From: Minisyncoccota bacterium
Lineage (GTDB): Bacteria; Patescibacteriota; Minisyncoccia; UBA6257; XYB1-36-10
NCBI GenBank assembly: GCA_041651415.1
Contig: JBAZJH010000002.1
Location: 20,474 to 84,473 of the forward strand
Reading direction: 5' to 3'
Length of the DNA: 64,000 nt
Part shown: positions 1 to 64,000 of the stretch, one piece after another
Layout: every line of letters starts with the position of its first letter
Numbering within the stretch: position 1 is the stretch's first letter
Notes under the pieces: generated by a model
The model's input: the letters and a program-made list of their open reading frames with translations, nothing else
What the model was told of the DNA's origin: nothing
Database searches by the model: none
Position numbers and translations under genes: made by a program

Positions 1-140
1 GCAAAAAGAGCCGAGAGAAGAGAAAAAGAAATCCAAACAAAATTTTCGGACATAATAAAATTATAAAACAAGCGAAGAAGAAAAAGCAAAAATCATTCCT
101 CATGGACATATTTTTCTTTATCGTGATATGATGGAATTGT

Positions 141-920
141 ATGTATCATGAGCTCACAAAGCAAGATATTAAAAAATTTCTAAAAGTTTCCGATTCTTAT
201 CGTGTCGATGCCGTGTTGGTATCTGGTACAAATCCCCGCAAAAAAGAACATCCTTATCTATATGAAGCGTTGGAAAAAATCAACGTTGATTATCAAGAAG
301 AAACAATCGAAAATGAATTTTTCGGCGAAATAAAAAGTTTTTTTATAAATGGAAAACGTATTTGGTTTGACGCGGTATACGGATCGGCATATTTAAGCGA
401 ATTTTTACATGTAGCGTCGCTACTTGGATCAAAAGCGAATGTTCTTTTAGGCTCTTGTGGTGCATTAAGAGAAGAAATAGAGACGGGAGAAATAGTAATT
501 CCCTCCGCAAGTTTCGGAAATGAAAGCGCAACCCGAATGTATCAAAGAGATAATGATTTATTTTTTTACGCCGCCGATGTGAGTCTCTCCGAAGAATTCG
601 AAAAATATCTTCCAAAACAAAAAAAAATACACAAGGGAAAATTGATCGCCGTTCAAGCAATGCTCGCAGAGACAAAAGAAGATGTTACCTCCTGGGAAAA
701 TGAAGGGTATCTTTGTGTGGATATGGAATCAGCAACTGTTTTTTCCGTTTCCAAACATTTTAATGTTCCCGCCGCGGCACTTCTTTATGTTGCTGATAAT
801 CTTATTAAAAATGAATTAACAACGGATGAAAATTTTTCATCTTTCCGAGAAAAAAGAAAAATAGCAAAAAAAGAAAATTATCTTGCGGCTTTAAAATTAC
901 TTCTAGAGATAATAAAATAA
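141..920 (+). CDS. Nucleoside phosphorylase family protein (PNP/UDP/MTAP superfamily)
   Basis: Motifs GSCGAL and VDMESA are typical of purine/uridine phosphorylase and MTA nucleosidase fold; the 259-aa ORF is followed by a strong palindromic terminator. Confidence 0.62.
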   Translation: MYHELTKQDIKKFLKVSDSYRVDAVLVSGTNPRKKEHPYLYEALEKINVDYQEETIENEFFGEIKSFFINGKRIWFDAVYGSAYLSEFLHVASLLGSKANVLLGSCGALREEIETGEIVIPSASFGNESATRMYQRDNDLFFYAADVSLSEEFEKYLPKQKKIHKGKLIAVQAMLAETKEDVTSWENEGYLCVDMESATVFSVSKHFNVPAAALLYVADNLIKNELTTDENFSSFREKRKIAKKENYLAALKLLLEIIK

Positions 921-932
921 AATTAAAAAAGC

Positions 933-973
933 GGGCTTATAATTTAAATTATTAAATTATAAGCCCTATTTTT
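933..973. terminator. Intrinsic terminator (bidirectional hairpin)
   Basis: Perfect 15-bp inverted repeat gggcttataatttaa / ttaaattataagccc followed by a T-run, lying between convergent genes. Confidence 0.7.
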
Positions 974-1054
974 AAGCTTATTCAGAACAAACCATACCTT
1001 TCGATGAGCAGGTTTTTAATTTTTTGCCCATCTTTTGTACTTTTGACACAATAA

Positions 1055-2209
1055 TCACCTCCTTTCTTTACACTCAATGTGCGGCAATGCGGGACCATCA
1101 ATTTTTCCAGTAAAACCAAAAACCAACGATCTGTCCGCAAAAGAGCATTCATATCGACATTTTCCGCAACCGGTATTTTGATAGGTTTGTTGACGGATTT
1201 TATTAAGAATATCAGAACTTAACCAAATTTCTGATAAGTTATCTGATAAACAAGAACCGAGTCTCCATGATGGCTGATTAAGAAAAGGAAATGGAAAAAT
1301 ATCTCCAACAGCATCAATATAAAGAAATGAATACCCTCCTGGAGAAACAATACGTAAAACATCTTTTACAGTTTCATCGTCGCATATTTTTTTTTCAAGG
1401 AAAGTATCCAGTTCGATGTTACAATCTTCCGCGTATCTTTTAAGATCAGGTAATTTGTCGCGAAATCGATTAATGATTGCACAATATTCAGTCCAAGAAA
1501 TAAATTTCGATCTACCGATAGGAACTTGGGGTGAAATACGTATTTTTTTAAAATTATGAACGGCGCAAAATTCTATTATTTCACCCAATCGATCTACGTT
1601 TTTTTCTTGAAGAACAGTGGCTATCACTATGTTTAGCTCTTTTTCTCTAATAAGATTTATGGAACGGGTAAATAATCTCCACGCGTCTCGATTAACGATT
1701 TGATTAAATGTTTCACCAACTCCATCCAAAGATATTTGAATTCTGAAAAAAACATGAAGACACTCGATATTTTTATCAGAGAAACAAAGACCATTAGTGA
1801 GAAGATTTTGCGCAAAACCAAGTTCTTCGGCATATTTCACAAATGTCCAAAATCCTTTTCGAAAAAGCGGTTCTCCTCCGCTCCATTCAATATTAAGCAC
1901 CCCCACATCAGCTGATCGCTCGAGTAATGTCATAATTTGCTTATGAGTCATCTGTGGCGGCATTATTTTGTTATCTCCACTAAATACCGCGCAAGTTTTA
2001 CACCGTAAATTGCAAAAATTAGTAACTTGAATCTGCACTTTAATCGGAGCAGAAAATGTTTCTTTCGGATATTCCAAGTTTTTTACAATTATTGCGTCTG
2101 GAATTTCTTCTAAAATTTCTTTAATATCCGCAGGCAAAACCGAATATAATTCGCCATTTTCCATTATAAGATAAGCTTCAAGAAACGGTTCATATCGTAT
2201 TCTTCTCAT
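1055..2209 (-). CDS. Radical SAM enzyme with C-terminal SPASM-type Cys cluster
   Basis: CNLRCKTC (CxxxCxxC) near the N-terminus and a C-terminal GCGKCRYEC cluster; RBS aaggaagg upstream; 384 aa. Confidence 0.78.
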   Translation of the reverse strand: MRRIRYEPFLEAYLIMENGELYSVLPADIKEILEEIPDAIIVKNLEYPKETFSAPIKVQIQVTNFCNLRCKTCAVFSGDNKIMPPQMTHKQIMTLLERSADVGVLNIEWSGGEPLFRKGFWTFVKYAEELGFAQNLLTNGLCFSDKNIECLHVFFRIQISLDGVGETFNQIVNRDAWRLFTRSINLIREKELNIVIATVLQEKNVDRLGEIIEFCAVHNFKKIRISPQVPIGRSKFISWTEYCAIINRFRDKLPDLKRYAEDCNIELDTFLEKKICDDETVKDVLRIVSPGGYSFLYIDAVGDIFPFPFLNQPSWRLGSCLSDNLSEIWLSSDILNKIRQQTYQNTGCGKCRYECSFADRSLVFGFTGKIDGPALPHIECKERR

Positions 2210-2376
2210 TTCTTTTTTCCTTCCTTACTTTTATTTTTAAGGTCTTCCAAGATTATTTTTAAACTGCTGTTTTTAACATATTCTTAATAGTTGTTTTTGT
2301 CAATTTATGGAAAATGTGTTCAAGTTTTGTCGAATTACCACTCTTAAAGACGAGAACAATAAGGAAAAAAGGTAGG

Positions 2377-2898
2377 TTAAAATTCTCTGCCTTTTTCGCC
2401 TGACACTCCTTCTTGAAAGGGGTGTTTTATTTCAGCGCAATCGGTAGCGAGGTCGGCAATTTGAAGAAAAGAAACGGGAGCGTTTCGACCGGTAAACATA
2501 ATGTCCGTTTCTTTGGGAACTTTTTTAACAAAATCAAGAACGGAGGATTCGGAGAGAAGATTTAAAGAAAGAGCATTATTGATTTCATCAAAAACGACAA
2601 GATTGTAGGCGCCAGAGGTAGCAGCCATGGAAGCTTTTTGAAAAGTTTCTTCCGCCTTTTTTTTATGTTCCTCAATGGGAAGCTTGTCGCCTAAAATGCC
2701 GACAAAGCCAAGACCGCCTTTTTCAAAATGAAAATTTTCTCCGAAGTTTGAAAGAATTTTATCCTCCCCTGCCGGAAAATTGTCGCTTTTAATAAACTCC
2801 GCGAAAAAAACTTTGCCGCCTTGGCCTAAAACGCGAATCGCCTGTCCGATAGCGGAAGTGGTTTTTCCTTTGCCATTGCCGGTGATTATCAAGAACAT
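2377..2898 (-). CDS. cobA: ATP:cob(I)alamin adenosyltransferase (CobA/CobO/BtuR family)
   Basis: P-loop ITGNGKGKTTSAIG plus the VVFDEI and MFTGRNAP motifs characteristic of the CobA/BtuR family; 173 aa. Confidence 0.75.
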   Translation of the reverse strand: MFLIITGNGKGKTTSAIGQAIRVLGQGGKVFFAEFIKSDNFPAGEDKILSNFGENFHFEKGGLGFVGILGDKLPIEEHKKKAEETFQKASMAATSGAYNLVVFDEINNALSLNLLSESSVLDFVKKVPKETDIMFTGRNAPVSFLQIADLATDCAEIKHPFQEGVSGEKGREF

Positions 2899-2980
2899 AA
2901 AAATAAATAATATTAGAGTAGCCCTTCGACTTTACTATGTTTCGCTCAGGGACTAATAAAGATAGGTTTTGAGATTTTTA

Positions 2981-3009
2981 TTGACAAGTTTGTTAAAGAA
3001 TGCTATATT
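2981..3009 (+). promoter_or_regulatory. Sigma70-like promoter (TTGACA-17-TATATT)
   Basis: Consensus -35 ttgaca, 17-nt spacer, -10 tatatt, about 40 nt upstream of the small ORF at 3050. Confidence 0.6.
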
Positions 3010-3049
3010 TGAAAAAGAGTTTTAAACAATCAAATAAACGGAGGAGAAA

Positions 3050-3208
3050 ATGGAAAAGATAGTGAAATTAAAAATTTTTTATTCTTGTCTTTCTGCAATC
3101 GATGTAATGATAGCTCTAACGCCTGCAATAGCAGGTTCGTTAGAGCCAGTTTTTTGGGGTTTTGCGGTATTATCAGGATTATTATCAATAAATATTCCAA
3201 AAGACTAA
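3050..3208 (+). CDS. Small hydrophobic peptide (52 aa), not in the ORF track
   Basis: ATG is preceded by a ggagga RBS at 7-nt spacing, with a consensus promoter upstream and an intrinsic terminator downstream; sequence MEKIVKLKIFYSCLSAIDVMIALTPAIAGSLEPVFWGFAVLSGLLSINIPKD. Confidence 0.55.
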   Translation: MEKIVKLKIFYSCLSAIDVMIALTPAIAGSLEPVFWGFAVLSGLLSINIPKD

Positions 3209-3242
3209 AAACAAACTTCACAATTTATAAGAATTATTTGTC

Positions 3243-3280
3243 ATCCCGCGAACATTTTTATGTTTGCGGGATTTTTATTT
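3243..3280. terminator. Intrinsic terminator shared by the small peptide gene and nrdJ
   Basis: Stem tcccgcgaacat / atgtttgcggga followed by tttttatttt. Confidence 0.8.
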
Positions 3281-3291
3281 TCAAAATACTT

Positions 3292-6066
3292 TTAAGAACA
3301 GCCGCCGGAGGATTCGCCGCATTCAAGGCAGGTTTGGCAGGTGCCGGTTCGAACCATCATCCCGCCGCATTTTTTACAGACAGTGCCGGAAAATACTTGT
3401 CCGTTTTTTAGAGGAGAAGAATAAGAAACAGTTCTGATTTCTTCATTTTTAGCTTCTTTAATTTCAGCGACAGAGGGAACAGAAGCGGCATCTTTTGAAA
3501 TGGAAGCAAGATAAGAAGCGGAGGGAGAAAGGCCGAATTCAAAAAGTTCTTCCGGAGAAAGAAAGCGGAGAGCGAGATAGCGGAAAATGTAATCAATAAT
3601 GCTTGTCGCTATTTTTATTTCCGGATTGTCGGTGAAACCGGCCGGTTCAAAACGGCTATGAATAAATTTGTGAGTAAGGTCTTTCAGAGGAACGCCGTAT
3701 TGGAGCGACATAGAAATTGTGATGGCAAAAGCATCAAGGAGGCCGGAAAGAGTGCTCCCCTGCTTTGCCATTCTAATAAATATTTCCGCCGGAGCGCCGT
3801 CTTCATACATACTATAGGTGAGATAACCTTCGTGGCCGGCAATGGAAAATTTGTGAGTTTCGGAAGGACGGGTTTTCGGCAGGCGGCGGCGGAAAGGTTT
3901 TGATTCCGAAATATTTTCTTTCTGTTCGGATTCTTTTTCTTTAGGTTTCGAAGTATTGAGCGGTTGAGTGGATTTTGAACCGTCGCGATAAACGGCAAAA
4001 GCTTTAATGCCTAGTTTCCAAGCCATAAGATAAGCATCATAAATTTCTTCAACAGTGGCGCTACTATCCATATTGAAAGTTTTAGAAATGGCGCCGGAAA
4101 TAAAAGGCTGGGCCGCGGCAACCATTTTGACGTGGCCGCGCCAAGAGATGGAACGGGAGCCATTGGCCGGTTTAACAGCGCAATCAAAAATGGAAAGATG
4201 CTCTTCTTTCAAGAAAGGCGCGCCTTCAATGGTATTATTTTTTTCAATAAAAGAAACAATTTCACCGGCTTCAATTTCTGAATAATTAAGATTAAGGAGA
4301 GCATTTTTTACGCCTTGATTAACAAGCTTCATCCAGCCGCCGCCAACCAGCTGTTTCATTTTAACGAGAGAGAATTCCGGTTCGATGCCGGTTGTGTCGC
4401 AGTCCATCATAAAGGAAATGGTGCCGGTTGGAGCAAGAACAGAAACTTGCGAATTGCGAAAGCCGTTTTTTCTGCCGAGTTCCAAAGCTTCATCCCAAAC
4501 TTTGAGAGCTTCCGCAGAAAGATTAGGGTCGTTTAAAAGAGAAACATTAACGCGGCGGGAAGCATCGCGGTGTTTTTCAATAACATAAAGCATAGCATCT
4601 TTATTTTTTTCATAGCCGGTAAAAGGACCGGTGAGAGCGGAGATTTCAGCGGAAAATCGATAAGCTTCGCCGGTTAAAAGAGAAGTGACAGAAGAAACGA
4701 AAGCGCGGCCTTCTTCGGAATCGTAAGCCAGGCCTTTAGACATCAAAGCGGCGCCGATATTAGCATAGCCCAAACCAAGCTGACGGAAATTTTTGGCGTT
4801 CTCGGTTATCTTTTCTGTCGGATAACTGGAGTGGCCGACAATTATTTCCTGCGCCAAAATTAAAATATCAACGGCGTGCTTAAATTCTTTAACTTTAAAA
4901 CTGCCATCATCTTCCAGAAATTTCATTATATTCAAAGAAGCGAGATTGCAAGCGGAGTCATCAAGATGCATATATTCGGAACAGGGGTTGGAAGCGTTGA
5001 TGCGGCCGGAAACGGGGCAGGTGTGCCAATCATTAATAGTAGTGTCAAACTGAACGCCCGGGTCGCCGCAAGCCCAAGCGGCTTTCGCAACTTCCATTAA
5101 GACATCTTTAGCTTTGTGAGTTTCCGCCGCTCCCCCGCCATTCACAAATTCCGTTTGCCAATCGCCATCTTTTTCAACTTTTTTCATAAAGTCATCAGAA
5201 AGACGGACGGAATTATTAGCATTTTGAAACTGGATAGAATACCAAGCTTCATTATTCAAATCGGCCATATTATAGCCGGCTTCGGCAAGAGCTCTGATTT
5301 TCTTTTCTTCTTCGGCTTTACAGCGGATAAAATCAAGAATATCGGGATGCTTGTCATTTAAAACCACCATTTTGGCGGCGCGGCGAGTGGTGCCGCCGGA
5401 TTTAATCATGCCGGCAACAGAGTCAGCGCCGCGCATAAAAGAGACCGGACCGGAAGCGCGGCCGCCGGCGGAAAGAAGTTCATATTTAGAACGAAGAGGA
5501 GAAAGATTAATACCGGCGCCGGAACCGCCTTTAAAAATTACGCCTTCGTTTTTTACCCAATCAAGAATAGAACCCATATCATCTTTAACAGAAAGAATGA
5601 AACAAGCGGAACATTGAGGGCGTTCCACACGGCCGACATTAAACCAAACCGGACTGTTAAAACTGCCTTTTTGAAAAAGAATCAAGTGAGCGAGTTCGCT
5701 TTCAAAAATGGCGGCTTCTTCAGAACCGGAAAAATAACCGGAGGATTCTCCCCAACCGCGAATGGTTTTGACAACGCGGGAAATCATTTCTTTGGCGCTT
5801 CGCTCCCGTTCGGGAGTGCCGAGTTTGCCGCGAAAATATTTGGAGGCGGTGATATTGACGGCGTTTTCCGACCAAAATTCGGGAAATTCCACTCCCCTCT
5901 GTTCAAAAGCTTTCTTCTCTCCGGAACCGACAGCGGCATCGCGTCTTACCCAAGACACCTCTTCAAAAGGATAAGTTTCAGATTTTGAAAAAAAACGTTT
6001 AAGGTTTAAAGATTTTTCCAAAACTGATTTTTTTTTGTCGGCAACCGGAAGATTTTGAGAAGGCAT
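3292..6066 (-). CDS. nrdJ: Ribonucleotide reductase, class II (adenosylcobalamin-dependent)
   Basis: Active-site region ASNPCSEYMHLDDSACNLASLN; C-terminal CxxC...CxxC tail typical of class II RNR; 924 aa; adjacent to cobA. Confidence 0.8.
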   Translation of the reverse strand: MPSQNLPVADKKKSVLEKSLNLKRFFSKSETYPFEEVSWVRRDAAVGSGEKKAFEQRGVEFPEFWSENAVNITASKYFRGKLGTPERERSAKEMISRVVKTIRGWGESSGYFSGSEEAAIFESELAHLILFQKGSFNSPVWFNVGRVERPQCSACFILSVKDDMGSILDWVKNEGVIFKGGSGAGINLSPLRSKYELLSAGGRASGPVSFMRGADSVAGMIKSGGTTRRAAKMVVLNDKHPDILDFIRCKAEEEKKIRALAEAGYNMADLNNEAWYSIQFQNANNSVRLSDDFMKKVEKDGDWQTEFVNGGGAAETHKAKDVLMEVAKAAWACGDPGVQFDTTINDWHTCPVSGRINASNPCSEYMHLDDSACNLASLNIMKFLEDDGSFKVKEFKHAVDILILAQEIIVGHSSYPTEKITENAKNFRQLGLGYANIGAALMSKGLAYDSEEGRAFVSSVTSLLTGEAYRFSAEISALTGPFTGYEKNKDAMLYVIEKHRDASRRVNVSLLNDPNLSAEALKVWDEALELGRKNGFRNSQVSVLAPTGTISFMMDCDTTGIEPEFSLVKMKQLVGGGWMKLVNQGVKNALLNLNYSEIEAGEIVSFIEKNNTIEGAPFLKEEHLSIFDCAVKPANGSRSISWRGHVKMVAAAQPFISGAISKTFNMDSSATVEEIYDAYLMAWKLGIKAFAVYRDGSKSTQPLNTSKPKEKESEQKENISESKPFRRRLPKTRPSETHKFSIAGHEGYLTYSMYEDGAPAEIFIRMAKQGSTLSGLLDAFAITISMSLQYGVPLKDLTHKFIHSRFEPAGFTDNPEIKIATSIIDYIFRYLALRFLSPEELFEFGLSPSASYLASISKDAASVPSVAEIKEAKNEEIRTVSYSSPLKNGQVFSGTVCKKCGGMMVRTGTCQTCLECGESSGGCS

Positions 6067-6158
6067 AGTGGGTTTTTTAAATAATTTTAATTAATGCGTA
6101 CTCCCATTATAAACCAAGAATAAGAAAAGCAATGTGGAAAACGCTTAAGGGGATTTTT

Positions 6159-6188
6159 TTGACTTTTTGTCTAAAAAATAGCTATAAT
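6159..6188 (+). promoter_or_regulatory. Sigma70-like promoter (TTGACT-18-TATAAT)
   Basis: ttgact, 18-nt spacer, tataat upstream of two tandem small ORFs. Confidence 0.6.
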
Positions 6189-6243
6189 AAAAATAGAAAA
6201 ATAAAAAAACGATTCACAAATTTGAAAAGAAAGGAAGAAAAAG

Positions 6244-6348
6244 ATGAAGAGTTTTTTAAAGTTGGAGATTATCGGAATTATAGCGCTTTTGGCACTTATA
6301 ATTCTTCCATCAACAAGAGAATATATATTTTATCCAGACAGATATTAA
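6244..6348 (+). CDS. Small hydrophobic peptide A (34 aa)
   Basis: RBS aaaggaag upstream; MKSFLKLEIIGIIALLALIILPSTREYIFYPDRY; first of a tandem pair under one promoter and terminator. Confidence 0.5.
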   Translation: MKSFLKLEIIGIIALLALIILPSTREYIFYPDRY

Positions 6349-6362
6349 GGAGAAAAGTAAAA

Positions 6363-6467
6363 ATGAGAAAAATAATTTCTCTTTTTATCCTTTATGCGGG
6401 CATTGTTGTTGTTTCTATTATCGCAGTTCTTTTAATGCTTTTTAGATTTGACCAGGAAGATGATTAA
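6363..6467 (+). CDS. Small hydrophobic peptide B (34 aa)
   Basis: RBS aaggag sits 8 nt upstream of the ATG; MRKIISLFILYAGIVVVSIIAVLLMLFRFDQEDD; followed by an intrinsic terminator. The 111-aa track ORF 6132..6467 is probably an over-extension of this gene. Confidence 0.55.
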   Translation: MRKIISLFILYAGIVVVSIIAVLLMLFRFDQEDD

Positions 6468-6490
6468 CTTTCGTCTAATAACGAAGCAAG

Positions 6491-6518
6491 TCCGCCTAAC
6501 ATTAGGCGGGATTTTTTT
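6491..6518 (+). terminator. Intrinsic terminator
   Basis: ccgccta / taggcgg stem followed by ttttttt. Confidence 0.75.
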
Positions 6519-6643
6519 GAAAATTAAAAAATAATAAAGCAAGAATTGATTTGACATTAAAGATTATTTGTATTATACTATAAAAAGTTCTTCATAAATA
6601 AAGAAGAGCAAAATAAAAACTCGCAGGATGCCTAAGGAGGCGC

Positions 6644-6952
6644 ATGATGAGTAATCATTCTTTGGTTTGTAGGTTGATTGATTTAGGATTTTTTTCGGCG
6701 CTCGGGACGACAGAGTATCCCGGCGGTGGGAATGTAGGAAGTTATGTTGAAAAAGGAAAACCTTTCACGTGGGATAAAAACAACGGCGTGACCGTTGTTT
6801 ACGATGAGAGAGGATGGCCGTGGATCGGAAGAAGTCTTGAGCCACCTCTTCAAGGAGAAAATTATTATTTCGCTTTGACTCGCGGGGCGTATGTCCCCCA
6901 CTCAAACGACGGCGGACACTTCATTCAAGAAGTTTTGCCGACTCTTTTGTAG
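6644..6952 (+). CDS. Hypothetical protein (102 aa)
   Basis: Strong RBS aaggagg; ORF followed by a terminator; no recognisable family. Confidence 0.6.
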   Translation: MMSNHSLVCRLIDLGFFSALGTTEYPGGGNVGSYVEKGKPFTWDKNNGVTVVYDERGWPWIGRSLEPPLQGENYYFALTRGAYVPHSNDGGHFIQEVLPTLL

Positions 6953-6960
6953 CTTCTTCA

Positions 6961-6998
6961 TTCCCGCAAGCTTAATTGCTTGCGGGAATTTTGTTTTT
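6961..6998 (+). terminator. Intrinsic terminator
   Basis: ttcccgcaagc / gcttgcgggaa stem followed by ttttgttttt. Confidence 0.8.
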
Positions 6999-7025
6999 AA
7001 ATTTTCAAAAGATTTATTAAGGAAA

Positions 7026-7043
7026 CTCCGACCGAAGTCGGGA
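7026..7043. repeat. CTCCGAC-loop-GTCGG hairpin motif (copy 1 of at least 6)
   Basis: ctccgaccgaagtcggga; same motif at 9249, 11278, 23372, 35685, 63825. Confidence 0.6.
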
Positions 7044-7116
7044 TGCTCAAATTTTTGAATAAGTTTATAAATAAACTTATTCAAAATTTGGCAAATTTGG
7101 TATAATATAGAACAAA

Positions 7117-9231
7117 ATGATTTCTTTAGACACGCCGCTTGAAAAAATCTACGGCATCGGGCCGAGATTTATCGCCAAGTTCAAAAAACTTGAGATATTA
7201 ACGGTGAAAGATTTAATCCGACATTTTCCTTTTCGTTATGAAGATTTTTCCAGAATTTCTTCAATTGCCGAACTTAATCCCGGACAACAGGCGACAATCA
7301 AAGCTTATGTAAAAAGAGTGAGCGAAAGACGAAGCTTTAAAAAAAGAATGGTGATAGTAGAAGCAAGATTAGCGGACGAGACGGGAGAAGTGAAGGCGGT
7401 GTGGTTCAACCAGCCGTATGTAAAAAATATTCTGACGCTCGGAAAATTTTTTAACTTTTCGGGGAAGGCCGGGACTTTCGCGGGAGAAACGGTTCTTTCC
7501 AACCCAATGTATGAAGCGGTCGGGCAAGCCGGGCCGAAGCATACAGGGAGGCTTGTGCCGATATATTCGGAAACAAGAGGAATAACTTCAAAAGGCATTC
7601 GATATATCATTAAGCCGGTTTTGGAAAATCTGGAGGAAATGGAAGATTTTATTCCGGATGAAATTTTAGACGAAAACAAATTGCCGGACATAAACGAAGC
7701 GATAAGAAATATCCATTTCCCCTCCTTAATAGAAGACGCCGATTCAGCCAGAAAAAGATTCGCCTTTGAAGATTTGTTTTTGCTTTCCATTTTAAATCTG
7801 GGAAAAAGAGCGGTGCTTTCAAAATTGAAATCAATAGCCATAGAAAGTGACCCGCAGTTCATGAAGGAAGCGGAAAAAATTTTGCCTTTTTTAATGACAG
7901 CGAGCCAAAAGAAATGTTTGGAAGAAATTTTAGGCGACATGGGAAAGCCAACGCCGATGAATAGACTGCTTCAAGGAGATGTGGGAAGCGGCAAAACAGC
8001 GGTGGCGGCCTTAGCGGCGCTAGCTGCCGCAAAAGGAGGAATGCAGGCGGCTTTTATGGCGCCGACAGAAGTTTTAGCGCGCCAGCATTATGAAACAATC
8101 AAAAGGCTTTTTGCAAAAACAGAAATAACTGCCGGACTCATTACGGGAGCAAACAAAGGAAGAATGTTTTTTGGAGAAGGACTGGAAGCGGAAATTTATA
8201 AAAAAGAAATAAAGAAAAAAACGGAAGAAGGGAAAGTGAAAATTTTAATCGGAACACATTCCTTGATTCAAGAAGACGTGAAGTTTGAAAATTTGGGAAT
8301 TGTGATTGTGGACGAACAACACCGATTCGGAGTGGAACAAAGAGCAAAATTAGCCGGAGGAGAAAAAAAGAAAAAGGCGCTCCCCCATTTTTTATCAATG
8401 AGCGCCACGCCAATTCCGAGAACTTTGACTTTAACCATCTTCGGAGATTTAAATCTTTCAACAATCGACGAGATGCCGAAAGGCAGAAAGGAAATTAAGA
8501 CAAGCGTAGTGCCGCCGGAAAAAAGAGAAGAAGCTTATGATTTTATAAGAAAAGAGGTGAAGCAAGGCAGACAGGTTTTTGTGGTTTGCCCAAGAATAGA
8601 AGAAAGCGAAGCTGTCAGCGCCGGACAAGAGCTTTTTCAGATGGAGACGGCTTCCGTAAAAAAAGAATACGAAAAATTATCAACACAAATTTTTCCGGAT
8701 TTAAAAGTGGCAATGCTCCATGGAAAATTAAAAGCCAAGGAAAAAGAAGAAGCGATGAATAAATTCAAAGAAGGGAAAACGGATATTTTAGTTTCCACTT
8801 CGGTTATAGAAGTGGGAGTGGACGCGCCAAACGCAACCGTTATGATGATAGAAGGAGCGGAGAGATTCGGACTCGCCCAGATTTATCAATTTCGAGGGAG
8901 AGTGGGGCGGGGTGAACATCAGTCCTATTGTTTTTTATTTACCGAATCCACAACGGATAAAACAACGGAAAGATTAAAAGCAATACTGAAAGCAAAGAAT
9001 GGATTCGAGCTGGCGGAAATGGATTTGGAAATAAGAGGGCCGGGACAATTTTTAGGCAAGAAGCAGACAGGATTGCCAGACACAGCAATGAAGTCGCTGC
9101 AAAACATTTCCATAATAAAGGAAGCAAGAAAGGCGGCGGAAAAAATATTAAAACAGGATATAACGCTTGTTTCTTTTCCAAGATTAAGAGAAAAAATAAA
9201 ATCGTTCAAAAAAGAAATCCATCAGGAATAA
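7117..9231 (+). CDS. recG: ATP-dependent DNA helicase RecG
   Basis: Wedge-domain N-terminus and helicase motifs GDVGSGKT and VVDEQHRFG; 704 aa. Confidence 0.92.
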   Translation: MISLDTPLEKIYGIGPRFIAKFKKLEILTVKDLIRHFPFRYEDFSRISSIAELNPGQQATIKAYVKRVSERRSFKKRMVIVEARLADETGEVKAVWFNQPYVKNILTLGKFFNFSGKAGTFAGETVLSNPMYEAVGQAGPKHTGRLVPIYSETRGITSKGIRYIIKPVLENLEEMEDFIPDEILDENKLPDINEAIRNIHFPSLIEDADSARKRFAFEDLFLLSILNLGKRAVLSKLKSIAIESDPQFMKEAEKILPFLMTASQKKCLEEILGDMGKPTPMNRLLQGDVGSGKTAVAALAALAAAKGGMQAAFMAPTEVLARQHYETIKRLFAKTEITAGLITGANKGRMFFGEGLEAEIYKKEIKKKTEEGKVKILIGTHSLIQEDVKFENLGIVIVDEQHRFGVEQRAKLAGGEKKKKALPHFLSMSATPIPRTLTLTIFGDLNLSTIDEMPKGRKEIKTSVVPPEKREEAYDFIRKEVKQGRQVFVVCPRIEESEAVSAGQELFQMETASVKKEYEKLSTQIFPDLKVAMLHGKLKAKEKEEAMNKFKEGKTDILVSTSVIEVGVDAPNATVMMIEGAERFGLAQIYQFRGRVGRGEHQSYCFLFTESTTDKTTERLKAILKAKNGFELAEMDLEIRGPGQFLGKKQTGLPDTAMKSLQNISIIKEARKAAEKILKQDITLVSFPRLREKIKSFKKEIHQE

Positions 9232-9244
9232 AAAACCAATAAGA

Positions 9245-9338
9245 TTTACTCCGACCAAAGTCGGAGTTTATTAAATCTTAGCCGCTTCAAACCCCTTAAG
9301 ATAGCGCGCGGGGTTTGAAACTGAGATTTAATAAAAAA
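9245..9338 (+). repeat. Composite structured repeat E, copy 1 (hairpin + conserved tttattaaatcttagccgc ... gagatttaataaaaaa)
   Basis: Shares its 5' 40 nt and 3' 16 nt with 35681-35770; the inner hairpin differs; followed by a terminator hairpin. Confidence 0.6.
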
Positions 9339-9345
9339 GAAAAAA

Positions 9346-9367
9346 GGGAGCAAGGTGCTCCCTTTTT
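9346..9367 (+). terminator. Intrinsic terminator
   Basis: gggagc / gctccc stem followed by ttttt. Confidence 0.7.
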
Positions 9368-9386
9368 GAATAAAGTGCGAACGAAA

Positions 9387-10631
9387 TTAGGCAACGTGAA
9401 AAAGTTCGTTGCCCCGGCCTTGCTGAATGAGCGGAACAAAGTTTTCCAGTACCTGCAGAACGAGTGGGTCGGCAAGATTAATAACTTTTCCACATTCGGC
9501 TGATACATAAGAGGCCATAACAAGACGGGTGATTTCCAGACCGTATTCCCAGTCCAGAAAAGCATTTTTCCCTTCCGAAAAAGCAGAAAGAGCGTTGCGC
9601 CATTCCGAAACGTATCCATACAGATCCGGTTCGTTTGGTTGGACCGCAAGAAGACCGCGGGAAGCAGTGGCTTTTTCCAGCGCCGCTTCCGCGTTAGCGG
9701 TTGCTTCTGCGGCGGCATCACCGATAAAGATGGAGAGCGGAGAAATCAGCGAATTAACTTCAAGAGCGTAACCGGGACCCATGGCTTCCATAAGAAGCCG
9801 CAGACCTTGCTTTTCAAACATCCAAGAATCAGTGAACTGCGCCTGGGCAATCTGGCCTGTTTCGGGATTTTCAAAAACGATAGTTCCCGAACAATAATCT
9901 TCGGCGGGAGTTTTGGCGTAGTCAACTCCTCTGTCCTTCAAAAGTTTTTCACGCCAATACGGAAGACCCCACTTCAGAAGACCGAGACTGCAGTTGACTG
10001 ATTTCGGCCTCATAAAAGTCGGCGATTTTCCGATGGGGTTAAGACAATACCAACCGACCGCGATGCTGTGACAGCCCATATCGCAAAGAACGCCGCCACC
10101 TTGGCGAGTGGGATCCCAGAACCAACCTTCGTGCGGACCGCCATGTTCTTCAGCGGAACGAGTTAGCGTGACTGGACCCATCTTTTTTTGAGTCGGCGTC
10201 AATTGAGTAAGCGCTGAGTGAATTGCCGGCATATGAATCTGGTTTTCGAAATAGGCGGTGTTGAGCCCGACGGAATTTGCCAATTCAACAAGACGCCGAG
10301 CTTCTTTCATGTTGCTACCTAAAGGCTTCTCACAAATAACACCTTTGAGATTCTCGCCTTTTTGGACCGCTTGAGTGATTTCTTCCATCGTTTCAACCCG
10401 AGCAAAGTTCGGCATAAACATGCAAACGATGTCGGAGATTTGGCAGAGTTCGGATACGCTTTCACATACTGAACATTCGCCCAGTCCGTTCGATTCCACT
10501 TCTGCGGCGAATGCTTCCGCCCCAGCGACAGCGAAAACACCAGTTATTTCTGCTCCTCTTACTGACTGAAGAGCCAACCGATGAAAATTTGCATTGAACC
10601 CCGCGCCTATAATTCCTACTTTTAGATTCAT
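9387..10631 (-). CDS. Gfo/Idh/MocA family NAD(P)-dependent oxidoreductase
   Basis: N-terminal Rossmann motif VGIIGAGFNANFH; EKP motif; RBS aaggagg; 414 aa. Confidence 0.75.
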   Translation of the reverse strand: MNLKVGIIGAGFNANFHRLALQSVRGAEITGVFAVAGAEAFAAEVESNGLGECSVCESVSELCQISDIVCMFMPNFARVETMEEITQAVQKGENLKGVICEKPLGSNMKEARRLVELANSVGLNTAYFENQIHMPAIHSALTQLTPTQKKMGPVTLTRSAEEHGGPHEGWFWDPTRQGGGVLCDMGCHSIAVGWYCLNPIGKSPTFMRPKSVNCSLGLLKWGLPYWREKLLKDRGVDYAKTPAEDYCSGTIVFENPETGQIAQAQFTDSWMFEKQGLRLLMEAMGPGYALEVNSLISPLSIFIGDAAAEATANAEAALEKATASRGLLAVQPNEPDLYGYVSEWRNALSAFSEGKNAFLDWEYGLEITRLVMASYVSAECGKVINLADPLVLQVLENFVPLIQQGRGNELFHVA

Positions 10632-11038
10632 TTTTTTCCTCCTTATGAGAAAAACTTTTTAGTTAGCGCAAACATAATTTATTGTTTGCTTTTATTTGAA
10701 ACATTTTTACTTCTTGCTTTAATAACGCAAAAGCATCTTTAACCTCCTTTCCGAAAGATAAACTAAAAAATATTATTGATGTAAAAGTGCGGGAAGATGT
10801 TAACACAATAATTTTTATTTGTAAATAGCAGTAGAAAAAGTAAAAGGCCATCAGATGATGGCCTTGTTTGCAGTTTATAGTCTAAATTTTAAAAACTTTT
10901 TGAAAGGCAGTTAAACGCCTGGTGTTTGATTAGTGCGTTTAATTAGTGTGCCTTTATAAAAAGCTTTTCTTTTTTTAGACTGATTTCAATGTTCTAACTT
11001 AAATATACAAAAAAGAAGTAAAGAGAGCAAGTGAGGGG

Positions 11039-11298
11039 GTGTGGAAAACTTTCGCTCACAACCTATAGCCGTTTTCAAAAACGCTTCAAGACTTTTTAAA
11101 TTAAAAAGAATTTTTTACGGAAGAAGCTTAACGCGGTGCCCGTTTGCCTTTTTGTCCGAAACGGACAAAAAGTTTTCCGACCACTACTTCTTCCTGAAAA
11201 ATTCTTAATTTAATAAAGTCTTTACGCTAAATTTTTAAGCGGCTATAGGTTGCTCGCTTGTTAGTGATAGTAAGGAAGCTCCGACCTTGAGTCGGAGC
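11039..11298. repeat. ~260-nt structured repeat, copy 1 (related to 63579-63844)
   Basis: Shared 5' block gtgtggaaaaNtttcgctc, a shared ~130-nt 3' block at ~80 percent identity, ending in a gctccgac-loop-gtcggagc hairpin; internal long-range stem acctatagccg / cggctataggt. Confidence 0.55.
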
Positions 11299-11319
11299 AA
11301 ATAATCAGCCAAAGGTTCC

Positions 11320-12813
11320 TTATTTGCGGAATTTGGGAGTGACCCAGAAGCCGAGACGCCACTTGCCGCCAAGAGCAAGCCTGGTTTGAGCTTCAATAGC
11401 CGGAAGAGAACCGAAGACAATCAGAGTGAAGGGCATTAGAGCCCACTGCAGAAGAAAGAGAAGATAGTGCCACCATTTAAACCATTTAGGAGGAGACGGG
11501 AGGAGAAGAATGGAAATAATAGCGGAAGAAACGATACCGATAGAAGCGAGACTCATTATGAAGCGGGTGATTTCCGGAAGATTATAAGACAAAAGAGAAT
11601 AGTTGAAATTTTCACCGCCAAGATAAATCGGGAGCCATCCTAAAGCAAAAATCAAAAGAGAATTGGTCGCCCAAGAGTGATAGCCCTCCAAAGTATTAAA
11701 GGTCCAATAAAGTTTTGTTTTGAGCGGCATCTTTTTATTTTTAAAAAATCCCCGCAAAAGATAAGGAACATTTTCCGAACCCCAAGCCCAGCGACGCTGC
11801 TGCTTATAAAGATTTTTCATCGAACCCCAAAAAGTAGAAGCGACGTTGGCATCCATGCAAACCGGATAGTTCAGCGGAACGACATGCCAGTCGCCGGAAT
11901 TGCCGATAAGGCATTGCCAAAAAATGCGCGAATCTTCCGAGACCAAATCTTTTTCCCAAAAACCGATATTGACGAGAGCTTTAAAAGGCATCGAGTGCGA
12001 AGAAAAAGTGGTGAGGCGTTCCGGGCGGGCCTGCTGCATCATCTGCCAAAAAGTGGTGGAAAAAGAAACAACGCGAGCAAGGGAAGGAGCTTGAAAAATA
12101 TTATTGGTAAAAAGAGGAATTGGCTGGAAGCTGGATTTCTCCGGATGCTCCGCAGTCAAAAAATTATAAGAAAGAATGCCAAAATATTCCGGCAGAACTT
12201 GCGTATCGACATCAAAAACGGAAACCAGAATATTTTCATATGGAATATTTTTTTTATCAATAACAAGCTCCTTAACTTTTTGCGCCATCCAAGTTTCGTT
12301 TGAGCCTTTGCCGGGAATTTCATCGGGAAGGTCGGAAGGATGAACGGTAATCAAGAAGTCCAAAAAATTATTCTGAAATTCATTTTTTATTTTTTCGGCG
12401 ATGGAAACAGCTTCTTCCCCCGCCCGCTCCTCCGCGCCGAGAACAAGAATAAATTTTTGCGAAGGATAATTGGATTCCAAAACACTTTTAAAACTTTCCC
12501 TGATAACTTCATAAGGCTCCTTATAAAAAGGAAAAAGAATAAGGTGATAAAGCTCCTCCCAATTTTTTTCGCTTTTTCCGTTTTCAGAAAGATTTTTTAT
12601 TCTTGAAAGCCAGTTGATTTTAAGATTCTTTTTCATTTCCTGAAAAGTGTGCCGCAAATGGAAGGAAAGAAAAATAGTTTTCAAGAGCCAATAAATATCA
12701 AAAAGGATGATAAAAACCGCCACAAAGACGGGGAAAAAATAGGAAAAGAAGAACATGCCGATTATTGTTCCCCAAGCAAGAAGGGCGGGAATAGCTTCAA
12801 AGAGTCTAGACAC
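11320..12813 (-). CDS. Processive family-2 glycosyltransferase (cellulose/chitin-synthase-like membrane GT2)
   Basis: N-terminal TM helices, DxD-like VFDVDTQ, and a QQRRWAWG (QxxRW) motif; 497 aa. Confidence 0.68.
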   Translation of the reverse strand: MSRLFEAIPALLAWGTIIGMFFFSYFFPVFVAVFIILFDIYWLLKTIFLSFHLRHTFQEMKKNLKINWLSRIKNLSENGKSEKNWEELYHLILFPFYKEPYEVIRESFKSVLESNYPSQKFILVLGAEERAGEEAVSIAEKIKNEFQNNFLDFLITVHPSDLPDEIPGKGSNETWMAQKVKELVIDKKNIPYENILVSVFDVDTQVLPEYFGILSYNFLTAEHPEKSSFQPIPLFTNNIFQAPSLARVVSFSTTFWQMMQQARPERLTTFSSHSMPFKALVNIGFWEKDLVSEDSRIFWQCLIGNSGDWHVVPLNYPVCMDANVASTFWGSMKNLYKQQRRWAWGSENVPYLLRGFFKNKKMPLKTKLYWTFNTLEGYHSWATNSLLIFALGWLPIYLGGENFNYSLLSYNLPEITRFIMSLASIGIVSSAIISILLLPSPPKWFKWWHYLLFLLQWALMPFTLIVFGSLPAIEAQTRLALGGKWRLGFWVTPKFRK

Positions 12814-12821
12814 AAGTTAGA

Positions 12822-13175
12822 TTAAAACAGTCCAAACATACTTTCGTCAAGAGAAAGGATACCGGCGTTTTTAGTAAAGAAGAAAAGAGCAAGAGCAAAA
12901 AGAACAAAGTCTAAAATAAATTCATCAAGAGAATATTTCTTTTTGGCAAGCTTGAAAGCAAGAAGTATGAAAAATTCCAAAGCGATGAAAAGAGCGGCAA
13001 AGTTAAAAAGAAAACCAATAAAAATAAGAGAGCCCATCACAAGGTCAATGAGCCCGATATATTTTGTTTTAGAAAATTTTTTAAATCCTTTTTCGAAAAG
13101 AAAAGCCCCAAAAGAAAGGCGGAGGATAAAAAAGGTAATATCGCTTAGAATAAGAAGAATGGGAAAGATGTTCAT
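12822..13175 (-). CDS. Small polytopic membrane protein (DoxX-like size and topology)
   Basis: 117 aa with 3-4 hydrophobic helices. Confidence 0.45.
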   Translation of the reverse strand: MNIFPILLILSDITFFILRLSFGAFLFEKGFKKFSKTKYIGLIDLVMGSLIFIGFLFNFAALFIALEFFILLAFKLAKKKYSLDEFILDFVLFALALFFFTKNAGILSLDESMFGLF

Positions 13176-13180
13176 AGCAG

Positions 13181-13209
13181 TTGATTAGTTTAAGTTTTTT
13201 TATTATGAT
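13181..13209 (+). promoter_or_regulatory. Putative promoter for tRNA-Glu (TTGATT-17-TATGAT)
   Basis: Sits about 25 nt upstream of the tRNA 5' end. Confidence 0.45.
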
Positions 13210-13234
13210 AGCATAAGATTTTTCAAAATCAAAA

Positions 13235-13306
13235 GGCCCTATCGTCTAGTGGTTAGGACGCCAGGTTTTCATCCTGGTAACCGGGGTCCGACTCCCCGTA
13301 GGGTCA
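13235..13306 (+). tRNA. tRNA-Glu (anticodon TTC)
   Basis: Hand-folded cloverleaf: acceptor GGCCCTA/TAGGGTC, anticodon stem CCAGG/CCTGG with loop TTTTCAT, T-loop TCCGACT; CCA not encoded. Confidence 0.9.
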
Positions 13307-13311
13307 CAAAA

Positions 13312-13337
13312 TAAAAAACGCCTCTCGGCGTTTTTTA
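13312..13337. terminator. Bidirectional intrinsic terminator
   Basis: aaaaaacgcc tctc ggcgtttttt. Confidence 0.8.
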
Positions 13338-13344
13338 TTTTTTA

Positions 13345-13962
13345 TCAACTTAATTTTATTTTGACTCGTTTAGATTTGTCGCGGTTCAATTTGGGAAGCT
13401 TAATGGTAAGAATTCCATCTTTCAGTTCAGCTTCCGATTTATCGGGATTTATTTCTTCCGGAAGAATGACAGAACGGGAAAATTTTCCCCAGTAGCATTC
13501 CTGATAAAAGAAATTGTCTTCTTTCACTTTTTCCCGTCTTTCTCTTTTGCCTTTTATAGAAACCGATTCGCTTGTGATATCGATATTCAAATCCTCCGGA
13601 GAAACGCCGGCAACGGTGGATTGAATGATTATTTCTTCCGGAGTCTGAAAGACATCAATAGTGAGCTGGCCTTCCGCTTCGCCAAAAAAAGGATCGGAAT
13701 CAATAAATTCGTCTTCGCCTTCTTTCTCTATATTTTTTTCTTCTTCCTTTTCCATTTTTATTTTTTTAGTTTTTGGTTTAGAAAGAGAAATTTTTTCAGA
13801 TTTAGCGATAGTCGCAATCGGCAGACTTTCCGGAGAGGAAACTTCCGCGTCAACGCTTTCAACATTTAAAGCTTCTTCTTTTTCCTCCAACGGTTCGGAG
13901 GGACCGGAATCATTTTTCCCGCCGACCAAACTTTCGAAATATTCTTTTGAGTTTTTATCCAT
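13345..13962 (-). CDS. Hsp20/alpha-crystallin family small heat-shock protein with a long acidic N-terminal extension
   Basis: C-terminal ACD-like region (GQLTIDVFQT ... GILTIKLPK) preceded by a ~100-aa E/K-rich extension. Confidence 0.75.
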   Translation of the reverse strand: MDKNSKEYFESLVGGKNDSGPSEPLEEKEEALNVESVDAEVSSPESLPIATIAKSEKISLSKPKTKKIKMEKEEEKNIEKEGEDEFIDSDPFFGEAEGQLTIDVFQTPEEIIIQSTVAGVSPEDLNIDITSESVSIKGKRERREKVKEDNFFYQECYWGKFSRSVILPEEINPDKSEAELKDGILTIKLPKLNRDKSKRVKIKLS

Positions 13963-13985
13963 AAAAAAATTAAAAATTTATAAGA

Positions 13986-14672
13986 CTAAGCGGAGACGGC
14001 CTTTAGTTTTTCAAAATCATTCAAGACAAACAAACCGACAAGCAAGAGAAAAATAGTTGGCGTAACAACCGCTCCCGCATTAATTATAAGATAATTGAAA
14101 AAAGCGTGCAATAAGGAAGCAAGAAGAATTCCTTCAGAAACAAAAAGAAATTTTTCTTTCATTCTTAGCCCTAGCGCAAAATAATAGCCAATGAAGGCAG
14201 AACACAAACTATGAAGAAGAGTGGCGCCAATAAAACGCAAAGTGACGGTGTGAAAAACAGCGCCAATTTGCAGATAGTCGTTCCACTGATTCACGGCAGC
14301 GCCAATGTTTTCCACAGCGGCAAAACCTAAAGCGGCCGCAACCATATAAACCATAGCATCCACCGGTTCATCAAAATAACGGCTTTTACTAATGAACCAA
14401 AAGACAAAAGCAAATTTAATAATTTCTTCGATGAAAGAAAAACCTAAAAAGGAAAGAGAAGAAGATTCAGAGACGCCATAGAACCCGAGAAGATTACTAA
14501 GCTCTATTTCAAAGAAAAAAGCGAAGAAAGTAGCGGCAGCGCCGATAAGAAAAGCGAAAAAAATCATTTTTTTTGGCTCAGGACGTTTTGCGTCTTCCCG
14601 AAGATAAAAAAGAAGCCAGGCAAAGCTTGGCAAAAGCCCCAGAAAAACAGCCAAATAAAGCATATAAAGCAT
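13986..14672 (-). CDS. PrsW-family intramembrane metalloprotease-like protein
   Basis: Polytopic protein with EExxK (FIEEIIKF), AVENIG and HAFFNYL motifs resembling PrsW/YpdF. Confidence 0.62.
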   Translation of the reverse strand: MLYMLYLAVFLGLLPSFAWLLFYLREDAKRPEPKKMIFFAFLIGAAATFFAFFFEIELSNLLGFYGVSESSSLSFLGFSFIEEIIKFAFVFWFISKSRYFDEPVDAMVYMVAAALGFAAVENIGAAVNQWNDYLQIGAVFHTVTLRFIGATLLHSLCSAFIGYYFALGLRMKEKFLFVSEGILLASLLHAFFNYLIINAGAVVTPTIFLLLVGLFVLNDFEKLKAVSA

Positions 14673-14724
14673 TATATAAAATAAACCGCTTAATTTCTAA
14701 TTTTACAAAAACCGGAAAAAGTTT

Positions 14725-17700
14725 TTATCTTTTTAAATTGGAGGTTATAAATCTGCTTGGAAATTTAAGAAAAGATTTAAAATCTTTCAAAGGATGTTCG
14801 ATATTAATTCCATCAACAAAAAACTTTCCCTTATTGATAACCAACTCAAAATCGGCGCGGCTATTTTTGCCAGTAAAGAAGATTCTTAAACTCTCCCCCA
14901 CTCTTTTATCCAAAAATTTTTCCGCGGAAACTGATTTTATATCTCTAAAGCTTTTGCGGAAAAATTCCAAAGCTTCTTTATCTTTATCGTTTTCTAAAAG
15001 CTCTATAACAGCTGATGATTGTTCGGGAGTGAAGTCTTCGCTTAAAGCAAAATAAATATGTTTATCAATCGTTTCCAAAGGCAATTCGGAGAGCTTGGAA
15101 ACTTCAATCATTCTTTTTGCCTCTTCGGGATTATCAAGGTCAAGATTAGATAAAGAAATCAAAGTTTCGTTTATTTTTTCAGGATTTTCTTTTTCCAAGC
15201 CAAGTTCTTTTATAAATTCGTTTTCATCGGCTATTTGGAATCCGCTTTGTTTAAGTTTTTCTATAGCTTCAGCAGAATTGGAAGGCGGCATAAACTTTTC
15301 TGTTTTTTCCTCAATTTGCTCCAAAGGCGCTTCTCTGTACTTTTCTCCAATTTCCGCTTGCTCCTCAATATTCTCAGAAGACAGGTTATCCGACGGCAAT
15401 TCCTGATTTTCGACAATCGGAAGATTAAGATTATCAGGAGCCGGAATTTCTTTCACATAATAAGAAGATTCCTGCCAATTTTCCTTATCCTCGCCGGTTC
15501 CAATAATATTTTCAATCGCTTCTTTGGAAAGATTTTCAGTCAAGATTTCTTTCGGAAAAGCATCACGGAAAGCTTCGTCCCATTTAATACTTTCAATCAT
15601 TTCTTTAGATAAGCGGCGAAAATTGGGATTTTCAGGCAGGCCATATTTTTCCGGATTAGAAAGAACAATATCTTTCAAGCGGTCGATATTATAAATTTTG
15701 AGAGCTTCTTTTGATTTTTCATCCGCGCCAAGATTTTCAAAAAGTTCTTTAAATCTGCCTTGCAATTGAAGTTCGGCTTCTTTCCAAACGCTTTTCCCGC
15801 CTTGATAATCAAGATGTTCGGCAGATTTAAAAATATCGGGAGTTTCAATAGACACTTTAGGCAAGGTTTGTTCCGCCATCTTAAGTTCTTCAGCTACACC
15901 AGTAATGCCAGCGGATTTTTCAGAAAAATCGCCTTGAATTTCGGAAACATTTGGTTCATAAGCAGTTTGTTCAGTTGTTTCAGATAGTTTTGATTGAACC
16001 GGTTCAAAGCCTTCGGGTTCAACATTGAGCTGAGTAAGTTTTTCAGAAGGAATGGAGGCATAATTATCAGAGGGAACAGGATTTTCTTTCATAAAAAAGT
16101 CAGCAATTTTACCCCAAATGCTTTTAGCTCCTTCTTCGCTTTTTTCTTTAACAAATTCAAAAGCATTCTCAATATGGTCAGAGTTTTTCCAAACACTCTC
16201 AATGAGCGTTTCTAAAGTGAGAGCCGAGGTTAAAGTTTTAGCTCCTTTTGAAACAAGCCCGCTATAATAAGAAAGATGGTCAACCATTCCAAAATCGCTA
16301 ACCATAGAATCAAGTTCTTTCAAAAATTCAGCGTTTTTCTTTAAAAGCTTTTCTTTTTCCAATTCTTTCTGTTTTTCTCCCAATTTTTTATCATTTTCAA
16401 TCTGATTAAATTTGTCATTAAGTTTAAAAACGGTCCGCCTAATTCTGATGTCAGCAAGAGACGTATAATAAGCGGAAATGTTTTGTCTGTTTACTCTCTT
16501 TGCAAGATCGCCCAAAAGACTTTTTTCGTAAGCTTCTTTAAAATCTTCAGCAGAGGCTTTTTCTTTTCCTTTTTCATTAGCTAATTTTTCCGCTTCTTCG
16601 TAAAGTCTAAGAGCTTCTTCTTCGGCGCGCTTTAAATCATCAACACGAACTTTTTTGATAACTTCTTTATTTTTTAGGCGAGCGCTTTTTTCAATTTCAG
16701 CCAAAAAACCGGTAGCCATAGAACCCATCATAGCTATTCTAAAAGGACTTGAGAGACCGTAACCATGAAGGATTCTCCCCCAGCGCAAGATAGCGGAAGG
16801 AACAGACGACCAACCAGCTGATTTTTCAAGCATTCCTTTGCCAATTTTTTCTCTTTTTTCCCGAGCTTCATTTTCTTTCTTTTCAAAAGCTTCAGCAGTG
16901 GCTTTAAAATGTCTGTTTAAAAAGTCATTAGAAATATTCACGCGAGAAAAAATATTTTTTAAAATCCAATTGGAATTTTCTTTAAAATAATATCCGGCAT
17001 CAGCCACGCCTTCAAAAAGGGTTTTCTTTTGTTTCTCGGAAAGTTTTTCAACAGCTTCCGCAATTTCTTCGCTTATTTTTTCTCCGTTTAAATCAGCTTC
17101 GCTAAGACTACCAGCAAGCAGTTCAACTTCTTCCAAACTTTCCTTAACTTCTTTCAGTTCTTCCCCAATAAAAATATCATCGAGAGTCAATTCGTCTTGA
17201 TTTTCTTCTAAAACAGGCTGTGATTCTTTTTTTGATTTATTGAGATAATTACTGGCATCTTCAGAGGAAGAGAAATAGTATTTTAAAGGATGCCAAACAT
17301 CTTTTTCATCAAAAAATCGCTCTCTTTCCAAGTCTAAGATTTTTATATCATGATAACTGACTCCATTATCTCTGTTGATATAAAAAGCTTTTTTTCCTTC
17401 TTCAAAATTTTGTTCTAGCCCGAACTTATTAGTAATTGTAATTTCTTTATTTTTTGATTCTTCTTCGACAGATTTTTTTTCTTCTATTTCTTCAGTTTCT
17501 ATTTTTATCGGTTCAGTCGGGGGAAATTTTTCAGAGAGATTGGTTATTTCTTCAACCGATGCCGAATTTTCTTCCGGCGCAGCAGGAGGAATTTCTTCTG
17601 ATTTCGAAAATCTATTATGTTCTTTTTTTGCATATTCTTCCGCTTCTTTTTTATTACCAAAGAACCATTGCAATTCAAGCCAATTACCGGAAGAAAAAAA

Positions 17701-18318
17701 CTCGTTGTTTTTTTTATCCAATTTTTCTATCTTGGATTGAGTAACTTTTCCGGTGTTAGTTTCGGGATAAAAAGCAAATTCACCGACTTTAAAGTTTTGA
17801 AGATTCTCGGAATATTTACACTTTATCTCTTTTAGTTCTTCAACAAGTTTACGGTCAGTTTCCGGTTCGCTATAAATAATTTCTTTTTCTTCTTCCCCTC
17901 CTTCCGGTTCTTTGTTTTTAAGCGTACCATTGATAGCATTGCGAAATTCAGAATCAGAAGGTTTGGTTATTTTTTCTTCTTGGGGTTCTTCTATTGTTGT
18001 TATTCCAGGATCTTGAAGTTCTTCTTCCTTTTTCTTTTCTTCCTGATCTTTTTTTATTTCTTCAAGCCTAGCTTCGGCAGCTTCGCGAGAGAAAAAAATT
18101 CGGTCAAAATAATATGTTAAAGAACTACCTTCAACAAAAAATTTTTTTTCTTCTTTATTAATTTCTTTTATTTTAATTTCAAAATTTCTTTCTCCATTAA
18201 ATGACGGTTCATAAACTATATCTCCTATTTTAAAGATATATTCATTGCCGGAAGCGTCGACGGTAGTGAAGTTTTCTTTTTCAGCAGAATTTTCTTTTTT
18301 TGAAAGCTTTTCTTGCAT
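14725..18318 (-). CDS. Large acidic hypothetical protein (1197 aa) with three N-terminal ~65-aa tandem repeats
   Basis: 3.6-kb uninterrupted ORF; repeats share the pattern F.IGD..Y...G...FF...YFFS..EAE.Y; no signal peptide and no enzymatic motif recognised. Confidence 0.65.
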   Translation of the reverse strand: MQEKLSKKENSAEKENFTTVDASGNEYIFKIGDIVYEPSFNGERNFEIKIKEINKEEKKFFVEGSSLTYYFDRIFFSREAAEARLEEIKKDQEEKKKEEELQDPGITTIEEPQEEKITKPSDSEFRNAINGTLKNKEPEGGEEEKEIIYSEPETDRKLVEELKEIKCKYSENLQNFKVGEFAFYPETNTGKVTQSKIEKLDKKNNEFFSSGNWLELQWFFGNKKEAEEYAKKEHNRFSKSEEIPPAAPEENSASVEEITNLSEKFPPTEPIKIETEEIEEKKSVEEESKNKEITITNKFGLEQNFEEGKKAFYINRDNGVSYHDIKILDLERERFFDEKDVWHPLKYYFSSSEDASNYLNKSKKESQPVLEENQDELTLDDIFIGEELKEVKESLEEVELLAGSLSEADLNGEKISEEIAEAVEKLSEKQKKTLFEGVADAGYYFKENSNWILKNIFSRVNISNDFLNRHFKATAEAFEKKENEAREKREKIGKGMLEKSAGWSSVPSAILRWGRILHGYGLSSPFRIAMMGSMATGFLAEIEKSARLKNKEVIKKVRVDDLKRAEEEALRLYEEAEKLANEKGKEKASAEDFKEAYEKSLLGDLAKRVNRQNISAYYTSLADIRIRRTVFKLNDKFNQIENDKKLGEKQKELEKEKLLKKNAEFLKELDSMVSDFGMVDHLSYYSGLVSKGAKTLTSALTLETLIESVWKNSDHIENAFEFVKEKSEEGAKSIWGKIADFFMKENPVPSDNYASIPSEKLTQLNVEPEGFEPVQSKLSETTEQTAYEPNVSEIQGDFSEKSAGITGVAEELKMAEQTLPKVSIETPDIFKSAEHLDYQGGKSVWKEAELQLQGRFKELFENLGADEKSKEALKIYNIDRLKDIVLSNPEKYGLPENPNFRRLSKEMIESIKWDEAFRDAFPKEILTENLSKEAIENIIGTGEDKENWQESSYYVKEIPAPDNLNLPIVENQELPSDNLSSENIEEQAEIGEKYREAPLEQIEEKTEKFMPPSNSAEAIEKLKQSGFQIADENEFIKELGLEKENPEKINETLISLSNLDLDNPEEAKRMIEVSKLSELPLETIDKHIYFALSEDFTPEQSSAVIELLENDKDKEALEFFRKSFRDIKSVSAEKFLDKRVGESLRIFFTGKNSRADFELVINKGKFFVDGINIEHPLKDFKSFLKFPSRFITSNLKR

Positions 18319-18332
18319 TAAAATAATTATAC

Positions 18333-18360
18333 AAATTAAAAAGCCCTAATTAAAGGGCTT
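18333..18360 (-). terminator. Intrinsic terminator of valS
   Basis: aagccct / agggctt stem with a T-run on the minus strand. Confidence 0.7.
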
Positions 18361-18363
18361 CTC

Positions 18364-20550
18364 TTACCATTTTTTCACCATAAGGAAAGGCGAAGAGGAT
18401 TCTTTTTTAAAAAAAGATTGATAAATGTCTTCCGTGACAAAAGGCATAAAAGGATGAAGCATTTTGAGGCACTCCAAAAGAATTGTTTCAATAAGGAAGA
18501 AGGCGGAGTTTTTTAAAGCAGCGTCATCCCCTTTTAAGCGAGGTTTCATTTCTTCAATAATAATGTCGGCAAAAGTATGCCAGAAATAAGCGTAAGCTTT
18601 TTCACCCGCCAGATGAAATTCAAATTTTTCAAAATGAGCGGTAATTTCTTTTTTAAAAGAGGCTAGGTGTTCTAAAGCATCTTTATCTTCTCCGGTAAGA
18701 AATTTTTCTGCTTCTTCTTGATTATAGTTTTCCGGCTTATTCATTTGGGCAAAGCGGGCAACATTCCAGATTTTAGTAGTGAAGTTGCGATAAGCTTTGA
18801 CTTTGTCTTCGGAAAGACGGGTATCGCTGCCGGCGCCGGTGCCGATAACTAAAGAAAGGCGGGTGGCGTCAGCGCCGTATTTTTCTATCATATCGAGCGG
18901 GTCGATGCCGTTTCCGAGAGATTTACTCATTTTTCTGCCTTTGGCGTCGCGGACAAGGCCGTGAAGATAAACTTTTTTGAAAGGAGCTTCACCCAAGAGA
19001 CAAGTGGACATCAAAATCATACGAGCAACCCAGAAGAAAATAATGTCGTAGCCGGTTTCAAGAACGGAAGTCGGATGAAAAGTTTTTAAGTCGGCAGTTT
19101 CTTCCGGCCAGCCGAGAGTGGAAAAAGTCCAAAGCCCCGAAGAAAACCAAGTGTCCAAAGTGTCGGGGTCTTGTTCCCAACCTTTTTCTTTAGGACTTGC
19201 TCCGATTTTTATTTCTTCATTTTTATACCAGACAGGAATTCTGTGTCCGTACCAGATTTGGCGGGAGATGCACCAGTCGCGAAGATTATCTATCCAGTGA
19301 AAATAAATTTTTTGGAAATGTTCGGGAATAATATCTATTTCGCCGGATTCAACCGCTATTTTCATCAGTTTTTTCAGAGTAGTTTTTTCTCCCGATTTTA
19401 CGCTCTTCATTTTGGAAACAGGCAGAGTAAATTCTTTATTAACGGCGACAAACCATTGCCGGAGAATTTGCGGTTCAATAACTCCGCCGCCGCGAGAGTT
19501 AACAGCAACGCGATGAATATATTTTTCATCAACTTTAACTAAAAGTTCTTTTTCTTTAAGTTTCTCAATAATCTCTAGGCGAGCTTTTTTGATGTGGAGG
19601 CCGGAAAAAATACCGGCAATCGGAAGAAGCTTTCCTTCCAAATCTATAATCTGCTCTTTATCAAGATTATGGCGTTCGGCAATGTCAAAATCAGTCGTGT
19701 CATGCCAAGGGGTGATAGTCATAACGCCGGAACCGAATTCCATATCAATCGCTTTGTCTTTAACAACGGTTGCCGTAATCGGTCCGTTTATCCATTCCAC
19801 TTCCAGTTTTTCTCCATCTTTATAATTTTTATAACGAGAATCGTCCGGATGCATAACGACATATTTATCGCCGAATTTTGTTTCGGGACGAGCCGTGGCG
19901 ATAGTGAAAGGGCCGTATTTTATATAATAGAAAGGAACGGCTTCTTCTTTCCACTCAATTTCGTCATCAGAAACGGTGGTTTGCATTTTGGGGTCCCAAT
20001 TAACAATGCGTTCGCCGCGATAAATAAGGCCGAGGTCATACATTTTTTTAAAAGCAGTCGCGACAGCTTCGGTTCTCTTTTCGTCCAAAGTGAAAGCTTC
20101 GCGCGACCAATCAACAGAAGCGCCCATTTTTTTGATTTGATTAACTATCGTGTCGTGGCTATCCCTAGCAAATTTACTGACGCGATTCAAAAATTCTTCG
20201 CGCCCCAAATCAAAACGGGTTTTCTTTTCCGATTCGTAAATCATTTTTTCCACTTTGCTTTGAGTGGCAATGGCGGCATGGTCGGTGCCGGGAAGCCAAA
20301 GAGTTTTTTTGCCGCGCATTCTGTTAAAGCGAACCATGATGTCTTCTATAACCAACATAGCGGCGTGGCCCATATGAAGAGTTCCCGTGACGTTAGGCGG
20401 AGGAAGAGAAATAGAAAAAGGTTCGGCGTCTTTTTCGGTGATTTTATCTTTCAGACATTTATCGGGAGAAAAATAGCCGGACTTTTCCCAAGCGGCGTAG
20501 ATTTCATTTTCTCTTTGGCTATCAAAACGTTTATCAAGATTGTCCGGCAT
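18364..20550 (-). CDS. valS: Valine--tRNA ligase (short CPR-type, no C-terminal coiled coil)
   Basis: PPPNVTGTLHMGHA (HIGH) and KMSKSLGN motifs; start moved to MPDNLDKRFD by alignment to ValRS N-termini, because the track ORF extends 19 codons into tsaD. Confidence 0.88.
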   Translation of the reverse strand: MPDNLDKRFDSQRENEIYAAWEKSGYFSPDKCLKDKITEKDAEPFSISLPPPNVTGTLHMGHAAMLVIEDIMVRFNRMRGKKTLWLPGTDHAAIATQSKVEKMIYESEKKTRFDLGREEFLNRVSKFARDSHDTIVNQIKKMGASVDWSREAFTLDEKRTEAVATAFKKMYDLGLIYRGERIVNWDPKMQTTVSDDEIEWKEEAVPFYYIKYGPFTIATARPETKFGDKYVVMHPDDSRYKNYKDGEKLEVEWINGPITATVVKDKAIDMEFGSGVMTITPWHDTTDFDIAERHNLDKEQIIDLEGKLLPIAGIFSGLHIKKARLEIIEKLKEKELLVKVDEKYIHRVAVNSRGGGVIEPQILRQWFVAVNKEFTLPVSKMKSVKSGEKTTLKKLMKIAVESGEIDIIPEHFQKIYFHWIDNLRDWCISRQIWYGHRIPVWYKNEEIKIGASPKEKGWEQDPDTLDTWFSSGLWTFSTLGWPEETADLKTFHPTSVLETGYDIIFFWVARMILMSTCLLGEAPFKKVYLHGLVRDAKGRKMSKSLGNGIDPLDMIEKYGADATRLSLVIGTGAGSDTRLSEDKVKAYRNFTTKIWNVARFAQMNKPENYNQEEAEKFLTGEDKDALEHLASFKKEITAHFEKFEFHLAGEKAYAYFWHTFADIIIEEMKPRLKGDDAALKNSAFFLIETILLECLKMLHPFMPFVTEDIYQSFFKKESSSPFLMVKKW

Positions 20551-20587
20551 TTGTCTTATTTTTATCCAAAAAAAGGAGGAAAGCAAA

Positions 20588-21625
20588 TTAAATCTCCATG
20601 TTTCCATTAGCCCGCAAGGGCTTCTTTTTTTTGCGCAAAAAGCTGATGTAGGCGGCGGCGGAAATCATGGCGGCGTTATCGGTGTTTAATTTCAAACCGG
20701 GGGCGAAAAAATTCAGGCCGGCTCTTTTGGTTTCTTTTTTAAAGAGAGCGCGAAGAGCGCGGCTCGAAGCAACGCCGCCCGAGAGAAGAACAGATTTAGC
20801 TTTATAAGTTTCCGCGGCGCGAAGAGTTTTTTTAATCAAAACTTCAAAAGCAGAAGATTGAAAAGAAGCGCAAACGTCTTCTTTATTATATTTTTTATGG
20901 TCACGCCCATCTTCGCCTAAATTATGCTTCGACGAGGCAAGCAGATAATAAAGCACGGCAGTTTTAAGGCCGGCAAAACTGAAATCAAAATCTTTGGAGT
21001 GGAGCATGGGAGAGGGAAAATTCAGAATGGCTTTTCCTTTTTTAGCCAGGCGTTCAATTTCCGGACCGCCCGGATAAGGAAGCTTGAGCATCCGCGCCAC
21101 TTTATCAAAAGCTTCGCCGACAGCATCGTCGCGAGTGGAACCTAATATTTTCCAAGTTTTGATATCTTTCATTAAAGAAAGAATGGTGTGGCCGCCAGAA
21201 ACGATTAAAGAGACGGCGGGAAATTTCGGCAATCCGGCCGGCGGATTTATCCAGTTGCTATAAATATGCCCTTCCAAGTGATTGACGCCAAGAAGCGGTT
21301 TGCCATAGGCCTTGGAAATTTCCTTAGCAAAAGCAATCCCCTGCCAAAGAGCCGGCTCAAGCCCCGGACCAACCGTGACCGCAATTAAATCTATGGAAGG
21401 AATGTCTTCTTCGGAAACAACTTTTTTAAAAATCAGAGGAAGATTTTTTTGATGCTCGCGCTTGGCAAGAGACGGAACGACGCCGCCGAAAGGGCGGTGA
21501 ATTTTTATCTGGGAAGCGATTGAGGATTTCAGAATTTTAAAACGGGGCGAATTTAAACTGCCCGCCGCTTCAGTCAGGGCGATAGCGGTTTCGTCGCAAG
21601 AAGTTTCAATGGCTAAAATGCGCAT
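20588..21625 (-). CDS. tsaD: tRNA N6-adenosine threonylcarbamoyltransferase TsaD (Kae1/YgjD)
   Basis: MRILAIETSCDETAIAL N-terminus and the metal-binding HLEGH motif. Confidence 0.9.
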   Translation of the reverse strand: MRILAIETSCDETAIALTEAAGSLNSPRFKILKSSIASQIKIHRPFGGVVPSLAKREHQKNLPLIFKKVVSEEDIPSIDLIAVTVGPGLEPALWQGIAFAKEISKAYGKPLLGVNHLEGHIYSNWINPPAGLPKFPAVSLIVSGGHTILSLMKDIKTWKILGSTRDDAVGEAFDKVARMLKLPYPGGPEIERLAKKGKAILNFPSPMLHSKDFDFSFAGLKTAVLYYLLASSKHNLGEDGRDHKKYNKEDVCASFQSSAFEVLIKKTLRAAETYKAKSVLLSGGVASSRALRALFKKETKRAGLNFFAPGLKLNTDNAAMISAAAYISFLRKKKKPLRANGNMEI

Positions 21626-21628
21626 AAT

Positions 21629-21868
21629 TTAATTTTTATAAGTATGGTCGTTTCTTTTTTCCAATTTTAAAAGAATTATTTCCTTATCGTTTTTCAGATA
21701 GATGATTCTCATATTTCCCTTTCTAACTCTAAAAAAATTATTCGAGCCTTTGAGTTTTTTAACATCAAGACCAGCGAGATTGCCGGATTTTATTTTAACA
21801 AGAATCGATTTAAGATTTTCTTTTTCTTTTAGAGAAAGTTTGGAGAGCTCTTTTTCTATTTTATCCAT
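21629..21868 (-). CDS. Type II toxin, RelE/ParE family
   Basis: 79 aa; FFRVRKGNMRIIY matches the YRxRVGDYRIIY core of RelE/ParE; lies immediately downstream of a Phd-like gene. Confidence 0.65.
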   Translation of the reverse strand: MDKIEKELSKLSLKEKENLKSILVKIKSGNLAGLDVKKLKGSNNFFRVRKGNMRIIYLKNDKEIILLKLEKRNDHTYKN

Positions 21869-21873
21869 AAAGA

Positions 21874-22092
21874 TTAAAGACGAGACAATATTTTTTCAAG
21901 AGAGATTCCTTTTTTACCGATTTTAGTGAAATCTATAACCGTCTCCCATTTTTCATCATCACCTGAAACAGGAGATATTTTAAAGACGGGTTTAGAGCGC
22001 CTGACGATAGTGAAAGATTCCCCTTTTTCTATTTTGGAAATATAAGAATCAATATTATTCCGCAGTTCTTTTAGACCGACGATATTTTTCAT
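21874..22092 (-). CDS. Type II antitoxin, Phd/YefM family
   Basis: MKNIVGLKELRNNIDSYISKIEKGESFTIVRRSKPVFKISP matches the Phd/YefM consensus; the track ORF starts at an upstream TTG, so the ATG at 22092 is preferred. Confidence 0.6.
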   Translation of the reverse strand: MKNIVGLKELRNNIDSYISKIEKGESFTIVRRSKPVFKISPVSGDDEKWETVIDFTKIGKKGISLEKILSRL

Positions 22093-22177
22093 AGTTTTTT
22101 TGTCTGACTTATAATAAATGAAGTTTATCTTAAGGTGAACCAAGAGTCAAGAAAAAAGAAAACCGCCAAGAGGCGGT

Positions 22178-22579
22178 TTAATGAACGGAAACTGGTTCGG
22201 AAACACAAGATGATTTTTCTAAAAAAGAGACAAGATGAGTTTCAGTTCCATTGTTTATGAGAACTTCTTCCACAAAAAAGAAGTCGTCTATAAAGGATCC
22301 GATTACCAATCCAGACATGGAAATTACAAAATCGCATTCTCCACTCTCTAAAGCAGAAACAGAGAACTGAAAAATAGTTTTTTCCTCTAAAATCAGATTA
22401 GGAAACTTCGGATAAAAATTTTGAAAATCACTTCCTTCATGAGAGACAAAATATGGTCCGAAAACTTCTAAGCCAGAAATAGAGAAAGAATCACCCATAA
22501 CCCTAGAAATGGATTCTTGGATGAGAAAAACAAGAGAGAGCTGGTTTGAATCAAGTTTGATACAAGATTTAGAAAACAT
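22178..22579 (-). CDS. Hypothetical protein (133 aa)
   Basis: ORF with no recognisable motifs. Confidence 0.4.
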   Translation of the reverse strand: MFSKSCIKLDSNQLSLVFLIQESISRVMGDSFSISGLEVFGPYFVSHEGSDFQNFYPKFPNLILEEKTIFQFSVSALESGECDFVISMSGLVIGSFIDDFFFVEEVLINNGTETHLVSFLEKSSCVSEPVSVH

Positions 22580-22638
22580 AATTAACTCTCCTTTCTTTCA
22601 AATAGCTAAGGAGAGTATGTCTAGAACCTCAGAGAAAG

Positions 22639-23328
22639 TCAATTTAAAAATTTTTGCTCAACTTCTGGGTTTTCCAGCTTCAGATTGGCGATTATTTTTT
22701 CAGCCACTTCGCGAGGTTCCAAGTATTCATCAAAATTTTCCGGACGAGCTTCGTCAAAAAGACGGGTTTTCATGCCGGGCGGATAGCAGGACAAAATTTT
22801 GATGCCGCTACCTTCATAAGTTTCCACTTCTAAGCGAAGTCCTTTTGTAAAGCCATCGGCGGCAAACTTGCTCGCGGCATAGGCGGCGGAATCCAAATGA
22901 ATTTCAAGAGCGCTCACAGAAATTATGTTTAGAATAATGCCGGAATTTTGTTTTTTCATAAAAGAAAGAGCGGCGCGAGAACCGTGCATCAAACCAAAAA
23001 CATTAACATCAAAAACAGCGCGGACTTTTTCCATATTCAAATCATTCACTCCGCCATGCGGGAGCCAGATGCCGGCGTTATTTATCCAGATATCTATTCG
23101 GCCAAGTTCAAACATAACTTTAGAAGCCAAGTTTTTTACTTCCTCTTCCTTGGAAACATCAGCGGGAATAGAAAGGTCAGAAGCGCCGGAAGGAATTTCT
23201 TCTAAGCTTTCTTCGCTTTTTCCATTAACCACGACTTTAGCGCCGTCTTTTTTAAAGAGCTTGGCAAGTTCAAGCCCAAGGCCGCTTGTGGAACCCGTGA
23301 TAACCACAACTTTGTTTTTTAAATCCAT
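22639..23328 (-). CDS. Short-chain dehydrogenase/reductase (SDR)
   Basis: TGSTSGLGLELA glycine-rich NAD(P)-binding motif and the YAASK catalytic motif. Confidence 0.85.
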   Translation of the reverse strand: MDLKNKVVVITGSTSGLGLELAKLFKKDGAKVVVNGKSEESLEEIPSGASDLSIPADVSKEEEVKNLASKVMFELGRIDIWINNAGIWLPHGGVNDLNMEKVRAVFDVNVFGLMHGSRAALSFMKKQNSGIILNIISVSALEIHLDSAAYAASKFAADGFTKGLRLEVETYEGSGIKILSCYPPGMKTRLFDEARPENFDEYLEPREVAEKIIANLKLENPEVEQKFLN

Positions 23329-23371
23329 AAGAAGATTTTAACAAAAAATAAGAAAAACATTAATATTGATA

Positions 23372-23389
23372 CTCCGACCGAAGTCGGAG
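23372..23389. repeat. CTCCGAC-loop-GTCGGAG hairpin (copy), followed by a 15-bp perfect palindrome overlapping the tRNA 3' end
   Basis: ctccgaccgaagtcggag followed by gagcacaattttaac ttt agttaaaattgtgctc (23387-23420). Confidence 0.6.
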
Positions 23390-23415
23390 CACAATTTTAA
23401 CTTTAGTTAAAATTG

Positions 23416-23487
23416 TGCTCCCAGCAGGAATTGAACCTGCATCACAGCCTTCGGAGGGCCGCGTTCTATCCGTTAAACTATGAGAGC
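23416..23487 (-). tRNA. tRNA-Arg (anticodon CCG)
   Basis: Hand-folded: acceptor GCTCTCA/TGGGAGC, anticodon stem CGGCC/GGCTG with loop CTCCGAA, T-loop TTCAATT. Confidence 0.85.
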
Positions 23488-23492
23488 GATTA

Positions 23493-24023
23493 CTACCGGC
23501 AATCTTTAATATCCGGTTCGGTTTGGAAAGTTATTTTCTTATCGGTTTTAGAGATAATGAAAAGGGAGAATGGCTGGGTAATTATTTCCGTAGTGAAACA
23601 GCCGGAGCCGGGAGAAGATTCTTTCAAGGAAACCAATATTTTGTCTTCCAAATCTTCAACTTTTTCAAGATGAAGATAAAAACCGCCAGTCGGCTTAACT
23701 TCCGAGACAACGGCCACGGCGTAGTTGACGTCAAAATTTATTTCCGGCAGAGCGACGCTCGGACGGCTGAAATTAATATTTTTCCAGAATTCAGCAAGCT
23801 CGTCGCGATTTTTCATCACTTTTGTTCCAGCTGAAACATCGCCGGAAGTAATCCCCTCCTCTAGAATTTGATAGAAAAAATTAGACGGATTTTCCGAAAC
23901 AAGATTTTTCGATGATTCTTTTTTAGAATTGAAACCAAAGAAAAAAAACAAGAAAGCAAGAAGAAGAACTAGAAAAATAAAAAAAAGTTTTTTTGTTTTT
24001 TCTGAAGAAGGATAGCTAAACAT
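23493..24023 (-). CDS. Membrane-anchored hypothetical protein
   Basis: N-terminal TM helix followed by a ~140-aa extracytoplasmic domain. Confidence 0.5.
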   Translation of the reverse strand: MFSYPSSEKTKKLFFIFLVLLLAFLFFFFGFNSKKESSKNLVSENPSNFFYQILEEGITSGDVSAGTKVMKNRDELAEFWKNINFSRPSVALPEINFDVNYAVAVVSEVKPTGGFYLHLEKVEDLEDKILVSLKESSPGSGCFTTEIITQPFSLFIISKTDKKITFQTEPDIKDCR

Positions 24024-24027
24024 ATTT

Positions 24028-24300
24028 TTATTTTTTATATTTTTTGGAAATTTTTGTTTTCATCCCAAGAATAGTGCCAGTACTTATTCCTAAAGCAAAA
24101 ATCACTATGGCTAAGGTACTTTTCTCAGGATTGAGTTCGTTTACTATATTATATAAAACAAGAAGATTAACAATCGTGAAAATGAAAGAAGTAGCAGCGG
24201 CAGGAAAAATTTTTTCTTTAGCCACAAAACGCCAATTAATTGTTACTAAAAAATCCTGGCAAATTCCAGCTATAAAATAAATGAGAAATTTAAATTCCAT
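24028..24300 (-). CDS. Small membrane protein (start trimmed to clear tRNA-Leu)
   Basis: The track ORF begins at a GTG inside tRNA-Leu; the internal ATG (MEFKFLIYF...) gives a 90-aa two-TM protein. Confidence 0.4.
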   Translation of the reverse strand: MEFKFLIYFIAGICQDFLVTINWRFVAKEKIFPAAATSFIFTIVNLLVLYNIVNELNPEKSTLAIVIFALGISTGTILGMKTKISKKYKK

Positions 24301-24330
24301 AAATGAATTATACAATAATCTAAACGTTAG

Positions 24331-24411
24331 TGCCCGGGGTGGGAGTCGAACCCACACCTCTTACGAGACACGATTTTAAGTCGTGCGTGTATACCATTCC
24401 ACCACCCGGGC
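24331..24411 (-). tRNA. tRNA-Leu (anticodon TAA)
   Basis: GCCCGGGTGGTGGAATGGTA... closely resembles canonical bacterial tRNA-Leu; anticodon loop CTTAAAA; long variable arm. Confidence 0.9.
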
Positions 24412-24451
24412 TTTATTAATTTTTTTTCTAAATTTTATTTAGAAAAAATTG

Positions 24452-24523
24452 AGGCCATGGCCGGAATTGAACCGGCGTATAAGGGTTTTGCAGACCCTTG
24501 CCTTACCACTTGGCTACATGGCC
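24452..24523 (-). tRNA. tRNA-Cys (anticodon GCA)
   Basis: Acceptor GGCCATG/CATGGCC, anticodon loop CTGCAAA, T-loop TTCAATT. Confidence 0.88.
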
Positions 24524-24597
24524 ATTTTAAAAAAATAACAGACCGCTGAATAAAAACAAGTTTTTATTCTACTTCACCACGTGGCCACAAGAAAATA

Positions 24598-24927
24598 TTA
24601 TTCGTTTAAGAGAATTTTTTCAACTTTGGCGGCTGATTCCAAACCGCGGTCGAGAGCAAAAAATAACTGGGGAAAAGGCTTGATGTTTATTTTTTTCAAA
24701 AGCTTGACGGTCAATTCTTTTTCCCGAGATTTCAATTCTTTAATAACTCCATCCGCTTTTTCCGAAGGAAAAACGCTCACGCCAACTTTGGCGGAATCAA
24801 GACTATCGCTTACTTGGACTTCGGTGATAGTGGCAAGAGCGCCCGCAAAATAAAATTCGCGGGAAATCATTTTTGAAAGTTCCCGAAAGATTAAGCTGGA
24901 GATTCTTTCTTTGCGAAAAGTCCTCAT
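24598..24927 (-). CDS. rbfA: Ribosome-binding factor A
   Basis: KERISSLIFRELSKMI resembles the RbfA N-terminus; classic position immediately downstream of infB. Confidence 0.7.
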   Translation of the reverse strand: MRTFRKERISSLIFRELSKMISREFYFAGALATITEVQVSDSLDSAKVGVSVFPSEKADGVIKELKSREKELTVKLLKKINIKPFPQLFFALDRGLESAAKVEKILLNE

Positions 24928-24929
24928 AA

Positions 24930-26396
24930 TTAAAAAACAAATTCGTCTCCTTTTTCAACAGAAAAGTCCGAAAGAAGTTCAAGAACCAAACCGCATTCTT
25001 TGCCCGCATCCACTTGATTGATATCGCGTTTGTCGCATTGAAGATTGGTGATTTTTGCCCGACCGAGAGTTTCGCCGTTTCTTTTGACTTCCACTATGAC
25101 ATTTCTTTTAAAGATTCCTTCTTCCACTCTGCCACCAACGGTTTCTTTGCTGCCGGCGCGGCTAAAAGTGGCGAGAACGGAAAGACGGCTCAAGCGATTT
25201 TTGGAAGAATTAAAAGCGGAAATTTTTTCTTCCAGAGATTTAACAAGCTCGTAAATTATTTTGGAAGAAATGATTTCAATCTGGCAGGAACGCGCCAAAT
25301 TTTCGGCGGCTTTATTGGTTTTGACATTAAAGCCGACGATAATGGAACGGGAATTCAAAGCTTCCTTAACATCGCCATCCGTGATATCGCCGACTTCTTT
25401 GTCGATTATTTTGAAGTTTAAATCTTCTTTAGCGGGAAGGGCGGAAATAACTTGGAAAAGAGCTTCGAGAGTGCCAGAAGTGTCGGCTTTTAAAATCAGA
25501 TTGATTTTTTCACCATCTTCCGAAGAAACGATTTTGTTTTTCAAATCAGCCGCGCGATTTTTGGGAGAAACAGAAATTTCAAGAAGGTCGGCGAATCCGG
25601 CCATAAATTTATCGCCCACCTTGGGAAGATTTTCAAAACCGACAATTAAAGCGGGGCTGGAAGGAAGAAGAATATCAACTTTTTCTCCTTTGAAGTTTTC
25701 AAGGATTTTTATTTTGCCGGAAGCGCTTCCGGAAACAATGTCCTGACCGACTTTCAAAACGCCGTCTTTCAAAATAACAAAAACTTCATTGCCGCGATTT
25801 TTATCAAGTTTGGATTCAATAACAAAGCCTTCGGCGTTTTTTTCCGGATTATAGGAAAAGTTTTCCATTTCGGCGACAAGCAAGACAAGGTCAAGAAGTT
25901 CGCTAATGCCCTCGCCTGTTTTAGCGGAAATCGCCTGCCAGCTGATGTTGCCGCCAAAACCTTCAAGAAAAACTTCGTTTGTAAGAAGGTCCTGCTTGGC
26001 TTTTTCGATATCGGCGTTATTTTTGTCTATTTTATTGATAGCCACCACAAAAGGAGTTTTAGATTCCTTAAGAATAGAAATTGATTCTTTAGTTTGGGGT
26101 TTAACGCCATCGTCAGCGGCCACAACAAGAATAGCAAAATCAGCCACATCGGCGCCGCGGGAACGCATTTTGGTAAAAGCTTCATGCCCGGGAGTGTCGA
26201 TAAAAGTGATTTTTTTGCCGTTATGCTCGATTTCATAAGCTCCAACGGATTGAGTGATGCCGCCGGCTTCCTTTAAAGCAACGCCGGTTTTCCTGATGTA
26301 ATCAAGAAGCGAGGTTTTACCATGGTCAACGTGGCCCATCACAACAACAACCGGAGGCCGAAGCTGCAAATTTTCTTTTTTATCTTCATTAGTCAC
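24930..26396 (-). CDS. infB: Translation initiation factor IF-2 (N-terminally short form)
   Basis: GHVDHGKT, DTPGH and NKID G-motifs; 488 aa starting essentially at the G domain. Confidence 0.9.
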   Translation of the reverse strand: MTNEDKKENLQLRPPVVVVMGHVDHGKTSLLDYIRKTGVALKEAGGITQSVGAYEIEHNGKKITFIDTPGHEAFTKMRSRGADVADFAILVVAADDGVKPQTKESISILKESKTPFVVAINKIDKNNADIEKAKQDLLTNEVFLEGFGGNISWQAISAKTGEGISELLDLVLLVAEMENFSYNPEKNAEGFVIESKLDKNRGNEVFVILKDGVLKVGQDIVSGSASGKIKILENFKGEKVDILLPSSPALIVGFENLPKVGDKFMAGFADLLEISVSPKNRAADLKNKIVSSEDGEKINLILKADTSGTLEALFQVISALPAKEDLNFKIIDKEVGDITDGDVKEALNSRSIIVGFNVKTNKAAENLARSCQIEIISSKIIYELVKSLEEKISAFNSSKNRLSRLSVLATFSRAGSKETVGGRVEEGIFKRNVIVEVKRNGETLGRAKITNLQCDKRDINQVDAGKECGLVLELLSDFSVEKGDEFVF

Positions 26397-26524
26397 GATT
26401 GTGATAATACCAGAAAAGTTTTATTTAAGCAATCATAAGACATTTTGATTTTTTAAAGAAAGGGATTAAGATAAAAACAGATTTTTTATATAACGAGACA
26501 AGTTCCGATGCTTTGGTCGGGATA

Positions 26525-26605
26525 AATCCGCCTAAGCTAAAAGCTACGGCGAGATGAATCCGCCTAAGTTAAACCTGCCTTGCGGCAGGCAGGGCTACGG
26601 CGAGA
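26525..26605 (+). promoter_or_regulatory. Tandem direct repeat (30-nt unit, second copy carrying an inserted hairpin) immediately upstream of an RBS
   Basis: aatccgcctaagctaaaa-gctacggcgaga, then aatccgcctaagttaaa-[cctgccttgcggcaggcagg]-gctacggcgaga, then aaaggagaaagg ATG. Confidence 0.5.
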
Positions 26606-26622
26606 CAAAAAGGAGAAAGGCA

Positions 26623-26922
26623 ATGGAAGAGAAAAAAGAAGTGATCGTAAGAATTGAAGTAAAAGGTTTTGAAGAAGAGGAACGAGACCCTTTTCGAACA
26701 GATTTGGCTAAAAAAATAAGAGGGTACCCCGATTTATTAACAGGAAAAAGAATTTCAATATTCTTTTCAAATGGAACCTTTATGGACTTATTAAGCGAAA
26801 AAAGATTAAGATCCGTTGAAATTTGTTCTTCAGATTCGGGCTTAACCGCTACTCATATAAAAAAAATAATAGCGGAAATTGAACCGAATCTTGAAGTCTA
26901 TGAACGCAGTGTGAGATGCTAA
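26623..26922 (+). CDS. Hypothetical protein (99 aa)
   Basis: Start chosen at the ATG with the RBS aaaggagaaagg; the track start at 26554 lies inside the repeat and has no RBS; followed by a terminator. Confidence 0.5.
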   Translation: MEEKKEVIVRIEVKGFEEEERDPFRTDLAKKIRGYPDLLTGKRISIFFSNGTFMDLLSEKRLRSVEICSSDSGLTATHIKKIIAEIEPNLEVYERSVRC

Positions 26923-26935
26923 TGAATAATTATCG

Positions 26936-26964
26936 AACTCCGGCGAAACTTGCCGGAGTTTTTT
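26936..26964 (+). terminator. Intrinsic terminator
   Basis: aactccggc / gccggagtt stem followed by tttt. Confidence 0.8.
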
Positions 26965-27047
26965 GATTTTTGATGTTTGGCGGGGTATATTGAAGAAGAT
27001 TTGGTGAGATTCGGTTAAAGGCCGATTTTCTCAAATAAAAATAACAA

Positions 27048-27137
27048 GGAGAGGTGGCTGAGCGGTTGAAAGCAGCGCCCTGCTAAGGCGTTAGGGGGGC
27101 AACTCCCTCGAGGGTTCGAATCCCTCCCTCTCCGCCA
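27048..27137 (+). tRNA. tRNA-Ser (anticodon GCT), CCA encoded
   Basis: GGAGAGGTGGCTGAGCGG..., anticodon loop CTGCTAA, long variable arm, T-arm GGGTTCGAATCCC, 3' CCA. Confidence 0.92.
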
Positions 27138-27157
27138 GGTTTTAACTGGATAATTTT

Positions 27158-28462
27158 ATGAAAAAAGTAAAAATTGTAATCGGTACGGCGTTTCAAGACG
27201 CGGGTGATGCCACTCGGGCGATTGAGATTGCAAAAGGAATTAAAAAATATCAACCCAATGATATTGAAGCAAAAATTATTTTTCTATCTCACGGCAGCAG
27301 GTTTGAACAAAAAGTTCTTGATCTAGGATTTGAAGTTTATCAAACCGAGCCAAAATTGCCCGGCGTAGGTTTATATCAAGATATCGGGATGACTCCGGAG
27401 AGTTTTATTGGCGATAAAAATCTTGCCAAAGAAATGATAAAGGGTGAAATCAAAGCATATAAGGAATTGAAACCAGATATTGTGTTATACGGTTTTTGGC
27501 CAATGGCGGGACTAGCTCGTCGCATGGTAGAAAAAGAAATTCCCGGCATCTGTTTTATTCCGCTACCTCTTACTGAAGCTTTTTTGGATGTTATTCCAGA
27601 TGTGCCGGATCAAGTGAAATTTCTGGCAGTTTTTCCTTATAAAACCCGTTTGTGGATTTTCCGTCACATTCCGCATTTTATCAAGAGCAGAATTCCACTT
27701 ATCCGACAAAATAATATTCGCGAGGCTGCAGCTGAATTGGGTTGGAAGGGCGAACCTCTTTTGAATCTTTTTAATTTGCTCAAAGCCGATCTGACAATCG
27801 TAAATGATTTGCCGGATTATTATGACCAAAGCAAGTTTCCTAAAGACGTGATTTTCACCGGACCGTTATTTGCTAAAACAACAAACGAAGAACCAATAGA
27901 TCTTGAAATTCAAAAAGTTTTTGATCCGCAAAATGGAAAAATTAAAATATTCTGCACTTTAAGCAGTTCTGGTTCTAAAGAAATGCTTAAGGAAGTTATA
28001 AAAGTTTTTACTTATGGAGAAGGACTAAATTGGAACGCGGTTATTCTTTCTCCTCATTTTTCAATTGAAGAAGCTTATAAAATACTTGGCAAAAGAGAAG
28101 GTGTTTATATTACAGACAAATTTATTCCGGCTCAAAAAGTGAACGCTATGGCCGATATTGTGGTTTGCCATGGCGGACAAGGAACGGTGCAGACCGCAAT
28201 TCATTCCGGCACACCGCTCGTGGGAGTTGCCGCTCAGCAAGAACAATTCATCAATCTTTCCAATGTAGCTGCGCGTGGAGCCGGCGTTCGCATTCCGCGA
28301 GCAAAGTGGGATACAAAAAATATTCAAAAATCAGTCAGTAAAATAATTGCTGATAAAAGATATAGAGAAGCAATGTTAAAATTGAGAGAACGAATTAATT
28401 CAATGGACGGCGAAAAAAACGCAGCAGAAGCGATTTGGAAAAAGATAAAAGAACTATTTTAG
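27158..28462 (+). CDS. Family-1 glycosyltransferase (UDP-glycosyltransferase/MGT-like)
   Basis: C-terminal HGGQGT...GTP...QQEQFINL signature of GT1 (UGT/MurG-like) enzymes. Confidence 0.7.
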   Translation: MKKVKIVIGTAFQDAGDATRAIEIAKGIKKYQPNDIEAKIIFLSHGSRFEQKVLDLGFEVYQTEPKLPGVGLYQDIGMTPESFIGDKNLAKEMIKGEIKAYKELKPDIVLYGFWPMAGLARRMVEKEIPGICFIPLPLTEAFLDVIPDVPDQVKFLAVFPYKTRLWIFRHIPHFIKSRIPLIRQNNIREAAAELGWKGEPLLNLFNLLKADLTIVNDLPDYYDQSKFPKDVIFTGPLFAKTTNEEPIDLEIQKVFDPQNGKIKIFCTLSSSGSKEMLKEVIKVFTYGEGLNWNAVILSPHFSIEEAYKILGKREGVYITDKFIPAQKVNAMADIVVCHGGQGTVQTAIHSGTPLVGVAAQQEQFINLSNVAARGAGVRIPRAKWDTKNIQKSVSKIIADKRYREAMLKLRERINSMDGEKNAAEAIWKKIKELF

Positions 28463-28834
28463 ATAGCCTTTCACTTTTTCGGCGAATTCTTCAAGACTGA
28501 TTCCTTTTTTAATAAAATCAAAAGCGCCGGCTTCTTTGGCAAATTTTTCATCTATCTCCACTTTTTCAGGGTCGCTGAACGCCGTAAGAAAAACAATTTT
28601 GGTATTTTTTAATTGCGGGTCATCTTTCATTTCCAAAAACGCTTCCGCTCCATTCATCGCAGGCATTTTAAGGTCTAATAAAATCAGGTCGGGATTTTTT
28701 TCTTTGGCGATTTCTATCGCTTTTAACCCATCAGGAGCGGTAATCACTTCAAACCCGGCATTTTTTAAAACAGAACCATAAATCGTCAATATTTCTTCTT
28801 CGTCGTCAACCAAAAGAATCAATTTATTATTCAT
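28454..28834 (-). CDS. Response regulator receiver domain protein (single-domain, CheY-like)
   Basis: LLVDDEEEIL...LILLDLKMP...KIVFLTAF. Confidence 0.88.
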   Translation of the reverse strand: MNNKLILLVDDEEEILTIYGSVLKNAGFEVITAPDGLKAIEIAKEKNPDLILLDLKMPAMNGAEAFLEMKDDPQLKNTKIVFLTAFSDPEKVEIDEKFAKEAGAFDFIKKGISLEEFAEKVKGYLK

Positions 28835-28886
28835 TTTTTATAATTGTTTAATTTTAAATAACACTAAAATAGTTTGAAAAAACCAA

Positions 28887-30689
28887 TTAAGAAGCAAGAG
28901 GCAAAAAAACGCTGAAGGTGCTTCCCTTGCCCACTTCGCTTTTTTCCAGTTTTAAATCGCCATCCATGGATTTAGCCAACATTTTAGCAATATAAAGACC
29001 CAAACCGCTTCCGTATTCCTTGCTTTTTAAAAAAGTCTTTTTAATGGTACCAAATTTTTTGAAGATGAACAATTGATTTTCCGGAGAAATGCCGATTCCC
29101 GTATCCGAAACCGAAATTTTCGCGAAGTTTCCATATTTCTCCAACCCGATATTTATTCCTCCAGCTTCAGTATAGTAAATGGCATTGCTTATGACGTTAT
29201 TTAAAATCTGTCTGAATCTGTTTTGGTCGGCTGAGATGAACATCGATAAAGAAGATGGAAAATCAATCTTCAGAGAAAGATTTTTTTCTTTTGCCAGCTC
29301 TTGAAAATCTGCCACAATTTCTTGAGTTAATTTGTTAACATCAAATTGTTCTTTTTTGGCCGGAATTTTGCTTTCCTCCAAGAAGACAACATCAATAAAA
29401 TCATGCAGGATATCGAGAAGACGGATACTGTTTTTATGGATGCTGGAAAGCATAATTTTCAAAGAATCTTTTTCCAGCGCTTTTGTTTTAAGCGACTCCA
29501 AAATCAATTCCGCGTTTCCTCTGATGATAGTGAGAGGCGTTCGCATTTCGTGAGAAGCTATGGCAATAAAATTATTTTTAGCCTGGTCCAGCATTTTTTG
29601 TTCGGTAATATCCTCAAAAAGAAAGATTGTTCCGATTATTTCATTTTGATTATGAAAAACATAAATAGGAGTCAAGATTATTTGAAAGTATCTCTCATTA
29701 AAAAGAATTTCTTTGATGATAATCGGCTTCTTTTCCAAAATAATTTTTTCATATTCTTTTTGCAGGTCAAGTTTATCTTCCAACTTTTGCGAAATATACT
29801 GCAGAGCAGAACTTTCAGAAGGAAGGCCGAAGATTTTTTTCAGCATCGGGTTGACAATAACCGTATTATCAAAGAGGTCAACAATCATAAATCCGAGAGG
29901 CAAATTATCAATGGAAGAAATAAGGCGCGATTGTTCTTTCTTTAATTTTTCATAAGATTCCTTCAATCTCAAAGCCATAACATTAAATCCAATCGCCAGA
30001 CTGCCCAATTCATCTCCGGAAAATATTTTAACTTTTTCATCCAAGTTGCCTTTGCTTAGGAGTTCAACGCCTTTTTTTATTTCCAAGACAGGCCGGATGA
30101 CAATTCTTCTCAAATAAAAAGCGAGAAAGAGAAAACAAAGAAAAGTTGTCGTTATGTAGATTATAATCAAATTTTTTAACGCTGAATTTATCTGTTCTTC
30201 CATATTCTCCAGAGTAAAATAGATTTGAACAGTCCCGATTATCTGTCCGGACACATGGATGGGCGCCGTTAATTCCATAGTTTGCAGCGTGTTTGTTTTT
30301 ATTATTTCATTGATTATTATATTTTCGTTAAAAGACCGGTAGTCGTTATCGCTTGTGACAATTTGATTAATTCTAGCTTGGTTATTAGAAATAAAAGTTA
30401 TAAGATTTTTTCCTTCAGAAAGATTGAAGGCGATATCAATAATGTCCGGGTCCAGCCAAATATGCTTTTGGATAATGGATAATAATTTTTCTTTTTTTAA
30501 ATCTTTTTTATTGGAGATATTCGATTCCAAAGAATAAGCCGTGGCTTTGGCCCGGTTTAAAAAAGCGGTCGTAAGGTCGTCATTGTAGATTTTTAAACTA
30601 GCGTACGACAAAATCGCCGAAAAAATAAAAAAGATCAAAAAAACAATACTTATTATTTTTATTGACAGATTTATTTTCATAATCAGCAA
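28887..30689 (-). CDS. Sensor histidine kinase (TM, PAS-like, HisKA, HATPase)
   Basis: H-box IASHEMRTPLT and a C-terminal ATPase with GSGLGLYIAK. Confidence 0.88.
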   Translation of the reverse strand: MLIMKINLSIKIISIVFLIFFIFSAILSYASLKIYNDDLTTAFLNRAKATAYSLESNISNKKDLKKEKLLSIIQKHIWLDPDIIDIAFNLSEGKNLITFISNNQARINQIVTSDNDYRSFNENIIINEIIKTNTLQTMELTAPIHVSGQIIGTVQIYFTLENMEEQINSALKNLIIIYITTTFLCFLFLAFYLRRIVIRPVLEIKKGVELLSKGNLDEKVKIFSGDELGSLAIGFNVMALRLKESYEKLKKEQSRLISSIDNLPLGFMIVDLFDNTVIVNPMLKKIFGLPSESSALQYISQKLEDKLDLQKEYEKIILEKKPIIIKEILFNERYFQIILTPIYVFHNQNEIIGTIFLFEDITEQKMLDQAKNNFIAIASHEMRTPLTIIRGNAELILESLKTKALEKDSLKIMLSSIHKNSIRLLDILHDFIDVVFLEESKIPAKKEQFDVNKLTQEIVADFQELAKEKNLSLKIDFPSSLSMFISADQNRFRQILNNVISNAIYYTEAGGINIGLEKYGNFAKISVSDTGIGISPENQLFIFKKFGTIKKTFLKSKEYGSGLGLYIAKMLAKSMDGDLKLEKSEVGKGSTFSVFLPLAS

Positions 30690-30708
30690 GGCACTGATTT
30701 TTGCATTT

Positions 30709-31497
30709 TTACTTTATCCATTTTTCTATTAATTGATTCAATTCTCCACTCCTTTTCATCTCTCTCAATACTTTATTCACCTCTTCAATCAATAAGTGGT
30801 TTTCCAATCTTGTTATTATTCCATAATATTCCTGAGTAAAAGGATCTCCTATAATTTTCAGAGAAGGATTGTTTTTAACAACAAAAGTAGCGGCAACGTA
30901 ATCCATTACAACGGCGTCAGATGTTTTGTTTAAAAGGCTTTGCACGGTTAAAGAATCACTCCTGAAAGTTGAAAGCAGTTCGGGGTCGACAAACTCCAAA
31001 GCAGCTTTTTCACAAGTGCTATCCTTAAGAACGCTAACTTTTTTTCCTTTTAAATCTTCAGGGAAAAGAATGTCATCCGTATCACTTCTGACAATGATAG
31101 ATTGTCCGCCATTAAAGTAAGGAATACTAAATAATATTTCTTTCTGCCTTTCAGTTGTAATAGTAACCGAAGATATGGCTAAATCCACTTCTCCTTTTTT
31201 GACCACAAGAAAGAGATCGTCCCAATTGTATTCTTTCAAATTTAAAGTTATTCCCAGTTTATCAGCTATTCTTTTTATAATATCAATATCAAGACCGGCA
31301 AAATTGCCGGATTTATCTAGATATTCCATAGGCTCGTATTCGGAGTTAGTCGCGACCACCAAACCATTTTCTTTATTAATATTCAGCAGCAAATAATCCA
31401 CTTCTCCTCTTTGTTCACTAGTAATTAAATATTCATAACCAATGAAGCCGGCTATTAATATAATTATTATTCCTCCGAAAACGGCAAAATTTTTCAT
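30709..31497 (-). CDS. Periplasmic/extracellular solute-binding protein (family 3, amino-acid type)
   Basis: Signal anchor followed by an SBP_bac_3-like sequence (LVVATNSEYEPMEY...GLDIDI...); adjacent to the two-component system. Confidence 0.82.
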   Translation of the reverse strand: MKNFAVFGGIIIILIAGFIGYEYLITSEQRGEVDYLLLNINKENGLVVATNSEYEPMEYLDKSGNFAGLDIDIIKRIADKLGITLNLKEYNWDDLFLVVKKGEVDLAISSVTITTERQKEILFSIPYFNGGQSIIVRSDTDDILFPEDLKGKKVSVLKDSTCEKAALEFVDPELLSTFRSDSLTVQSLLNKTSDAVVMDYVAATFVVKNNPSLKIIGDPFTQEYYGIITRLENHLLIEEVNKVLREMKRSGELNQLIEKWIK

Positions 31498-31623
31498 ATT
31501 TTTTTAATGAACACATACGCAGTTTCCCCGCTCTTTTTTATAATATTTTACCATTTATTTTATTTTTGATGAAACTCCACAAGTTGACGCGCGGGGTTCT
31601 CGTAAAAATTCAATAAATAAATC

Positions 31624-32274
31624 TTGTTTAAGATAATCCATTACCTTATGCTTAAGGCAATGGATTTTTATAATGCTTTTATTTTTTGGCTGGAACATCA
31701 TGAAAGTTTCGGATATTTGGCGGTTTTTTTAATTTCAGCGGCAGAATCAATGGCTTTTGTGGGACTTTTAATTCCGGGAGGAAATCTGGCAATCGGCATG
31801 GGAGTTTTGACGTCTTACGGATTTTTCGGATTTTGGAGAATGATTTTATTATCAACTATCGGAGCAATTGTCGGAGACGTCATAAGCTTTTATTTAGGAA
31901 AATGGGTAAAAAGATTTTTTAAAAAAGGAAGCAAGATATTAAAGCTGAATTATTTGGAAATAGGAGAAAAATTTTTCATAAGACACGGAGGGAAAAGCGT
32001 TTTTATAGGAAGATTTGTGGGGCCAATGAGGCCGGTTATTCCATTTGTCGCCGGAATGTTTTCAATGAGATTTTGGAAATTTATGTTTTATAACGCCACC
32101 AGCGCTTTTTTGTGGTCGTTACTATTTTTGACCAGCGGATTTTTGGGCGGAGAGTGGTGGAAAAAATTAGAAAGCTTAACAATGAAAATGCTGCTTTTTG
32201 TTTTGCCGACAGTGTTTATTCTGATAGCAATGTGGCTGGCAAGAGAAAGAAAACAAAAAAAAGAGACGAAATAA
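31624..32274 (+). CDS. DedA/VTT-domain membrane protein
   Basis: Conserved DedA layout with amphipathic re-entrant helices. Confidence 0.65.
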   Translation: MFKIIHYLMLKAMDFYNAFIFWLEHHESFGYLAVFLISAAESMAFVGLLIPGGNLAIGMGVLTSYGFFGFWRMILLSTIGAIVGDVISFYLGKWVKRFFKKGSKILKLNYLEIGEKFFIRHGGKSVFIGRFVGPMRPVIPFVAGMFSMRFWKFMFYNATSAFLWSLLFLTSGFLGGEWWKKLESLTMKMLLFVLPTVFILIAMWLARERKQKKETK

Positions 32275-32301
32275 ACCGCCTCTTTTTTTTGTTTTGCTTT
32301 T

Positions 32302-32934
32302 TTACTTATTGATTTTATCCTCTTGATGGAAAAAGCGACCACCGCCAAAACCCATTCCCATTCCATTTTTCAATCCCAGTTCCTCAAAAATGGCTTTAGC
32401 TTCATCAGGCTTTCCCTCACTTAGAAGCTTGTGAGCCTCGGCAAAACGGGAAAAGTTTTGTTCATTGATAGTTTCCGTTATCTTCTGCCCTTCAACCAAA
32501 GTTTTCCAAGCGGAATAATCTTTATTTTCTAGAGCTTTTTCGATAGCAGCGCGGTCTTCAGAATTTTTTCCGTCTTTCGGAGGCGCTAATCTTCCCATAA
32601 AAACGCCGAAACCATGCCCATCAACGCCAAGTTCTTTTAAAACCGCCTGGCCTTCTTTGATTTTCAACAAAGCTTCAGCATACTTCACAAAATTTTGTTC
32701 ATTGATAGTTTCCGTTATCTTCTGCCCTTCAACCAAAGTTTTCCAAGCGGAATAATCTTTATTTTCTAGAGCTTTTTCGATGGCGTCGATTTTAGTCTGG
32801 TCAAAGACCGGACGAGAAGCAGAGTTTTCGTTTCCGCCATTTTTATTTTCCGCAAAAACCTGCGGAAGAGCAAAAGCGGAAACAACCAAGAAACTTGCGC
32901 CCAGAGTAGTTAAAACTTCTTTCTTATTCATCAT
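32302..32934 (-). CDS. Secreted protein with an internally duplicated 79-aa domain
   Basis: Signal peptide; two in-frame copies share an 89-nt block that is 100 percent identical at the DNA level (32456-32544 and 32693-32781). Confidence 0.6.
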   Translation of the reverse strand: MMNKKEVLTTLGASFLVVSAFALPQVFAENKNGGNENSASRPVFDQTKIDAIEKALENKDYSAWKTLVEGQKITETINEQNFVKYAEALLKIKEGQAVLKELGVDGHGFGVFMGRLAPPKDGKNSEDRAAIEKALENKDYSAWKTLVEGQKITETINEQNFSRFAEAHKLLSEGKPDEAKAIFEELGLKNGMGMGFGGGRFFHQEDKINK

Positions 32935-33017
32935 TTATTTTTTACCGTTAATTATTAATTTTAATAAACCAGAACGTTCTTAATCATTAATACGCAAAGT
33001 AAAAAAAAATCTGTCAT

Positions 33018-33782
33018 TTATTTTTTGAGAGGCGGAAAAGGTTTTGGAAAATCAGAAGGATGCATCAGTTTTATGGGCGCAAACGGCGAACCTATTTTTC
33101 CCGGTCTGATTTCTTCAGCGGAAAAAGAAGAGGGTCCGGTTTGATTGCCAATAAAACGAGCGGGGAAATTGACGGATAAGCCTTCTGCATTTCCTTCCAG
33201 CCCTTCAAGGTCAACCTCCCAAAGACGGCGGCTTCTATCCATAACCGAGGCTTTGTTTTTTTCCAAGTCCAAAGAAACAATCATGCCGCCAAGAAGGCCC
33301 TTTTCGGGGTTTTCCCAGACATTGCGGTGAGAACCGGCAACTTCTCCGTAGAGAGGATATTTTTCAAAGAGAGCGTCATCCAAGTATTTGCCGACATTGG
33401 CGTAAGAAAGAAGGCCGCCGATGAAAACGCTTGCGATTATGCTTAAACCAACAATAAGAGACGGAGAGAGACGATAGCCATGTTTGGTGTGGCGGAAATT
33501 CAAAATAGCGAGAAGAAGAAAAAGAAAAACAGCAACCAGCCAAAAACGAGGAAGAATGAAAAGGGCGAAGCCGAGAAAGCTTTGATTGAGGCGAGGAAAA
33601 ATATCCCAGTCGCTTTCCCGCATCACAAATAAAACAACGCTAAAAGAAAGACTGCCAAGAAAAATAGTCAAACCAAAAGCTCCCCAATAGACCCAATTTT
33701 TCAAAAGGAATTTCCATTTTGGTTCCGGGGATATTTTTTCTTCTTTTATTTGCTCAAGAGCTTTTTTAGCGATATCAGACAT
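33018..33782 (-). CDS. Putative membrane anti-sigma factor
   Basis: Overlaps the stop of the ECF sigma gene by 8 nt; N-terminal cytoplasmic segment, TM helices and a C-terminal extracytoplasmic domain. Confidence 0.5.
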   Translation of the reverse strand: MSDIAKKALEQIKEEKISPEPKWKFLLKNWVYWGAFGLTIFLGSLSFSVVLFVMRESDWDIFPRLNQSFLGFALFILPRFWLVAVFLFLLLAILNFRHTKHGYRLSPSLIVGLSIIASVFIGGLLSYANVGKYLDDALFEKYPLYGEVAGSHRNVWENPEKGLLGGMIVSLDLEKNKASVMDRSRRLWEVDLEGLEGNAEGLSVNFPARFIGNQTGPSSFSAEEIRPGKIGSPFAPIKLMHPSDFPKPFPPLKK

Positions 33783-34344
33783 GGTTTTCTTCTATTATTT
33801 TTTTAAATTGTTTTTTGGCGCGATTAATCAAGGTAGCGACCGTGCCGACCGGCTTTTTAACAATGTCGGAAATTTCTTCATAGCTTTTGTCTTCCAGAAA
33901 TTTTAAGACAAGCACTTCGCGATATTTTTCTTCAAGATTTTTCAGAACCGATTCTATTTTTTCCTTGGAATATTTCCGGTCGACTTCTTTTTCAAGATTG
34001 ATGTCGGAAGAAATTTTTTCAAATTCTTCGTCGGAGAGATAAGAATTTTGTCCGGATTTTGATTTCGCTTTCCTTAAAAAAGAAACAGCTTCATTATGGA
34101 CAATGCGATAAGCCCAAGAAGAAAATTTAAAAGAATAATCAAATTCGTTGAGATTCTTATAAATTTTCAAAAAAGATTCCTGAAGAACATCTTCCGCATC
34201 CTCGCGAGAAAAAGAAAAAGTCCGAAAAAGATAACGAAGAAGCTTGTCTTCAAAACGGCTTAAAAGGCAATAAAAAAATTCCTGGTCCTTCAAAGACAGG
34301 GAGACAAGCTCTTCGTCAGTTCTATTCTCGCATTTTTGAAGCAT
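33775..34344 (-). CDS. ECF-type RNA polymerase sigma-70 factor
   Basis: Region 2 (DVLQESFLKIYKN ... WAYRIVHNEAVSFLR) and region 4 (VLVLKFLEDKSYEEISDIVKKPVGTVATLINRAKKQ). Confidence 0.85.
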   Translation of the reverse strand: MLQKCENRTDEELVSLSLKDQEFFYCLLSRFEDKLLRYLFRTFSFSREDAEDVLQESFLKIYKNLNEFDYSFKFSSWAYRIVHNEAVSFLRKAKSKSGQNSYLSDEEFEKISSDINLEKEVDRKYSKEKIESVLKNLEEKYREVLVLKFLEDKSYEEISDIVKKPVGTVATLINRAKKQFKKIIEENHV

Positions 34345-34392
34345 TACTAAAGCTTTTTTAAGCTTACTATATTATATACGAAAGAAAAGGAC

Positions 34393-35628
34393 TTATTTAT
34401 TCAATCGGTCGCGCAGATGGCGGTGATAAGAGACGGCAAAACGATGCGCTTCGTCGCGAAGGAGGATAAGGGTTTTTTTAAGAGCAGAAACTTCGGAAAC
34501 CAATTTTTTCTCGGAAAAACCAAAAATAAGACGATTATTTTTGCGATTTTTTCCTTTGGCGATTCCGATTACCGGAATATTGATTTTTAAACCGCTTAAA
34601 ACTTTTTTAGCGGCATTAACCTGCCCCAAGCCGCCGTCAATCAAAATGAGGTCGGGATAAGGCCAAGAATTGTTAAAACGGCGGGAAAGAATTTCAGAAA
34701 TCATGCCGGTGTCGTTTATCTGATTCAGCGAACGAATCTTAAATTTGCGGTATTCGTTTTTAGCCGGTTTCAAATCTTCAAGAACAACCATACTGCCGAC
34801 CGCAGAAGTGCCGCTAATATTGGAAATATCATAACCTTCCAGGCGGGAGAATTTATTTTCTTTTTTGGAAAAATCGGAAAAATCCTCGTTTTCAAGAAGA
34901 GCGACATCTTCTATGTGTCCAAGTTTTTTTATTTTATTCCTTAAGGAAGCGGCTTCTTCAAATTTTTCCCGCAGAGACAAAAGAGCCATTTCTTTTTTAA
35001 GTTTTTTCAAAAGGGCCGGTTTTTGGCCGCGAAAAAGAAGACGGATATTATTGATGGTTTTTTTATATTCGGAAGAAGATATTTTTCCGGCGCAAATTCC
35101 CGGGCAGCGGCCGATCTGAAAATAAAAACAAGGTTTTTTGGCATTCGGCTCGCAATTGCTCCAAGGAAAAATTTTACGGACGATATTCAAGATAGTTTCA
35201 AGATTTTTTTTACTGGTAAAAGGGCCAAAGATTTCTAGAAAATCGGAAAATTGATATTCGGTTTTCAGTTCCAAACCGCGAATTAAAAGGAGTTTAGGAA
35301 ATTTATTCTTGGAAATAGCGAGATAAGTCCAGCTTTTGTCGCTTTTCTCTTTGATATTAAATTTGGGTTGGATTTCTTTAATAAGCTTGGCTTCCAGAAT
35401 AGTCGCTTCCAGAATGGAATCGGCAGATTTAAAATCTATAGAAAAAATTTCAGAAACAAGTTTTTCCAAACGAGAATCGTGAGCTTTATGAAAATAAGAA
35501 GACACCCGCTTTTTTAGGGAAGTGGCTTTGCCGACATAGATAACTTCTCCCTTTTTATTTTTCATCAAATAAACACCAGGAGAGTCGGGTAATGGTTTTT
35601 TCAGTTTTATATTTTCCGGAAGAAGCAT
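34393..35628 (-). CDS. uvrC: Excinuclease ABC subunit C (short form lacking the C-terminal HhH domain)
   Basis: GIY-YIG N-terminus (PGVYLMKNKKGEVIYVGKATSLKKRVSSYF), UvrBC-interacting region, and endonuclease domain with ILIDGGLGQ. Confidence 0.85.
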   Translation of the reverse strand: MLLPENIKLKKPLPDSPGVYLMKNKKGEVIYVGKATSLKKRVSSYFHKAHDSRLEKLVSEIFSIDFKSADSILEATILEAKLIKEIQPKFNIKEKSDKSWTYLAISKNKFPKLLLIRGLELKTEYQFSDFLEIFGPFTSKKNLETILNIVRKIFPWSNCEPNAKKPCFYFQIGRCPGICAGKISSSEYKKTINNIRLLFRGQKPALLKKLKKEMALLSLREKFEEAASLRNKIKKLGHIEDVALLENEDFSDFSKKENKFSRLEGYDISNISGTSAVGSMVVLEDLKPAKNEYRKFKIRSLNQINDTGMISEILSRRFNNSWPYPDLILIDGGLGQVNAAKKVLSGLKINIPVIGIAKGKNRKNNRLIFGFSEKKLVSEVSALKKTLILLRDEAHRFAVSYHRHLRDRLNK

Positions 35629-35680
35629 TTGTTTAATAATACAATTCTATTTTATTAAATGAAGCCGCGCAGATTTTGAG

Positions 35681-35770
35681 TTTACCCCGACCAAAGTCGG
35701 GGTTTATTAAATCTTAGCCGCAAAAATCTCGCGACAAAGCGCGGGTTTTTCGCGGAGATTTAATAAAAAA
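35681..35770 (+). repeat. Composite structured repeat E, copy 2
   Basis: ccccgaccaaagtcgggg hairpin + tttattaaatcttagccgc + variable hairpin + gagatttaataaaaaaa; the homolog of 9245-9338. Confidence 0.6.
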
Positions 35771-35798
35771 ACCCGAAGAGGGTTTTAAAAATGAGGCA

Positions 35799-35838
35799 GG
35801 GGGAGAAGGAAAAAATTTTCCTTCTCCCCCGCTTTTTT
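35799..35838 (+). terminator. Strong orphan hairpin-terminator (gggggagaagg / ccttctccccc + T-run)
   Basis: 11-bp perfect GC-rich stem followed by gcttttttg; no plus-strand CDS upstream; lies inside a 430-bp hairpin-dense, GC-richer non-coding stretch. Confidence 0.55.
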
Positions 35839-36082
35839 GTTTCGGAGCGCGCGTTCTCCGAAACGGCGGTTCCGACGTGAGACAAAAATCCCGGGCCGGA
35901 AACGAACAACGCCCCTTGGCGGTTCTCCGCCCCGCGGCAGAAAGCAAAAATCAGGCCAAGAAAACCGTTCGCCGGAGCTTTTGCCGCAAAATCAAAGTGC
36001 TATAAACACTTGAAAAAAAGAATAAACCAAGATGATTTTTTTATCAACCCCGTTAGAAAATATTTTCTAACGGGGCAAAAAA

Positions 36083-38608
36083 TTATTTCAAATACTTGCG
36101 GAGATATTTGCCGGTTAAAGAACGGCTGAATCTCGCGACATCTTCGGGAACACCGCAGGTGACGATTTCGCCGCCGCGAACTCCCCCGCCGGGACCAAGG
36201 TCAATAATCCAATCCGCGGTTTTAATAACATCAAGATTGTGTTCGATCACGACAACGGTGTTGCCGCGATTAACAAGTTCGTGCAGAACTTCTAAAAGTT
36301 TTTTAACGTCTTCAAAATGGAGGCCGGTGGTCGGTTCATCCAGAAGATAAAAAGTGCGGCCAGTGGCGCGACGAGCCAGTTCATTCGCCAATTTAACGCG
36401 CTGAGCTTCGCCGCCGGACAAAGTAGTGGCCGGTTGGCCGAGTTCGATATAGCCCAAACCGACTTCGTTTAAAACAATTAATTTATCGGCAATCTGAGGA
36501 ATATCGGAAAAAAAGCGAGCGGATTCTTCAACAGTCATATTTAAGACTTCGGAAATATTTTTGCCTTTGTAATGAACTTCCAAAGTTTCGCGGTCAAAAC
36601 GGCGGCCCTTGCAGACTTCGCATTCCACATAAACTGTCGGGAGAAAATGCATTTCAATCGCCAGCCAGCCGTGGCCTTCGCAGTTTTCACAGCGTCCGCC
36701 TTTAACGTTAAAACTGAAACGGCCGGGTTTGTAGCCGCGAAAACGGGCTTCGGGAGTTGCGGAAAAGAGATCGCGGATATGATTGAAAAGTCCGGTATAA
36801 GTGGCAGGATTGGAACGGGGCGTGCGGCCGATAGCCGACTGGTCAATTAAAATGGCTTTATCCAAGAATTCATGGCCTTTGATTTCATTAAACTTGCCAA
36901 GACGAAGACCGGAGCCATTCAAACGATTAGAAAGAAAATTGAAAACCACGTCGCGCATAAAAGAAGATTTGCCGGAGCCGGAGACGCCAGTGACGGCAAT
37001 AAAACGGCGGAGAGGAATATCAACGTTGATATTTTTTAGATTATTTTCGGAAGCGCCTCTAATTTTCAAAGAGTCGTGAATTCTTTTAATGGGACGGCGG
37101 CCGGAGATCGGAATTTTTTTATCGCCGCGAAGATAAGCGCAAGTCAGAGATTTTTTATCGGAAAAAATTTTCGGAATGGGGCCGGAGCAGATAATTTCTC
37201 CGCCGTGTTTGCCGGCGCCCGGACCAAATTCAACCAAATGGTCGGCCGCGCGAATAGTGTCTTCATCGTGCTCCACAACAACAATAGTGTTGCCGGCATC
37301 GCGGAGGTCTTTCAAGGTTTTTATCAACCGGTCGTTATCGGCCTGATGCAAACCAATGGTCGGTTCGTCCAGAACATAAAGAGCGCCGACAAGCCCCGAT
37401 CCGACCTGAGAAGCAAGACGAATGCGTTGGGCTTCGCCGCCAGACAGGGTGCCGGCTTTGCGGTTAAGCGTGAGGTATTCCAAACCGACATCTTCCATAA
37501 ATTGAAGACGGTTTAAAATTTCTTTCATAATGGGAGCGGAAATTTCCGCTTGACGCTTAGTGAGCTTCAAATCAACAAAAAAAGCGATGGCTTCTTCAAT
37601 AGTAAAAGAAATAACATCAATGATATTTTTTTTATCAAGAAGAACAAAAAGAGATTCTTTGCGCAGGCGCTTGCCGAGACAATCAGGACAAGGCTCCTCG
37701 GAAAAAATATATTTAGTGCCGAGGCCATGGCAGGTGGGACAGGCGCCAAAAGGGCTGTTGAAAGAAAAAAGACGAGGCTCGATTTCCGGAAAAGAGAATC
37801 CGCACTCGGAACAGGAAAATTTGGCGGAAAGAGTGATTTCTTTTTTGCCAGCCAAAGAAATAGTGACGAGGCCGTTCGAATAATCAACGGCAGATTCGAT
37901 GGATTCCGAAAGACGCTGACGCTTGTCTTTATCAAAATCAGTCAAATCAGTTCCCGAAAGCATATCAGTAACGATTTCAATGGTATGCTTTTTGTTTTTA
38001 TCAAGCTCAATCCGTTCGGAAAGAGGCATAATTTTTCCGTCGATTCTCGCTTCGGCAAAACCGGAGTTATACATATCGTAGAGCATTTGGTAATACTCCC
38101 CTTTCCGGCCGCGGACAACCGGAGAAAAAACATAAGAATCAAATTTGGAAAGATTTTTTTCCTGAAAAATTTTTTCCGCTTCAGAAGAAATAATATCCAC
38201 CATTTCGGAAACGGTCATTTTTTCAATTTTTTTGCCGCAAGCGGGGCAATGAGGAATGCCGACTCTCGCAAAAAGAACGCGGAGATAGTCGTAGATTTCG
38301 GTGATAGTCGCGACAATGGAACGAGGATTAGCGGAGTGAGCTTTTTGGTCAATAGAAATAGCGGGAGAAAGTCCGGAGATTTCATCAACATCCGGCTTCT
38401 GCATCTGTCCTAAAAACTGGCGGGCATAAGCGGAAAGAGATTCAATGTAGCGGCGCTGGCCTTCGGCAAAAATGGTATCAAAAGCAAGGGAACTTTTGCC
38501 CGAACCGGAAAGACCCGTAAAAACGGTCATTTTATTGCGAGGAATCTCAAGAGAAACATTTTTGAGATTATGCTCGCGAGCGCCTTTGATAATTATTTTG
38601 TCCTGCAT
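36083..38608 (-). CDS. uvrA: Excinuclease ABC subunit A
   Basis: N-terminus [20 protein letters not shown]...[35 protein letters not shown] is near-identical to canonical UvrA; two ABC modules and zinc-finger cysteines; start moved 10 codons downstream of the track start. Confidence 0.93.
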
Positions 38609-38913
38609 AAAAAATAAATTACAAATTACAAGCACCAATCCGCCAGTTGGCGGAACAAATAAATCACGAATTACAATGTTTGAAACTTAAACTTTAGAAT
38701 ATTTCATAAAGAAACCAATAAATGGCCCGCAATTGGGCTTATGGGGAGAGTATAAGGCAAGAAATGACGAATGACAAATTACTAATTTATAAAAGTGAAA
38801 TGCCGGGGATTTTTTTGAACAACAAAAGCGGTCTTGAGATGATTTGACAAAGTTTAAAAAAGGGAGTATTATTTAAAAAGAAGTTAACAAACAAAAAAGG
38901 AGGAAGTGTCATC

Positions 38914-39249
38914 ATGATAGAAACGTCACTTATAAACCAACTAGTGGAAAAAATTGAAGTAACGGAAGAAGGCGGAGAGCGGGTTTTAAGATTTAAGGAA
39001 GGAACCTGCATTTGTTGCTTTCCGGAAAAGGCAAAAGATTTTATTCAGTTGATTGATAAGCTAAAGAAGGTTTTTGCCGTTGAAAAAATCGTTTTTCCTG
39101 TTACAGGAACTCACATTTTGGAGCTAGTTCCTATTCCAGAAAATTTTACTGGAAAAATATGGGAACTGGCAAAACCAGAGTTAAAAGGAACCGTTTGTTA
39201 TGTTTTCCCACTTATTGAAGGATTGGAGTGGAGAGAAGAGGAGAAATAA
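38914..39249 (+). CDS. Hypothetical protein (111 aa)
   Basis: Promoter TTGACA-17-TATTAT, RBS aaaggagga, and a terminator downstream. Confidence 0.6.
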   Translation: MIETSLINQLVEKIEVTEEGGERVLRFKEGTCICCFPEKAKDFIQLIDKLKKVFAVEKIVFPVTGTHILELVPIPENFTGKIWELAKPELKGTVCYVFPLIEGLEWREEEK

Positions 39250-39259
39250 ATCGAATCAT

Positions 39260-39298
39260 CCCGCATCGCGTAAGGTTTACGCGATGCGGGTTTTTTAT
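39260..39298. terminator. Bidirectional intrinsic terminator
   Basis: cccgcatcgcgtaa / ttacgcgatgcggg 14-bp stem followed by ttttttattt. Confidence 0.85.
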
Positions 39299-39309
39299 TT
39301 TGAAAAAAA

Positions 39310-41334
39310 TTATTTTTTGGATTTGGATTTCTTTTTGAGCAAAGAAATTTCGTCGCGGAGAATGGCGGCGAGTTCAAATTCAAGATTTTGAGCGGCTTGT
39401 CTCATTTCCAGTTCCTTATCTTTAATGAGGTCGGGAATTTTTTCTAGAGGAACAGCGTCAAGTTCCAAATTAAGAATTTTCTTAACATCTTTTTCCTTAA
39501 TGCCCCAGATTTTAGTGATGTCTTTGATTTCTTTTTTAATCGTTTCGGGAGTGATGCCGTGTTTTTTGTTGTAAGCAATTTGGATTTCACGGCGGCGATT
39601 GGTTTCAGAAACCGCGCGCTTAATGGAGCCGGTGATAATATCGGCATAAAGAATGACCTGCCCAAAAACATTTCTCGCGGCGCGGCCGATAGTTTGAATA
39701 AGGGAAGTTTCGGAACGCAGGAATCCCTCTTTATCCGCGTCTAAAATAGCGACGAGCGTGACTTCGGGAAGGTCAAGGCCTTCGCGCAGGAGATTCACGC
39801 CGACCAAACAATCAAATTTTCCTTCGCGGAATTCAGCGAGAAGGCGGATGCGGTCCAAGGTCTCCACTTCGCTATGAAGATATTTGGTTTTAACGCCTTG
39901 CTCTTTCAGATATTCCGCAAGGTCTTCGGCGGTTTTTTTGGTTAAGGTGGTAGCAATGACCCTTTCTTTTTTGAGAGCGCGTTTTTTGGTTTCTTCTATG
40001 AGGTCGGCGACTTGGCCGCCATAGGAAGCCCTTCGACTATGCTCAGGGGCTAAATGAGAAGTGATGGGGCGGATAATTATTTCCGGGTCGATAAGCCCGG
40101 TCGGACGAATAATCTGTTCGACAATTTGCGCGGATTTATTTTTTTCAAAATCGGCGGGAGTGGCGGAAACAAAAACAGCCTGATTTATTTTCTTTTCAAA
40201 TTCATCAAATTTTAAAGGGCGGTTATCGTAAGCGCTAGGCAATCTGAAACCATTATCAATCAAAGCTTTTTTGCGAGCATGGTCGCCATTATACATACCG
40301 TTCAATTGCGGGAGAGTGACGTGAGATTCATCGATAAAAAGAAGAAAATCATCGGGAAAATAATCAAGAAGAGTAAAAGGCGGAGAGCCGACCGCTCGGC
40401 CGTCAAAATGACGGGAATAGTTTTCAATGCCGTTTGAGTAGCCGACTTCGCGAATCATAGCAAGGTCGTAATTCGTGCGGCGTTCCAAACGTTCGGCTTC
40501 AAGAAGAAGTTTATTTTTTTCGAAATATTTCAGGCGGGAGGAAAGTTCTTTTTTAATATCGGAAAGAGCGCGGGAACGGTCGGAGTCTTCCGAGACAAAG
40601 TGAGTGGTCGGAAAAATCATAATACTATTCACTTTTTCCACCACTTCCCTTTTAAGCGGGTCGATAAGAAGAATGGAAGAAATTTTTTCGCCGGAAAGAT
40701 CCAGGCGATAAATAATTTCGCGGTTAGAAGGAAAAATATCAAAAGTCCGGCCACGGACGCGAAACTCGCCGCGTGTCAGTTCTCCCGAGGAACGGGTAAA
40801 CCGGCGCTTGATGAGTTCGCGCATCAAGAGAGCGCGGTCGAATTGGTCGCCTTTTTTTATAGAGAAAGAACTCTTTTTGTAGAGAATAGGAGAACCCAAG
40901 CCATAAATACAAGAAACGGAAGCGACAACGATAACATCGCGGCGAGTGAGAAGAGCTTCCGTGGCGGAGTGGCGGAGACGGTCAATTTCGGCGTTAATCT
41001 GCGATTCTTTTTCAATATAAGTGTCGGAGCTTGGAAGATAAGCTTCCGGCTGATAATAGTCGTAATAGGAAACAAAATACTCCACGGCGTTGTCAGGAAA
41101 ATAATCGCGGAACTCGCTCGTTAATTGGGCGGCCAAAGTTTTATTATGAGCGATAACGAGAGCTGGCCGACCGGTTTTAGCGATAACATTTGCCATAGTG
41201 AAAGTTTTACCGGAACCGGTGACGCCAAGAAGAGTTTGAAAACGATTTTTTTTATCTAAACCACGAAGCAAGCTACTAATAGCTTGAGGCTGGTCGCCAG
41301 CGGGTTTTTTATCGGTTTTGAGATGAAAGTCCAT
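39310..41334 (-). CDS. uvrB: Excinuclease ABC subunit B
   Basis: PAGDQPQAI, GVTGSGKT, DESH, UvrB-interaction and C-terminal UVR domains; start placed at MDFHLKTDKKPAGDQP by alignment. Confidence 0.93.
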   Translation of the reverse strand: MDFHLKTDKKPAGDQPQAISSLLRGLDKKNRFQTLLGVTGSGKTFTMANVIAKTGRPALVIAHNKTLAAQLTSEFRDYFPDNAVEYFVSYYDYYQPEAYLPSSDTYIEKESQINAEIDRLRHSATEALLTRRDVIVVASVSCIYGLGSPILYKKSSFSIKKGDQFDRALLMRELIKRRFTRSSGELTRGEFRVRGRTFDIFPSNREIIYRLDLSGEKISSILLIDPLKREVVEKVNSIMIFPTTHFVSEDSDRSRALSDIKKELSSRLKYFEKNKLLLEAERLERRTNYDLAMIREVGYSNGIENYSRHFDGRAVGSPPFTLLDYFPDDFLLFIDESHVTLPQLNGMYNGDHARKKALIDNGFRLPSAYDNRPLKFDEFEKKINQAVFVSATPADFEKNKSAQIVEQIIRPTGLIDPEIIIRPITSHLAPEHSRRASYGGQVADLIEETKKRALKKERVIATTLTKKTAEDLAEYLKEQGVKTKYLHSEVETLDRIRLLAEFREGKFDCLVGVNLLREGLDLPEVTLVAILDADKEGFLRSETSLIQTIGRAARNVFGQVILYADIITGSIKRAVSETNRRREIQIAYNKKHGITPETIKKEIKDITKIWGIKEKDVKKILNLELDAVPLEKIPDLIKDKELEMRQAAQNLEFELAAILRDEISLLKKKSKSKK

Positions 41335-41381
41335 TGAAACTATTATGAGAAAACGGCTTAAATAAAGCAAATTTTATAGTA

Positions 41382-41410
41382 TTGACAAACTATTTATAGT
41401 ATGATATAAT
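41382..41410 (+). promoter_or_regulatory. Strong sigma70 promoter with extended -10 (TTGACA-17-TGaTATAAT)
   Basis: Consensus hexamers, 17-nt spacer, TG motif; about 300 nt upstream of tyrS. Confidence 0.75.
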
Positions 41411-41584
41411 TAAAAAAGAAAGATGAAGAAAGGAAAAGGAAATGATAGTTATTATCGACATTTCCACAGGGGTTGTTATAACTCCTTGGGATCTTAAATA
41501 GATTCTGTGGAAATTGTCCGTTTATAACGGACCGGGGGCTGGTTTCCCTGGGAACAGAAAAAACCAATGGAATTGGTTGGAAAA

Positions 41585-41613
41585 GGAGGCACGGAATGTC
41601 TCCTTTTTTATTT
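41585..41613 (+). promoter_or_regulatory. Leader terminator (attenuator) in the tyrS 5' UTR; candidate T-box riboswitch expression platform
   Basis: ggaggca cggaa tgtctcc followed by ttttttattt, about 100 nt upstream of the tyrS ATG; the upstream aatggaattggttggaaaagg loosely resembles the T-box AAUUAGGGUGGNACC motif. Confidence 0.55.
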
Positions 41614-41714
41614 GGATTTTTTGGGTTATATTATAAGGAATATAAATACAGATAATTTCTAATTAAGAATTTCCCGTTAAATAAATTTAACGAGGCAAGC
41701 TAATTTTTAAAAAT

Positions 41715-42920
41715 ATGGGGAAAATAAATACGGACAGCAAAAAAATAAAGGAGCTTTTAGAGCGAGGGGTGGAGGATATTTTTGTAAAAACCGATTTAGA
41801 AAAAAAGCTCAAATCAGGGAAAGAATTGCGAGTTAAACTGGGGTTTGACCCGACAGGGGCAAAAATTCATATCGGCAGAGCAGTGATTTTGAGGAAACTT
41901 AGAGAATTTCAAAATTTGGGGCATAAAATAGTTTTTATTGTTGGAGATTTCACAGCAAGAATCGGCGACCCGTCCGACAAACTAGATAAAAGACCGATGC
42001 TTTCGAAAAAGGAGATAAAAAAAAATTTAAAAGATTATAAAAAACAAATCGGGAAAATAATAAATCTTGAAAAAGCGGAGTTTTGTTTCAACAGCAAATG
42101 GCTAAAAAAGCTTAATTTAGAAGAAATATCGGAGCTGGCAGAAAGTTTTACCGTGCAACAGATGCTCGCCCGGAGAAACTTTAAAGAAAGATATGAAAAG
42201 GGAGAAGAAATAAGCATAAGAGAATTTCTTTATCCCCTGTTGCAAGGATATGACAGCGTAGCCGTTAAAGCAGATGTGGAGATTGGAGGATTTGACCAGC
42301 TTTTTAATTTGAAAGCGGGGCGGACGATACAAAAACATTTCGGACAAGAGGAACAAAATGTTTTAACCGGACAAATGCTTGAAGGAACAGACGGAAGAAA
42401 AATGTCCACCAGTTGGGGTAATGTGATAAACATAACCGACGAGCCGAATGAAATGTTCGGGAAAATAATGAGCGTGAAAGACGAGCTTATTCCCAAGTAT
42501 TTTTTATTATGCACAGATACGGAAGAACAAGAAATTGAGAAGGTAAAGAAGGAAATGAAGAGCGGGAAACTGAACCCGAGAGACGCAAAATTAAAACTGG
42601 CTTTTGAGATTGTAAAAATTTATCATGAGAAAAAGAAAGCGGAAGAAGCAGAAAAAGAATGGGTGAGAGTTTTTTCAAAAAAAGAATTACCGGAGATTTC
42701 AGATTTAGAGATAAAAGAAGCGAGTATAGATTTAATCGGAGTTTTATTAAAGATGGAGAAAATGAGCAAAAGCGCGGCTTGGAGATTGGTTGATGGAGGA
42801 GGAGTAAGAGTAAACGGAGAAAAAGAATTAGATAAAAGAAGAGAATTTACCGATAATAACGAGGAGGTTGTCATAACAATAGGAAAGAAGAAACATTCCG
42901 TAAAATTGAAATTTGTTTAA
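41715..42920 (+). CDS. tyrS: Tyrosine--tRNA ligase
   Basis: GFDPTGAKIHIGRAV (HIGH region), GDFTARIGDPSDK, KMSTS (KMSKS-like) and a C-terminal S4-like domain; N-terminus aligns to bacterial TyrRS. Confidence 0.82.
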   Translation: MGKINTDSKKIKELLERGVEDIFVKTDLEKKLKSGKELRVKLGFDPTGAKIHIGRAVILRKLREFQNLGHKIVFIVGDFTARIGDPSDKLDKRPMLSKKEIKKNLKDYKKQIGKIINLEKAEFCFNSKWLKKLNLEEISELAESFTVQQMLARRNFKERYEKGEEISIREFLYPLLQGYDSVAVKADVEIGGFDQLFNLKAGRTIQKHFGQEEQNVLTGQMLEGTDGRKMSTSWGNVINITDEPNEMFGKIMSVKDELIPKYFLLCTDTEEQEIEKVKKEMKSGKLNPRDAKLKLAFEIVKIYHEKKKAEEAEKEWVRVFSKKELPEISDLEIKEASIDLIGVLLKMEKMSKSAAWRLVDGGGVRVNGEKELDKRREFTDNNEEVVITIGKKKHSVKLKFV

Positions 42921-42950
42921 GAAAGCTCTTTAACTGCGCTCAGAGACTAA

Positions 42951-43382
42951 TCAAAAACTTTTGAACCAGATGGATTCTATTTTTCTTTTGCCGTTATAAG
43001 TGAAGTGGTGAGTTTTGGGAACGCGTTTTTCAGAGCTGTTACTGACAGCCTTATTTTTTCCAAGATAGAATCCAATGTGCTTGTGGCTGTTTTTCTCTTC
43101 CCAAATAAGGACGCTTCCCTCTTTCGGAGTTTTTATTCTTTTCCAGCCGGAGTTTTCGAGGTCTTTTACAGTTCCTTCAACAGTGGCGTGAAGATTATTC
43201 ATTTGGCCGAAGATTTTTAAGACAGAGGAAACAAAAAAAGCGCAGGATAATTTTCCGTTTTTTAAAATATCGATTTTTTTAGAATCGGTTTTAGCAAAAG
43301 CATTTTGAAAAGAATTAGCGCCAACAGCTTTTTTTATAAAAGAAAGATAAGTTAAAAAATTAAGAGAAACTAGTTTTTTCAT
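42951..43382 (-). CDS. Secreted NlpC/P60-like (papain-fold) putative cell-wall hydrolase
   Basis: Signal peptide; Cys (GKLSCAFF), a downstream His (HKHIGFYLG) and a third polar residue in NlpC/P60/CHAP-like spacing; start trimmed to MKKLVS because the track ORF runs through tRNA-Gly. Confidence 0.4.
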   Translation of the reverse strand: MKKLVSLNFLTYLSFIKKAVGANSFQNAFAKTDSKKIDILKNGKLSCAFFVSSVLKIFGQMNNLHATVEGTVKDLENSGWKRIKTPKEGSVLIWEEKNSHKHIGFYLGKNKAVSNSSEKRVPKTHHFTYNGKRKIESIWFKSF

Positions 43383-43456
43383 GGAGCGGGCGAGGAGAGT
43401 CGAACTCCCATCTCGACCTTGGCAAGGTCGCATAATAACCGCTATACGACGCCCGC
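43382..43456 (-). tRNA. tRNA-Gly (anticodon GCC), CCA encoded
   Basis: Acceptor GCGGGCG/CGCCCGC, anticodon stem CGACC/GGTCG with loop TTGCCAA, T-loop TTCGACT. Confidence 0.9.
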
Positions 43457-43533
43457 TTACGAAAATGATGATAACAAGAAAAAGAGACGGAAACAAGAAA
43501 AAGATTCTAGATTCCCGCTTTCGCAGGAATGAC

Positions 43534-43559
43534 AATTTTGTGTCCCCGGAAGGAATTGA
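43534..43559 (-). repeat. 26-nt duplicate of the tRNA-Arg 3' end (att-like direct repeat)
   Basis: aattttgtgtccccggaaggaattga is identical to 43716-43741, which spans the last 19 nt of tRNA-Arg plus 7 nt downstream. Confidence 0.7.
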
Positions 43560-43722
43560 CCACAAATAAATTCCCTGACGGAAATTTTTCTCGGCCCCGC
43601 CTCGGGGTATTCGCCTTTTTCCCTTCGGGAAAAAACTCACACAACCCTCCGGCTTTCAATTTCTTTCTTATATCCATAAATGGATATAAGAAGCGACATA
43701 AAATTAGCTGAAGCAAATTTTG

Positions 43723-43794
43723 TGTCCCCGGAAGGAATTGAACCCTCATCACGAGCTCCGCAAGCTCGTGTCCTATCCATTGAACGACGGGGAC
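43723..43794 (-). tRNA. tRNA-Arg (anticodon reads GCG; isotype needs confirmation)
   Basis: Acceptor GTCCCCG/CGGGGAC, D-arm GTTC/GGAC, anticodon stem CGAGC/GCTCG with loop TTGCGGA, T-loop TTCAATT. Confidence 0.72.
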
Positions 43795-43810
43795 GGATTA
43801 AGCAAAAGAA

Positions 43811-44290
43811 TTAAAAACCGAGGAATTTGGATATTTCTTCAAAGAGAGAACTCTTATGTTCTATCTCGGCAAGGTAATTATTAAGAAAAACTCGGATTTT
43901 TTCAATATCTTCGGTTTTAGCCGGAATTCGAAAGTTAAAAATAGAAACATTATTTTTTAAAAAATAAATGAAGCTTCTCTTACCTTCGTTTTTATCTATG
44001 GAAAAACTTTCAAAGGAATCCCAAGGATAAAGGCGGTTTTCTATTTTTAGGCCTTCATTTCCGAGAGAAAAATCATATTCTTCGCGATTGGAATTAGCCA
44101 AGAAAAAGAGAGAGACTTCCGATAGAATTATAAGCAAGGCAAAAAGAAAGTTTTTTTGCCAAAGAGAAAAAGCGACGAGAAGAAGCGCGGCAATAACAGA
44201 AAGCCAAAGCCAAGAAGAATTCTCGGAGGAAAATTCAAATTCCGGAGCGCGCCATTCGATTTTTTGATTATTTTCAGAAAAAGATGTCAT
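43811..44290 (-). CDS. T4SS-operon small membrane protein (2 TM + cytoplasmic domain)
   Basis: Last gene of the overlapping minus-strand operon; 159 aa. Confidence 0.55.
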   Translation of the reverse strand: MTSFSENNQKIEWRAPEFEFSSENSSWLWLSVIAALLLVAFSLWQKNFLFALLIILSEVSLFFLANSNREEYDFSLGNEGLKIENRLYPWDSFESFSIDKNEGKRSFIYFLKNNVSIFNFRIPAKTEDIEKIRVFLNNYLAEIEHKSSLFEEISKFLGF

Positions 44291-45387
44291 TCTTCTATTT
44301 TCCCGCCGGCAGATCTAATTTTTTCAGCAAAAACTCCGGCAATAACCCTTTCGCTAACATTTCTGCCACTAGGAAATTCTTCAATATAAAATATTCCAGC
44401 ATCGCCAACTTTTGGTCCTCCACCAGTTGTAGAAATAGTTGTCATCATAGAACAGCGGTAATAACCGCCAGTAACAGATTTGCATGTTCCTTTTGCTTCA
44501 GCCGAAACGCTACCGTAATCTTTTGAAGCAAAAGAGAAAGTGAGATTATCGCCGGATGGCAAAGAAAGCGGAGCGCCAACGCCATCATAAGTATATTCAC
44601 TAGCCATTCTATATTTGCTTTCTTCGATAAGAAAATTTTTTAGTTCAGTTTTTATCTGTTCATTGGCGGCTTCGGAAAAAGGGAGGCCAAAATCATTAAT
44701 AATACTCGCATCACTATAAGCGATAGTTGATTTCCAAGATGCTTCACCGGAACTTCCAGTTTCCGGAATATCAACGTTATAAGTGCCGTCTTTTCTAATA
44801 GTAATTCTATCAACTCCGTCTCTTCCAGGATTGATGCCGATAATAACTAGTCTATTTCCCTCGGCCGCGGAAGTTTTTGCAATATTTATTTGATTTTCTT
44901 TTTTGGAATATTCTTCTTTTAAAGTATCTTCAAATTTTTTAGAGCTTTCGGAAGAAGAACCGCCTGACGACCCGATGAGACTGGAAGAAGAAGTGAGGCA
45001 AGACCCAGAAGTGTCTCGGCTAGACCAAAAATTGACAGATTTTAAAATACAAGGATTGATAGTGTCCAAAATAACGATTGAGCCGAAAAGAAGAAGAACG
45101 CCGTAAACAACTTGAGTAAGGCCGTCTTTTGCGTCACCAACCATTGATTCATTAGCAGCGCCAAGAATATATTTGACGCCATGAAAGATAATCATAAAAA
45201 AAGCGACCAAACCAACGGCAGCCAGAGCAAATTGGAAGATAGCGGCGACAAAAGAACCAAGGTCGGGAGAAGAACCGAGAGTGAAACCGGGAATAGGAGT
45301 GGTGATTTCATAAGTAACTTTCGCAAAAGCCAAGAACGGAAAAAATAATGGGGAAAAAAGGAAAATATTTTTAAGAATTTTTTTCAT
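44287..45387 (-). CDS. VirB2/TrbC-like pilin-fold protein with a Ser-rich linker and ~230-aa C-terminal domain
   Basis: Signal peptide followed by two hydrophobic helices (GSFVAAIFQFALAAVGLVAFFMIIF ... VVYGVLLLFGSIVILDTI), as in T4SS pilins, then a low-complexity linker and an extra domain; 366 aa. Confidence 0.5.
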   Translation of the reverse strand: MKKILKNIFLFSPLFFPFLAFAKVTYEITTPIPGFTLGSSPDLGSFVAAIFQFALAAVGLVAFFMIIFHGVKYILGAANESMVGDAKDGLTQVVYGVLLLFGSIVILDTINPCILKSVNFWSSRDTSGSCLTSSSSLIGSSGGSSSESSKKFEDTLKEEYSKKENQINIAKTSAAEGNRLVIIGINPGRDGVDRITIRKDGTYNVDIPETGSSGEASWKSTIAYSDASIINDFGLPFSEAANEQIKTELKNFLIEESKYRMASEYTYDGVGAPLSLPSGDNLTFSFASKDYGSVSAEAKGTCKSVTGGYYRCSMMTTISTTGGGPKVGDAGIFYIEEFPSGRNVSERVIAGVFAEKIRSAGGKIEE

Positions 45388-45781
45388 TTTGATTTTTTTC
45401 TTTTTTATTGCCGGCAGCTTCTTTTTTATCTTCCCCTTTTTTAGAGGCGATTTCTGTCGCTTTTTTCAGAACCGGATTATTAGAGAGAGAAATGGCGATA
45501 ATAACAGTGACGGTTTTGACCGGCAAGAGATTGATAAAAGGGATAAATTCAATAAGACCTCCCGCCAGAAACCAAGCGCCTCTCGCTCCTTTTATTATAA
45601 GCCAGAGGTAAACAAAACCAAAAATAAAAGTATTGATAAGCCAAGTGAAAACAACAGACAAAGGGGCGACGGGCGGAACCAAACTAAAAGCATAAGAAAG
45701 AAGCTCGGCAGTGTCGGCAAAAAGGCAGATGAGAATTAAAATAATGCTTTCAGGAAGGGAAAACTTTTTTTGTTCATCCAT
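45371..45781 (-). CDS. T4SS-operon polytopic small membrane protein
   Basis: 136 aa; overlaps its neighbours by 8-17 nt (translational coupling). Confidence 0.5.
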   Translation of the reverse strand: MDEQKKFSLPESIILILICLFADTAELLSYAFSLVPPVAPLSVVFTWLINTFIFGFVYLWLIIKGARGAWFLAGGLIEFIPFINLLPVKTVTVIIAISLSNNPVLKKATEIASKKGEDKKEAAGNKKEKNQNEKNS

Positions 45782-47495
45782 TTTTATCCTTATTTAAAAT
45801 CTCTTCAGGGTTAGTGGTGATAATCTGATGTTCAAAAAAAGAAGCGACAATTTCAACGGCCACATGCTTTAAACCGGCAAAGAAAAGACCATTGCCGACT
45901 TCAGTTTCCACCAGGAAATTCTTTTCCGTTTCGGAAAGAGCAAAAATTTTTGAGAGTATTTCAGCGGAAGTGTTGGACTGTTTTAGAAGAAGCTGGAGAG
46001 AGGAATTGGTGACAATAGGGCGACCAAAAGAAGAGTTTAGAAAATCCTCGACATCTTGAGTGATAGTCGTGATGCCAAGAAAATATTTTCTGGCTCTTTT
46101 AACAAGGCCGAAAAGGAAGCTCGCGGAAGCTTCGTGTTTCATCATAATCCAAGCTTCATCAATAAAGACAAGGCGTTTTTTGAATTCGGAGCGGATAAGA
46201 TTCCAAATAAAACTCAAAACAATATGCATGGCGATGGGGCGAAGCTCTTCTTCCAAATCACGAATAGAAAAAACAACCAAGCGATTTTTGACATTGATAT
46301 TGGTCGGTTTGTTAACAAAGCCGGCAAAGCTGCCGCTCGTGTAACGATAAAGCTTGGCGGCCAGGTCTTTTCCGCCATCCATATTGTTCAGAACAGCTTC
46401 CAAGTCGCTTAAAAGAGGCGCGGGAGCGAAAGAAAAATCTTTTTCAGGAGTGATTTCTCTGGAAGCATAAGTTTCAGTAATAGCTTTATCGAGAAGAGAT
46501 TCTTCGGAAGGAGTGATATCGCCCACCATCAATTTTATCAAAGTGGCGAGATTAACAATGTGGGATTTAAGAGTTTCAGCCGCATCTTCGTCCTCAGGAA
46601 CAGCAGGAACATCAAAAGGATTAATATTGTCTTCGGAAGTCAAAGAAATTTTTATATGAGAACCGCCGACGGCTTCGGCAAGATTTTCATATTCATTTTC
46701 CGGGTCAATAACTAAGACATCGGAGCCAACCATTAAGGAACGGAGAATTTCCATTTTGGCAAAATAAGATTTTCCGGAACCGGATTTGGCAAAAATAACC
46801 ATATTGGCGTTTTCGAGAGAAAAGCGGTCAAAAATAACAAGAGTGTTATTGTGTTTGTTGATGCCATAAAGGATTCCTTTATCGGAAGTTAAGTCGGTTG
46901 AAATAAAAGGAAAGAAGGAAGAAATAGGAGAAGAATTAAGCGGAACATTAACTTTGAGCTCGTCGTTTTCCAAAGGAAGAACGGAGAAGAAAGCTTCAGT
47001 TTGCTGAAAAGTCGCCGGTTTGGTGTAAATGAGTTTGCTTTCAAGAAGAAGATTGATTTCTTTTTCAAGGTCATTCAGTTCTTCGACGGTTTTTCCGTAA
47101 AAAGCGATATAAATTCCAACATTAAAGAGCTTTTCCCGCGCTTGTTGGAGAGCATCGCGAAGAGTTTCGACATCCTGATAAGCGGTTTCAAGAGCCGGGT
47201 CGCGAACCATCCCCTTTTCTTCATATTCGTTTATCTGCGCTTCCACGCGAGCGGCTTTTTTTCTAAGATTTTTCAAAGCGATGCCAGTGTCAACGGGATG
47301 AATAAAAATAGAAATATCGACAAGGCGAGGAAGATTGATGATAGGCAAAAACCAATCGCTTGTTATATAACGAGGATAAGAAAGGATAAAAATAGTCCGA
47401 AGAAAATTATTGCCAATTTTGACGTGATTAGGAGAAAGCTCCACAGCCGAAGGAGCAATGACATCTTTTATTTCTTTAAATTTTTCTTGGTCCAT
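45774..47495 (-). CDS. virB4: VirB4/TrbE/PrgJ-family T4SS ATPase, C-terminal part (residues equivalent to ~230-800)
   Basis: Walker A FAKSGSGKSY, Walker B LVFIDEAW, and the RTIFILSYPRYITSDWF block that follows the N-domain in VirB4; its ATG lies in an open frame that continues upstream. Confidence 0.85.
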   Translation of the reverse strand: MDQEKFKEIKDVIAPSAVELSPNHVKIGNNFLRTIFILSYPRYITSDWFLPIINLPRLVDISIFIHPVDTGIALKNLRKKAARVEAQINEYEEKGMVRDPALETAYQDVETLRDALQQAREKLFNVGIYIAFYGKTVEELNDLEKEINLLLESKLIYTKPATFQQTEAFFSVLPLENDELKVNVPLNSSPISSFFPFISTDLTSDKGILYGINKHNNTLVIFDRFSLENANMVIFAKSGSGKSYFAKMEILRSLMVGSDVLVIDPENEYENLAEAVGGSHIKISLTSEDNINPFDVPAVPEDEDAAETLKSHIVNLATLIKLMVGDITPSEESLLDKAITETYASREITPEKDFSFAPAPLLSDLEAVLNNMDGGKDLAAKLYRYTSGSFAGFVNKPTNINVKNRLVVFSIRDLEEELRPIAMHIVLSFIWNLIRSEFKKRLVFIDEAWIMMKHEASASFLFGLVKRARKYFLGITTITQDVEDFLNSSFGRPIVTNSSLQLLLKQSNTSAEILSKIFALSETEKNFLVETEVGNGLFFAGLKHVAVEIVASFFEHQIITTNPEEILNKDKNG

Positions 47496-47515
47496 ATATG
47501 TTAAAAAATAAAAAA

Positions 47516-48211
47516 CTAAACTGAAGAAGGAGACTGGCTGGCAATACTCAAATTCTGCTTTTCGATAGTTTCAGGATTATAAAAATTATAGAAAAGTTCA
47601 AGAAGTTCTTCATTATTCAAAGCAACAGCCCGAAGGCCGATACTTTGAATGCCATCGATAACCTGGTCGCTTCTTTGTTTAAGCTGGCGGAAATTTATTT
47701 TTTTATTTTGGTCCAAACTAAGTTTTGCTTTAGCCGCCGCTTCTTTTTTATTGCCCCAAAAATTAAGTTTGGACAAAAAACCTCCGGCAGGAACAAGATA
47801 AACAGGATTGAAAGGAACGACGACTAAAAACATTTTGTTCATAATATCGTTTTCTTTTACAAAAGTTTTGATAAATTCCTTATATTCAAAAATTTGATTT
47901 TTAAGAAGCTCGTTTTGTTCAACCTTCTCAAGGTTTTCAATGTTTTTGATATAGTTATCAATATTAAATTTTCTGGAATGGACGAGAATCTGGACAGGAA
48001 AATCAAGGGAATTCAAAAAACGCTGGTAGGAGTTTAAAATAACGTTTTTTTCCTCCTCCGACATCAAGTCAAGATTGACGCCAGAAACCATAATAATCTG
48101 GCGGAGACCGCCATCTTTAAGGACAACAACATCTTCTTCAATGTTTTCTATCTTGATAAAATCCTGAGTGGAAGGAGCAGCTTTTGCCATACAATTATTA
48201 TAAAGCACCAA
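47516..48211 (-). CDS. virB4: VirB4 N-terminal domain, encoded separately (frameshifted/split virB4)
   Basis: EDVVVLKDGGLRQIIMVSGVNLDLMSEEEK...FPVQILVHSRK aligns to the VirB4 N-terminal domain (DHIVLLEDGSIMSI..GVAFE...HVSIYAHLVRH); stops 19 nt upstream of the next ATG, in a different frame, with no RBS between. Confidence 0.72.
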   Translation of the reverse strand: MVLYNNCMAKAAPSTQDFIKIENIEEDVVVLKDGGLRQIIMVSGVNLDLMSEEEKNVILNSYQRFLNSLDFPVQILVHSRKFNIDNYIKNIENLEKVEQNELLKNQIFEYKEFIKTFVKENDIMNKMFLVVVPFNPVYLVPAGGFLSKLNFWGNKKEAAAKAKLSLDQNKKINFRQLKQRSDQVIDGIQSIGLRAVALNNEELLELFYNFYNPETIEKQNLSIASQSPSSV

Positions 48212-48291
48212 ATAACAAACACCAAATAAATTACAAAAAACAATGAAGCTTTACGGCCTTACGAACCAACAAACAGCCGCTAAAGTTATCG

Positions 48292-48891
48292 TTAGCGATA
48301 ATCAACACGTTTAGCGGCGACTCTTTCACCGGTGAATTTTTCGATAATGGAATACTGGTCTTTTTTGCGGCGGCGGAAGAAAGAAAAATCTCTTTCGCGG
48401 TCGGTGATAACATTTTTAGTAGTCATCATTTTTTCAGACAAGTCTTTTAAACTGGAACCGGTCGTGATGGGAGAAGCTTCTAATTCCGGTTTTTTGGTGA
48501 TAATGATTTTGGGAGCCGGAATTTTAGCTTGAGGAAGAGGAGCGGCTCTTCTTTCAAAAGAAGGAATTTTTATTTTAGAGACTTTATCTTCCAAATCGGC
48601 CGGAGCGAAAATTTCGTGGCGCCACATAATAACGCGCGGGTTCCAATAAAACTCGAGAGCGGAAACAATAACAAGAGGAAGAGAGCGGCCGCTGATTTTC
48701 AGAAAAGCCAGCCCGGCGGCAGAAGCCCAGAAAAAAACAGCGATAACCAGCCAAAGCCAGAAATTAAGCAGATAAAAAAGTCCCAAACTTATTCCAAAAG
48801 CGGCGGCAAAATAAAAAAATTGCTTTAAAGTAAGCGGACCGACTATTTTGTCTTCGGTGTCTATAAATTGAGGTACCTGAAAAGTGGCCAC
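48292..48891 (-). CDS. PrgI/VirB3-like small membrane protein
   Basis: N-terminus VPQFIDTEDKIVGPLTLKQFFYFAAAFGISLGL matches the PrgI-family signature (VPKDl...fGLTlRQ); two TM helices; immediately upstream of virB4, as in Gram-positive T4SS. Confidence 0.5.
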   Translation of the reverse strand: MATFQVPQFIDTEDKIVGPLTLKQFFYFAAAFGISLGLFYLLNFWLWLVIAVFFWASAAGLAFLKISGRSLPLVIVSALEFYWNPRVIMWRHEIFAPADLEDKVSKIKIPSFERRAAPLPQAKIPAPKIIITKKPELEASPITTGSSLKDLSEKMMTTKNVITDRERDFSFFRRRKKDQYSIIEKFTGERVAAKRVDYR

Positions 48892-48974
48892 AATAAAAAA
48901 GTTAAAAGTTTATAAAGTTAAAAGGACTATGAGTAAATTATAACCCAAAAACAGAAAAAATTTATTTTTTTGTT

Positions 48975-50102
48975 TTATCCTCGAAAATCAACAATATTGC
49001 CTTTTAAGGAAGGACCGGAAGGAGGAACCAATTTTTCCTTAGAAGGAGGCGCGGGCGGAGGAAGAGGTTTTTCTTCTTTTTTAAGAGGCGTGGGAGCGGG
49101 AATAGAAACAGAACCAACGGAAACGGATTTAATTTTAGAAAAAGGGTCAACGGGACCGGAAGGAAAACCGCTATAATCAATCGCCTGCCTATTTTCTTGT
49201 TCGGTTTTAGCGGTTACAGGAGAAACTATTTTTTCTTTTCTTTCTTCGCGGCGAGTTTTGCCGATTTCAACTCGGGCAACAACCGCTTCTTGTTTTATCT
49301 CTTTAGAGAGAGGAGAAGAACTCATTTCAGGGACAGCCTTTTTTTCAACCATACCGGAACGAAAAACCGGTTCCACTTTCGATTCTTCGTGAATCATAAA
49401 AGGAGAAACGGGACGGATAAAATCTTTTTGAATCGGCGCAATTTTTGAAGAAAGATTATCAGCCAAAGGAGGAGCAATCGGTTTTATAAAAGGAGCGGAA
49501 GGCAAAGGAGAAAACGGAGAAGGTTTGGAAATAATTTGTTCCATAGGTTTTGGAACAGGGAGAGAAGAAGCCGGTTTAGGAGACAAAAAAGGAGAAAGAG
49601 GCGCGGGGGCGGGAGAAATTTGCTTGTTAAAAACAGGAGGGATGGGTTTTAATGACTTATCAAGACCAACAGTTTGAGAAGCATTTTGTTCCGAAAAAAC
49701 GATTTTATTCAAAGGAGAGACAACGGGAACTTTTTTCAGATTGACGACATTTTCCGGAGGAACCGGGGAAGAAGGCATTTTCGACTGGCCGATTTTATCT
49801 ATTTCCCCTTTCAAGCTCGCAAAAATATCACGATTTAAAGTTGCGGAAATTTTTTTGGCGTCTTCTACGGGAACAGGAAGACCGGAGGCAACTTCTTTTT
49901 CCAAATCAGAAAGAGGAATAAAACCCATAGTAACGCGGCCAAAAATTTTTTCCAGGACTGCTGATTGACCTTCATTAAGATTAAAATTCTTTTCCAAATT
50001 ATCTATTTTCTCAAAGATATCATAATCAAAAAGCGCGTCCTGGAGGAGGGAAGGAAGTTTTGCAAGACGTTCGTCTATTTGAATTTTGGAAAGCTTAAGC
50101 AT
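48975..50102 (-). CDS. Proline-rich T4SS-operon protein
   Basis: 375 aa, P/S/K-rich low-complexity middle, no TM helix. Confidence 0.55.
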   Translation of the reverse strand: MLKLSKIQIDERLAKLPSLLQDALFDYDIFEKIDNLEKNFNLNEGQSAVLEKIFGRVTMGFIPLSDLEKEVASGLPVPVEDAKKISATLNRDIFASLKGEIDKIGQSKMPSSPVPPENVVNLKKVPVVSPLNKIVFSEQNASQTVGLDKSLKPIPPVFNKQISPAPAPLSPFLSPKPASSLPVPKPMEQIISKPSPFSPLPSAPFIKPIAPPLADNLSSKIAPIQKDFIRPVSPFMIHEESKVEPVFRSGMVEKKAVPEMSSSPLSKEIKQEAVVARVEIGKTRREERKEKIVSPVTAKTEQENRQAIDYSGFPSGPVDPFSKIKSVSVGSVSIPAPTPLKKEEKPLPPPAPPSKEKLVPPSGPSLKGNIVDFRG

Positions 50103-50108
50103 CTTTCA

Positions 50109-52454
50109 TTATTTTTTTTCTTCTTTTTTTTCTTCGCCTTTTTCTTCTCCTCCTTTCTTCTCTTCTCCAAAATCATCAGAACCAGCAGAGTTTAAAGACT
50201 TTAAAATGTATTTACGAAGTTCCGAATTCACATCTCCACCCTCTTCTCTTTTTTTATTAATAGCATTAAGAACTACTCTATTTTTTGAAAAATCAGAAGT
50301 TTTTATAGAATCCTCAAAATCTTTTGGAGCCAGACCAGAGATAGCTAAAAGAGTTCTATTAGCCATAACGGAACGGTTTTCAGCAGAAGCCTTTTTGACG
50401 ATATTGCTATATTCTTTCGGTTTTAATTTAGAAATAGCGCGATAAGCGGCCTGTTTGCCTCTTTTATTCCACATATCTTCAGTCATCCCCGATTGAAGAC
50501 CTTTTTCCAGAATATCAAACCAAGAGCCTTTTTGAATGTCGGCAGTTTTCATAGTGGATAAAGCTTTAACCAAAGATTCTTCGAAATCAGTAATGACATC
50601 GTTAAGTTCGTCATTTTTCTTTTCATCAACATTTACCAAGTTTTTAATTGATTCCGAAACACTCTTTGCTGTTTCATCTTTTTTATCTTTGGCAAGAGAA
50701 AGGAGAATGTTTGAGGAAGTTATTTTATCGACATCACCGCCGTATTTTTGGAACAAAAGAGGGTCGATATATTCCGGATACTTATCAAGTTTGCCTTTTT
50801 CAGCCAAAAGTTCCTGAAGAGCAGCTTTTTTAACCGGATCGCGCGCCATGCGGGCAGAGGCGGAAATCTGTTCAGGGGAAAGATTCTTTGCTTCTTTTTT
50901 ATAGTTTTCAAAAATAGTGTCGGAAGTTCGTTTTTTGAAACCAAGAACGGTTTTGGCGGTAAGCAAGCCAAGGCGACTGGCTTTTTCGCTTTTTATTTCT
51001 CCTTTTGCCCAGTCTTCCATCCTTTTTCCAACACCGGAACGACCAATAGTTTGACCGTAAGCGAAACGACCAGTGCCAAGAACAGCTTTAGAACGAGTGC
51101 GTCTTAACCAATTAGTGGTTCCATCTTTTACCCAATTTGCCCAACTCATAGTTCCTTTGGCGCCATTAATACCAAATCTATCGGCAACCATCATACTGCC
51201 GAAGAGAAAACCAAGAACGACAATCATATTGCCGATTTGGCCCAAACCATTAACAATCATTATTTTACCGCTTAAAGCAGCTTCCGCGCCGGAGGAAGAA
51301 GCGCCGGAAGAAACGGAGCCGCCAGTCAGCGATTGAATAGAAAGGAAAATAAAAAAACTGGAGACGGGAGCAAAAAAAGTCCAGCGGAGAAAACTATTCC
51401 ACCAAGCGCCGGAATAATTTATTTTCGGGAAAATTCCCGTAAACCAGGCAAGAGGGGCGAGAATAAGAAGGAAAGAAAGAAAAATAAATCTGTAAATAAG
51501 CATAATAGACAAACCAATAAGGAAGATGGCGGAAAAAGCGGTAAAAAGAACGGAAAAAAGAAGAGTGGAAATGCCGACCATAAAAGAAGCAGAAAGGGCG
51601 GAGGCCTTTTGTCCGGCAGATAAAGAAGAAAAATCAACTTCATACAGCTTATTTATATCAAGGAGTTTAGAAAAAGCGGAAGAAATATCAGGCTGACTGA
51701 TAAGAGCATTGTTTAAAAAATAAGCGGTAACAATGCCGGCAAAATCAATCAGAACGCCGCAAATAACAAGAGAAAAATTTATCAGGATAGCAGTTTGAAT
51801 GAATTTAAAAAGCAAGGACTGCATACCATATTGTTTTTGCCGGATAATAGTGGCAAAAGAAATAACGAGGATGCCCAAGACAAAACCAAGGTTGGCAAAA
51901 TCACGGGCGAAAGACCAGCCGTTTTTAATAATGGGCATTTTCATCAGGCGAGAATTCAAACTAAAAGCAAAATCAATCAACCAAGAACCGAAAATAAAAA
52001 CAACGTTCGTGATATAAGAGAGAACATTGAGGAAAAAACCGAAAACACCCTCCATAGCAAAACTAGCAAAACCAGAAATAAAACCTTCGCCAGTATATTC
52101 AGTTTTTAAATCACCACTTTCACTTATTGTATCTTTTCTAGAAACTCCAGAGCCTAAAAGATCATCATCCGTAGAAATTTTTTTTCCTTCAGGATAACTG
52201 TAATAATCATGCCCAGTTGAAATAGCTTCTCCAACACCCGTTGAATAGGAGTAATCCCAAGCATTTTTTTCTTTATTAAAGGTGGCATCTTTTGGAACAC
52301 CAGAAGGACAAGAAGGAAAGGAAGAACAAGTCTGACCATTAGTTGGAGTAGCAGTTTCTTGCGCCAAAACAAAATTGAAGGAAAAAGAAAAAATAACAAA
52401 AAAGAAGGAGAGAAGAGCGGTTTTTTTCCAATTATTTTTTAGCCAAAAAAACAT
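50109..52454 (-). CDS. VirB6/TrbL/ConG-like polytopic membrane protein with a Cys-containing N-terminal ectodomain and a lysine-rich C-terminal tail
   Basis: Signal peptide, ~140-aa extracytoplasmic domain, at least 6 TM helices, then a ~350-aa hydrophilic tail; 781 aa; this layout and operon position match VirB6-like subunits of monoderm T4SS. Confidence 0.55.
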   Translation of the reverse strand: MFFWLKNNWKKTALLSFFFVIFSFSFNFVLAQETATPTNGQTCSSFPSCPSGVPKDATFNKEKNAWDYSYSTGVGEAISTGHDYYSYPEGKKISTDDDLLGSGVSRKDTISESGDLKTEYTGEGFISGFASFAMEGVFGFFLNVLSYITNVVFIFGSWLIDFAFSLNSRLMKMPIIKNGWSFARDFANLGFVLGILVISFATIIRQKQYGMQSLLFKFIQTAILINFSLVICGVLIDFAGIVTAYFLNNALISQPDISSAFSKLLDINKLYEVDFSSLSAGQKASALSASFMVGISTLLFSVLFTAFSAIFLIGLSIMLIYRFIFLSFLLILAPLAWFTGIFPKINYSGAWWNSFLRWTFFAPVSSFFIFLSIQSLTGGSVSSGASSSGAEAALSGKIMIVNGLGQIGNMIVVLGFLFGSMMVADRFGINGAKGTMSWANWVKDGTTNWLRRTRSKAVLGTGRFAYGQTIGRSGVGKRMEDWAKGEIKSEKASRLGLLTAKTVLGFKKRTSDTIFENYKKEAKNLSPEQISASARMARDPVKKAALQELLAEKGKLDKYPEYIDPLLFQKYGGDVDKITSSNILLSLAKDKKDETAKSVSESIKNLVNVDEKKNDELNDVITDFEESLVKALSTMKTADIQKGSWFDILEKGLQSGMTEDMWNKRGKQAAYRAISKLKPKEYSNIVKKASAENRSVMANRTLLAISGLAPKDFEDSIKTSDFSKNRVVLNAINKKREEGGDVNSELRKYILKSLNSAGSDDFGEEKKGGEEKGEEKKEEKK

Positions 52455-52457
52455 TTT

Positions 52458-54851
52458 TTATTTAAGATAGCCGTTAGTTTCTAAGCTGTTTATTTTTGAA
52501 TTAAGAGCGTCAAGATAAGATGTTTTATTTTCAGGATGATTAAAATAAACAAGATTAATTGAAAGACCTAAGAAGTTCTGACTGGCGGAAAAAGGAGCGA
52601 TGGTGGTTTTTATATTTCCGGAAGAAACAATCGTCACAGCTGAACCGCTATCCGTTTTTTGATTAAGATTAATCGGAAGTTTGTTGGTTATATCAAAATT
52701 ATTACCACTTTCACTTCCTAAGCCAGCGGAAAATAAATTCAGAAGTTCCGCTCGTTCTTTTTGAGAATAATCCAAATCGGTTTCAGAAACATCCGTTTTC
52801 CAGATATCGGCGGATTTAGAAAGAAGATTATTTTTAAGAATCGGAAGATTAGAATTTGAAGAATCAACATCTCCCAGATAGAGATAAGCTTTATTTAATT
52901 CAGAGACAACAGCTTCTTTATTCTGCCGAAAAGAAATCTTCCGACTTAAAGATTTACTATCAAGAGAAAGAGAGTTAAAAGAAGAAATCTTTCCACTAAG
53001 AGAAGAAAGATAATTGTCAAAATTATCAGGGTGAAGATAGAAAAAATTAGAAGCAACCGTAGAAGAAAGAGATAAGCCAAGATAATTTCCATAACCGGAA
53101 GTCGTTTTATTAAATGTGTATTTTATTTCATTATTAAAGAAATTGAATCCAGACAGAGAGAGGGAGACTGCGTTCGTATAATAAATTTTCGTTGTTTTTT
53201 GCCTCATTCCCGTGCCGGAAACAGTTTCTTCAAAACAAGAGATATCCTTTGATATGGTCTTATTATCAACTTTTAAACCATTACCAACATTAAGATTTAG
53301 AGGAAGAGTGTTAAGCAAATCAAAATTTTCACTTTCTTCATTAATGGAAGAGTCGCCGGCCAAAAAGAGATTGGAAAGTTCTTCTTTTTGAAGAGAAGAC
53401 GCCAATATTTCAGCCTCAGTTTCCGAGCCGGAAGAAGCGGATATTTCATCATTAAGCTTTTGAAGGATTGTCTGAAGTTTCTTTTTAAGTTCATCCACTT
53501 TTGCTATTTTGACGCTTCTTTCACTTACGGGAAGAAAATAGAAAATATCTTCAGAACATATTTGATTGCTGGAGCCGCCGGTATCTTTATCTTTAACTGA
53601 ATATTTCAAATTAAGGGAAAGATTTATGTCTTCAAGATAAAGAATAGCTCTTTTAACTTCGTTAAAAGAAGAAATTTTATTTTGTTTATAACTGCCAAGC
53701 GAAGAATAAAGAGAATCGTAATTAGAAGAGGAATCAAGAGAAGAGCTCAAATCAAGATTGGTGGTGTTTTCTATTTCTTCTTTGATAAGATCATCGATAC
53801 TTTCCACGTTTTTCGGAACAGAATCATAGGCGGAAGAAAAATCATTATCAGAACTTTCATTAAAAATAATTTCAGAAATATCTTCTAAAGAAACACTACC
53901 AAACTCGCCGAGGGAAAAATTTGCTCCGTCAATATCGCCAATATTAAGAGAAAAAGTACCTAAACTTTCCCCGTTTAAAATACCTTGAGCCACACCCATG
54001 ATTCCGGAGACGCCACTGCCTAAGAGCTTATTAAAAACAGATGAAGAAATAGCACTGACGAAGCTCGCAAAATCATCGGCATTAACAATATAATCAATAT
54101 CAGAAGTAACGGCGCGAGAAAGAGTGTCACCAATAGTTTTGCCGGGAGTAGTACTGACTTCATTAAGACAAAATTCTTCTCCCGCTTCGTTAGTAGCTGT
54201 TTTCAGACATTTTTTTGTGGAAAGAAATCCCCCGCCGGCAAGCGCTTCGTTTTTGGCGGCTTCGGCTTTAGCGACGGCTTTGCGGTCAACTATGTCTTTA
54301 GCAATAAAAGATTTTCCGTAATAATTATTCTCAGGGAAAGTGTTTTTAGAAAAACTTTCCCAGTCAAATTGGCTGTATTGTTCATTATATTTTTCTTCAA
54401 CAGTTTTCTCCTTGGTTTCTGAAACAAAAGAACTGCCGCTTAATTGAGATTTTATAGCCGAGTCAAAACTATTTCCGGAGCTAAAGAAACCGCTTGATTC
54501 AAGACCTTGAATAGCTTCTTTTTTACCCAAAGAGTAATTTTGGTTAAGAAAACTTTCCCAGTTAGTGACAAATTTAGGTTCACTGCCGCCAGCGATGCCT
54601 GTGACCATCTGGCTAACAAGAGCGTCGAGCAAGCTTCGCTTAAGATTTTCGGTGGTAAGTTTAAAGATAAACTCCATAATCATTCTTGCTAAGCTCCCGG
54701 TAGTGGCGCCGGAAGTGATGCCGAGAGGCCCCAAAACGCCCGGATTTGTTTCAAGAGTCGGAACAGCGGCAAAAGAAGAAGCAGGGAGGCAAGAAAATAA
54801 AAATAATAAAACAAGAGAAGCGGCGGAAGATTTATAAAAAAAGTTTTTCAT
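52458..54851 (-). CDS. Large secreted Ser/Asn-rich protein (797 aa), possibly a T4SS-associated surface/adhesin protein
   Basis: Clear signal peptide; low-complexity S/N/D-rich sequence. Confidence 0.58.
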   Translation of the reverse strand: MKNFFYKSSAASLVLLFLFSCLPASSFAAVPTLETNPGVLGPLGITSGATTGSLARMIMEFIFKLTTENLKRSLLDALVSQMVTGIAGGSEPKFVTNWESFLNQNYSLGKKEAIQGLESSGFFSSGNSFDSAIKSQLSGSSFVSETKEKTVEEKYNEQYSQFDWESFSKNTFPENNYYGKSFIAKDIVDRKAVAKAEAAKNEALAGGGFLSTKKCLKTATNEAGEEFCLNEVSTTPGKTIGDTLSRAVTSDIDYIVNADDFASFVSAISSSVFNKLLGSGVSGIMGVAQGILNGESLGTFSLNIGDIDGANFSLGEFGSVSLEDISEIIFNESSDNDFSSAYDSVPKNVESIDDLIKEEIENTTNLDLSSSLDSSSNYDSLYSSLGSYKQNKISSFNEVKRAILYLEDINLSLNLKYSVKDKDTGGSSNQICSEDIFYFLPVSERSVKIAKVDELKKKLQTILQKLNDEISASSGSETEAEILASSLQKEELSNLFLAGDSSINEESENFDLLNTLPLNLNVGNGLKVDNKTISKDISCFEETVSGTGMRQKTTKIYYTNAVSLSLSGFNFFNNEIKYTFNKTTSGYGNYLGLSLSSTVASNFFYLHPDNFDNYLSSLSGKISSFNSLSLDSKSLSRKISFRQNKEAVVSELNKAYLYLGDVDSSNSNLPILKNNLLSKSADIWKTDVSETDLDYSQKERAELLNLFSAGLGSESGNNFDITNKLPINLNQKTDSGSAVTIVSSGNIKTTIAPFSASQNFLGLSINLVYFNHPENKTSYLDALNSKINSLETNGYLK

Positions 54852-54855
54852 AAAA

Positions 54856-55596
54856 TTAGAAAGTGATGTTATTTTTCAGCAAATAATCATTGATAGAATC
54901 TTTCAGCTCCAGGAATTTGGCGTCAAAATATTCATCGGACTTAACAGCAAGAAGAGTCAAAAGCGGGTCTTGTTCATAATTTTGAAGCTGTTTTAAAATA
55001 AGAAGCTTGGCGGAAAGAAGAGAAATCTCTTCTTTATGGAAAGAAACAACGCTTTTAGGAACGGAAAGGGCGTAAAATTCTTTAATCATTTTTTCATAAG
55101 AAAAAATCAGAGAAGCAAGGGCGTTAGAAACCGTGGTTTCAGGGTTGAGACTGTTTACAGAAGAAGAATTATTCATGAGAATTTCCTGAAACCCGGAAAA
55201 ATAAGAGGAGACAGCTTTGACACTAATGTCTTCCGAAATTTTTAAACTGCCGTCTTTAATTTCCGGCTTAATCGATTCCGGATTAAAGTTTTTTAGAGAA
55301 GTTTCAACGGCTTCGTTTATCAATGTTTTATCGGGAAGCTTGATTACGCCGACACCGGAATTTTCAATGTTTTCTTCGGCCACTTTTTGAATAACATTTT
55401 TAGCCAATTCATCGGTAAAATTTCTGGAAGAAGCGGGAGAGTTTGATTCAAAATTACTGATTTTATTCAAGGTTTCGTTTTGCTTCTGTTTTTCCAGATA
55501 ATCGGAGCCGATAATATAAAAAAACAAAAGCGCGGAAAGCCCGATTAAACCAAAAACAAGCGGGCCTAATATTTTTTTGTTGGAAAATAAATTCAT
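54856..55596 (-). CDS. Membrane-anchored T4SS-operon protein (VirB8-like topology)
   Basis: First gene of the operon; one N-terminal TM helix and a ~200-aa extracytoplasmic domain. Confidence 0.52.
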   Translation of the reverse strand: MNLFSNKKILGPLVFGLIGLSALLFFYIIGSDYLEKQKQNETLNKISNFESNSPASSRNFTDELAKNVIQKVAEENIENSGVGVIKLPDKTLINEAVETSLKNFNPESIKPEIKDGSLKISEDISVKAVSSYFSGFQEILMNNSSSVNSLNPETTVSNALASLIFSYEKMIKEFYALSVPKSVVSFHKEEISLLSAKLLILKQLQNYEQDPLLTLLAVKSDEYFDAKFLELKDSINDYLLKNNITF

Positions 55597-55615
55597 TGCC
55601 CAGAAATATAAGGGA

Positions 55616-55624
55616 ATTATATCA
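55616..55624 (-). promoter_or_regulatory. Extended -10 promoter (TGaTATAAT) for the T4SS-like operon
   Basis: Reverse complement reads aaaaaTGaTATAAT, 19 nt before the ATG of 54856..55596; two direct repeats tcattagNaatttttaatt lie just upstream at 55665-55708. Confidence 0.5.
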
Positions 55625-55701
55625 TTTTTGAGGGCGAAAAATAAGGGGAAAAATAAAAATGACGAATTAAAAATTTCTAATGACTAACTAATTAAAAATT
55701 A

Positions 55702-56496
55702 CTAATGATTAACTAGAAGAGAGAGTTTAAGAAGAGATTCAAAATTAAGGTCTTGCGGGCGAGAATTTGGAAGAAGACCGATTTTGGCGATAAGTTTCAA
55801 GGATTCAGCTTTATCGATTTTAAGGCCGGCGGAAAGGTTATTTAAAAGGGTTTTCCTCGGCTGTTTAAAAGCGGCTTTAGCGGTTAAGAAATAAGATAAC
55901 TTTTCAGTTTCGGATAATTGTTGTTCCTTTTTTTCTATTAAAACGGCTACGGAGTCAACTTGAGGAGGCGGAGAAAAGCTTTTTTTAGGAATAGAGGAGA
56001 TTATTTTAGGGTTTCCCCAAGATTGAATAGAAGCAGCCAAGAGATTAAAGTTTCCTTTTTCAGCGGAGAGACGCTCCCCCACTTCCTTTTGAATGGTAAA
56101 AACAACAAGTTTAGGAAGAATGGCGAGTTCGCCGATTTTTCTAAAAAGAAAACCGGTTAAATAATAAGGAATGTTGCCGCAGATTTTATAAGGAGATTTT
56201 TTGATTAAGGAAGGGAGAATTTTTAAAATATCGCCTTCAACAATTTCAAGGCGATTTTCGGAAGAAAATTTCGCTTGAAGAAGAGAAACGAGTTTTTTGT
56301 CTTTTTCCACAGCAAAAAGGCGGAAATTTTGGGGAACTTTCAAAATTTCCGAAGTAAGCTCGCCATGGCCGGGACCGACTTCAACAATAAAATCGCCGTC
56401 CTCCGGATTAACGGCGGAAACGGCTTGTTTGATTTTGGCTTTATCTTTCAGAAAATGTTGTCCGAGATAACGAGGCATAGGAAGTATAATTTTCAA
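55702..56496 (-). CDS. rsmA: 16S rRNA (adenine1518/1519-N6)-dimethyltransferase
   Basis: GQHFLKD, VVEVGPGHGELT and NIPY motifs. Confidence 0.9.
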   Translation of the reverse strand: MKIILPMPRYLGQHFLKDKAKIKQAVSAVNPEDGDFIVEVGPGHGELTSEILKVPQNFRLFAVEKDKKLVSLLQAKFSSENRLEIVEGDILKILPSLIKKSPYKICGNIPYYLTGFLFRKIGELAILPKLVVFTIQKEVGERLSAEKGNFNLLAASIQSWGNPKIISSIPKKSFSPPPQVDSVAVLIEKKEQQLSETEKLSYFLTAKAAFKQPRKTLLNNLSAGLKIDKAESLKLIAKIGLLPNSRPQDLNFESLLKLSLLVNH

Positions 56497-56529
56497 TTAA
56501 CAATCATCAATTTACAAACAATAACGGAT

Positions 56530-57495
56530 TTAACCGCAACCGCACATAGTGGTTGCCGGGTCCCAAAGAGCATTAGGAAAACTCCGGCAGACACTATTCA
56601 AGCAACCCAATTGAATTGTGCAAGCCGCGCCGCCAATGCCGCAATCATAAACAAAATTACAACCGTGAACATTGCAGAATTGCCCGCAATTACAGCAATA
56701 ATTAGGGGAAGAAAAACCAACAACAGGATTGCCGGGAGCCAAGTCCTTATAGCAAAAAGGAGGAACGCCGATCCAAGCCGCTTCGGCGGTCTTAAAAAAA
56801 TTTCCGAATAAGTCCAAGAAGCTTAATTTCTTTTTTAATAATTCTTCGCGCTGTTCCGCTTTCAATTCCGGAATTTTATTAAGTTTTTCTTTCAAACTTA
56901 AAAATTCATCGTCGGAAAGACCGGCAACAGATTTATAAAAAGAAGCGAATTTTTCCAGAAAACTATAAATTTTTTCTTCGGAATCAAAAGAAGTTTTTTG
57001 CGAAGAAGAGATAAAATTTTGTTCAACCATCAAATCTTGAATTCTTGAGAGATGGCTTAAGTAATAATCCGGCCAAAGATTGGAAAAAATTTCTTCTTCC
57101 GACAAGGCCGGCTTTATCTCCGGCTGGTTTTGAACGGAAGGAAGAGAAGAGGCGCTACTTTCGGAAAAGACGGAAGTAAAAGGGGAAGAAACGGGATTAA
57201 GGAGGTCGGAAACAGATGAATTATCTTCAGTTTTGGGACTGGCAAGTTTTTCGACAAAAAGTTTCAAGTCGGTTAATGATTTTTCGGAAGAGTTTTGATT
57301 GTCAGAAAAAAGAGAAGGAAAAGTTTGCGGGGAAACTTCAGGAAAAGAAGCCGGTTCAGAAACGATATTATTAGCCGGAGCTTCGGAGGGGTTTGCTTTA
57401 AAAAAAAGAAAACCGAGAGTGGCTAAAAATCCGAGAAAAATGACTATTAAAGAAGAGCGGATGCTCATAGGTTTATTATAAATCCCAAATGACAA
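56530..57495 (-). CDS. Membrane-anchored protein with an acidic/Ser-rich linker and a C-terminal ~80-aa cysteine-rich domain (14 Cys)
   Basis: N-terminal TM helix; C-terminal CYKDL...CCNCGQFCNVHGCNFVYDCGIGGAACTIQLGCLNSVC...CGCG. Confidence 0.6.
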   Translation of the reverse strand: MSFGIYNKPMSIRSSLIVIFLGFLATLGFLFFKANPSEAPANNIVSEPASFPEVSPQTFPSLFSDNQNSSEKSLTDLKLFVEKLASPKTEDNSSVSDLLNPVSSPFTSVFSESSASSLPSVQNQPEIKPALSEEEIFSNLWPDYYLSHLSRIQDLMVEQNFISSSQKTSFDSEEKIYSFLEKFASFYKSVAGLSDDEFLSLKEKLNKIPELKAEQREELLKKKLSFLDLFGNFFKTAEAAWIGVPPFCYKDLAPGNPVVGFSSPNYCCNCGQFCNVHGCNFVYDCGIGGAACTIQLGCLNSVCRSFPNALWDPATTMCGCG

Positions 57496-57613
57496 ATAAC
57501 AAATTACAAAAAAGTTTGTTAGTTAAATGTGATTCTTCGACTCGTCGGATTCGCTCAGTAAATTTAATTACTGGATTCCCGCCTACGCTGGAATGACACG
57601 TTAAATAAATTAA

Positions 57614-59410
57614 TTAGATGGAAATGTAGCGTTCTTCGTCGTCGAGTTCAGCGCAGTTTTCAAAACTCATAAATTCGGAAGGGATTTCGGAAAGAAAACG
57701 GGAAGGAAGGCCGAAAAAACTTAAATGAAGATTTTTGCGGGCGCGGGTTATCGCGACATAAAGAAGACGGCGTTCTTCTTCAATGTCTTCCGGCTTATAA
57801 AAAGACATCTGGTGCGGAATAAGGCCGTCCGAAACTCCGACCACAAAAACATTATCAAATTCCAAACCCTTGGAAAGATGGACAGTCATAATATTCACAA
57901 AGCGGGAAGAAACAACCCGGCTTTTTGATTTCGGGGCGGCATCGGAGCTCTGAAACAAAGAAACGGATTCAAGAAATTCAGAAAGGGAAGAAAAACCGGA
58001 AGCGAAAGAGGTGAGCTCGGCAATGTTTTCGGCGCGTTCGGAAAAATTAGGAAAGTTTTTTTGAAGCAAATTCAAATAGCCGGTTGATTCCAAAATAAAT
58101 TTAATAAGTTCGGAAGGAGACAGGGTTTTAGCTTTCAAGGGAAGAGCTTCTTTAAGCCCGCGAGAAGGCTTTTTTTGAAAACCTTTTTCCATCCGGTCAA
58201 AGCTTAATAAATCGCTAGGGTTACTGGCAAAAGAAAGAGCGGCGACAAGGTCTTTAATTTCTTTGCGGTCATAGAATTTCAAGCCGCCGAAGATTTGATA
58301 AGGAATGCCGTTTTCAATAAAGGCCTGTTCAATGGAACGGGATTGAGCGTTAGTGCGATATAAAACGGCGACCGAGCCGGAATTCAAAAGAGGCGGGATA
58401 GCGGAGGCGAGCCAGCCGGCTTCAGTTTCTTCATCATCATGTTCAAAGAGCTTGAGCTTCTCCCCTTCTTCATTATCCGTCCAAAGATTTTTCGGACGCT
58501 GATTTTTATTTTGAGAAATAAGAGCGGAAGCGGCGCCGATAATGTTTTTAGTGGAACGATAATTCTGGTCAAGAACAATAACATTAGTGTTTTTAAAATC
58601 CTTATCAAAATTAAGAAAGTTTCGAAAATCGGCGCCGCGAAAGCCGTAAATAGCCTGATTGTCGTCGCCAACAACATTGATGTTGCCTGATTTTCCTCCA
58701 AGAAGCTTAACAAAAAGATACTGGGCGCGGTTCACGTCCTGATATTCATCGACGAGAATGTGGGTGTATTTTTTTTGATATTTAAGAAGAGTTTCGGGAC
58801 GATAGCGAAAAATAAGAACGGGCTTTTCAATGAGGTCGTCAAAATCAAAACCGTTGTTTTCTTTCAAGTCGGATTCATATCTTTCATAAACTTCCGCCGC
58901 CAAGCGGTCTTTTTCATATTTAGATTCCTTAAAAGATTCGACATCAAGAAGGTCGCTTTTGATATCGCCGATTTTACCGGCAAAAAAAGAATAGCCAAAA
59001 CTCTTATCAACATTCATTTCTTTCAAAATGCGTCGAAGCAAGCGGGAGGAGTCGGAGGAATCAAAAATAGAGAAGTTCGGAAGGCGGCCGACAAGCCGAG
59101 CATCGCTTCTTAAAATCTTCGCACCGAGAGAATGAAAGGTGCCGACAAAAGACGGAAGATTGCGAAAAGAGCCGCCGGCCGCGGATTCAATGCGCGATTT
59201 CATTTCGGCAGCGGCTTTATTAGTGAAGGTGATAGCGAGAATATTTTCCGGTTTAACACCCATTTCAAGAAGAGAGAGAAAACGGCCGGTCAAAGTGGCG
59301 GTTTTGCCGCTACCGGCGCCGGCAACAATCAAAAGAGGCCCATTTTGAGGCATTTTTACCGCTTTTTGTTGACGCTCATTCAGGTTTTGGAGTATAATCT
59401 CTTTATTCAT
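57614..59410 (-). CDS. UvrD/PcrA-family DNA helicase (short form)
   Basis: LNERQQKAV...GPLLIVAGAGSGKT and the other SF1 helicase motifs; 598 aa. Confidence 0.9.
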   Translation of the reverse strand: MNKEIILQNLNERQQKAVKMPQNGPLLIVAGAGSGKTATLTGRFLSLLEMGVKPENILAITFTNKAAAEMKSRIESAAGGSFRNLPSFVGTFHSLGAKILRSDARLVGRLPNFSIFDSSDSSRLLRRILKEMNVDKSFGYSFFAGKIGDIKSDLLDVESFKESKYEKDRLAAEVYERYESDLKENNGFDFDDLIEKPVLIFRYRPETLLKYQKKYTHILVDEYQDVNRAQYLFVKLLGGKSGNINVVGDDNQAIYGFRGADFRNFLNFDKDFKNTNVIVLDQNYRSTKNIIGAASALISQNKNQRPKNLWTDNEEGEKLKLFEHDDEETEAGWLASAIPPLLNSGSVAVLYRTNAQSRSIEQAFIENGIPYQIFGGLKFYDRKEIKDLVAALSFASNPSDLLSFDRMEKGFQKKPSRGLKEALPLKAKTLSPSELIKFILESTGYLNLLQKNFPNFSERAENIAELTSFASGFSSLSEFLESVSLFQSSDAAPKSKSRVVSSRFVNIMTVHLSKGLEFDNVFVVGVSDGLIPHQMSFYKPEDIEEERRLLYVAITRARKNLHLSFFGLPSRFLSEIPSEFMSFENCAELDDEERYISI

Positions 59411-60103
59411 ATTTGTCTTAAAGTTTTAGCGAGGGCGGTTAAGAAATTAGAAGATCCTCTTTTTTTAGGGGTTTTTTTAGCGGGTTCCCTGTTCTTTTCA
59501 AAAGCGGTTTTCGCTTTAGGAGAAAACGATAAAAATTATCTAAATTTAGGAGGTCCAGTTAATAATACAGAAACAGCCCTTTTAAGCCAAGAAGGGGCTT
59601 TGTTTTCAAAAGACTACAACGAAGAAGGAGTAACTGAAGAAACAGAAGAAAAAATAGTTTTAATAAACGAGGCGGAGGCCTTAGGGAGCGTGCCGATTGA
59701 CACGGAAAGTGATTTCAGAAAAATCGGTTCTTATAAACCAAATCTGGCGGGATATTTTAAAATGCCGACAAACGGATTCAATTCCGGAGCTTTACATAAT
59801 TACAACGCGGTAGATATCGCGAACGCTTGCGGAGCGGGAATCGTGGCGGCGGCGGACGGCGTGGTTATAGAAGAAAATTCCGGAAATTGGAACGGAGGAT
59901 ACGGCTCTTTTATAAAGATTGAGCATCCAAACGGAACAAAAACGCTTTATGCGCATAATTCGGAAAATTTGGCGGCAACCGGAGATATCGTGAAACAAGG
60001 AGAAGAAATAGCAAAAGTGGGGAAAACAGGAAACGTAAGCGGGCCGACCGGATGCCATTTGCATTTTGAAGTGCATGGAGCGGTTAATCCGTTTGTAAAA
60101 TAA
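59411..60103 (+). CDS. M23-family (LytM-like) metallopeptidase, secreted; start codon uncertain
   Basis: HNYNAVD ... YAHNS ... GCHLHFEV (HxxxD and HxH zinc motifs); a signal-peptide-like segment starts right after the divergent uvrD start; no in-frame ATG/GTG/TTG downstream of the uvrD start, and the track start lies 279 nt inside uvrD. Confidence 0.68.
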   Translation: MCLKVLARAVKKLEDPLFLGVFLAGSLFFSKAVFALGENDKNYLNLGGPVNNTETALLSQEGALFSKDYNEEGVTEETEEKIVLINEAEALGSVPIDTESDFRKIGSYKPNLAGYFKMPTNGFNSGALHNYNAVDIANACGAGIVAAADGVVIEENSGNWNGGYGSFIKIEHPNGTKTLYAHNSENLAATGDIVKQGEEIAKVGKTGNVSGPTGCHLHFEVHGAVNPFVK

Positions 60104-60190
60104 TTATTTATAAAAAAATTTCTAATGACGAATTTCTAATTTCTAATCAATAAAGAGAATAACTAAAAGAAAAAGTATATAATTTAAGAA

Positions 60191-60370
60191 ATGATTAGTA
60201 AATTTAAAAAAATTTGGAATATATTTAACCCATCTTTAAAAGAAAAAATGGAAAAAAATCCAAATATATCAATATTGGGATTTTGTTGGGCGTGCATTTG
60301 GAGAGTTTATGTTTTATTAATACTAATTTCATTAGGATTAATAGTTGTAGAGTTTATTTTTGAGTTATAA
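60191..60370 (+). CDS. Small membrane protein (59 aa), not in the ORF track
   Basis: ATG 8 nt after a tatataat -10 box (leaderless-like); MISKFKKIWNIFNPSLKEKMEKNPNISILGFCWACIWRVYVLLILISLGLIVVEFIFEL; followed by a terminator. Confidence 0.45.
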   Translation: MISKFKKIWNIFNPSLKEKMEKNPNISILGFCWACIWRVYVLLILISLGLIVVEFIFEL

Positions 60371-60392
60371 CATAAATAGAAATAATTTTAAA

Positions 60393-60416
60393 AAGCCTTA
60401 AATTTGAGGCTTTTTT
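60393..60416. terminator. Bidirectional intrinsic terminator
   Basis: aagcct / aggctt stem followed by ttttt. Confidence 0.7.
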
Positions 60417-60430
60417 AAGTTGAGAAAAAA

Positions 60431-61960
60431 TTAATCTTTGAGGCGATATTGGAAGGCTTCTTTTAAGTGGGAGGCGAGAACATTTTCGGAATCTTCCAGG
60501 TCGGCAATGGTGCGGGCGACTTTCAAAATGCGATAGAAGCCGCGGCCGGAAATGAAAGATTTTTCCAGAGCGGATTTCAAAAAATTTTCTCCTTCTTTAT
60601 CCAAATTAACAACCGCGGAAGCAAGCTTGGAAGACATTTCGCTGTTAGTGAAAATTTTAACGCCAAGCTTTTTAAATCTTTCTTTTTGGCGAGCGCGAGC
60701 TTTAATAACCAAATTTCTTAATTCAGCGCTGCCTTTTTTAGGGACGGAATCGCTTTCCATCAATTCGCTTGTTTTGACGCGCGGAACAAAAATCTGAAGG
60801 TCGATGCGGTCAAGAAGCGGGCCAGAGATTTTTTTCTGATAACGGAAAATTTCGTTGGCAGTACAACGGCAATCTTTGTCGGGGTCGTTATAAAAACCGC
60901 AAGGACAAGGATTCATGGCGGCGATAAGCGAGAAGCGGGCGGGAAATTCCAGCGCGCCGCGAGCGCGAGAAACAAAAACCCGGCCATCTTCCAGAGGTTG
61001 GCGGAGAGATTCCAAAACGTCTTTTCGAAATTCAGGAATTTCATCTAAAAACAAAACGCCGCGGTGGGCGAGAGAAATTTCGCCCGGCTTCGGGATTTGG
61101 CCGCCGCCGATAATGGAAACTCCGGAAGCGGTATGGTGAGGCGAACGAAAAGGACGAATGTTAATAATCCCCTCTTTGGTTAAACCGGCAACGCTATAAA
61201 TTTTGGTGGCTTCAATGGATTCCTCAAGAGCCATAGGAGGCAAAATGGAAACCAGAGCTTTTGCCAGCATACTTTTGCCGGAGCCGGGCGGGCCGGACAT
61301 CAAGAGATTGTGGCCGCCGGAAGCGGAAATCACGAGAGCCCGCTTGCCATTTTCCTGTCCGCGGATATCGGCCAGGTCAATTTCATATTTTCCGGGAGGA
61401 GAAGAAAAATCGGCGAGAGCAGGAAGAGCAGATTTCCGGCCTTCCAAGATTTCAATAATTTCCAAAATGTTTTTTACGGGAATGACTTTAAGATTTTTAA
61501 TGACGGACGCTTCTTTAACATTTCCTTCCGGCAGAAAAAGATATTCGATTTTTTTACTTTCAGCCATTTCGGCGATATTCAAAGAACCGAAAACGGGACG
61601 CAAGCCGCCATCCAAAGAAAGTTCGCCGATAAAAATTTTATCAGCAGAATTAAATTCTTTTATCTGTTTGGAAGCCAGGAGATAACCGAGAGCGATGGCG
61701 AGGTCATATTGCGAGCCGGCTTTTTTAATGTCAGCAGGAGCCAAGTTAACCGTGATTTTGCGATTTTCCCGATTAGGCGGTTTTAGACCGGAGTTTTTTA
61801 AAGCGGAATTAACTCGCTCTTTGGCTTCAGAAAGAGCTTTATCGGCCAAGCCGACAATATTAAAAGCATGGAGACCGACATTAATATCAACTTCAACATC
61901 AATCAGTTTGGCATGAATGCCTTCAAGTTCGGCGGAAAAAATTTTTGCGACTTCGGCCAT
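60431..61960 (-). CDS. comM: YifB/ComM-family Mg-chelatase-like AAA+ ATPase
   Basis: N-terminal Lon-like domain and an AAA+ core with GPPGSGKS and Walker B VLFLDE; 509 aa. Confidence 0.9.
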   Translation of the reverse strand: MAEVAKIFSAELEGIHAKLIDVEVDINVGLHAFNIVGLADKALSEAKERVNSALKNSGLKPPNRENRKITVNLAPADIKKAGSQYDLAIALGYLLASKQIKEFNSADKIFIGELSLDGGLRPVFGSLNIAEMAESKKIEYLFLPEGNVKEASVIKNLKVIPVKNILEIIEILEGRKSALPALADFSSPPGKYEIDLADIRGQENGKRALVISASGGHNLLMSGPPGSGKSMLAKALVSILPPMALEESIEATKIYSVAGLTKEGIINIRPFRSPHHTASGVSIIGGGQIPKPGEISLAHRGVLFLDEIPEFRKDVLESLRQPLEDGRVFVSRARGALEFPARFSLIAAMNPCPCGFYNDPDKDCRCTANEIFRYQKKISGPLLDRIDLQIFVPRVKTSELMESDSVPKKGSAELRNLVIKARARQKERFKKLGVKIFTNSEMSSKLASAVVNLDKEGENFLKSALEKSFISGRGFYRILKVARTIADLEDSENVLASHLKEAFQYRLKD

Positions 61961-62151
61961 TGTTAAAATTTTATCTTAAAATTTTAAAAAGCCAAAATTA
62001 TAAAATGAAACTTCATGGTTTTACGAACAAAGCATCTTGAGTTTTATCCCGCCCCGAGAGAGTTTTTGCAAAAATTAAAAAAATATTTTAAATTCACAAA
62101 AAACAAGAATTAAAAAATCTGCCGCTGGCAGATTTTTTAACATTCGATTTT

Positions 62152-62370
62152 TTATTCCTCGCCAAGTTCTTTTTCTATTTCTTCAAGGCGAGATTTTAAA
62201 GTTTCTTCCAAAGCCAATTTCATATTAACAGCTTCCGTTTCATGCGACTCATCATCACCCCCGTCGATATCAGAACCAAAATCAGTGCTTTCTTTTTTTA
62301 GTTTGGCCAACTGTTCTTTTATGTCCTTAAGCTCTTCTTCGAGAACTTTTTTTCTTTCCTCGTTCAACAT
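62152..62370 (-). CDS. Small acidic coiled-coil protein
   Basis: 72 aa, E/K-rich. Confidence 0.4.
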   Translation of the reverse strand: MLNEERKKVLEEELKDIKEQLAKLKKESTDFGSDIDGGDDESHETEAVNMKLALEETLKSRLEEIEKELGEE

Positions 62371-62377
62371 TTATTTG

Positions 62378-63493
62378 TTATGGGTTAATTAACGGGACGG
62401 CGGCTTTCAGTCCCGGATAGGAGGCAGATACTATAAAGTAGTTCCCCATCCACATATAGTCAATAGCCGCCTTTTTATTGGAAAAAGTGATGTATCTTGT
62501 CGGAACCGAATTAATTTGGCCATCAAGAAAGTCGGTAGAAACTCTTGTCCCTTGATTTTCCACAAAAATATTAGAAAAATCCGAGGAAGTTTCAAAAAGT
62601 TTCATAGCGCTTTCAGCGTCAAAAAGATTGGAATCGGCTTTTAGTTTAGCGATAAAGCCCGGCCAAACTTCAGAATCAGCATCATAATAAGCAAAAGCGG
62701 TAAAGTCGCTTTCAAAATAATTCTCTAAAGTTTCTTGGCTTAGACTGGGAAAAAGAGAGCTAAAAAATTCAGAGAATTTCATCTGATTGCCATCTTTCTG
62801 AACAACAAATTCCGAGACAGTGGAAGAAGCGGAAGCAATGCCAGCCGGTTTTAAAAGAGCAGAAATATCTGTTTTAAAAGTCAGAGAAGAAAAAGAAAGA
62901 GAGCCGATAGAAGGAGTATTTAAGTAAGAAGAATGAGTGATAACGGGAGCAATGGTTTCTTCCGAAACAGGAGTAGTTTCAGGCAAAGTAGTTACAGGCA
63001 TAGTATTTTCAACAACAGGAGCGGAAGCAGGAAAGAAAATCGGATAAAGATAAGCGTAGCCAACATAACCAAGCAATCCAACAGCCACAACCGCAACAAC
63101 TATAAGGATAATTTTTTTCCAATCAACACTTTTTCCGGAAGGAGCTTCGGCGATTTCTATTTGATTCTGCCCAGGAACAAAAGATTGTTCTCCGCCGAGT
63201 GAAGAAGAAGGAAAACCAGCGCCAAAAGGAGACGCTTGGTCACTAGATGCGCCGGGAGTCGGCGAGGCGGGTTGATTTGCTTCGCTTAAATTAAATTTTT
63301 TGGGCTCGGGAGAACCGCCGCCGCTTTGTTTTACCGATTGAATATCGGAAGGCATAGTGCGAACATCGACTGAAGAATCTTTCGGGGGCTCCGGAACAGG
63401 CCCGCCTAAAGGCGAGACAGGTCCGCCAAGAGGCGAGACGGGTCCGCCTAGCGGAGAAGAGCCGACCGGACTATTGAAATTTTGATTATCCAT
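62378..63493 (-). CDS. Membrane protein with N-terminal PLGGPVS tandem repeats
   Basis: (S)PLGGPV repeated 3 times, one TM helix, and a C-terminal extracytoplasmic domain. Confidence 0.55.
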   Translation of the reverse strand: MDNQNFNSPVGSSPLGGPVSPLGGPVSPLGGPVPEPPKDSSVDVRTMPSDIQSVKQSGGGSPEPKKFNLSEANQPASPTPGASSDQASPFGAGFPSSSLGGEQSFVPGQNQIEIAEAPSGKSVDWKKIILIVVAVVAVGLLGYVGYAYLYPIFFPASAPVVENTMPVTTLPETTPVSEETIAPVITHSSYLNTPSIGSLSFSSLTFKTDISALLKPAGIASASSTVSEFVVQKDGNQMKFSEFFSSLFPSLSQETLENYFESDFTAFAYYDADSEVWPGFIAKLKADSNLFDAESAMKLFETSSDFSNIFVENQGTRVSTDFLDGQINSVPTRYITFSNKKAAIDYMWMGNYFIVSASYPGLKAAVPLINP

Positions 63494-63578
63494 AAAAAGT
63501 TTTTAAAGCGCTTTTTTAATTTTAATCTAAACCAAAAGGAGGCTTTTCTTTTATTATAAACCTTTATGGAAATAAAGG

Positions 63579-63844
63579 GTGTGTGGAAAAGTTTCGCTCC
63601 ATGGCAAAAACCTTTTTCAAAAAAGGGCGAATCGCCAAAATTTTGAAAAAAGTTTTTGCCATCTCGCTTAGGGTGATGAGAGAGAGGCTTGCTAACGCAA
63701 GCTTTTTAAAAAGACAGGGAGTTTAATTATTATTTCTTCCTAAAAAATTCTTAATTTATTAAAGCTTCTACACTACATTTTAGAGAGCGGATATTGGTTA
63801 TTCGCTTTTAGTGATAATGGGGAAGCTCCGACTTTAGTCGGAGC
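63579..63844. repeat. ~260-nt structured repeat, copy 2 (related to 11039-11298)
   Basis: Same 5' and 3' conserved blocks as copy 1; ends in a gctccgac-loop-gtcggagc hairpin followed by a T-run. Confidence 0.55.
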
Positions 63845-63953
63845 TTTTTATAAACCATGCCCGCTTCAGCTCCGCGATGCTTTTAAAACAATGTTTTTGT
63901 AATGCTCGCTTATGAGTGGTGAGAATGGTTTATTTATAGGGGTTTTAGTTATA

Positions 63954-63982
63954 TTGACATATATTATAGAGTATGCTATAAT
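63954..63982 (+). promoter_or_regulatory. Consensus sigma70 promoter (TTGACA-17-TATAAT) at the window edge
   Basis: ttgacatatattatagagtatgctataat. Confidence 0.55.
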
Positions 63983-64000
63983 TACTTTAGTAACATTGAA

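Follow-up and report, generated by a model that had tools for sequence, protein, structure and literature searches.

Most of the bacterial small membrane proteins that have been characterised bind larger membrane proteins, and a narrow phylogenetic distribution, together with regulation of a larger membrane protein through a single helix, is typical of them (PMC12648545). SafA and UgtL/UgtS are examples of small membrane proteins that are narrowly distributed (PMC12648545). Published searches for type I toxins looked for peptides of fewer than 70 aa that have a single transmembrane segment and end in a short tail with many charged or aromatic residues, and the signature of the Fst/Ldr superfamily is a conserved Trp after the transmembrane helix, which is then followed by a charged cluster (PMC2887945). 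Leaderless bacteriocins carry a net charge of +4 to +8 with a pI above 9.7, and they have GRAVY values near 0 (about -0.4 to +0.2) and amphipathic saposin-like folds (PMC6131525).

The locus described here, the pep1-pep2 unit, forms a bicistronic operon of its own in a MAG of Candidatus Paceibacterota and encodes two unrelated small membrane-type peptides of 32 to 35 aa. It lies within a stretch of 64 kb that was analysed as a whole and is called the window below; only three intergenic, hydrophobic small ORFs that are led by a Shine-Dalgarno sequence occur in these 64 kb, and two of them are pep1 and pep2. A first-pass annotation of the same DNA had claimed a tandem pair of 34-aa genes with a promoter, two ribosome-binding sites and a terminator, making up a transcription unit of its own for two membrane-type peptides. 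Each of these elements was located, and by its anatomy and its conservation the unit is genuine. The conservation dataset consists of three species only, namely that of the window and those represented by the assemblies L029 and L099. The features of the locus and its neighbours are as follows.

3292-6066, minus strand: class II ribonucleotide reductase gene, divergent from the pep1-pep2 unit
6132-6467, plus strand: 111-aa ORF, NCBI annotation MFA5173125.1 (WC435_01850), in which pep2 is fused to an out-of-frame read-through of pep1
6151-6177, plus strand: 27-nt block GGATTTTTTTGACTTTTTGTCTAAAAA, including the -35 hexamer, invariant in all three species
6159-6188, plus strand: sigma-70-type promoter TTGACT-18-TATAAT, 11 of 12 consensus matches
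6231-6236, plus strand: pep1 Shine-Dalgarno sequence AAGGAA, 7 nt before the ATG
6244-6348, plus strand: pep1, 34 aa, MKSFLKLEIIGIIALLALIILPSTREYIFYPDRY (from the ORF list and the three-species alignment)
6347-6352, plus strand: pep2 Shine-Dalgarno sequence AAGGAG, overlapping the last two bases of the pep1 stop codon
6363-6467, plus strand: pep2, 34 aa, MRKIISLFILYAGIVVVSIIAVLLMLFRFDQEDD (from the ORF list and the three-species alignment)
6491-6518, plus strand: intrinsic terminator with an 8-bp stem (5 GC), a 4-nt loop and a T-run
6644-6952, plus strand: orf102, with its own promoter and terminator
7117-9231, plus strand: recG, downstream of orf102

The promoter is present with the hexamers and spacing that had been read there. 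A match of 11 of 12 positions is not rare when taken alone, as seven sites of this type occur in the window against 3.4 expected from shuffles. The orthologous promoter is TTGACT-18-TAAAAT in L029 and TTGACT-18-TAAAGT, with a TG upstream, in L099. The 27-nt block that includes the -35 hexamer is the best-conserved DNA of the locus, the coding parts having a DNA identity of about 64%, and it adjoins the divergent promoter region of the ribonucleotide reductase gene back to back. We considered this block as a repeated regulatory site and rejected the idea, since it occurs a single time in the window. Between the promoter and the pep1 ribosome-binding site there is an A-rich leader of about 50 nt. 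The pep1 Shine-Dalgarno sequence is AAGGAG at the same place in both L029 and L099, and the AAGGAG before pep2 is kept in both as well. The two genes are separated by 14 nt in the window (6349-6362), 26 nt in L029 and 23 nt in L099. A gap of 14 nt with an aaggag had been described there, and its length is correct; the AAGGAG overlaps the end of the pep1 stop codon. Because the pep2 ribosome-binding site sits on or just after the pep1 stop codon, with gaps of 14 to 26 nt, the arrangement suggests that translation of the two cistrons may be coupled. The terminator is present as had been claimed, with a hairpin at 6491-6510 that is followed by ATTTTTTT and has a fold z-score of -2.8 to -3.8. In L029 and in L099 the corresponding site is taken by a different hairpin with a U-run.

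The assembly L029 was found by scanning a genome collection with the ribonucleotide reductase protein, a scan that also assigned the window to Patescibacteria/Paceibacterota. Its reductase fragment is 94% identical and its RecG 91.5% identical to the proteins of the window, and it is without orf102. L099 and L100 were found through a homologue of orf102 and belong to a more distant species, in which the ribonucleotide reductase and RecG show 79.5% and 72% identity, respectively, to those of the window and the gene order is the same. Two further assemblies, L097 and L098, are 100% identical to the window at the locus and add nothing. In the window, L029 and L099 the unit has the class II ribonucleotide reductase gene on one side and recG on the other; its neighbours are housekeeping genes. 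Each of the three species retains the two ORFs with their ribosome-binding sites, the -35 block and a terminator. The first-pass annotation had pointed to conservation of the two peptides in relatives as a check; both ORFs are kept in two other species, and non-conservation therefore does not speak against the pair. Since the whole unit is kept in these two species, chance is no explanation for it. The gene orf102 was considered as a functional link to pep1 and pep2 and was set aside, because it has its own promoter and terminator, is missing from L029 and occurs in unrelated contexts elsewhere. An exact look-up of orf102 in large protein databases gave no record.

In L001 the divergent arrangement of the ribonucleotide reductase gene and recG is kept without the peptide ORFs, and at most of the more distant ribonucleotide reductase loci ftsZ is found upstream instead and the pair is absent. 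A metagenome scan with RecG returned only relatives of at most 57% identity, none of them with the peptides, and the viral contigs that were searched contained no relative. Scans of all six peptides (pep1 and pep2 from the three species) against Pfam, NCBIfam and PHROGs gave nothing above threshold, and exact look-ups of pep1 and pep2 in large protein databases gave no record. When 5.8 billion proteins were searched with profiles in two word-indexed runs, the merged ORF of the window itself was the sole match, and a full phmmer scan of 1.84 billion representatives gave the same outcome. These protein-database negatives are weak, as the L099 peptides sit in the databases as singleton clusters and yet were not recovered, because an identity of about 50% over 34 aa is below significance at that database size. 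The pep1/pep2 family is new and is confined to a narrow lineage, although the kind of protein to which it belongs, the small membrane proteins, is already known.

The pep1 orthologues have 32 aa in L029 (MKNFLKLAILGILALFAIVFSSSARNRMYYSD) and 34 aa in L099 (MKKFFKMIAMGVLALLAIIFCPSARSYMYFPDEY), and those of pep2 have 35 aa with a GTG start in L029 ((V/M)RKIIILMILWIGTIIISIIAILLMLLKFEESEKK) and 34 aa in L099 (MRKTIVSMILWVGVGIFWIITILLSILGRDSEEK). The peptides are 38 to 53% identical to their copies in the window; the flanking proteins of the window and L029 are more than 91% identical. Indels inside the ORFs consist of whole codons only, and the untranslated regions carry indels of 6 to 31 nt. Of the variable alignment columns, 36 fall on the first codon position, 19 on the second and 42 on the third (chi-square p = 0.012). 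Identity is highest at the second position, lower at the first and lowest at the third, and what is conserved at the second position is the T of hydrophobic codons. Where alignment columns differ, the residue class (hydrophobic or polar) is kept in 31 of 43. The selection statistics, which are based on about 200 aligned nucleotides, give dN/dS values of 0.15 to 0.50 for pep1 and 0.41 to 0.71 for pep2 (dS about 0.6 to 2.2), so that dN/dS is below 1 in all six coding-frame comparisons. The flanking genes have dN/dS values of 0.04 to 0.14, and with a dN of 0.29 to 0.62 versus 0.03 to 0.22 in these genes the peptides diverge far faster. Such fast divergence would be compatible with toxins, with exported peptides or with genes of marginal function as well. 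The alignment shows relaxed but real purifying selection on both ORFs, acting mainly on hydrophobicity, on the basic N-termini and on short motifs in the tails.

It could be argued that the unit is instead a non-coding transcript or decaying DNA, in which ORFs without any protein function persist by chance in AT-rich sequence. Such an explanation would fit the DNA divergence of 36% between the window and L029, compared with 12 to 15% in the flanking genes, and the much better conservation of the promoter block than of the ORFs; there are also only three species, and when random substitution was simulated at the observed divergence each ORF stayed open in 17 to 31% of cases per comparison. The joint chance of ORF retention from these simulations is only about 0.002, however, and it is not only the ORFs but also their start codons and ribosome-binding sites that persist in three of three species. 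Substitution with a codon period, preservation of the hydrophobic class and dN/dS values below 1 argue against it in the same way. In addition, an Rfam scan gave no match within the unit (sub-threshold matches were seen only around the orf102 terminator) and the fold of the whole transcript is unremarkable (z = -1.6). We regard this explanation as very improbable. The first-pass annotation had also called dubious the 111-aa ORF into which pep2 had been merged, and this doubt was well placed: the ORF is spurious, since its frame is interrupted by stop codons in L029 and since in L099 the two 34-aa genes are called separately and no merged ORF is called. With high confidence we regard the two small ORFs as real genes and the 111-aa ORF as an artefact.

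All six peptides are strongly hydrophobic, with GRAVY values of 0.71 to 1.38 and a best 19-residue Kyte-Doolittle hydropathy of 2.3 to 3.05. In the most hydrophobic 18-residue segment the Eisenberg mean hydrophobicity is 0.80 to 1.01 and the hydrophobic moment 0.07 to 0.26, and the uncharged runs are 16 to 25 residues long. Net charge ranges from -1 to +3; the computed charge of pep1 is +1 in the window, as had been claimed, and +3 and +2 in the other two species, and that of pep2 is -1 in the window, again as claimed, and +2 and +1 in the others. AlphaFold2, run in single-sequence mode on an artificial fusion of pep1 and pep2, gave helices with pLDDT values of 78 to 95, which indicate helical propensity only. 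Helix formation and amphipathicity had been put forward together as properties to be checked, and helices are indeed predicted, but with such low hydrophobic moments amphipathicity is not. Both peptides are thus predicted to be of the transmembrane type and not amphipathic.

The N-terminus of pep1 is basic, with a conserved MKxF[LF]K, and is followed by a hydrophobic core of 14 to 15 residues in which G11, A14, L15 and A17 are invariant. After the core comes PST, SSA or PSA, directly before the invariant R25. In the tail S23, R25 and D32 are invariant, the aromatic residues are conserved and [PS]-D is found toward the end; in the three-species alignment the conservation of this tail is close to that of the hydrophobic part of pep1. 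With its short core and the small residues that follow, pep1 could be read equally well as a cleavable signal peptide or as a membrane anchor. A type IV pilin-like nature of pep1, with a class III signal peptide and the prepilin motif G(-1)/F(+1)/E(+5), was considered, the window having S-F-L-K-L-E, and was rejected, since L029 has A and L099 has I in place of the E at +5; the residue at -1 of the pilin motif is S, N or K across the species, not G, and the Pfam N_methyl family gave no match. The layout of pep2 comprises an MRK start, an uncharged transmembrane segment of 24 to 25 residues and a short tail of acidic or mixed charge, and from this layout pep2 reads as a classic membrane anchor with a predicted N-in orientation. 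The two peptides were also compared as possible paralogues, which was rejected at an hhalign probability of 1.8%.

The reading that we favour, and to which we would give an even chance of being correct, is that pep1 and pep2 are small membrane proteins whose translation is coupled and which work jointly in the membrane. Of the three interpretations offered by the first-pass annotation, that of small membrane regulators is the one that best survives, the type I toxin fitting the shape of the peptides only and the bacteriocin being contradicted. Generic characters of small membrane proteins are found at the locus, namely predicted ORFs of no more than about 50 aa, one predicted helix and coding conservation in three species. 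According to our model the strong conserved promoter would give rise to one mRNA of about 320 nt, from which coupled translation would produce pep1 and pep2 in similar amounts. Both peptides would then insert in the cytoplasmic membrane, their N-termini facing the cytoplasm and their C-termini the outside, and in the membrane a small hetero-oligomer of pep1 and pep2 could bind a larger membrane protein and tune or stabilise it, or could act in this way on a property of the membrane. In such a model the pair would be neither a secreted antimicrobial nor a toxin that poisons its own cell. By analogy with known systems, a role as a regulator or an accessory subunit may be proposed; no candidate for the partner protein is encoded near the pair.

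Two of the competing explanations make the peptides harmful, either to the cell that produces them or to others. One or both could be type I toxin- or holin-like, damaging the membrane of the producer and being restrained by an RNA or by the partner peptide. The layout of pep2 (basic N-terminus, transmembrane segment, acidic tail) and its hydrophobicity values resemble those of Fst. The peptides are intergenic, lineage-restricted and fast-evolving, and with a length below 70 aa, a single transmembrane segment and a tail that is polar, charged or aromatic they have the size and shape used in published searches for such toxins (PMC2887945; PMC12648545). The fit to a type I toxin is one of shape only; neither a conserved antisense promoter nor a family signature was found to go with it, and sequestration of the ribosome-binding sites is not predicted. 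Antisense promoter-like sites are weak (9 of 12); those of the window and of L029 do not correspond in position, and L099 has none. The ribosome-binding sites have an unpaired probability of 0.33 to 0.82, predicted in silico, against a transcript average of 0.41 to 0.44, and so are predicted to be no more sequestered than that average. Driven by a conserved, near-consensus promoter and good ribosome-binding sites, a toxin would be constitutively lethal. As pep1 and pep2 are not paralogues, the locus is not a typical tandem-duplicated type I locus, and there is no Pfam, NCBIfam or PHROG match to Fst, Ldr, Hok or similar toxins. The conserved Trp of the Ldr/Fst signature is also lacking after the transmembrane segment, the residues that follow the pep2 helix being R/K-F or G-R. 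On balance we find a toxin rather unlikely. The pair could alternatively be a leaderless or class IIb two-peptide bacteriocin that is secreted to kill competitors, as two adjacent genes for peptides of about 34 aa that share an operon and its strong promoter and show no obvious leader would seem to allow. This is contradicted by the composition of the peptides, whose net charge of -1 to +3, GRAVY of 0.7 to 1.4, uncharged stretches of 16 to 25 residues and low hydrophobic moment are those of transmembrane segments. None of the six sequences contains a double-glycine leader or a GxxxG motif, Pfam and NCBIfam gave no family match, and no immunity, ABC-transporter or accessory gene is found nearby, the flanks being the ribonucleotide reductase gene, orf102 (absent from L029) and recG. 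Bacteriocin readings of either class fail on charge, on hydrophobicity and amphipathicity, on the missing leader and GxxxG and on the missing immunity and export genes, and the leaderless two-peptide bacteriocin that had been offered as one option for this DNA is in our view extremely unlikely.

A further explanation takes the N-terminal 24 residues of pep1 as a Sec signal peptide and its aromatic tail of 8 to 10 residues as a signal or effector that is released outside the cell, with pep2 as a membrane partner for processing, sensing or protection. The candidate tails are REYIFYPDRY, RNRMYYSD and RSYMYFPDEY. Short precursors with C-terminal mature peptides occur in Gram-positive signalling (the Phr, SHP and PrgQ types), and the basic N-region, the short core and the helix-breaking small residues before R25 are consistent with a precursor of this sort, as is the conservation of the tail with its invariant S23, R25 and D32 and its retained aromatic residues. 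The -3/-1 rule is followed cleanly only in L029 (S-S-A|R), however, the window having P-S-T and L099 P-S-A. There is also no adjacent gene for an RRNPP/Rgg regulator, a histidine kinase or a peptide exporter, and in the AlphaFold2 model of the artificial fusion residues 2 to 29 of pep1 form a single helix. Export of pep1 in this general form seems rather unlikely, and the more specific proposal that pep1 is the precursor of a secreted aromatic peptide of 8 to 10 residues with the pattern R-x-x-[IM]-[FY]-[YF]-[PS]-D, pep2 being its membrane-bound partner, is decidedly unlikely. To our knowledge no ribosomal peptide signal or effector system has previously been described in Patescibacteria, and a secreted pep1 peptide, if true, would be the first such system in these bacteria and could mediate recognition between cells or of a host.

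As a predicted pair of small membrane proteins, pep1 and pep2 belong to a group that is systematically missed in annotation and about which almost nothing is known in the candidate phyla radiation. The locus provides a clean, conserved example, with two unannotated genes and a strongly conserved promoter in a highly reduced genome, and it also presents a concrete annotation error that can be fixed, namely the 111-aa ORF. A pair that is retained and predicted to be well expressed in so small a genome probably serves a useful purpose in the envelope. All Patescibacteria studied so far live on the cells of a host, to which they are attached, and the envelope is the compartment through which they interact with it. 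Nothing in the architecture of the unit departs from known small-protein biology, and the family is confined to a narrow clade.

Compared with the described systems, the unit resembles the Fst/Ldr type I toxins in that its peptides are intergenic, about 30 to 35 aa long and composed of a basic N-terminus, one transmembrane segment and a charged tail (PMC2887945). Type I systems are duplicated toxin/RNA modules, however, whereas the pep1-pep2 locus has two different cistrons on one mRNA. The leaderless two-peptide bacteriocins enterocin L50A/B and MR10/DD14/7A-7B are likewise encoded by two adjacent, co-transcribed leaderless genes, and their length is similar. These bacteriocins are strongly cationic, amphipathic and mildly hydrophobic and are accompanied by export and immunity genes (PMC6131525), while pep1 and pep2 are near-neutral, of the transmembrane type and flanked by housekeeping genes. 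With the Phr, SHP, PrgQ and iCF10 precursors pep1 shares a signal-peptide-like part followed by a conserved tail of 8 to 10 residues; it differs from them in the absence of an adjacent receptor or exporter and in its inconsistent cleavage motif, and pep2 has no counterpart in those systems. The small membrane proteins MgrB, SafA, UgtS, AcrZ, CydX and KdpF show no sequence similarity to pep1 and pep2, which are also without a target gene in the operon or neighbourhood, and in the known cases a peptide is paired with a large partner, unlike the two unrelated small peptides that are paired here. What pep1 and pep2 have in common with these proteins is a length of less than 50 aa, a single hydrophobic helix and short charged flanks, and they further share with small membrane proteins a narrow distribution, a tendency to be missed or mis-annotated and a bicistronic organisation of the kind that is sometimes seen, for example in ugtSL (PMC12648545).

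The divergent promoter region that separates the class II ribonucleotide reductase gene from the operon of the two 34-aa hydrophobic peptides, pep1 and pep2, is conserved far more strongly than the peptide genes themselves. The features considered here are as follows.

Window 6100-6185, divergent promoter region of the ribonucleotide reductase gene and the pep1-pep2 operon
L001 8000-8330, minus strand, ribonucleotide reductase-recG intergenic region
L099 4626-4858, two 34-aa peptides
Window 41390-41467, minus strand, intergenic, Shine-Dalgarno-preceded 25-aa hydrophobic small ORF (MEMSIITIISFSFLHLSFLIISYYK)
Window 6644-6952, plus strand, orf102, with a promoter at 6551-6579 and a terminator at 6960-6989
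Window 1055-6066, minus strand, class II (B12-dependent) ribonucleotide reductase gene and downstream genes

The promoter region shows about 93% identity to L029, one of two other species with an orthologous peptide unit at the same site. Within it lies a 27-nt block (6151-6177) that does not vary among three species and contains GAC-N5-GTC around the -35 hexamer; this block could be a shared operator, although the window holds just one copy of it. The corresponding region was also examined in L001, a more distant relative with 69% identity in its ribonucleotide reductase. The minus strand of L001 8000-8330 carries a promoter-like site (TTGACA-17-TATCAT) plus a weak hairpin that has a T-run, and no small hydrophobic ORFs were found in this interval. 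A short non-coding transcript may arise from this region; alternatively, the region may represent the ancestral state predating the peptide unit.

Both 34-aa peptides of L099, the second species with the orthologous unit, are present as singleton clusters in a collection of 15 billion proteins, yet neither a word-indexed search nor a full HMMER search recovered them with the window peptides as queries. Negative results from protein databases therefore do not indicate absence for peptides of this size. In the window, the only intergenic, Shine-Dalgarno-preceded hydrophobic small ORF besides pep1 and pep2 is the 25-aa ORF, which is adjoined on the opposite strand by a perfect (12/12) promoter match at 41382 (+).

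The gene between the peptide unit and recG, orf102, is absent from L029. It belongs to a large family of hypothetical proteins of about 100 aa (165 matches at E <= 0.01), and every match with a named source comes from Paceibacterota/Parcubacteria. The family shares an invariant or nearly invariant C-terminal motif, G-A-Y-V-P-H-S-N-D-G-G, and its gene neighbours vary by genome (RarA/MgsA, YchF, IS200-type transposase). No match to it was found in Pfam, NCBIfam or PHROG, and an AlphaFold2 model of orf102 (pLDDT 79) gave no fold match in the PDB. Sub-threshold Rfam matches to RsaJ (30.5 bits, where the gathering score is 100), idnO and ncr1175 are grouped at 6933-7116, at the terminator of orf102 and in the leader upstream of recG, and are most likely terminator-hairpin noise.

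On the other side of the peptide unit, an adenosyltransferase gene of the CobA/CobO/BtuR type and a radical-SAM gene lie downstream of the ribonucleotide reductase gene and share its strand, an arrangement likewise present in L099. This stretch looks like a compact gene cluster for B12 handling and nucleotide reduction.

Follow-up and report, generated by a model that had tools for sequence, protein, structure and literature searches.

A modular hairpin repeat inserted beside resident terminators in a Patescibacteria genome, probably a non-autonomous mobile element

Genetic elements of several described kinds resemble, each in some respect, the repeat that we report here. Pneumococcal BOX elements are built from boxA–boxB–boxC modules, the Correia and RUP elements duplicate TA or a few bases at their targets, and class C group II introns have their insertion sites directly behind intrinsic terminators. 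Genomes of the candidate phyla radiation (CPR; Patescibacteria) are streamlined and small, at about 1 Mb, and descriptions of repeat families in them are to our knowledge few. The closest kind of element comprises the REP/REPIN sequences moved by RAYT (Y1 HUH) transposases (PMC3116915, PMC3337134). The host of the repeat described here belongs to the Patescibacteria, its nearest named relatives being MAGs labelled Ca. Pacebacteria and Ca. Liptonbacteria; a full-text literature search found no description of such a repeat family in CPR bacteria and turned up only TIGR-Tas arrays.

The window (the whole stretch of 64 kb that was analysed) carries two copies of the repeat, W1 and W2 (Table 1). 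An original prediction, made without database searches, had proposed two structured copies with shared blocks, and both segments (9245–9338 and 35681–35770) were found at those positions. The window contains the 19-mer TTTATTAAATCTTAGCCGC exactly two times (0.11 occurrences expected), a 5′ block of 41 nt is common to W1 and W2 at 95% identity (repeat family D14) and GAGATTTAATAAAAAA is common to their 3′ ends. Folding of both copies bore out the proposed outer stem around an inner hairpin that differs between them: each forms a small 8-bp hairpin, H1, with the consensus ACYCCGAC-CAAA-GTCGGRGT and one compensatory U-A to C-G change between W1 and W2, followed by a long hairpin, H2, the arms of which (TTATTAAATCT and AGATTTAATAA) enclose inner hairpins that are unrelated in the two copies. 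The two folds have energies of −39.5 and −41.7 kcal/mol (z about −7), with minus strands as stable as plus strands. The GC-rich stem and T-run expected after both copies are also present. W1 lies inside the transcription unit of recG (7117–9231, plus strand), in its 3′ UTR, starting 3 nt past the stop codon (9229–9231) and reaching to a resident terminator. W2 occupies the 454-bp spacer between uvrA (36083–38638) and uvrC (34393–35628), both on the minus strand, which carries most of the genes of the window.

Table 1. Positions of the repeat copies, their hairpins, the adjoining terminators and related elements (window coordinates unless a contig is named)
Feature	Position	Strand	Remarks
W0, third copy in source genome	L031 1172–1306	+	R1 90.6 bits; about 8.8 kb left of window
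Variant 2 related element	7020–7098	+	H1 (CTCCGAC-CGAA-GTCGGGA), ATGCTCAAA, 15-bp AT-rich hairpin; 21.5 bits
W1, composite repeat copy	9234–9338	+	R1 89.9 bits; type I inner hairpin
H1 of W1	9248–9267	+	ACTCCGAC-CAAA-GTCGGAGT
H2 of W1	9268–9336	+	Arms TTATTAAATCT / AGATTTAATAA around TTCAAACCCC-TTAAGATAGCGCGC-GGGGTTTGAA
Two-way terminator hairpin, recG (+) / GFO/IDH/MocA oxidoreductase gene (−)	9341–9367	.	Adjoins W1, not part of repeat
Family X copy X1	11030–11310	+	Roughly 280-nt rod-like hairpin repeat ending in H1 (11277–11299)
Lone H1	23371–23389	+	CTCCGAC-CGAA-GTCGGAG; between tRNA-Arg (−) and minus-strand gene
W2, full-length copy	35651–35768	+	R1 107.4 bits; empty site in L033
H1 of W2	35684–35703	+	ACCCCGAC-CAAA-GTCGGGGT
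H2 of W2	35704–35768	+	Same outer arms as W1, CCGC/GCGG clamp, inner hairpin AAAAATCTCGCG-ACAAAG-CGCGGGTTTTT
Two resident terminator-type hairpins	35768–35838	−	AAAACCC-TCTTC-GGGTTTT and GGGGGAGAAGGAAAA/TTTTCCTTCTCCCCC; conserved in L009, L033
H0 fragment and degenerate H1 start	62005–62065	+	AAATGAAACTTCA...TCTTGAGTTTTATCCCGCC; nhmmer E = 0.006
Family X copy X2	63560–63860	+	Ends in H1 hairpin (63824–63845)

Searching for further copies, as had been suggested with the original prediction, met with success both within the genome and outside it. The source genome was extended leftwards by means of an ENA assembly of the same strain (L031), which holds a third copy, W0, and brings the count to three within about 74 kb. 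A 3.6-kb JGI metagenome contig from another organism (L018) carries three more copies on its plus strand (A, B and C), two of them in tandem and all flanked by unrelated minus-strand genes; the pitrilysin encoded there is 56% identical at most to its best database relatives. We refer to W0, W1, W2 and L018 A, B and C as the six copies, and to W0, W1, W2, L018-B and L018-C as the five independent loci. A covariance model (R1) was built from the first five copies and searched over the window and the contigs of relatives. Model search of the window with filters off gave no full copies beyond W1 and W2, the contigs of the nearest pitrilysin relatives (L024 and L025) yielded no repeat copy, and about 150 kb of DNA from closer relatives yielded no composite copy, which makes the distribution of the family patchy. 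The 19-mer matched two unrelated organisms among contigs representing one genome per species, where about four matches would be expected by chance on a rough estimate; either the source species is not among the GTDB representatives, then, or the motif is not retained in its relatives. Of the three matches of the 19-mer in metagenomes, only L018 is a real copy. Three patterns searched against viral contigs returned no matches, as for the 19-mer, or unrelated ones, and we thus see no link to phages.

Comparison of the six copies defines a full element of about 115–145 nt and the order of its parts. A left terminal repeat, TTATTAAAT, is followed by a variable hairpin module, H0 (AAATGAAACTYCA ... 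TCTTGAGTTTCAC), by H1, a small GC hairpin with the core CCGAC-N3-5-GTCGG that is present once per element, by an internal second left repeat, by the inner hairpin and by a right terminal repeat, ATTTAATAA; it is the internal repeat that pairs with the right repeat to form H2. W2 shows this order with a left repeat TTTTATTAAAT (35651–35661), an H0 remnant, H1, the internal repeat, a type II inner hairpin and a right repeat ATTTAATAAAA (35758–35768), the first and last of which pair as terminal inverted repeats; similar ends are found in the L018 and L031 copies. The segment at 35651, earlier taken for a partial third copy, proved on comparison with the full-length L018 and L031 copies to be the left terminal repeat and H0 of W2, which therefore begins there and not at the previously assigned start. 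W1 is 5′-truncated, its H0 being reduced to AACCAATAAGATTTAC, and truncated, fragmentary and tandem copies all occur. H1 and the repeat arms are where most of the conservation lies. All six copies lie on the plus strand, and the surrounding genes are mostly on the minus strand.

The inner hairpin, which had been suspected of being hypervariable, instead falls into two discrete types, each present in both organisms. W1 and L018-C have the same type I hairpin (TTCAAACCCC-TTAAGATAGCGCGC-GGGGTTTGAA), identical over 34 nt, stem and loop together, and that of W0 departs from it at a single base; the type II hairpin of W2 is related to its counterparts in L018-A and L018-B. Identity across the whole element reaches 83% between W0 and L018-C and 78% between W2 and L018-B, values that exceed the 65–70% between copies of the same genome and indicate that the subfamilies cross organism boundaries.

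Relatives of the source genome contain the sites of both window copies without the repeat. Contig L033, on which UvrC is 94% identical, has a precise empty W2 site that reads GGGTTTTTTT-AATGGATAAATTGTATTATTAAGTAAATG: the terminator hairpins are followed by GGGTTTTTTT-AATGGATAAATTGTATTATTAAGTAA-ATG, and the window has about 113 extra bases at exactly that junction. In L009 (77% identical) W2 is likewise absent and the hairpins are kept, such that in both contigs the GGGGGAGAAGG and AAAACCC hairpins stand directly before uvrC with no repeat; the uvrA–uvrC gap is just 13–19 bp in L007 (91%) and L011 (74%). At the other locus, the recG stop of L023 (RecG 82% identical) runs directly into AAAAAGGGAGCGAGATGCTCCCTTTTT, the terminator of the window, without W1. 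Judged from these sequence comparisons, both window copies are insertions beside terminators and genes that were already there. The terminators belong to the neighbouring genes and not to the repeat, because they are kept at the same sites in relatives without it. The hairpins next to W2, including what had been described as an orphan terminator (35799–35838), close a minus-strand block of GC-rich, non-coding sequence, and both L009 and L033 have kept this block.

The insertions have a characteristic setting. In five of the five independent loci the element ends, on its 3′ side, in an A-run that continues into the A-tract of a GC hairpin, with a T-run after the hairpin and always in the same polarity, and this adjacency points to an insertion preference for the A/T tracts of terminators. 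Set against the empty site of L033, the W2 insertion leaves at most 1–2 ambiguous bases as a possible target-site duplication, and at the recG site a repeated AATAAAA is indistinguishable from the end of the element itself; neither the L033 nor the L023 comparison reveals a clear target-site duplication that would define the element ends.

H1 is shared more widely than the full element. In the form CCGAC-N4/5-GTCGG it occurs six times in the 64-kb window and in four different contexts: in W1 and W2, alone, in the variant 2 element at 7020–7098 and in a longer repeat, family X. The variant 2 element lies just upstream of the recG promoter, is syntenic in L023 (9315–9393, 24.5 bits) and has a similar counterpart in L018 (2213–2287, 25.4 bits). 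A segment of roughly 240 nt of X1 is absent from the homologous spacer of L020 when the two are compared by eye, automatic alignment having left the right flank unanchored; by that comparison X1 is an insertion. Stem variants of H1 (CTCCGAC/GTCGGAG, CCCCGAC/GTCGGGG, TTCCGAC/GTCGGAA and CCCCGCC/GGCGGGG) all keep their pairing; the base of the stem covaries (CTCC/GGAG, CCCC/GGGG and TTCC/GGAA, and GAC/GTC versus GCC/GGC) and the core is fixed. We also considered the H1 7-mer as a DNA-uptake sequence and rejected this identity, as it occurs only 17 times in 64 kb, mostly inside hairpins.

We consider it probable (roughly 60%) that these sequences are an undescribed, non-autonomous mosaic repeat, akin to MITEs, REPINs and BIMEs, that inserts at the A/T tracts of terminators and the H1 and terminal repeats of which are recognised by a putative enzyme. 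As in MITEs, the element is short (115–145 nt), non-coding and bounded by terminal inverted repeats, and its copies are dispersed (six copies at five loci in two organisms) and polymorphic for insertion (empty sites in L033, L009 and L023). An enzyme encoded elsewhere in the genome would move the element. Its targets would be H1, the terminal repeats or both, perhaps in the form of folded single-stranded DNA, in the manner of HUH/Y1 transposases acting on IS200/IS605 elements and REPs. Such an enzyme is hypothetical, given that neither the 34 of 59 window ORFs scanned against Pfam nor the Pfam gene labels of L031 included a transposase or recombinase domain. Hairpins transcribed within a neighbouring 3′ UTR, as W1 would be in that of recG, may stabilise or insulate the transcript; stabilisation of this kind would be a side effect and not evidence of a dedicated small-RNA gene. 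Recent movement of a modular repeat, to which the empty W2 site in a relative with 94% identical UvrC would attest, would mean that CPR bacteria host active non-autonomous elements, and the fixed insertion beside terminators together with the shared H1 offers a handle for finding the moving enzyme. The number of full copies from which the mobile-repeat reading is drawn is only six.

The resemblance to REP/REPIN elements (PMC3116915, PMC3337134) lies in a short extragenic palindrome with a conserved core and a covarying stem (here H1), in a hairpin-forming composite of inverted repeats around a spacer (here H2), and in the occurrence of single remnants beside composites, with any transposase not being part of the repeat. 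The differences are of several kinds. The roughly 74 kb that we examined yielded no RAYT/Y1 gene, and the scanned ORFs no PF01797-type match; the element has no GTAG-like 5′ tetranucleotide; and it comprises three different hairpin modules in place of two inverted copies of one REP, H2 being made by inverted TTATTAAATCT arms and not by two H1 units, unlike the composite of a REPIN. Full copies are also few in the DNA covered, at about 1 per 25 kb. The six H1 hairpins in 64 kb would correspond, by extrapolation from this region only, to roughly 60–100 per Mb, set beside the tens to hundreds per genome that are the norm for REPs.

The modularity of the repeat is that of the BIMEs of Escherichia coli and of pneumococcal BOX elements: H0, H1 and H2 are found in various combinations, alone, in tandem or attached to other sequences, as in variant 2 and family X, the predicted folds are stable and the locations are intergenic and close to terminators. 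It shares no sequence similarity with either, differs from them in module order and terminal inverted repeats and, unlike them, shows an insertion polymorphism with a precise empty site. With MITEs such as Correia/NEMIS of Neisseria and pneumococcal RUP it has in common a length of 100–150 nt, terminal inverted repeats (TTATTAAAT...ATTTAATAA), a non-coding, intergenic nature and presence/absence differences between close relatives; it departs from them in the absence of a clear target-site duplication, in an internal third copy of the left repeat and in its fixed polarity beside terminators. Copies within the genome are diverged (65–70% identity) and not near-identical, unlike those of a recently amplified MITE.

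Three further systems share particular features with the repeat. Like derivatives of IS200/IS605 (PATEs), it carries subterminal hairpins that are likely to serve in recognition, shows no clear target-site duplication and has a uniform orientation; unlike them, it has no conserved 4–5-nt target that we could find 5′ of the left end, and neither TnpA nor TnpB was seen. Insertion directly beside a terminator stem-loop in one polarity recalls class C group II introns, but the element is far too small to be one, contains no intron domains or reverse transcriptase and has no Rfam intron match. Integron attC sites are similarly imperfect palindromes of 60–140 nt at the 3′ ends of genes, in which conserved outer arms, with an asymmetric bulge that is likewise conserved (here TAG, in the 5′ arm), surround a variable centre, but there is no cassette array and the copies lie beside housekeeping genes. 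We rejected the attC identity, as the arms GTTTATT...AATAAAC do not fit the R″/R′ core (RYYYAAC / GTTRRRY) and no integrase was present among the scanned ORFs.

Other readings of the same features are less probable. One possibility, to which we give clearly less weight than to a repeat akin to known MITEs, REPINs and BIMEs, is that the copies represent either an undescribed kind of CPR mobile-element system, which would target terminators, leave no target-site duplication and have H1 read as folded single-stranded DNA, or a host use of the two inner-hairpin types. In the latter case the hairpins might, as RNA, shield or insulate the 3′ ends of transcripts, or they might be sites at which proteins or RNA are loaded; the conservation of both types across species, loop included, could point to a host use. 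Conservation is confined to blocks, one of which is the 14-nt loop of type I, and this pattern too would be compatible with a host function.

Somewhat less likely again is a functional RNA family, the members of which would be either small RNAs in their own right or products released by processing of a 3′ UTR or intergenic transcript. In such an RNA the outer stem would be a scaffold, the type I or type II inner hairpin the functional part, and the adjacent two-way terminator would end the transcript. Such a family would account for the very stable folds of the window copies, for the plus-strand terminator hairpin with a T-run after every copy, for the compensatory changes that keep the H1 stem and, in particular, for the type I hairpin, which is identical or nearly so, 14-nt loop included, in three copies from two organisms and so exceeds what hairpin formation needs. 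It is mainly this conservation of the loop across organisms that keeps the functional-RNA reading open. The location of the copies argues the other way. The terminators are older than the element and, as the same hairpins stand in relatives without it, are not the dedicated terminators of a small-RNA gene; the copies are not syntenic and are absent at the orthologous sites of the 94%, 82% and 77% identical relatives. No promoter of its own on the terminator strand was evident for either window copy: W1 starts inside the recG transcription unit, no plus-strand sigma-70-like site was found upstream of W2, and H0 contains no consistent −35/−10 pair. The independent transcript of about 150 nt that had been proposed at W2 is accordingly not supported. 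The idea that the element donates a promoter to the downstream gene was set aside, there being no consistent −35/−10 within it.

Structural signals do not favour RNA over DNA. The covariance model from all copies that had been proposed as a check recovers all of them, together with weak relatives composed of H1 plus a hairpin, but covariation across the six lacks significance (157 of 500 shuffles score at least as high). In the six-copy alignment 93% of cells pair, and the invariance of the outer stem makes covariation uninformative. The balance of G–U against A–C pairs points to the plus strand in copy A and to the minus strand in copy B; the remaining copies show no preference. We found neither conserved synteny nor strand-specific covariation, and with covariation insignificant and the strand signals mixed, the structure fits a DNA palindrome as well as an RNA. 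GC skew is positive on the plus strand, whereas the genes are mostly on the minus strand, a disagreement that renders strand assignment by replication direction ambiguous. At gathering thresholds Rfam identified only 7 tRNAs in the window and nothing in L018 or L009, and scans by E value of both window copies and L018 gave sub-threshold noise (for example, mir-722 scored 22.7 bits, its threshold being 81, and sraA 26.5, its threshold being 56). Of the candidate small-RNA family, then, the structured multi-copy family stands; given the resident terminators, the missing promoter upstream of W2 and the absence of copies in relatives, the two window segments are probably not stand-alone small-RNA genes. 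A stable fold beside a terminator should not, on its own, earn a small-RNA-gene call in annotation.

We regard as unlikely, and more so than a functional RNA, that the copies are DNA binding sites for a host protein such as a regulator of repair genes, a nucleoid protein or a site-specific recombinase. A protein of this kind would recognise the H1 core CCGAC-N4-GTCGG and the TTATTAAATCT/AGATTTAATAA palindrome. The invariant palindrome cores fit sequence-specific recognition, and of about 8 elements in the window that carry H1, 3 adjoin repair genes (one on either side of recG and one in the uvrA–uvrC spacer), the H1 unit upstream of recG being syntenic in L023 and overlapping the promoter region. 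About 1 would be expected near repair genes by a rough estimate, however, and the difference is not significant; W1 is downstream of recG, which is not an operator position, and other copies adjoin unrelated genes (those for a tRNA, a glycosyltransferase and the pitrilysin, and a DUF7282 gene). The repair-gene sites are moreover empty in close relatives and do not, therefore, form a conserved regulon. An identity as a DNA-repair regulon or SOS box was rejected on the same two grounds, the empty sites and the unrelated neighbours. Finally, ordinary terminator or 3′-end sequence, alike by chance or local duplication, is excluded as an explanation: both copies do adjoin genuine terminators, and AT-rich spacers such as theirs often contain hairpins, but the exact 19-mer far exceeds its expectation, four more copies occur at unrelated loci in this genome and another organism, the true terminators are present in relatives without the element, and H2 has no T-run after its stem on either strand and is thus not itself a standard intrinsic terminator.

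The probable mobile repeat also has a practical side for genome reconstruction. These repeats break metagenome assemblies at their positions, which matters for the quality of MAGs; independent assemblies of the same strain, from ENA and Logan, break exactly at them.

Outside the composite intergenic repeat, the window contains a second repeat family, family X, with two copies (X1 and X2; see table). Each copy begins with the conserved sequence GTGTGGAAAACTTTCGCTC, continues into a rod-like hairpin that spans about 190 nt and folds strongly (z -9 to -10) and ends at the 3' side with H1, the small GC hairpin (core CCGAC-N4/5-GTCGG) that is also a module of the composite repeat. Compared by eye with the 91% relative (L020), X1 is an inserted segment of about 240 nt, and the motif TGTGGAAAAC is found in spacers of that relative too. 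Independently made assemblies of the same strain have their breaks within or beside the repeats, at the start of L004, the end of L006 and both ends of the ENA contig k141_901243, which map to about positions 11099 and 63789 of the window. These repeats thus fragment CPR metagenome assemblies.

Features in the window and on the neighbouring contig L031 of the same genome
Feature	Location	Strand	Remark
Family X copies, ~280 nt each	window 11030-11310 (X1) and 63560-63860 (X2)		second repeat family
H1 hairpin and AT-rich 15-bp palindrome	window 7020-7098		directly upstream of recG promoter
Perfect 15-bp palindrome	window 23389-23422		GAGCACAATTTTAAC-TTTA-GTTAAAATTGTGCTC
GC-rich non-coding block, ~230 nt	window 35790-36010	minus	between uvrA and uvrC
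tRNA-like gene, 88 nt	L031 1333-1420	minus	ARAGORN call 'tRNA-???'
Direct repeat, 96 nt, 98% identical	window 32452-32547 and 32689-32784		within minus-strand ORF 32302-32934
PrgI-family protein gene and two adjoining ORFs of about 780-800 aa	window 48292-54851		

H1 hairpins also occur beside palindromes. The unit upstream of recG, where the promoter reads TGGTATAAT, is syntenic in the 82% relative (L023 9259-9393), in which a degenerate second unit is present in tandem; the unit might influence recG expression. A solo H1 hairpin directly adjoins the perfect palindrome, the right arm of which overlaps the 3' end of a minus-strand tRNA-Arg(CCG) gene. On L018, a 3.6-kb metagenome contig from another organism, a spacer of about 480 nt of non-coding sequence separates tandem repeat copies from a solo H1 unit and includes a GC-rich palindromic stretch at 2030-2160 (CTACCGCCTGCCTGCCCTGCCTGCCGGTAGGCAGGCGGTAAAGGCAGGGCAGGCAAG...).

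The block between uvrA and uvrC folds strongly, ends in two terminator-type hairpins and is kept in the 77% (L009 3600-3910) and 94% (L033 1-80) relatives, among which frame-breaking indels establish that it is non-coding. The two genes abut in two further relatives (L007 and L011), where the block is missing. A comparison with Rfam returned no match for the block, which resembles either a structured RNA gene missing from the annotation or a further inserted element.

The tRNA-like gene, to which ARAGORN assigns no anticodon, immediately adjoins W0 (the copy of the composite repeat on L031) and its terminator. It may encode a tRNA that has an intron or is atypical in some other way.

Across most of the window, the plus strand has positive GC and AT skew, and about 80% of the genes lie on the minus strand; this combination is unusual, and it kept leading and lagging strands from being assigned. 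The 96-nt direct repeat, with a spacing of 237 nt (79 codons), appears to stem from a recent internal duplication that kept the reading frame; the protein has no assigned function. The PrgI-family gene and its two large neighbours together suggest a candidate conjugation or type IV secretion-like cluster.

Follow-up and report, generated by a model that had tools for sequence, protein, structure and literature searches.

The closest described systems are the bacterial MITEs and palindromic intergenic repeats, such as ERIC/IRU, Correia/NEMIS, RUP and Bacillus bcr1. These repeats are non-coding, 100–300 bp long and located between genes, often beside terminators or promoters; they are built from an imperfect palindrome or from inverted arms that can pair as a long hairpin, and they show short direct repeats at their edges and presence or absence between related genomes. 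Classical families of the MITE type comprise tens to hundreds of copies, with terminal inverted repeats that are typically 10–30 bp long. The pneumococcal BOX elements and the BIMEs of E. coli are mosaic intergenic repeats built from modules. CPR (Paceibacterota) genomes are thought to carry few mobile elements.

The two stretches of DNA considered here, found in a 64-kb window (the whole stretch that was analysed), resemble the MITEs and palindromic repeats in each of these respects of size, position, foldback form, edge repeats and patchy distribution. Nevertheless, they differ from them in that two copies were seen rather than tens to hundreds, the arms measure approximately 75–80 nt instead of the typical 10–30 bp, one copy is single-armed, no partner transposase is known for the repeat, and the shared sequence continues past the putative duplication and takes in flanks already ancestral at one of the loci. 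Because the shared flanks extend beyond the putative duplication, a segmental copy fits better than clean transposition. With BOX elements and BIMEs the two stretches share conserved end modules, a variable middle, an association with REP-like hairpins and a stable predicted secondary structure without a demonstrated RNA function. On the other hand, there is no sequence similarity to those families, the modules do not recur in varying number or order, and the end modules, a promoter box and a terminator hairpin, occur independently as well. On sequence grounds, the two stretches are best read as a real, two-copy, lineage-restricted, non-coding foldback that belongs with the MITEs or palindromic intergenic repeats. 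The many repeats of this type already known in bacteria thereby gain one small, lineage-restricted example, which matters little alone; such sequences do occur in CPR genomes.

Extent and architecture of the two copies

An earlier, sequence-only reading of this DNA had reported two look-alike stretches of approximately 260 nt sharing a 3′ segment of about 130 nt at roughly 80 % identity, and the two stretches were confirmed to exist. Copy 1, which comprises a box, the foldback, a flank and a terminal hairpin, occupies 11034–11298, and copy 2 occupies 63576–63844 (both delimited by sequence and blastn). The 3′ alignment pairs 11185–11298 with 63731–63844 at 81 % identity over 116 nt (blastn, E 1e-23) and retains identical runs of 12 to 16 nt, while the 5′ alignment pairs 11034–11081 with 63576–63623 at 77 % over 48 nt; the approximately 105 nt between these two shared segments show no similarity between the copies. 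When the terminal hairpin and the 5′ box are removed, the shared segment is still 79 % identical over 95 nt (E 1e-18). In scans of the window, the 5′ motif GGTGTGGAAAANTTTCGCTC matches only at 11038–11057 (0 mismatches) and 63580–63599 (1 mismatch), with a chance expectation of 0.05, and the 3′ motif TTAGTGATANNNNGGAAGCTCCGAC, of the form TTAGTGATA-N4-GGAAGCTCCGAC, matches only at 11261 and 63808, with 0 expected. Stop codons interrupt all three plus-strand and all three minus-strand frames of the shared 3′ segment, in agreement with the earlier statement that the copies are non-coding.

The genome-specific part of the repeat is the stretch of approximately 215 nt between the box and the terminal hairpin, and its core is an arm unit of about 75 nt, CTTCTTCC...GGTTGCTCGC. 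A profile of the shared segment (nhmmer) finds exactly three copies of this unit, namely an inverted pair that forms a foldback in copy 1 and a single one in copy 2. In copy 1 the left arm (11048–11127, minus strand, nhmmer E 7e-16) and the right arm (11185–11262, plus strand, nhmmer E 6e-21), the latter being the unit common to copy 2 (blastn 81 %), are 72 % identical and enclose, as inverted arms of approximately 75–80 nt, a central 11-bp hairpin (CTTTTTGTCCG AAA CGGACAAAAAG) identified at 11148–11172 from sequence and folding. This copy contains a perfect 13-bp inverted pair, CAACCTATAGCCG (11059–11071) and CGGCTATAGGTTG (11240–11252), that extends into the arms of about 75 nt; the long-range stem described earlier as 11 bp is thus real and 2 bp longer than reported. 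The predicted fold is an almost fully paired foldback closed by the 13-bp stem (MFE -99.6 kcal/mol, z -9.2). Between the right arm and the terminal hairpin lies a flank, GTGATAGTAAGGAAG, at 11263–11277 on the plus strand.

Copy 2 contains the right arm only (63731–63810, plus strand, nhmmer E 5e-20); the outer part of the left arm survives as a weak remnant, two hairpins are peculiar to this copy, and it has no left terminus matching that of copy 1. The first of these hairpins (ATGGCAAAAAC.../...GTTTTTGCCAT, 63601–63662) is an inverted repeat whose halves, 63601–63622 and 63641–63662, are 95 % complementary, which bears out the stem proposed earlier for this copy; the second (GGCTTGC TAAC GCAAGCT, 63686–63703) was identified from sequence and folding. 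The fold of copy 2 reaches z -7.1 against shuffled sequence. The description of the element as having a divergent, structured middle is accurate insofar as the middle cannot be aligned between the copies, but it overlooks that the left half of copy 1 repeats the conserved right half in inverted orientation. Conservation is uneven, at 80 % in the arm and undetectable in the middle, a difference that could also arise from selection on the arm.

Among the three arm units, the right arms of the two copies are 79.5 % identical, the right and left arms of copy 1 are 72 % identical, and the left arm of copy 1 and the arm of copy 2 are 61 % identical. If the arms diverged at similar rates, these sequence identities suggest that the foldback is older than the separation of the copies and that copy 2 has decayed since. 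A direct pentamer, TCGCT, flanks both copies on the plus strand (11052–11056 and 11254–11258 in copy 1, 63594–63598 and 63802–63806 in copy 2), and the flanks beyond it are also common to both. The left pentamer of copy 1 is a possible target-site duplication, but since the same flank occurs at both loci, it is not diagnostic and does not prove one; TCGCT could belong to the element, be a specific target or be part of a copied segment.

The possibility that the foldback is an assembly artefact was rejected, as a difference of 28 % separates its arms and both the left arm and the centre of copy 1 are present in independent contigs. The independent cover of this copy runs to 11193 and resumes from 11254 onward, with no contig spanning 11194–11253, whereas copy 2 is assembled at 100 % identity in an independent ENA contig (L022/L026). 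The short-read assemblies of the same organism (ENA ERZ27247363 and Logan SRR8542065) all break inside the two elements, at 11193 (start of L024), 11082 (start of L025), 11254 (end of L008) and 63772 (start of L023). Such breaks fit a repeat or a palindrome and say nothing about polymorphism.

The two ‘conserved ends’ in related genomes

Copy 1 lies between a glycosyltransferase gene (11320–12813) and a gene encoding a GFO/IDH/MocA oxidoreductase (9387–10631), both on the minus strand. The glycosyltransferase matches a protein of a Candidatus Paceibacterota MAG at 100 % identity, which assigns the window to the Parcubacteria/CPR group. Copy 2 is located upstream of a lineage-specific minus-strand gene of 371 aa (62378–63493), and its right neighbour is a divergent KH-domain gene, seen in the 100 % identical ENA contig of the same organism, with a perfect TTGACA-17-TATAAT promoter at 63954–63982. 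Relatives for comparison were defined at locus 1 by the identity of the glycosyltransferase (L009, 85 %; L014, 73 %; L010, 69 %) and at locus 2 by the identity of the neighbouring protein (L016, 78 %; L019, 65 %; L020, 46 %).

The 5′ motif contains, in reverse complement, a DnaA-box-like box, TTTTCCACA(C); its minus-strand sequence, AAAnTTTTCCACAC, fits the DnaA-box pattern TTWTNCACA. At locus 1 the box (11040–11048, minus strand) lies 31 nt upstream of a minus-strand -10 element, TATATT (11007–11002), with a -35-like TTGCTC (11030–11025) in between, and L009, L014 and L010 carry it at the same place, just upstream of a conserved promoter, TTGCkC-17-TATATT; in L010 it follows the stop codon directly. 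At locus 2 the box (63582–63590, minus strand) lies 23 nt upstream of the -10 element TATAAT (63558–63553) of the gene at 62378–63493. Box and promoter are kept at this locus in L016, L019 and L020, where CTTTTCCACAC stands 30–31 nt upstream of TATAAT and the spacers are unrelated. In a six-sequence alignment that includes element-free relatives, the box is the sole invariant block; the orthologous versions read TTATCCACA in L010, ATATCCACA in L009 and TTTTCCACA in L014, L016, L019 and L020, with TCCACA invariant. Since the box is kept at the same sites in relatives without the element, this end predates the element, and by sequence it is a pre-existing promoter-side operator of putative DnaA-box type rather than an element terminus.

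The resemblance to the DnaA box (TTATCCACA / TTWTNCACA) consists of the matching pattern and its conservation at orthologous positions, which make it a candidate site; such boxes are, however, not statistically enriched in the window, where 10 were found and 6 are expected. An origin of replication was considered and rejected, as the boxes are neither enriched nor clustered and the cumulative GC skew rises steadily without a switch.

A third intergenic box, TTTTCCACA/TTATCCACA, occurs at 6133–6141 (minus strand), 21–22 nt upstream of the TATAAT of a gene encoding a class II (B12-dependent) ribonucleotide reductase (3292–6066). The arrangement is kept in three Paceibacterota genomes (also at L014 4746 and L010 8069), and in all three the box overlies the -35 region of the promoter. 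In model bacteria nrd genes are regulated by DnaA, and by analogy the position of the box suggests that DnaA may control nrd here as well.

Directly downstream of the copy 1 box on the minus strand, a separate non-coding unit is conserved at 10840–11000 (2030–2195 in L009, 1950–2135 in L014 and 5620–5795 in L010). It consists of the promoter TTGCTC-17-TATATT (11030–11002), about 150 conserved nt with the core CTAAnTAAACGCACTAA...TAGGCGTTTAaCTGCCTTTCAAAAAG, and a terminator formed by a hairpin and a T-tract at 10865–10844. The unit adjoins the glycosyltransferase gene in four genomes, even where the following gene differs; it has no Rfam match and shows double changes at three pairs in an alifold alignment. 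From its sequence it looks like an unannotated small RNA gene and is a candidate for one.

Six hairpins with a CCGAC/GTCGG stem occur in the window, among them the one at the 3′ side of the repeat (GCTCCGAC-loop-GTCGGAGC), and at least five more occur in 19 kb of adjacent genome, one of which is the terminator of the PNPase gene. The stem thus recurs in no fewer than ten further hairpins of this genome, which for the most part lie just after genes. In copy 1 the hairpin GCTCCGACCTTGAGTCGGAGC (11278–11298, minus strand) acts, by position, as the putative terminator of the glycosyltransferase gene and has an orthologue in L014. There, the stop codon is followed by TTTGGCTaATTATT, the hairpin GCTCCGGCTAAGGTCGGGGC, approximately 20 nt and then AAAGTTTTCCACA, with the middle of about 215 nt missing; the hairpin stands right after the glycosyltransferase stop, with the same TTTGGCTnATTATT before it and a homologous flank after it. 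Because hairpin and box are only about 20 nt apart in L014, the two ‘ends’ of the element are adjacent in a genome that lacks its middle, and as the flank at 11263–11277 is homologous to the L014 flank (GTAATAATAAGATAG, aligned by hand), it is ancestral at locus 1. In L009 (1960–1990, corresponding to 11320–11345 of the window) a deletion took the stop codon, the terminator hairpin and the spacer, extending the reading frame by 7 codons (DEKDIHN) into the DnaA-box-like site; with everything between the final codon and the box gone, this genome is uninformative about the element.

As a Rho-independent terminator, the hairpin has a strong stem of 8 bp with 6 G-C pairs, and both the L014 orthologue and the position after the stop codon fit this role at locus 1. 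However, the minus-strand pyrimidine tract is poor (TTCCTTAC, TTCCCCAT), the tails TTCCTTACTATC and TTCCCCATTATC being weak U-tracts, and the 3′ hairpins of both copies were not called by the terminator scan. Moreover, the copy 2 hairpin GCTCCGACTTTAGTCGGAGC (63825–63844), which is followed by TTTTT on the plus strand, lies in a divergent-promoter spacer with no upstream minus-strand gene to terminate. Judged by sequence, the 3′ end is a generic, pre-existing hairpin, probably of terminator type, and not a terminus of the element. The ‘conserved ends’ of the sequence-only reading are therefore common to both copies, but neither is specific to the element. The methodological lesson is that what looked like element termini were a box beside a promoter and a generic, putative terminator hairpin, each of which exists independently in relatives.

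The hairpin family itself was recorded at 7025, 9248, 11278, 23371, 35684 and 63825 in the window, at 4208, 8461, 8568 and 9650 in L026 and at 1214 in L027. Its stem, (C/T)CCGAC-loop-GTCGG(G/A), is the sole recurring GC-rich stem in the window, is also found in the relatives L014 and L016 and varies in a paired manner (CTCCGAC/GTCGGAG and CCCCGAC/GTCGGGG); it could represent a REP-like or uptake-sequence-like terminator family. A repeat of approximately 95 nt occurs in three copies, at 9245–9340 and 35681–35775 and in L027 at 1211–1305, with about 79 % column identity and no Rfam match. It is laid out as a CCGAC hairpin, TTAAATCTTAGCCGC, a variable GC-rich inner hairpin and a closing GAGATTTAATAAAAAA that pairs with TTAAATCT, and it is presumably the first repeat family of the sequence-only reading. 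The DnaA-box-like site at three promoters, the candidate small RNA and the hairpin family may outweigh the repeat itself in worth.

Possible RNA, protein and promoter functions

A scan of the whole window against Rfam at gathering thresholds returned seven tRNAs only, permissive scans of both copies gave only hairpin-type chance matches far below threshold, and ARAGORN found no tmRNA. The earlier statement that the copies resemble no known RNA is upheld, as neither reaches or nears the threshold of any Rfam family. The stability of the shared segment is ordinary: without its terminal hairpin, it folds with z values of -0.9, -0.9, -0.1 and +0.4 against shuffles (both strands), and the more stable strand differs between the copies, being the minus strand in the core of copy 1 (-88 vs -78 kcal/mol) but the plus strand in copy 2 (-95 vs -80 kcal/mol). 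RNAalifold found 0 compensatory pairs on either strand, in a comparison of two sequences that has little power. No promoter or terminator is common to both copies on either strand. The structured-RNA reading of the shared segment, which the sequence-only reading had raised as a lineage-specific ncRNA, is thus not supported by sequence or modelled folding; the similarity is confined to two loci and shows no covariation, an outcome that the sequence-only reading had itself named as refuting.

A more specific proposal is a family of plus-strand small RNA genes whose transcripts would run from the box region, or close to it, as far as the GCTCCGAC hairpin, with a functional 3′ segment acting, for example, as a seed or protein-binding region. 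The identical runs within the shared segment count in its favour, as does the plus-strand consensus fold, in which 31 pairs are formed and 0 broken and all four substitutions in predicted stems are one-sided and wobble-compatible; these substitutions are a weak hint, given that the fold was optimised on the plus strand from two sequences. In copy 2 the hairpin is followed by TTTTT, a canonical hairpin plus U-tract, but in copy 1 it is followed by AAATAAT, and its L014 orthologue is the putative minus-strand terminator of the glycosyltransferase gene. The plus-strand promoter candidate of copy 2, TTTAAA-17-TATTAT, is likewise not shared, its counterpart in copy 1 being CACTAC. Furthermore, the shared segment lacks excess stability, in copy 1 it is tied up by pairing with the left arm in a far stronger foldback, no homologue was found in the relatives' loci or the scanned collections, and Rfam gave no match. 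A small RNA of this kind is considered unlikely.

The box region also contains a GTG codon from which plus-strand reading frames can be opened in both copies, encoding putative small basic proteins of 55 aa (MENFRS..., 11041–11208) and 47 aa (MEKFRS..., 63583–63726). The start is the same in both, a G-rich stretch precedes it, and the first 25 residues are 40 % identical (10/25). This similarity is nevertheless that of the box-region DNA read in frame; the two frames are unrelated past residue 25 and end at different points, the 3′ segment, where the DNA is conserved best, is not part of the copy 2 frame and is in a different frame from that of copy 1, and the start codon sits inside a box conserved in relatives that have no such reading frame. 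A coding function, rejected by comparison of the reading frames and frame analysis, is barely credible.

It may also be asked whether the repeat is a selected cis-acting DNA module, in which an AT-rich, cruciform-prone foldback beside a DnaA-box-like site would modulate or insulate minus-strand promoters. Each copy adjoins this box, with the orientation unchanged between the loci and a minus-strand promoter directly downstream, and the relatives retain the box, which is also conserved at the promoter of the ribonucleotide reductase gene. However, the orthologous promoters of L014, L016, L019 and L020 exist without the element, as does the third box-bearing promoter of the window (ribonucleotide reductase, 6141); in addition, the internal architecture differs between the copies and the distance from box to -10 element is inconstant, with 31 nt at locus 1 but 23 nt at locus 2. 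Such a module appears slightly less likely still than the small RNA. More speculative again, and distinctly improbable, is that the unit from hairpin to box is a portable regulatory cassette (a terminator or insulator with a DnaA-box operator), or that a plus-strand small RNA of approximately 270–300 nt is tied to the DnaA-box promoters that it overlaps. If either were true, copying would rewire which genes answer to DnaA in a minimal genome.

Distribution and proposed history of the repeat

The element is missing at the orthologous sites of L014 (locus 1) and of L016, L019 and L020 (locus 2), with boundaries that are inexact given neighbouring proteins of 46–78 % identity. The arm unit was found neither in the orthologous spacers nor elsewhere in 89 kb of the relatives' loci (blastn, nhmmer). 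Within the same genome, the copy number amounts to two elements and three arm units in the 64-kb window, and a further 19 kb contains no other family member (blastn, nhmmer). In a collection of genome contigs, the 5′ motif gave 7 matches in unrelated phyla, about the number expected by chance, none of them accompanied by the 3′ motif. The AT-rich 3′ motif had 0 matches in metagenome contigs and 0 in viral contigs, and the TAGTGATA-hairpin motif had one high-GC chance match in the metagenomes and none in the viral contigs. No blastn match was obtained for copy 1 among phages or for copy 2 among plasmids, and a full-text literature search for MITEs or ncRNAs of CPR bacteria returned nothing relevant. 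Pfam scans of the 38 ORFs of the window revealed no transposase; the only recombinase seen was an integrase of the XerC/D type, in L026. The MITE-like alternative of the sequence-only reading is hence matched in form, the repeat being non-coding, intergenic, folded back, flanked by TCGCT and missing from the relatives' spacers, but many dispersed copies were not found in the approximately 83 kb covered, nor a transposase in the window.

With slightly better than even confidence, the repeat is regarded as a lineage-restricted, MITE-like foldback, duplicated at the DNA level, that lies between a pre-existing terminator hairpin and the box and whose second copy derives from the hairpin-to-box module; against it counts that only two copies occur in approximately 83 kb of this genome, which gives no sign of multi-copy behaviour or mobility. 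An old inverted duplication or insertion of the arm unit of about 75 nt would first have generated a foldback of approximately 210 bp between two pre-existing minus-strand signals, the terminator hairpin of the glycosyltransferase gene and the DnaA-box-like box of the next promoter (TTTTCCACAC). At a later stage, either the complete module from hairpin to box or the element together with its right flank may have been copied into a second intergenic region carrying the same box. The likeliest route would be recombination anchored on the box, with one junction in the shared box; alternatively, transposition in trans might have favoured box-adjacent sites. Copy 2 would afterwards have lost most of its left arm and gained its own hairpins.

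Several observations bear on the direction of copying. When the foldback and one TCGCT are removed, both loci read nearly the same, as the box followed by TTTCGCTT.TTAGTGATA....GGAAGCTCCGAC (four variable bases, GGAA and the hairpin). This foldback-free sequence is collinear with L014 at locus 1 only, which makes it ancestral there; at locus 2 only the box is found in L016, L019 and L020. The spacer at locus 2 measures 586 nt; in L019, with the KH-domain gene in the same divergent arrangement, it measures 348 nt. A terminator hairpin at this locus finds no minus-strand gene to act on, and the most likely reading is that it came in with the module. Given the collinearity at locus 1, the longer spacer at locus 2 and a hairpin without a minus-strand gene to terminate there, the simplest history is that the locus 1 module was copied to locus 2. 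The direction of copying, from locus 1 to locus 2, the route by recombination and the absence of a function are inferences.

Other features of the window include a GC-rich, hairpin-dense stretch at 35780–36000, within a 450-nt intergenic region between uvrC-like and uvrA-like genes, whose best Rfam score has an E value of about 0.01 in a genome that otherwise has a GC content of approximately 39 %. A 96-nt direct repeat (32452–32547 and 32689–32784) with 98 % identity between copies lying 237 nt (79 codons) apart is located inside a minus-strand ORF without a Pfam domain (32302–32934), where part of a protein seems to have been duplicated internally not long ago. A cluster at 45774–48891 resembles a type IV secretion or conjugation system and encodes a TraG/VirB4-like P-loop ATPase (45774–47495) and a PrgI-family protein (48292–48891), followed by large ORFs without a Pfam domain to approximately 55.6 kb; T4SS pilin genes lie past the right end of the window (L026 1–741).

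Follow-up and report, generated by a model that had tools for sequence, protein, structure and literature searches.

A repeated tRNA-Arg end in a Patescibacteria genome and a candidate family of hairpin modules behind tRNA genes

Introduction

Can an exact copy of the end of a tRNA gene, lying a short distance behind that gene, be the mark of a mobile element when no integrase accompanies it? The question is raised by tRNA-Arg(GCG) in the DNA analyzed here, a 64-kb stretch of the genome of a Minisyncoccota bacterium (the window). Candidate-phyla-radiation bacteria have tiny genomes and few recognizable mobile elements. A first-pass annotation of the window had noticed the duplication and offered two readings of it, the scar of an element excised or deleted in this genome or a tiny tRNA-targeting MITE. 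Islands integrated at tRNA genes have been mapped by looking behind a complete tRNA gene for a displaced piece of its 3′ end that begins in the T-loop (Islander, PMC4383910), and about half of the 3,919 islands so mapped use the T-stem region (PMC4383910).

Results

An exact repeat of the tRNA-Arg end

On the minus strand, the genes run from a T4SS-like operon (43811-48891; PrgI, a VirB4-like ATPase, a T4SS pilin-like protein, and DUF5673) through tRNA-Arg(GCG) (43723-43794; Rfam, 59.8 bits, and ARAGORN), which has no encoded CCA, and a 265-bp spacer to tRNA-Gly(GCC) (43382-43456, also on the minus strand; Rfam and ARAGORN), the downstream boundary of the spacer, and then to an NlpC/P60 gene. 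The region is flanked by housekeeping genes, with TyrRS, UvrB, UvrA, and UvrC on one side and KsgA and UvrD on the other, and an independent public assembly (L081) has a sequence identical to the window's. The first-pass annotation had correctly placed the repeat at the edge of the T4SS-like operon. This adjacency looks incidental, since the operon and tRNA-Arg are syntenic in relatives and housekeeping genes flank the region. For the same reasons, we rejected the idea that the operon is an island bounded by the repeat.

The repeat is the 26-mer AATTTTGTGTCCCCGGAAGGAATTGA, which occurs exactly twice in the window and is absent from all 100 shuffles. Its first copy (S plus trailer; 43716-43741, minus strand) covers tRNA positions ∼55-73 and the trailer CAAAATT, that is, the last 19 nt of tRNA-Arg (43723-43741) and 7 nt of flank (43716-43722). 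The second copy (S′ plus trailer; 43534-43559, minus strand) matches it at 26/26 positions and lies on the 3′ side of the tRNA in the same orientation, 182 bp away start to start and with 156 bp between the copies. These coordinates confirm the duplication as it was first described. Just 5′ of S′ stands a decayed T-arm, UGUGG-UCAAUU-CCUUC (43549-43564, minus strand). The repeat begins at T-loop position ∼55 in the window and at positions 57-60 at the other loci described below. The further copies that the annotation had thought worth seeking are absent from the window, as is a far attR, even with up to three mismatches allowed, yet relatives carry their own copies of the tRNA-Arg end.

The likeness to attL/attR pairs was rightly drawn, in that an intact tRNA gene is followed by a displaced 3′ fragment starting in the T-loop (cf. 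PMC4383910). The Islander signature of an intact gene with a cognate downstream 3′ fragment in the same orientation is present in the window and also at the comparison loci L001, L083, L005, L016, and L052, and the repeat has its boundary where Islander expects one (in the anticodon loop or the T-stem/T-loop region). The tyrosine integrase that Islander expects inside the interval is absent from it, the interval measuring only 156 bp. Indeed, the annotation's remark that no integrase lies between the copies holds more widely: tests of the large ORFs from 22.6 to 63.5 kb, ∼20 kb on each side of the repeat, revealed neither an integrase nor a recombinase domain. Among the 63 tRNAs in the comparison loci, exact 3′-end copies at most 1.5 kb away are confined to the tRNA-Arg(GCG) locus family. 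A second, split, or intron-containing tRNA was also considered and rejected; with introns allowed, ARAGORN returned nothing at default settings and only implausible opposite-strand calls under relaxed ones.

Between the copies, the annotation had pointed to a perfect 11-bp palindrome. The palindrome is present, but its arms measure 13 bp (43665-43677 and 43680-43692, around a 2-nt center; 43665-43692, without strand), and it is 1 of 13 distinct perfect palindromes with arms of at least 12 bp in the window, compared with ∼0.15 per Markov shuffle. This makes it one of the ordinary intergenic hairpins of this genome, nothing special to the site. The equivalent place in relatives holds other hairpins, unrelated to this one. 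A scan for intrinsic terminators did not list the palindrome, whose stem is A+T-rich and is followed by a U-tract on neither strand. Elsewhere in the window, tRNA-Arg(CCG) (23415-23487) is followed by a complement of its own 3′ end and then by a second, overlapping hairpin.

The same locus in related genomes

The orthologous locus was recovered in three further lineages (L001, L086, and L083/L084), whose flanking proteins are 69-87% identical to the window's. L001 is the closest species representative, annotated as Candidatus Paceibacterota, with a TyrRS 76% identical to that of the window; over 2.6 kb, L086 and L001 are 98.5% identical, which places them in the same species. In L001 and L083, the gene order is that of the window and tRNA-Arg is 100% identical. 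The repeat matches at 25/25 positions in L001, with copies 197 bp apart, and at 27/28 in L083, with copies 136 bp apart (both start to start). A downstream copy of the tRNA-Arg end is found in all of the available relatives (3/3), and none of them has an integrase between or near the copies, which leaves the scar of an element excised or deleted in this genome unsupported. The annotation had also held that an unvarying duplicate at fixed spacing in relatives, with no element between the copies, would speak for an ancient fixed feature. The relatives come close to this, in that the duplicate is kept, but the interior and the spacing vary (182, 197, and 136 bp in the window, L001, and L083). As judged from these alignments, the repeat at tRNA-Arg is an old or recurrent feature and not a private scar.

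The trailer included in the repeat is lineage-specific, CAAAATT in the window and CATTTTTT(TCT) in the relatives, and within each genome the two copies are alike. The copying was therefore made on local DNA rather than from a mature tRNA. A retroviral-type primer-binding site, or any other copying of mature tRNA, was rejected because the repeat of the tRNA-Arg family carries the gene trailer instead of CCA.

The DNA between the copies cannot be aligned between the window and L001. By comparison, L001 and L083 share a stretch of ∼145 nt that is 92.4% identical, versus 75-78% for the flanking genes. At its start stands a segment, A (CGGAAGGAATTGAAC), that reverse-complements tRNA positions 53-67 without a mismatch; a core follows in which two hairpins pair perfectly, namely P2 (GGGAAAAC-loop-GUUUUCCC) and P3 (AAAACC-loop-GGUUUU), and S′ closes the stretch. 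In L001, A matches the local tRNA at 15/15 positions and S′ at 25/25. In L083, S′ is followed by a second A and by 26 nt that continue as a block matching window positions 43629-43665 at 36/37 positions, and this block runs directly into the tRNA-Gly promoter region. L083 is, on this reading of its sequence, an array of two tandem units, the second of them truncated.

With this second unit as a guide, the window's interval can be read as a unit of its own (all of the following, apart from the palindrome, on the minus strand). A 23-nt spacer without counterpart in relatives (43693-43715) and the palindrome are followed by A* (43655-43667), a decayed inverted copy of the T-loop and T-stem 3′ strand of tRNA-Arg (GAAAGAAATTGAA vs. 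GGAAGGAATTGAA) that matches at 11/13 positions, both mismatches being G-to-A changes. The 37-nt block (43629-43665) differs at a single position from the truncated second unit of L083 (36/37), whereas the flanking genes are just 70-76% identical; inside the block, CCGGAGGG (43645-43652) is complementary to CCUUCCGG of both repeat copies. Three hairpins come next. The hairpin UUUUUUCCC-GAAG-GGAAAAA (43616-43635) corresponds by sequence to the 3′ arm of the family hairpin P2 and the junction that follows it, CCCCG-AGG-CGGGG (43595-43607) stands in the position of P3 (AAAACC-GAGG-GGUUUU in the family), and AAAUUUCC-GUCA-GGGAAUUU (43568-43587) resembles AAAAUUUCC-UAU-GGAAAUUUU of the module behind tRNA-His in the Colwellbacteria locus L005. 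S′ then closes the unit. Beyond it, the hairpin ATTCCTGCGAAAGCGGGAAT (43511-43530), flanked by GTC and CTAGAAT, is a separate small dispersed repeat that also occurs at window positions 57575-57594 (three mismatches), twice in L026, and once in L085. Finally, TTGTTT-17-TATCAT, with TGt before the second hexamer (43468-43496), was read by eye as a promoter-like stretch that may serve tRNA-Gly; identity with L083 reaches 91% across 46 nt, and a consensus scan did not call the stretch.

Thus described, L001 has a unit of the first type only (core1), L083 has core1 plus a truncated unit of the second type, and the window has the second type only (core2), at full length, with its decayed A, three hairpins, and S′. 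The simplest history would start from the array tRNA-[unit 1]-[unit 2], with different units lost in each lineage by recombination between the copies of the tRNA end. L086 adds a further rearrangement. Its core, S′, and everything downstream are identical to L001, and upstream of the boundary between A and the core, tRNA-Pro, tRNA-Arg(TCT), and tRNA-His replace tRNA-Arg(GCG) and the T4SS operon. Either this is a rearrangement junction located at the module, or the contig is a chimera joined through a second, similar module. A 169-amino acid protein beside the tRNA-Pro cluster has no homolog on record, and L086 may for this reason be chimeric. The idea that the A segment of L086 is adapted to tRNA-Pro turns on a single base.

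Related modules behind other tRNA genes

BLAST searches with the spacers against all comparison loci identified a family of noncoding modules of ∼110-130 nt behind several tRNA genes in Patescibacteria. In the best-preserved unit, read on the tRNA strand, A stands on the left, the two-hairpin core (P2 and P3) in the center, and S′ on the right. A repeats the T-loop and T-stem 3′ strand of the local tRNA in inverted orientation; S′ is a direct copy that begins in the 3′ half of the T-loop of the same tRNA and runs to the tRNA end, together with the trailer, or with CCA where the gene encodes it. Sequence resembling core1 occurs in L005 after tRNA-His and, in decayed form, after tRNA-Arg(CCT). 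It also occurs in L016, after a tRNA cut by the edge of the locus; this is probably tRNA-Glu, as its anticodon loop reads UUC. The ends match the local tRNA in each case, with A at 13/13 and S′ at 17/18 positions in L016 (including the encoded CCA) and A at 11/11 and S′ at 14/15 in L005. Indeed, A tracks the variable T-loop bases (AATT, AGTC, or AATC) that precede the invariant GAAC, even where S′ does not contain them. P2 and the junction before it are identical in L001 and L016.

With a covariance model built from four members (R1), the known members score 103-132 bits and the decayed copy scores 30 bits. The model gives six matches in ∼0.49 Mb of mostly Patescibacteria loci and nothing beyond the known members at E < 0.3 in ∼0.98 Mb of comparison loci, about half of them from other phyla. 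The window unit is left unreported by this model even at E values up to 10. Its ends are nevertheless those of the family, with A* matching at 11/13 positions (43655-43667) and S′ at 26/26 (43534-43559). Together with the L083 block and the order of the hairpins, these ends link the window unit indirectly to the modules, as a probable diverged core2 member. The known sample amounts to about five independent loci; L005 has two copies, and the 64-kb window, with its seven tRNAs, has one unit. No module was found in L342, a TyrRS locus from Colwellbacteria.

The alternative of a tiny tRNA-targeting MITE comes nearer the mark than the excision scar, since the interior appears to be a diverged member of a noncoding family with tRNA-matched ends. 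A and S′ do form inverted ends of 7-15 bp, but their sequence is that of the local tRNA and not a family-wide terminus, and in the window A has decayed (11/13). The short target-site duplication of fixed length that defines a MITE is missing; the direct repeats measure 15-28 nt and vary in length. An unoccupied arrangement exists in a distant genome, L099, where tRNA-Arg(GCG) has the same 3′ end and the next tRNA follows after 25 nt; no clean pair of filled and empty sites was found between close relatives. Copies of tRNA ends behind tRNA genes recur in Patescibacteria in other forms as well, as seen in L052 (Peribacteria), where tRNA-Arg(GCG) is followed by a pseudo-tail with an unrelated insertion of ∼85 nt in its T-loop, and in L006, where tRNA-Ala is followed by a mini pseudo-tRNA.

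Searches for a parent element or a known identity returned nothing that fits. In Rfam, only the tRNAs matched at permissive E-values (window positions 42800-44200, L001, and L083). A 20-mer had no match in viral contigs, and patterns from the core gave only matches that were due to chance by their context, among the matches listed. Phage and plasmid collections yielded no match in the part scanned. A metagenome scan with a 29-mer from the tRNA body gave no match, and one with the 19-mer of the repeat gave only unrelated tRNA-Arg genes without duplicates, plus chance matches. No autonomous relative, recombinase, or transposase for the module was found in the sequences searched. Two ribozyme identities were rejected. 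For the hammerhead (CUGANGA and GAAA cores, three helices, and an NUH site), CUGAGGA is found in L016 only and stem III is lacking; by inspection, the other members read UGGCGGA, UGCUGGA, or AUGGAGA at that position. For group II intron domain V, L001 shares just the 8-mer GAGCCGUA, without the complementary strand.

Structure and transcription of the module

In the six-member alignment, 90.6% of cells are paired, compared with at most 66% when the partners are slid. Two-sided changes are seen in seven pairs (P1, four; P2, two; P3, one); the covariation in P1 is automatic, since both of its arms copy the tRNA. The 8 loop positions of P2 and P3 account for 6/10 differences between L001 and L083 (Fisher p = 1e-6). 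Because pairing is well above the slid control and substitutions cluster in the loops, the P2 and P3 hairpins appear to be under structural constraint, as RNA or as single-stranded DNA. The minimum-free-energy folds of four members share one multibranch shape closed by A:S′, with folding z-scores of -4.9 for L001 and -3.5 for the tRNA-His member of L005. The window copy has lost the 5′ arm of P2, and its fold is only marginally better than shuffles (z = -1.8).

Whether the module acts as RNA or as DNA is harder to read from these features. Neither folding energy nor the balance of G-U and A-C wobble pairs discriminates between the strands; the module has no coding capacity, and its orientation relative to the tRNA is constant across all loci. 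Behind the tRNA of L016 and L005 comes a long terminator hairpin, which begins within the tRNA 3′ end, and then its U-tract. A follows at once and forms, in these loci, the distal end of a long, interrupted inverted repeat (tRNA positions 53-65 ... trailer hairpin). A strong terminator before A, with no room for a promoter, argues against simple cotranscription and favors a DNA-level element. The exact copies of unpaired acceptor and trailer bases likewise point to a copying event at the level of DNA. The conservation above that of coding sequence and the restriction of variation to loops would fit a functional RNA equally well.

Discussion

We tentatively favor, at somewhat less than an even chance, the reading that the repeat bounds an old, inherited, and partly decayed unit of a miniature insertion element that targets tRNA ends and whose units stack and are lost by recombination. 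This reading builds on the repeat, its conservation, the family, the tRNA-matched ends, and the hairpin constraint; from these we infer mobility, an insertion mechanism, and an enzyme. A nonautonomous element without protein genes would enter the DNA just behind a tRNA gene, and its insertion would duplicate or restore the segment from the T-loop to the end of the gene, in the manner of an attL/attR pair or of a long target duplication. Since each unit would thereby regenerate its target, units could stack in tandem, as they may have done in L083, and they could be lost again by recombination between the copies of the tRNA end. The enzyme would presumably be supplied in trans. The window unit, a diverged core2 with a decayed A, would have been inherited vertically at this locus rather than inserted recently. 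The inverted, tRNA-specific copy A is unexplained by standard integrase or transposase models, and a repeat of 16-28 bp is too long for an ordinary transposase target duplication. A could be a target-matching guide, a palindrome-forming product of repair, or one arm of a functional helix.

The last of these roles leads to a different account, possible although we think it rather unlikely, in which the module is a functional structured RNA behind tRNA genes, derived from the trailer or transcribed independently. A and S′ would form its closing helix, P2 and P3 would be its functional hairpins, A might also pair with the T-arm of the precursor tRNA, and the repeat would be a by-product. Such an RNA would readily account for a module that is 92% identical where neighboring protein genes are 75-78% identical, for substitutions that fall mostly in hairpin loops, for the 90.6% of paired cells and seven pairs with two-sided changes, for the common A:S′-closed shape of four members with z-scores of -4.9 and -3.5, and for a constant orientation to the tRNA in all loci. 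Yet the bulk of the covariation lies in P1, where it is automatic from tRNA copying; no Rfam family matches; folding energy favors neither strand; and the window copy is without the P2 5′ arm (z = -1.8). A functional RNA would also leave unexplained why S′ copies the unpaired acceptor strand and the trailer exactly, and in L016 and L005 it would have to be made behind a strong terminator and U-tract with no promoter room before A. A further account is a purely local origin, in which the terminator and the 3′ region of the tRNA would have been duplicated directly and in inverted form (for instance through slippage or template switching at hairpins), the copies would have decayed into a pseudo-tRNA tail, and short-tract conversion would have kept them alike, with neither function nor mobility. 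Much at these loci is congenial to it: the genome is rich in long perfect hairpins, behind tRNA-Arg(CCG) (23415-23487), too, lies a complement of that gene's 3′ end, tandem pseudo-tRNA tails occur in L006 and L052, a decayed T-arm precedes S′ in the window, and in L016 and L005 the tRNA end and terminator form a long, interrupted inverted repeat with A as its distal end. We nonetheless regard this origin as improbable, since it explains neither a homologous core behind different tRNAs in distant genomes (P2 and the junction being identical in L001 and L016) nor a module that is better conserved than coding sequence.

A classical attL/attR remnant has the same improbable standing. Here, a tyrosine-integrase island, prophage, or integrative element would have entered the T-loop of tRNA-Arg and later been almost wholly deleted, the core being the attachment-site arm of a related family of elements. 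The intact tRNA with a displaced 3′ fragment in the same orientation is the standard signature of islands (PMC4383910), the 5′ edge of the repeat lies within the 3′ half of the T-loop at every locus, and in L052 the acceptor 5′ strand finds a better pairing partner in the displaced copy than in the contiguous one, which would follow if the element had brought in the new end. Against this stand the lack of an integrase at any locus and in the large ORFs tested from 22.6 to 63.5 kb of the window, the absence of the 20-mer and the core from viral contigs among the matches listed, and the fact that independent deletions would not leave one ∼110-nt unit at four or five different tRNAs. Nor does A, as an inverted copy of the T-arm, have a place in known attachment sites; to our knowledge, those of the lambda type have no counterpart of it.

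It is useful to contrast a miniature insertion element of the kind that we favor with the systems it most resembles. Like the module, tRNA-integrated islands and prophages leave an intact tRNA followed by a same-orientation copy of its 3′ end from the T-loop, and they can form tandem arrays; however, they span kilobases and carry a tyrosine integrase, whereas the module has an interval of 110-180 bp, no integrase, and a hairpin interior with an inverted T-arm copy. CIMEs share with it the att-like flanking repeats, the lack of a recombinase of their own, and tandem arrays, but they are of kilobase scale and visibly derived from a known integrative conjugative element, whereas the module has no known parent. 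MITEs and palindrome-associated elements, including those of IS200/IS605, are likewise small, noncoding, rich in hairpins, bounded by inverted repeats, and dispersed, both within a genome and from one genome to another, in intergenic positions after terminators. The module differs in that its ends copy the neighboring tRNA, its direct repeat measures 16-28 bp, its copy number is very low, and no autonomous partner was found. In neisserial mosaics, RS segments are bounded by 20-bp dRS3 repeats, ATTCCC(N8)GGGAAT (PMC3898611). As in the window, small intergenic repeat units are there reshuffled between lineages, and a hairpin fitting the dRS3 pattern directly follows S′ in the window, a match that may be coincidence; the phylum is another one, however, and the bounding repeat is dRS3 rather than a tRNA end. 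Overall, a conserved hairpin core of ∼100 nt set between inverted and direct ends that match the tRNA is found in none of the closest systems compared.

A further analogy may be drawn with guide-bearing elements (type V-K crRNA directed against a tRNA gene, TnpB/IscB guide RNAs, and the IS110 bridge RNA), which likewise seem to combine a scaffold with a variable, target-matching segment, although the module would differ in having no protein genes, a far smaller scaffold, and matching segments that are self-complementary. The analogy suggests a bolder possibility, which we consider unlikely: a self-targeting element or RNA without protein, in which A is antisense to the T-arm of one tRNA, or a trailer RNA that pairs with its own tRNA. 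The two-hairpin scaffold and a reprogrammable A would then steer the module to the end of a tRNA gene, either as DNA or by way of an RNA intermediate with an enzyme acting in trans. Regeneration of the tRNA tail would leave the host gene unharmed and the site reusable.

These modules may matter in several ways. Since they mimic the attL/attR signature, island finders based on tRNA fragments could misread them. If A acts as a guide, the module would provide a minimal model of how tRNA genes can be targeted by sequence with no protein gene alongside, and a guide-like relationship between a noncoding module and a tRNA gene would, if true, be one undescribed in bacteria. More broadly, modules of ∼120 nt that copy tRNA ends, stack, and mark rearrangement junctions would be an unrecognized source of plasticity at tRNA loci.

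Flanks of the tRNA-Arg locus

On the tRNA-Gly side, the encoded CCA end of the tRNA overlaps the ATG start codon of an NlpC/P60-like gene (..GCTCCATGAAAAAAC.., window 43380-43385), and the mRNA start therefore adjoins the tRNA 3' end. The equivalent position reads CTATG in L001, the locus of the closest species representative. At its upstream end, the T4SS-like operon has three large ORFs of 781, 797 and 246 aa (50109-55596, minus strand), none of which has a Pfam match at E ≤ 0.001.

Two related loci differ in how they end or continue at this site. L082, a Logan contig (SRR8542065), is identical to the window except that it terminates within the tRNA-Arg(GCG) anticodon loop. Either variation between strains or an interrupted assembly at the locus could account for this end. 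L086, from a conspecific of L001, is 98.5% identical to it downstream of the module, the small hairpin-rich unit behind the tRNA gene. On the upstream side of the module, L086 (2700-3300) carries a cluster of tRNA-Pro, tRNA-Arg(TCT) and tRNA-His together with two membrane proteins that have no homologues on record. Either a real rearrangement occurred at the module, or the assembly is chimeric.

tRNA-end copies and repeats in other Patescibacteria

Partial tRNA copies and short repeats take several forms at other loci. In Peribacteria (L052, 5990-6293, minus strand), the acceptor stem of tRNA-Arg(GCG) contains a C4-A69 mismatch, and perfect pairing is predicted with a copy of the tRNA 3' end (ATTCCTGGCGGGGTCACCA) lying ∼156 nt downstream. 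This copy is part of a decayed second tRNA-Arg with an insertion of ∼85 nt in its T-loop. At L006 (5611-5740), a mini pseudo-tRNA-Ala of 47 nt lies 8 nt behind tRNA-Ala(TGC) and is composed of a truncated 5' part, the T-arm and the acceptor 3' strand. In Colwellbacteria (L005, ∼12690-12785), a ∼28-nt unit (ATCCTTCGACGTGACTCAGGATGTTTCC) occurs three times, head to tail, immediately behind the tRNA-His module.

Dispersed hairpins and palindromes

The hairpin GTC-ATTCCYGCGAAAGCRGGAAT-CYAGAAT is dispersed over unrelated intergenic sites in several Patescibacteria, occurring in the window (43511-43530 and 57575-57594) and at two compared loci (L026, 3846 and 4825; L085, 2848). It matches the pattern ATTCCC(N8)GGGAAT of the Neisseria element dRS3, which serves there as a phage integration target (PMC3898611). 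This fit may be coincidental.

The window also contains 13 perfect palindromes whose arms measure 12-17 bp, compared with ∼0.15 expected per shuffle (for example, at 933-966, 7053-7086, 13308-13341, 35799-35830, 36048-36075, 39260-39290 and 62110-62140). Those inspected among the 13 are located after tRNA genes, and the majority look like long bidirectional terminators. At 23386-23421, behind tRNA-Arg(CCG) (23415-23487, minus strand), a 17-bp perfect hairpin (GGAGCACAAUUUUAAC-UAAA-GUUAAAAUUGUGCUCC) begins within the tRNA 3' end. A second hairpin, CUCCGAC-UUCG-GUCGGAG, shares sequence with the 3' arm of the first. The pair is, in miniature, the arrangement of tRNA end, antisense copy and partial sense copy.
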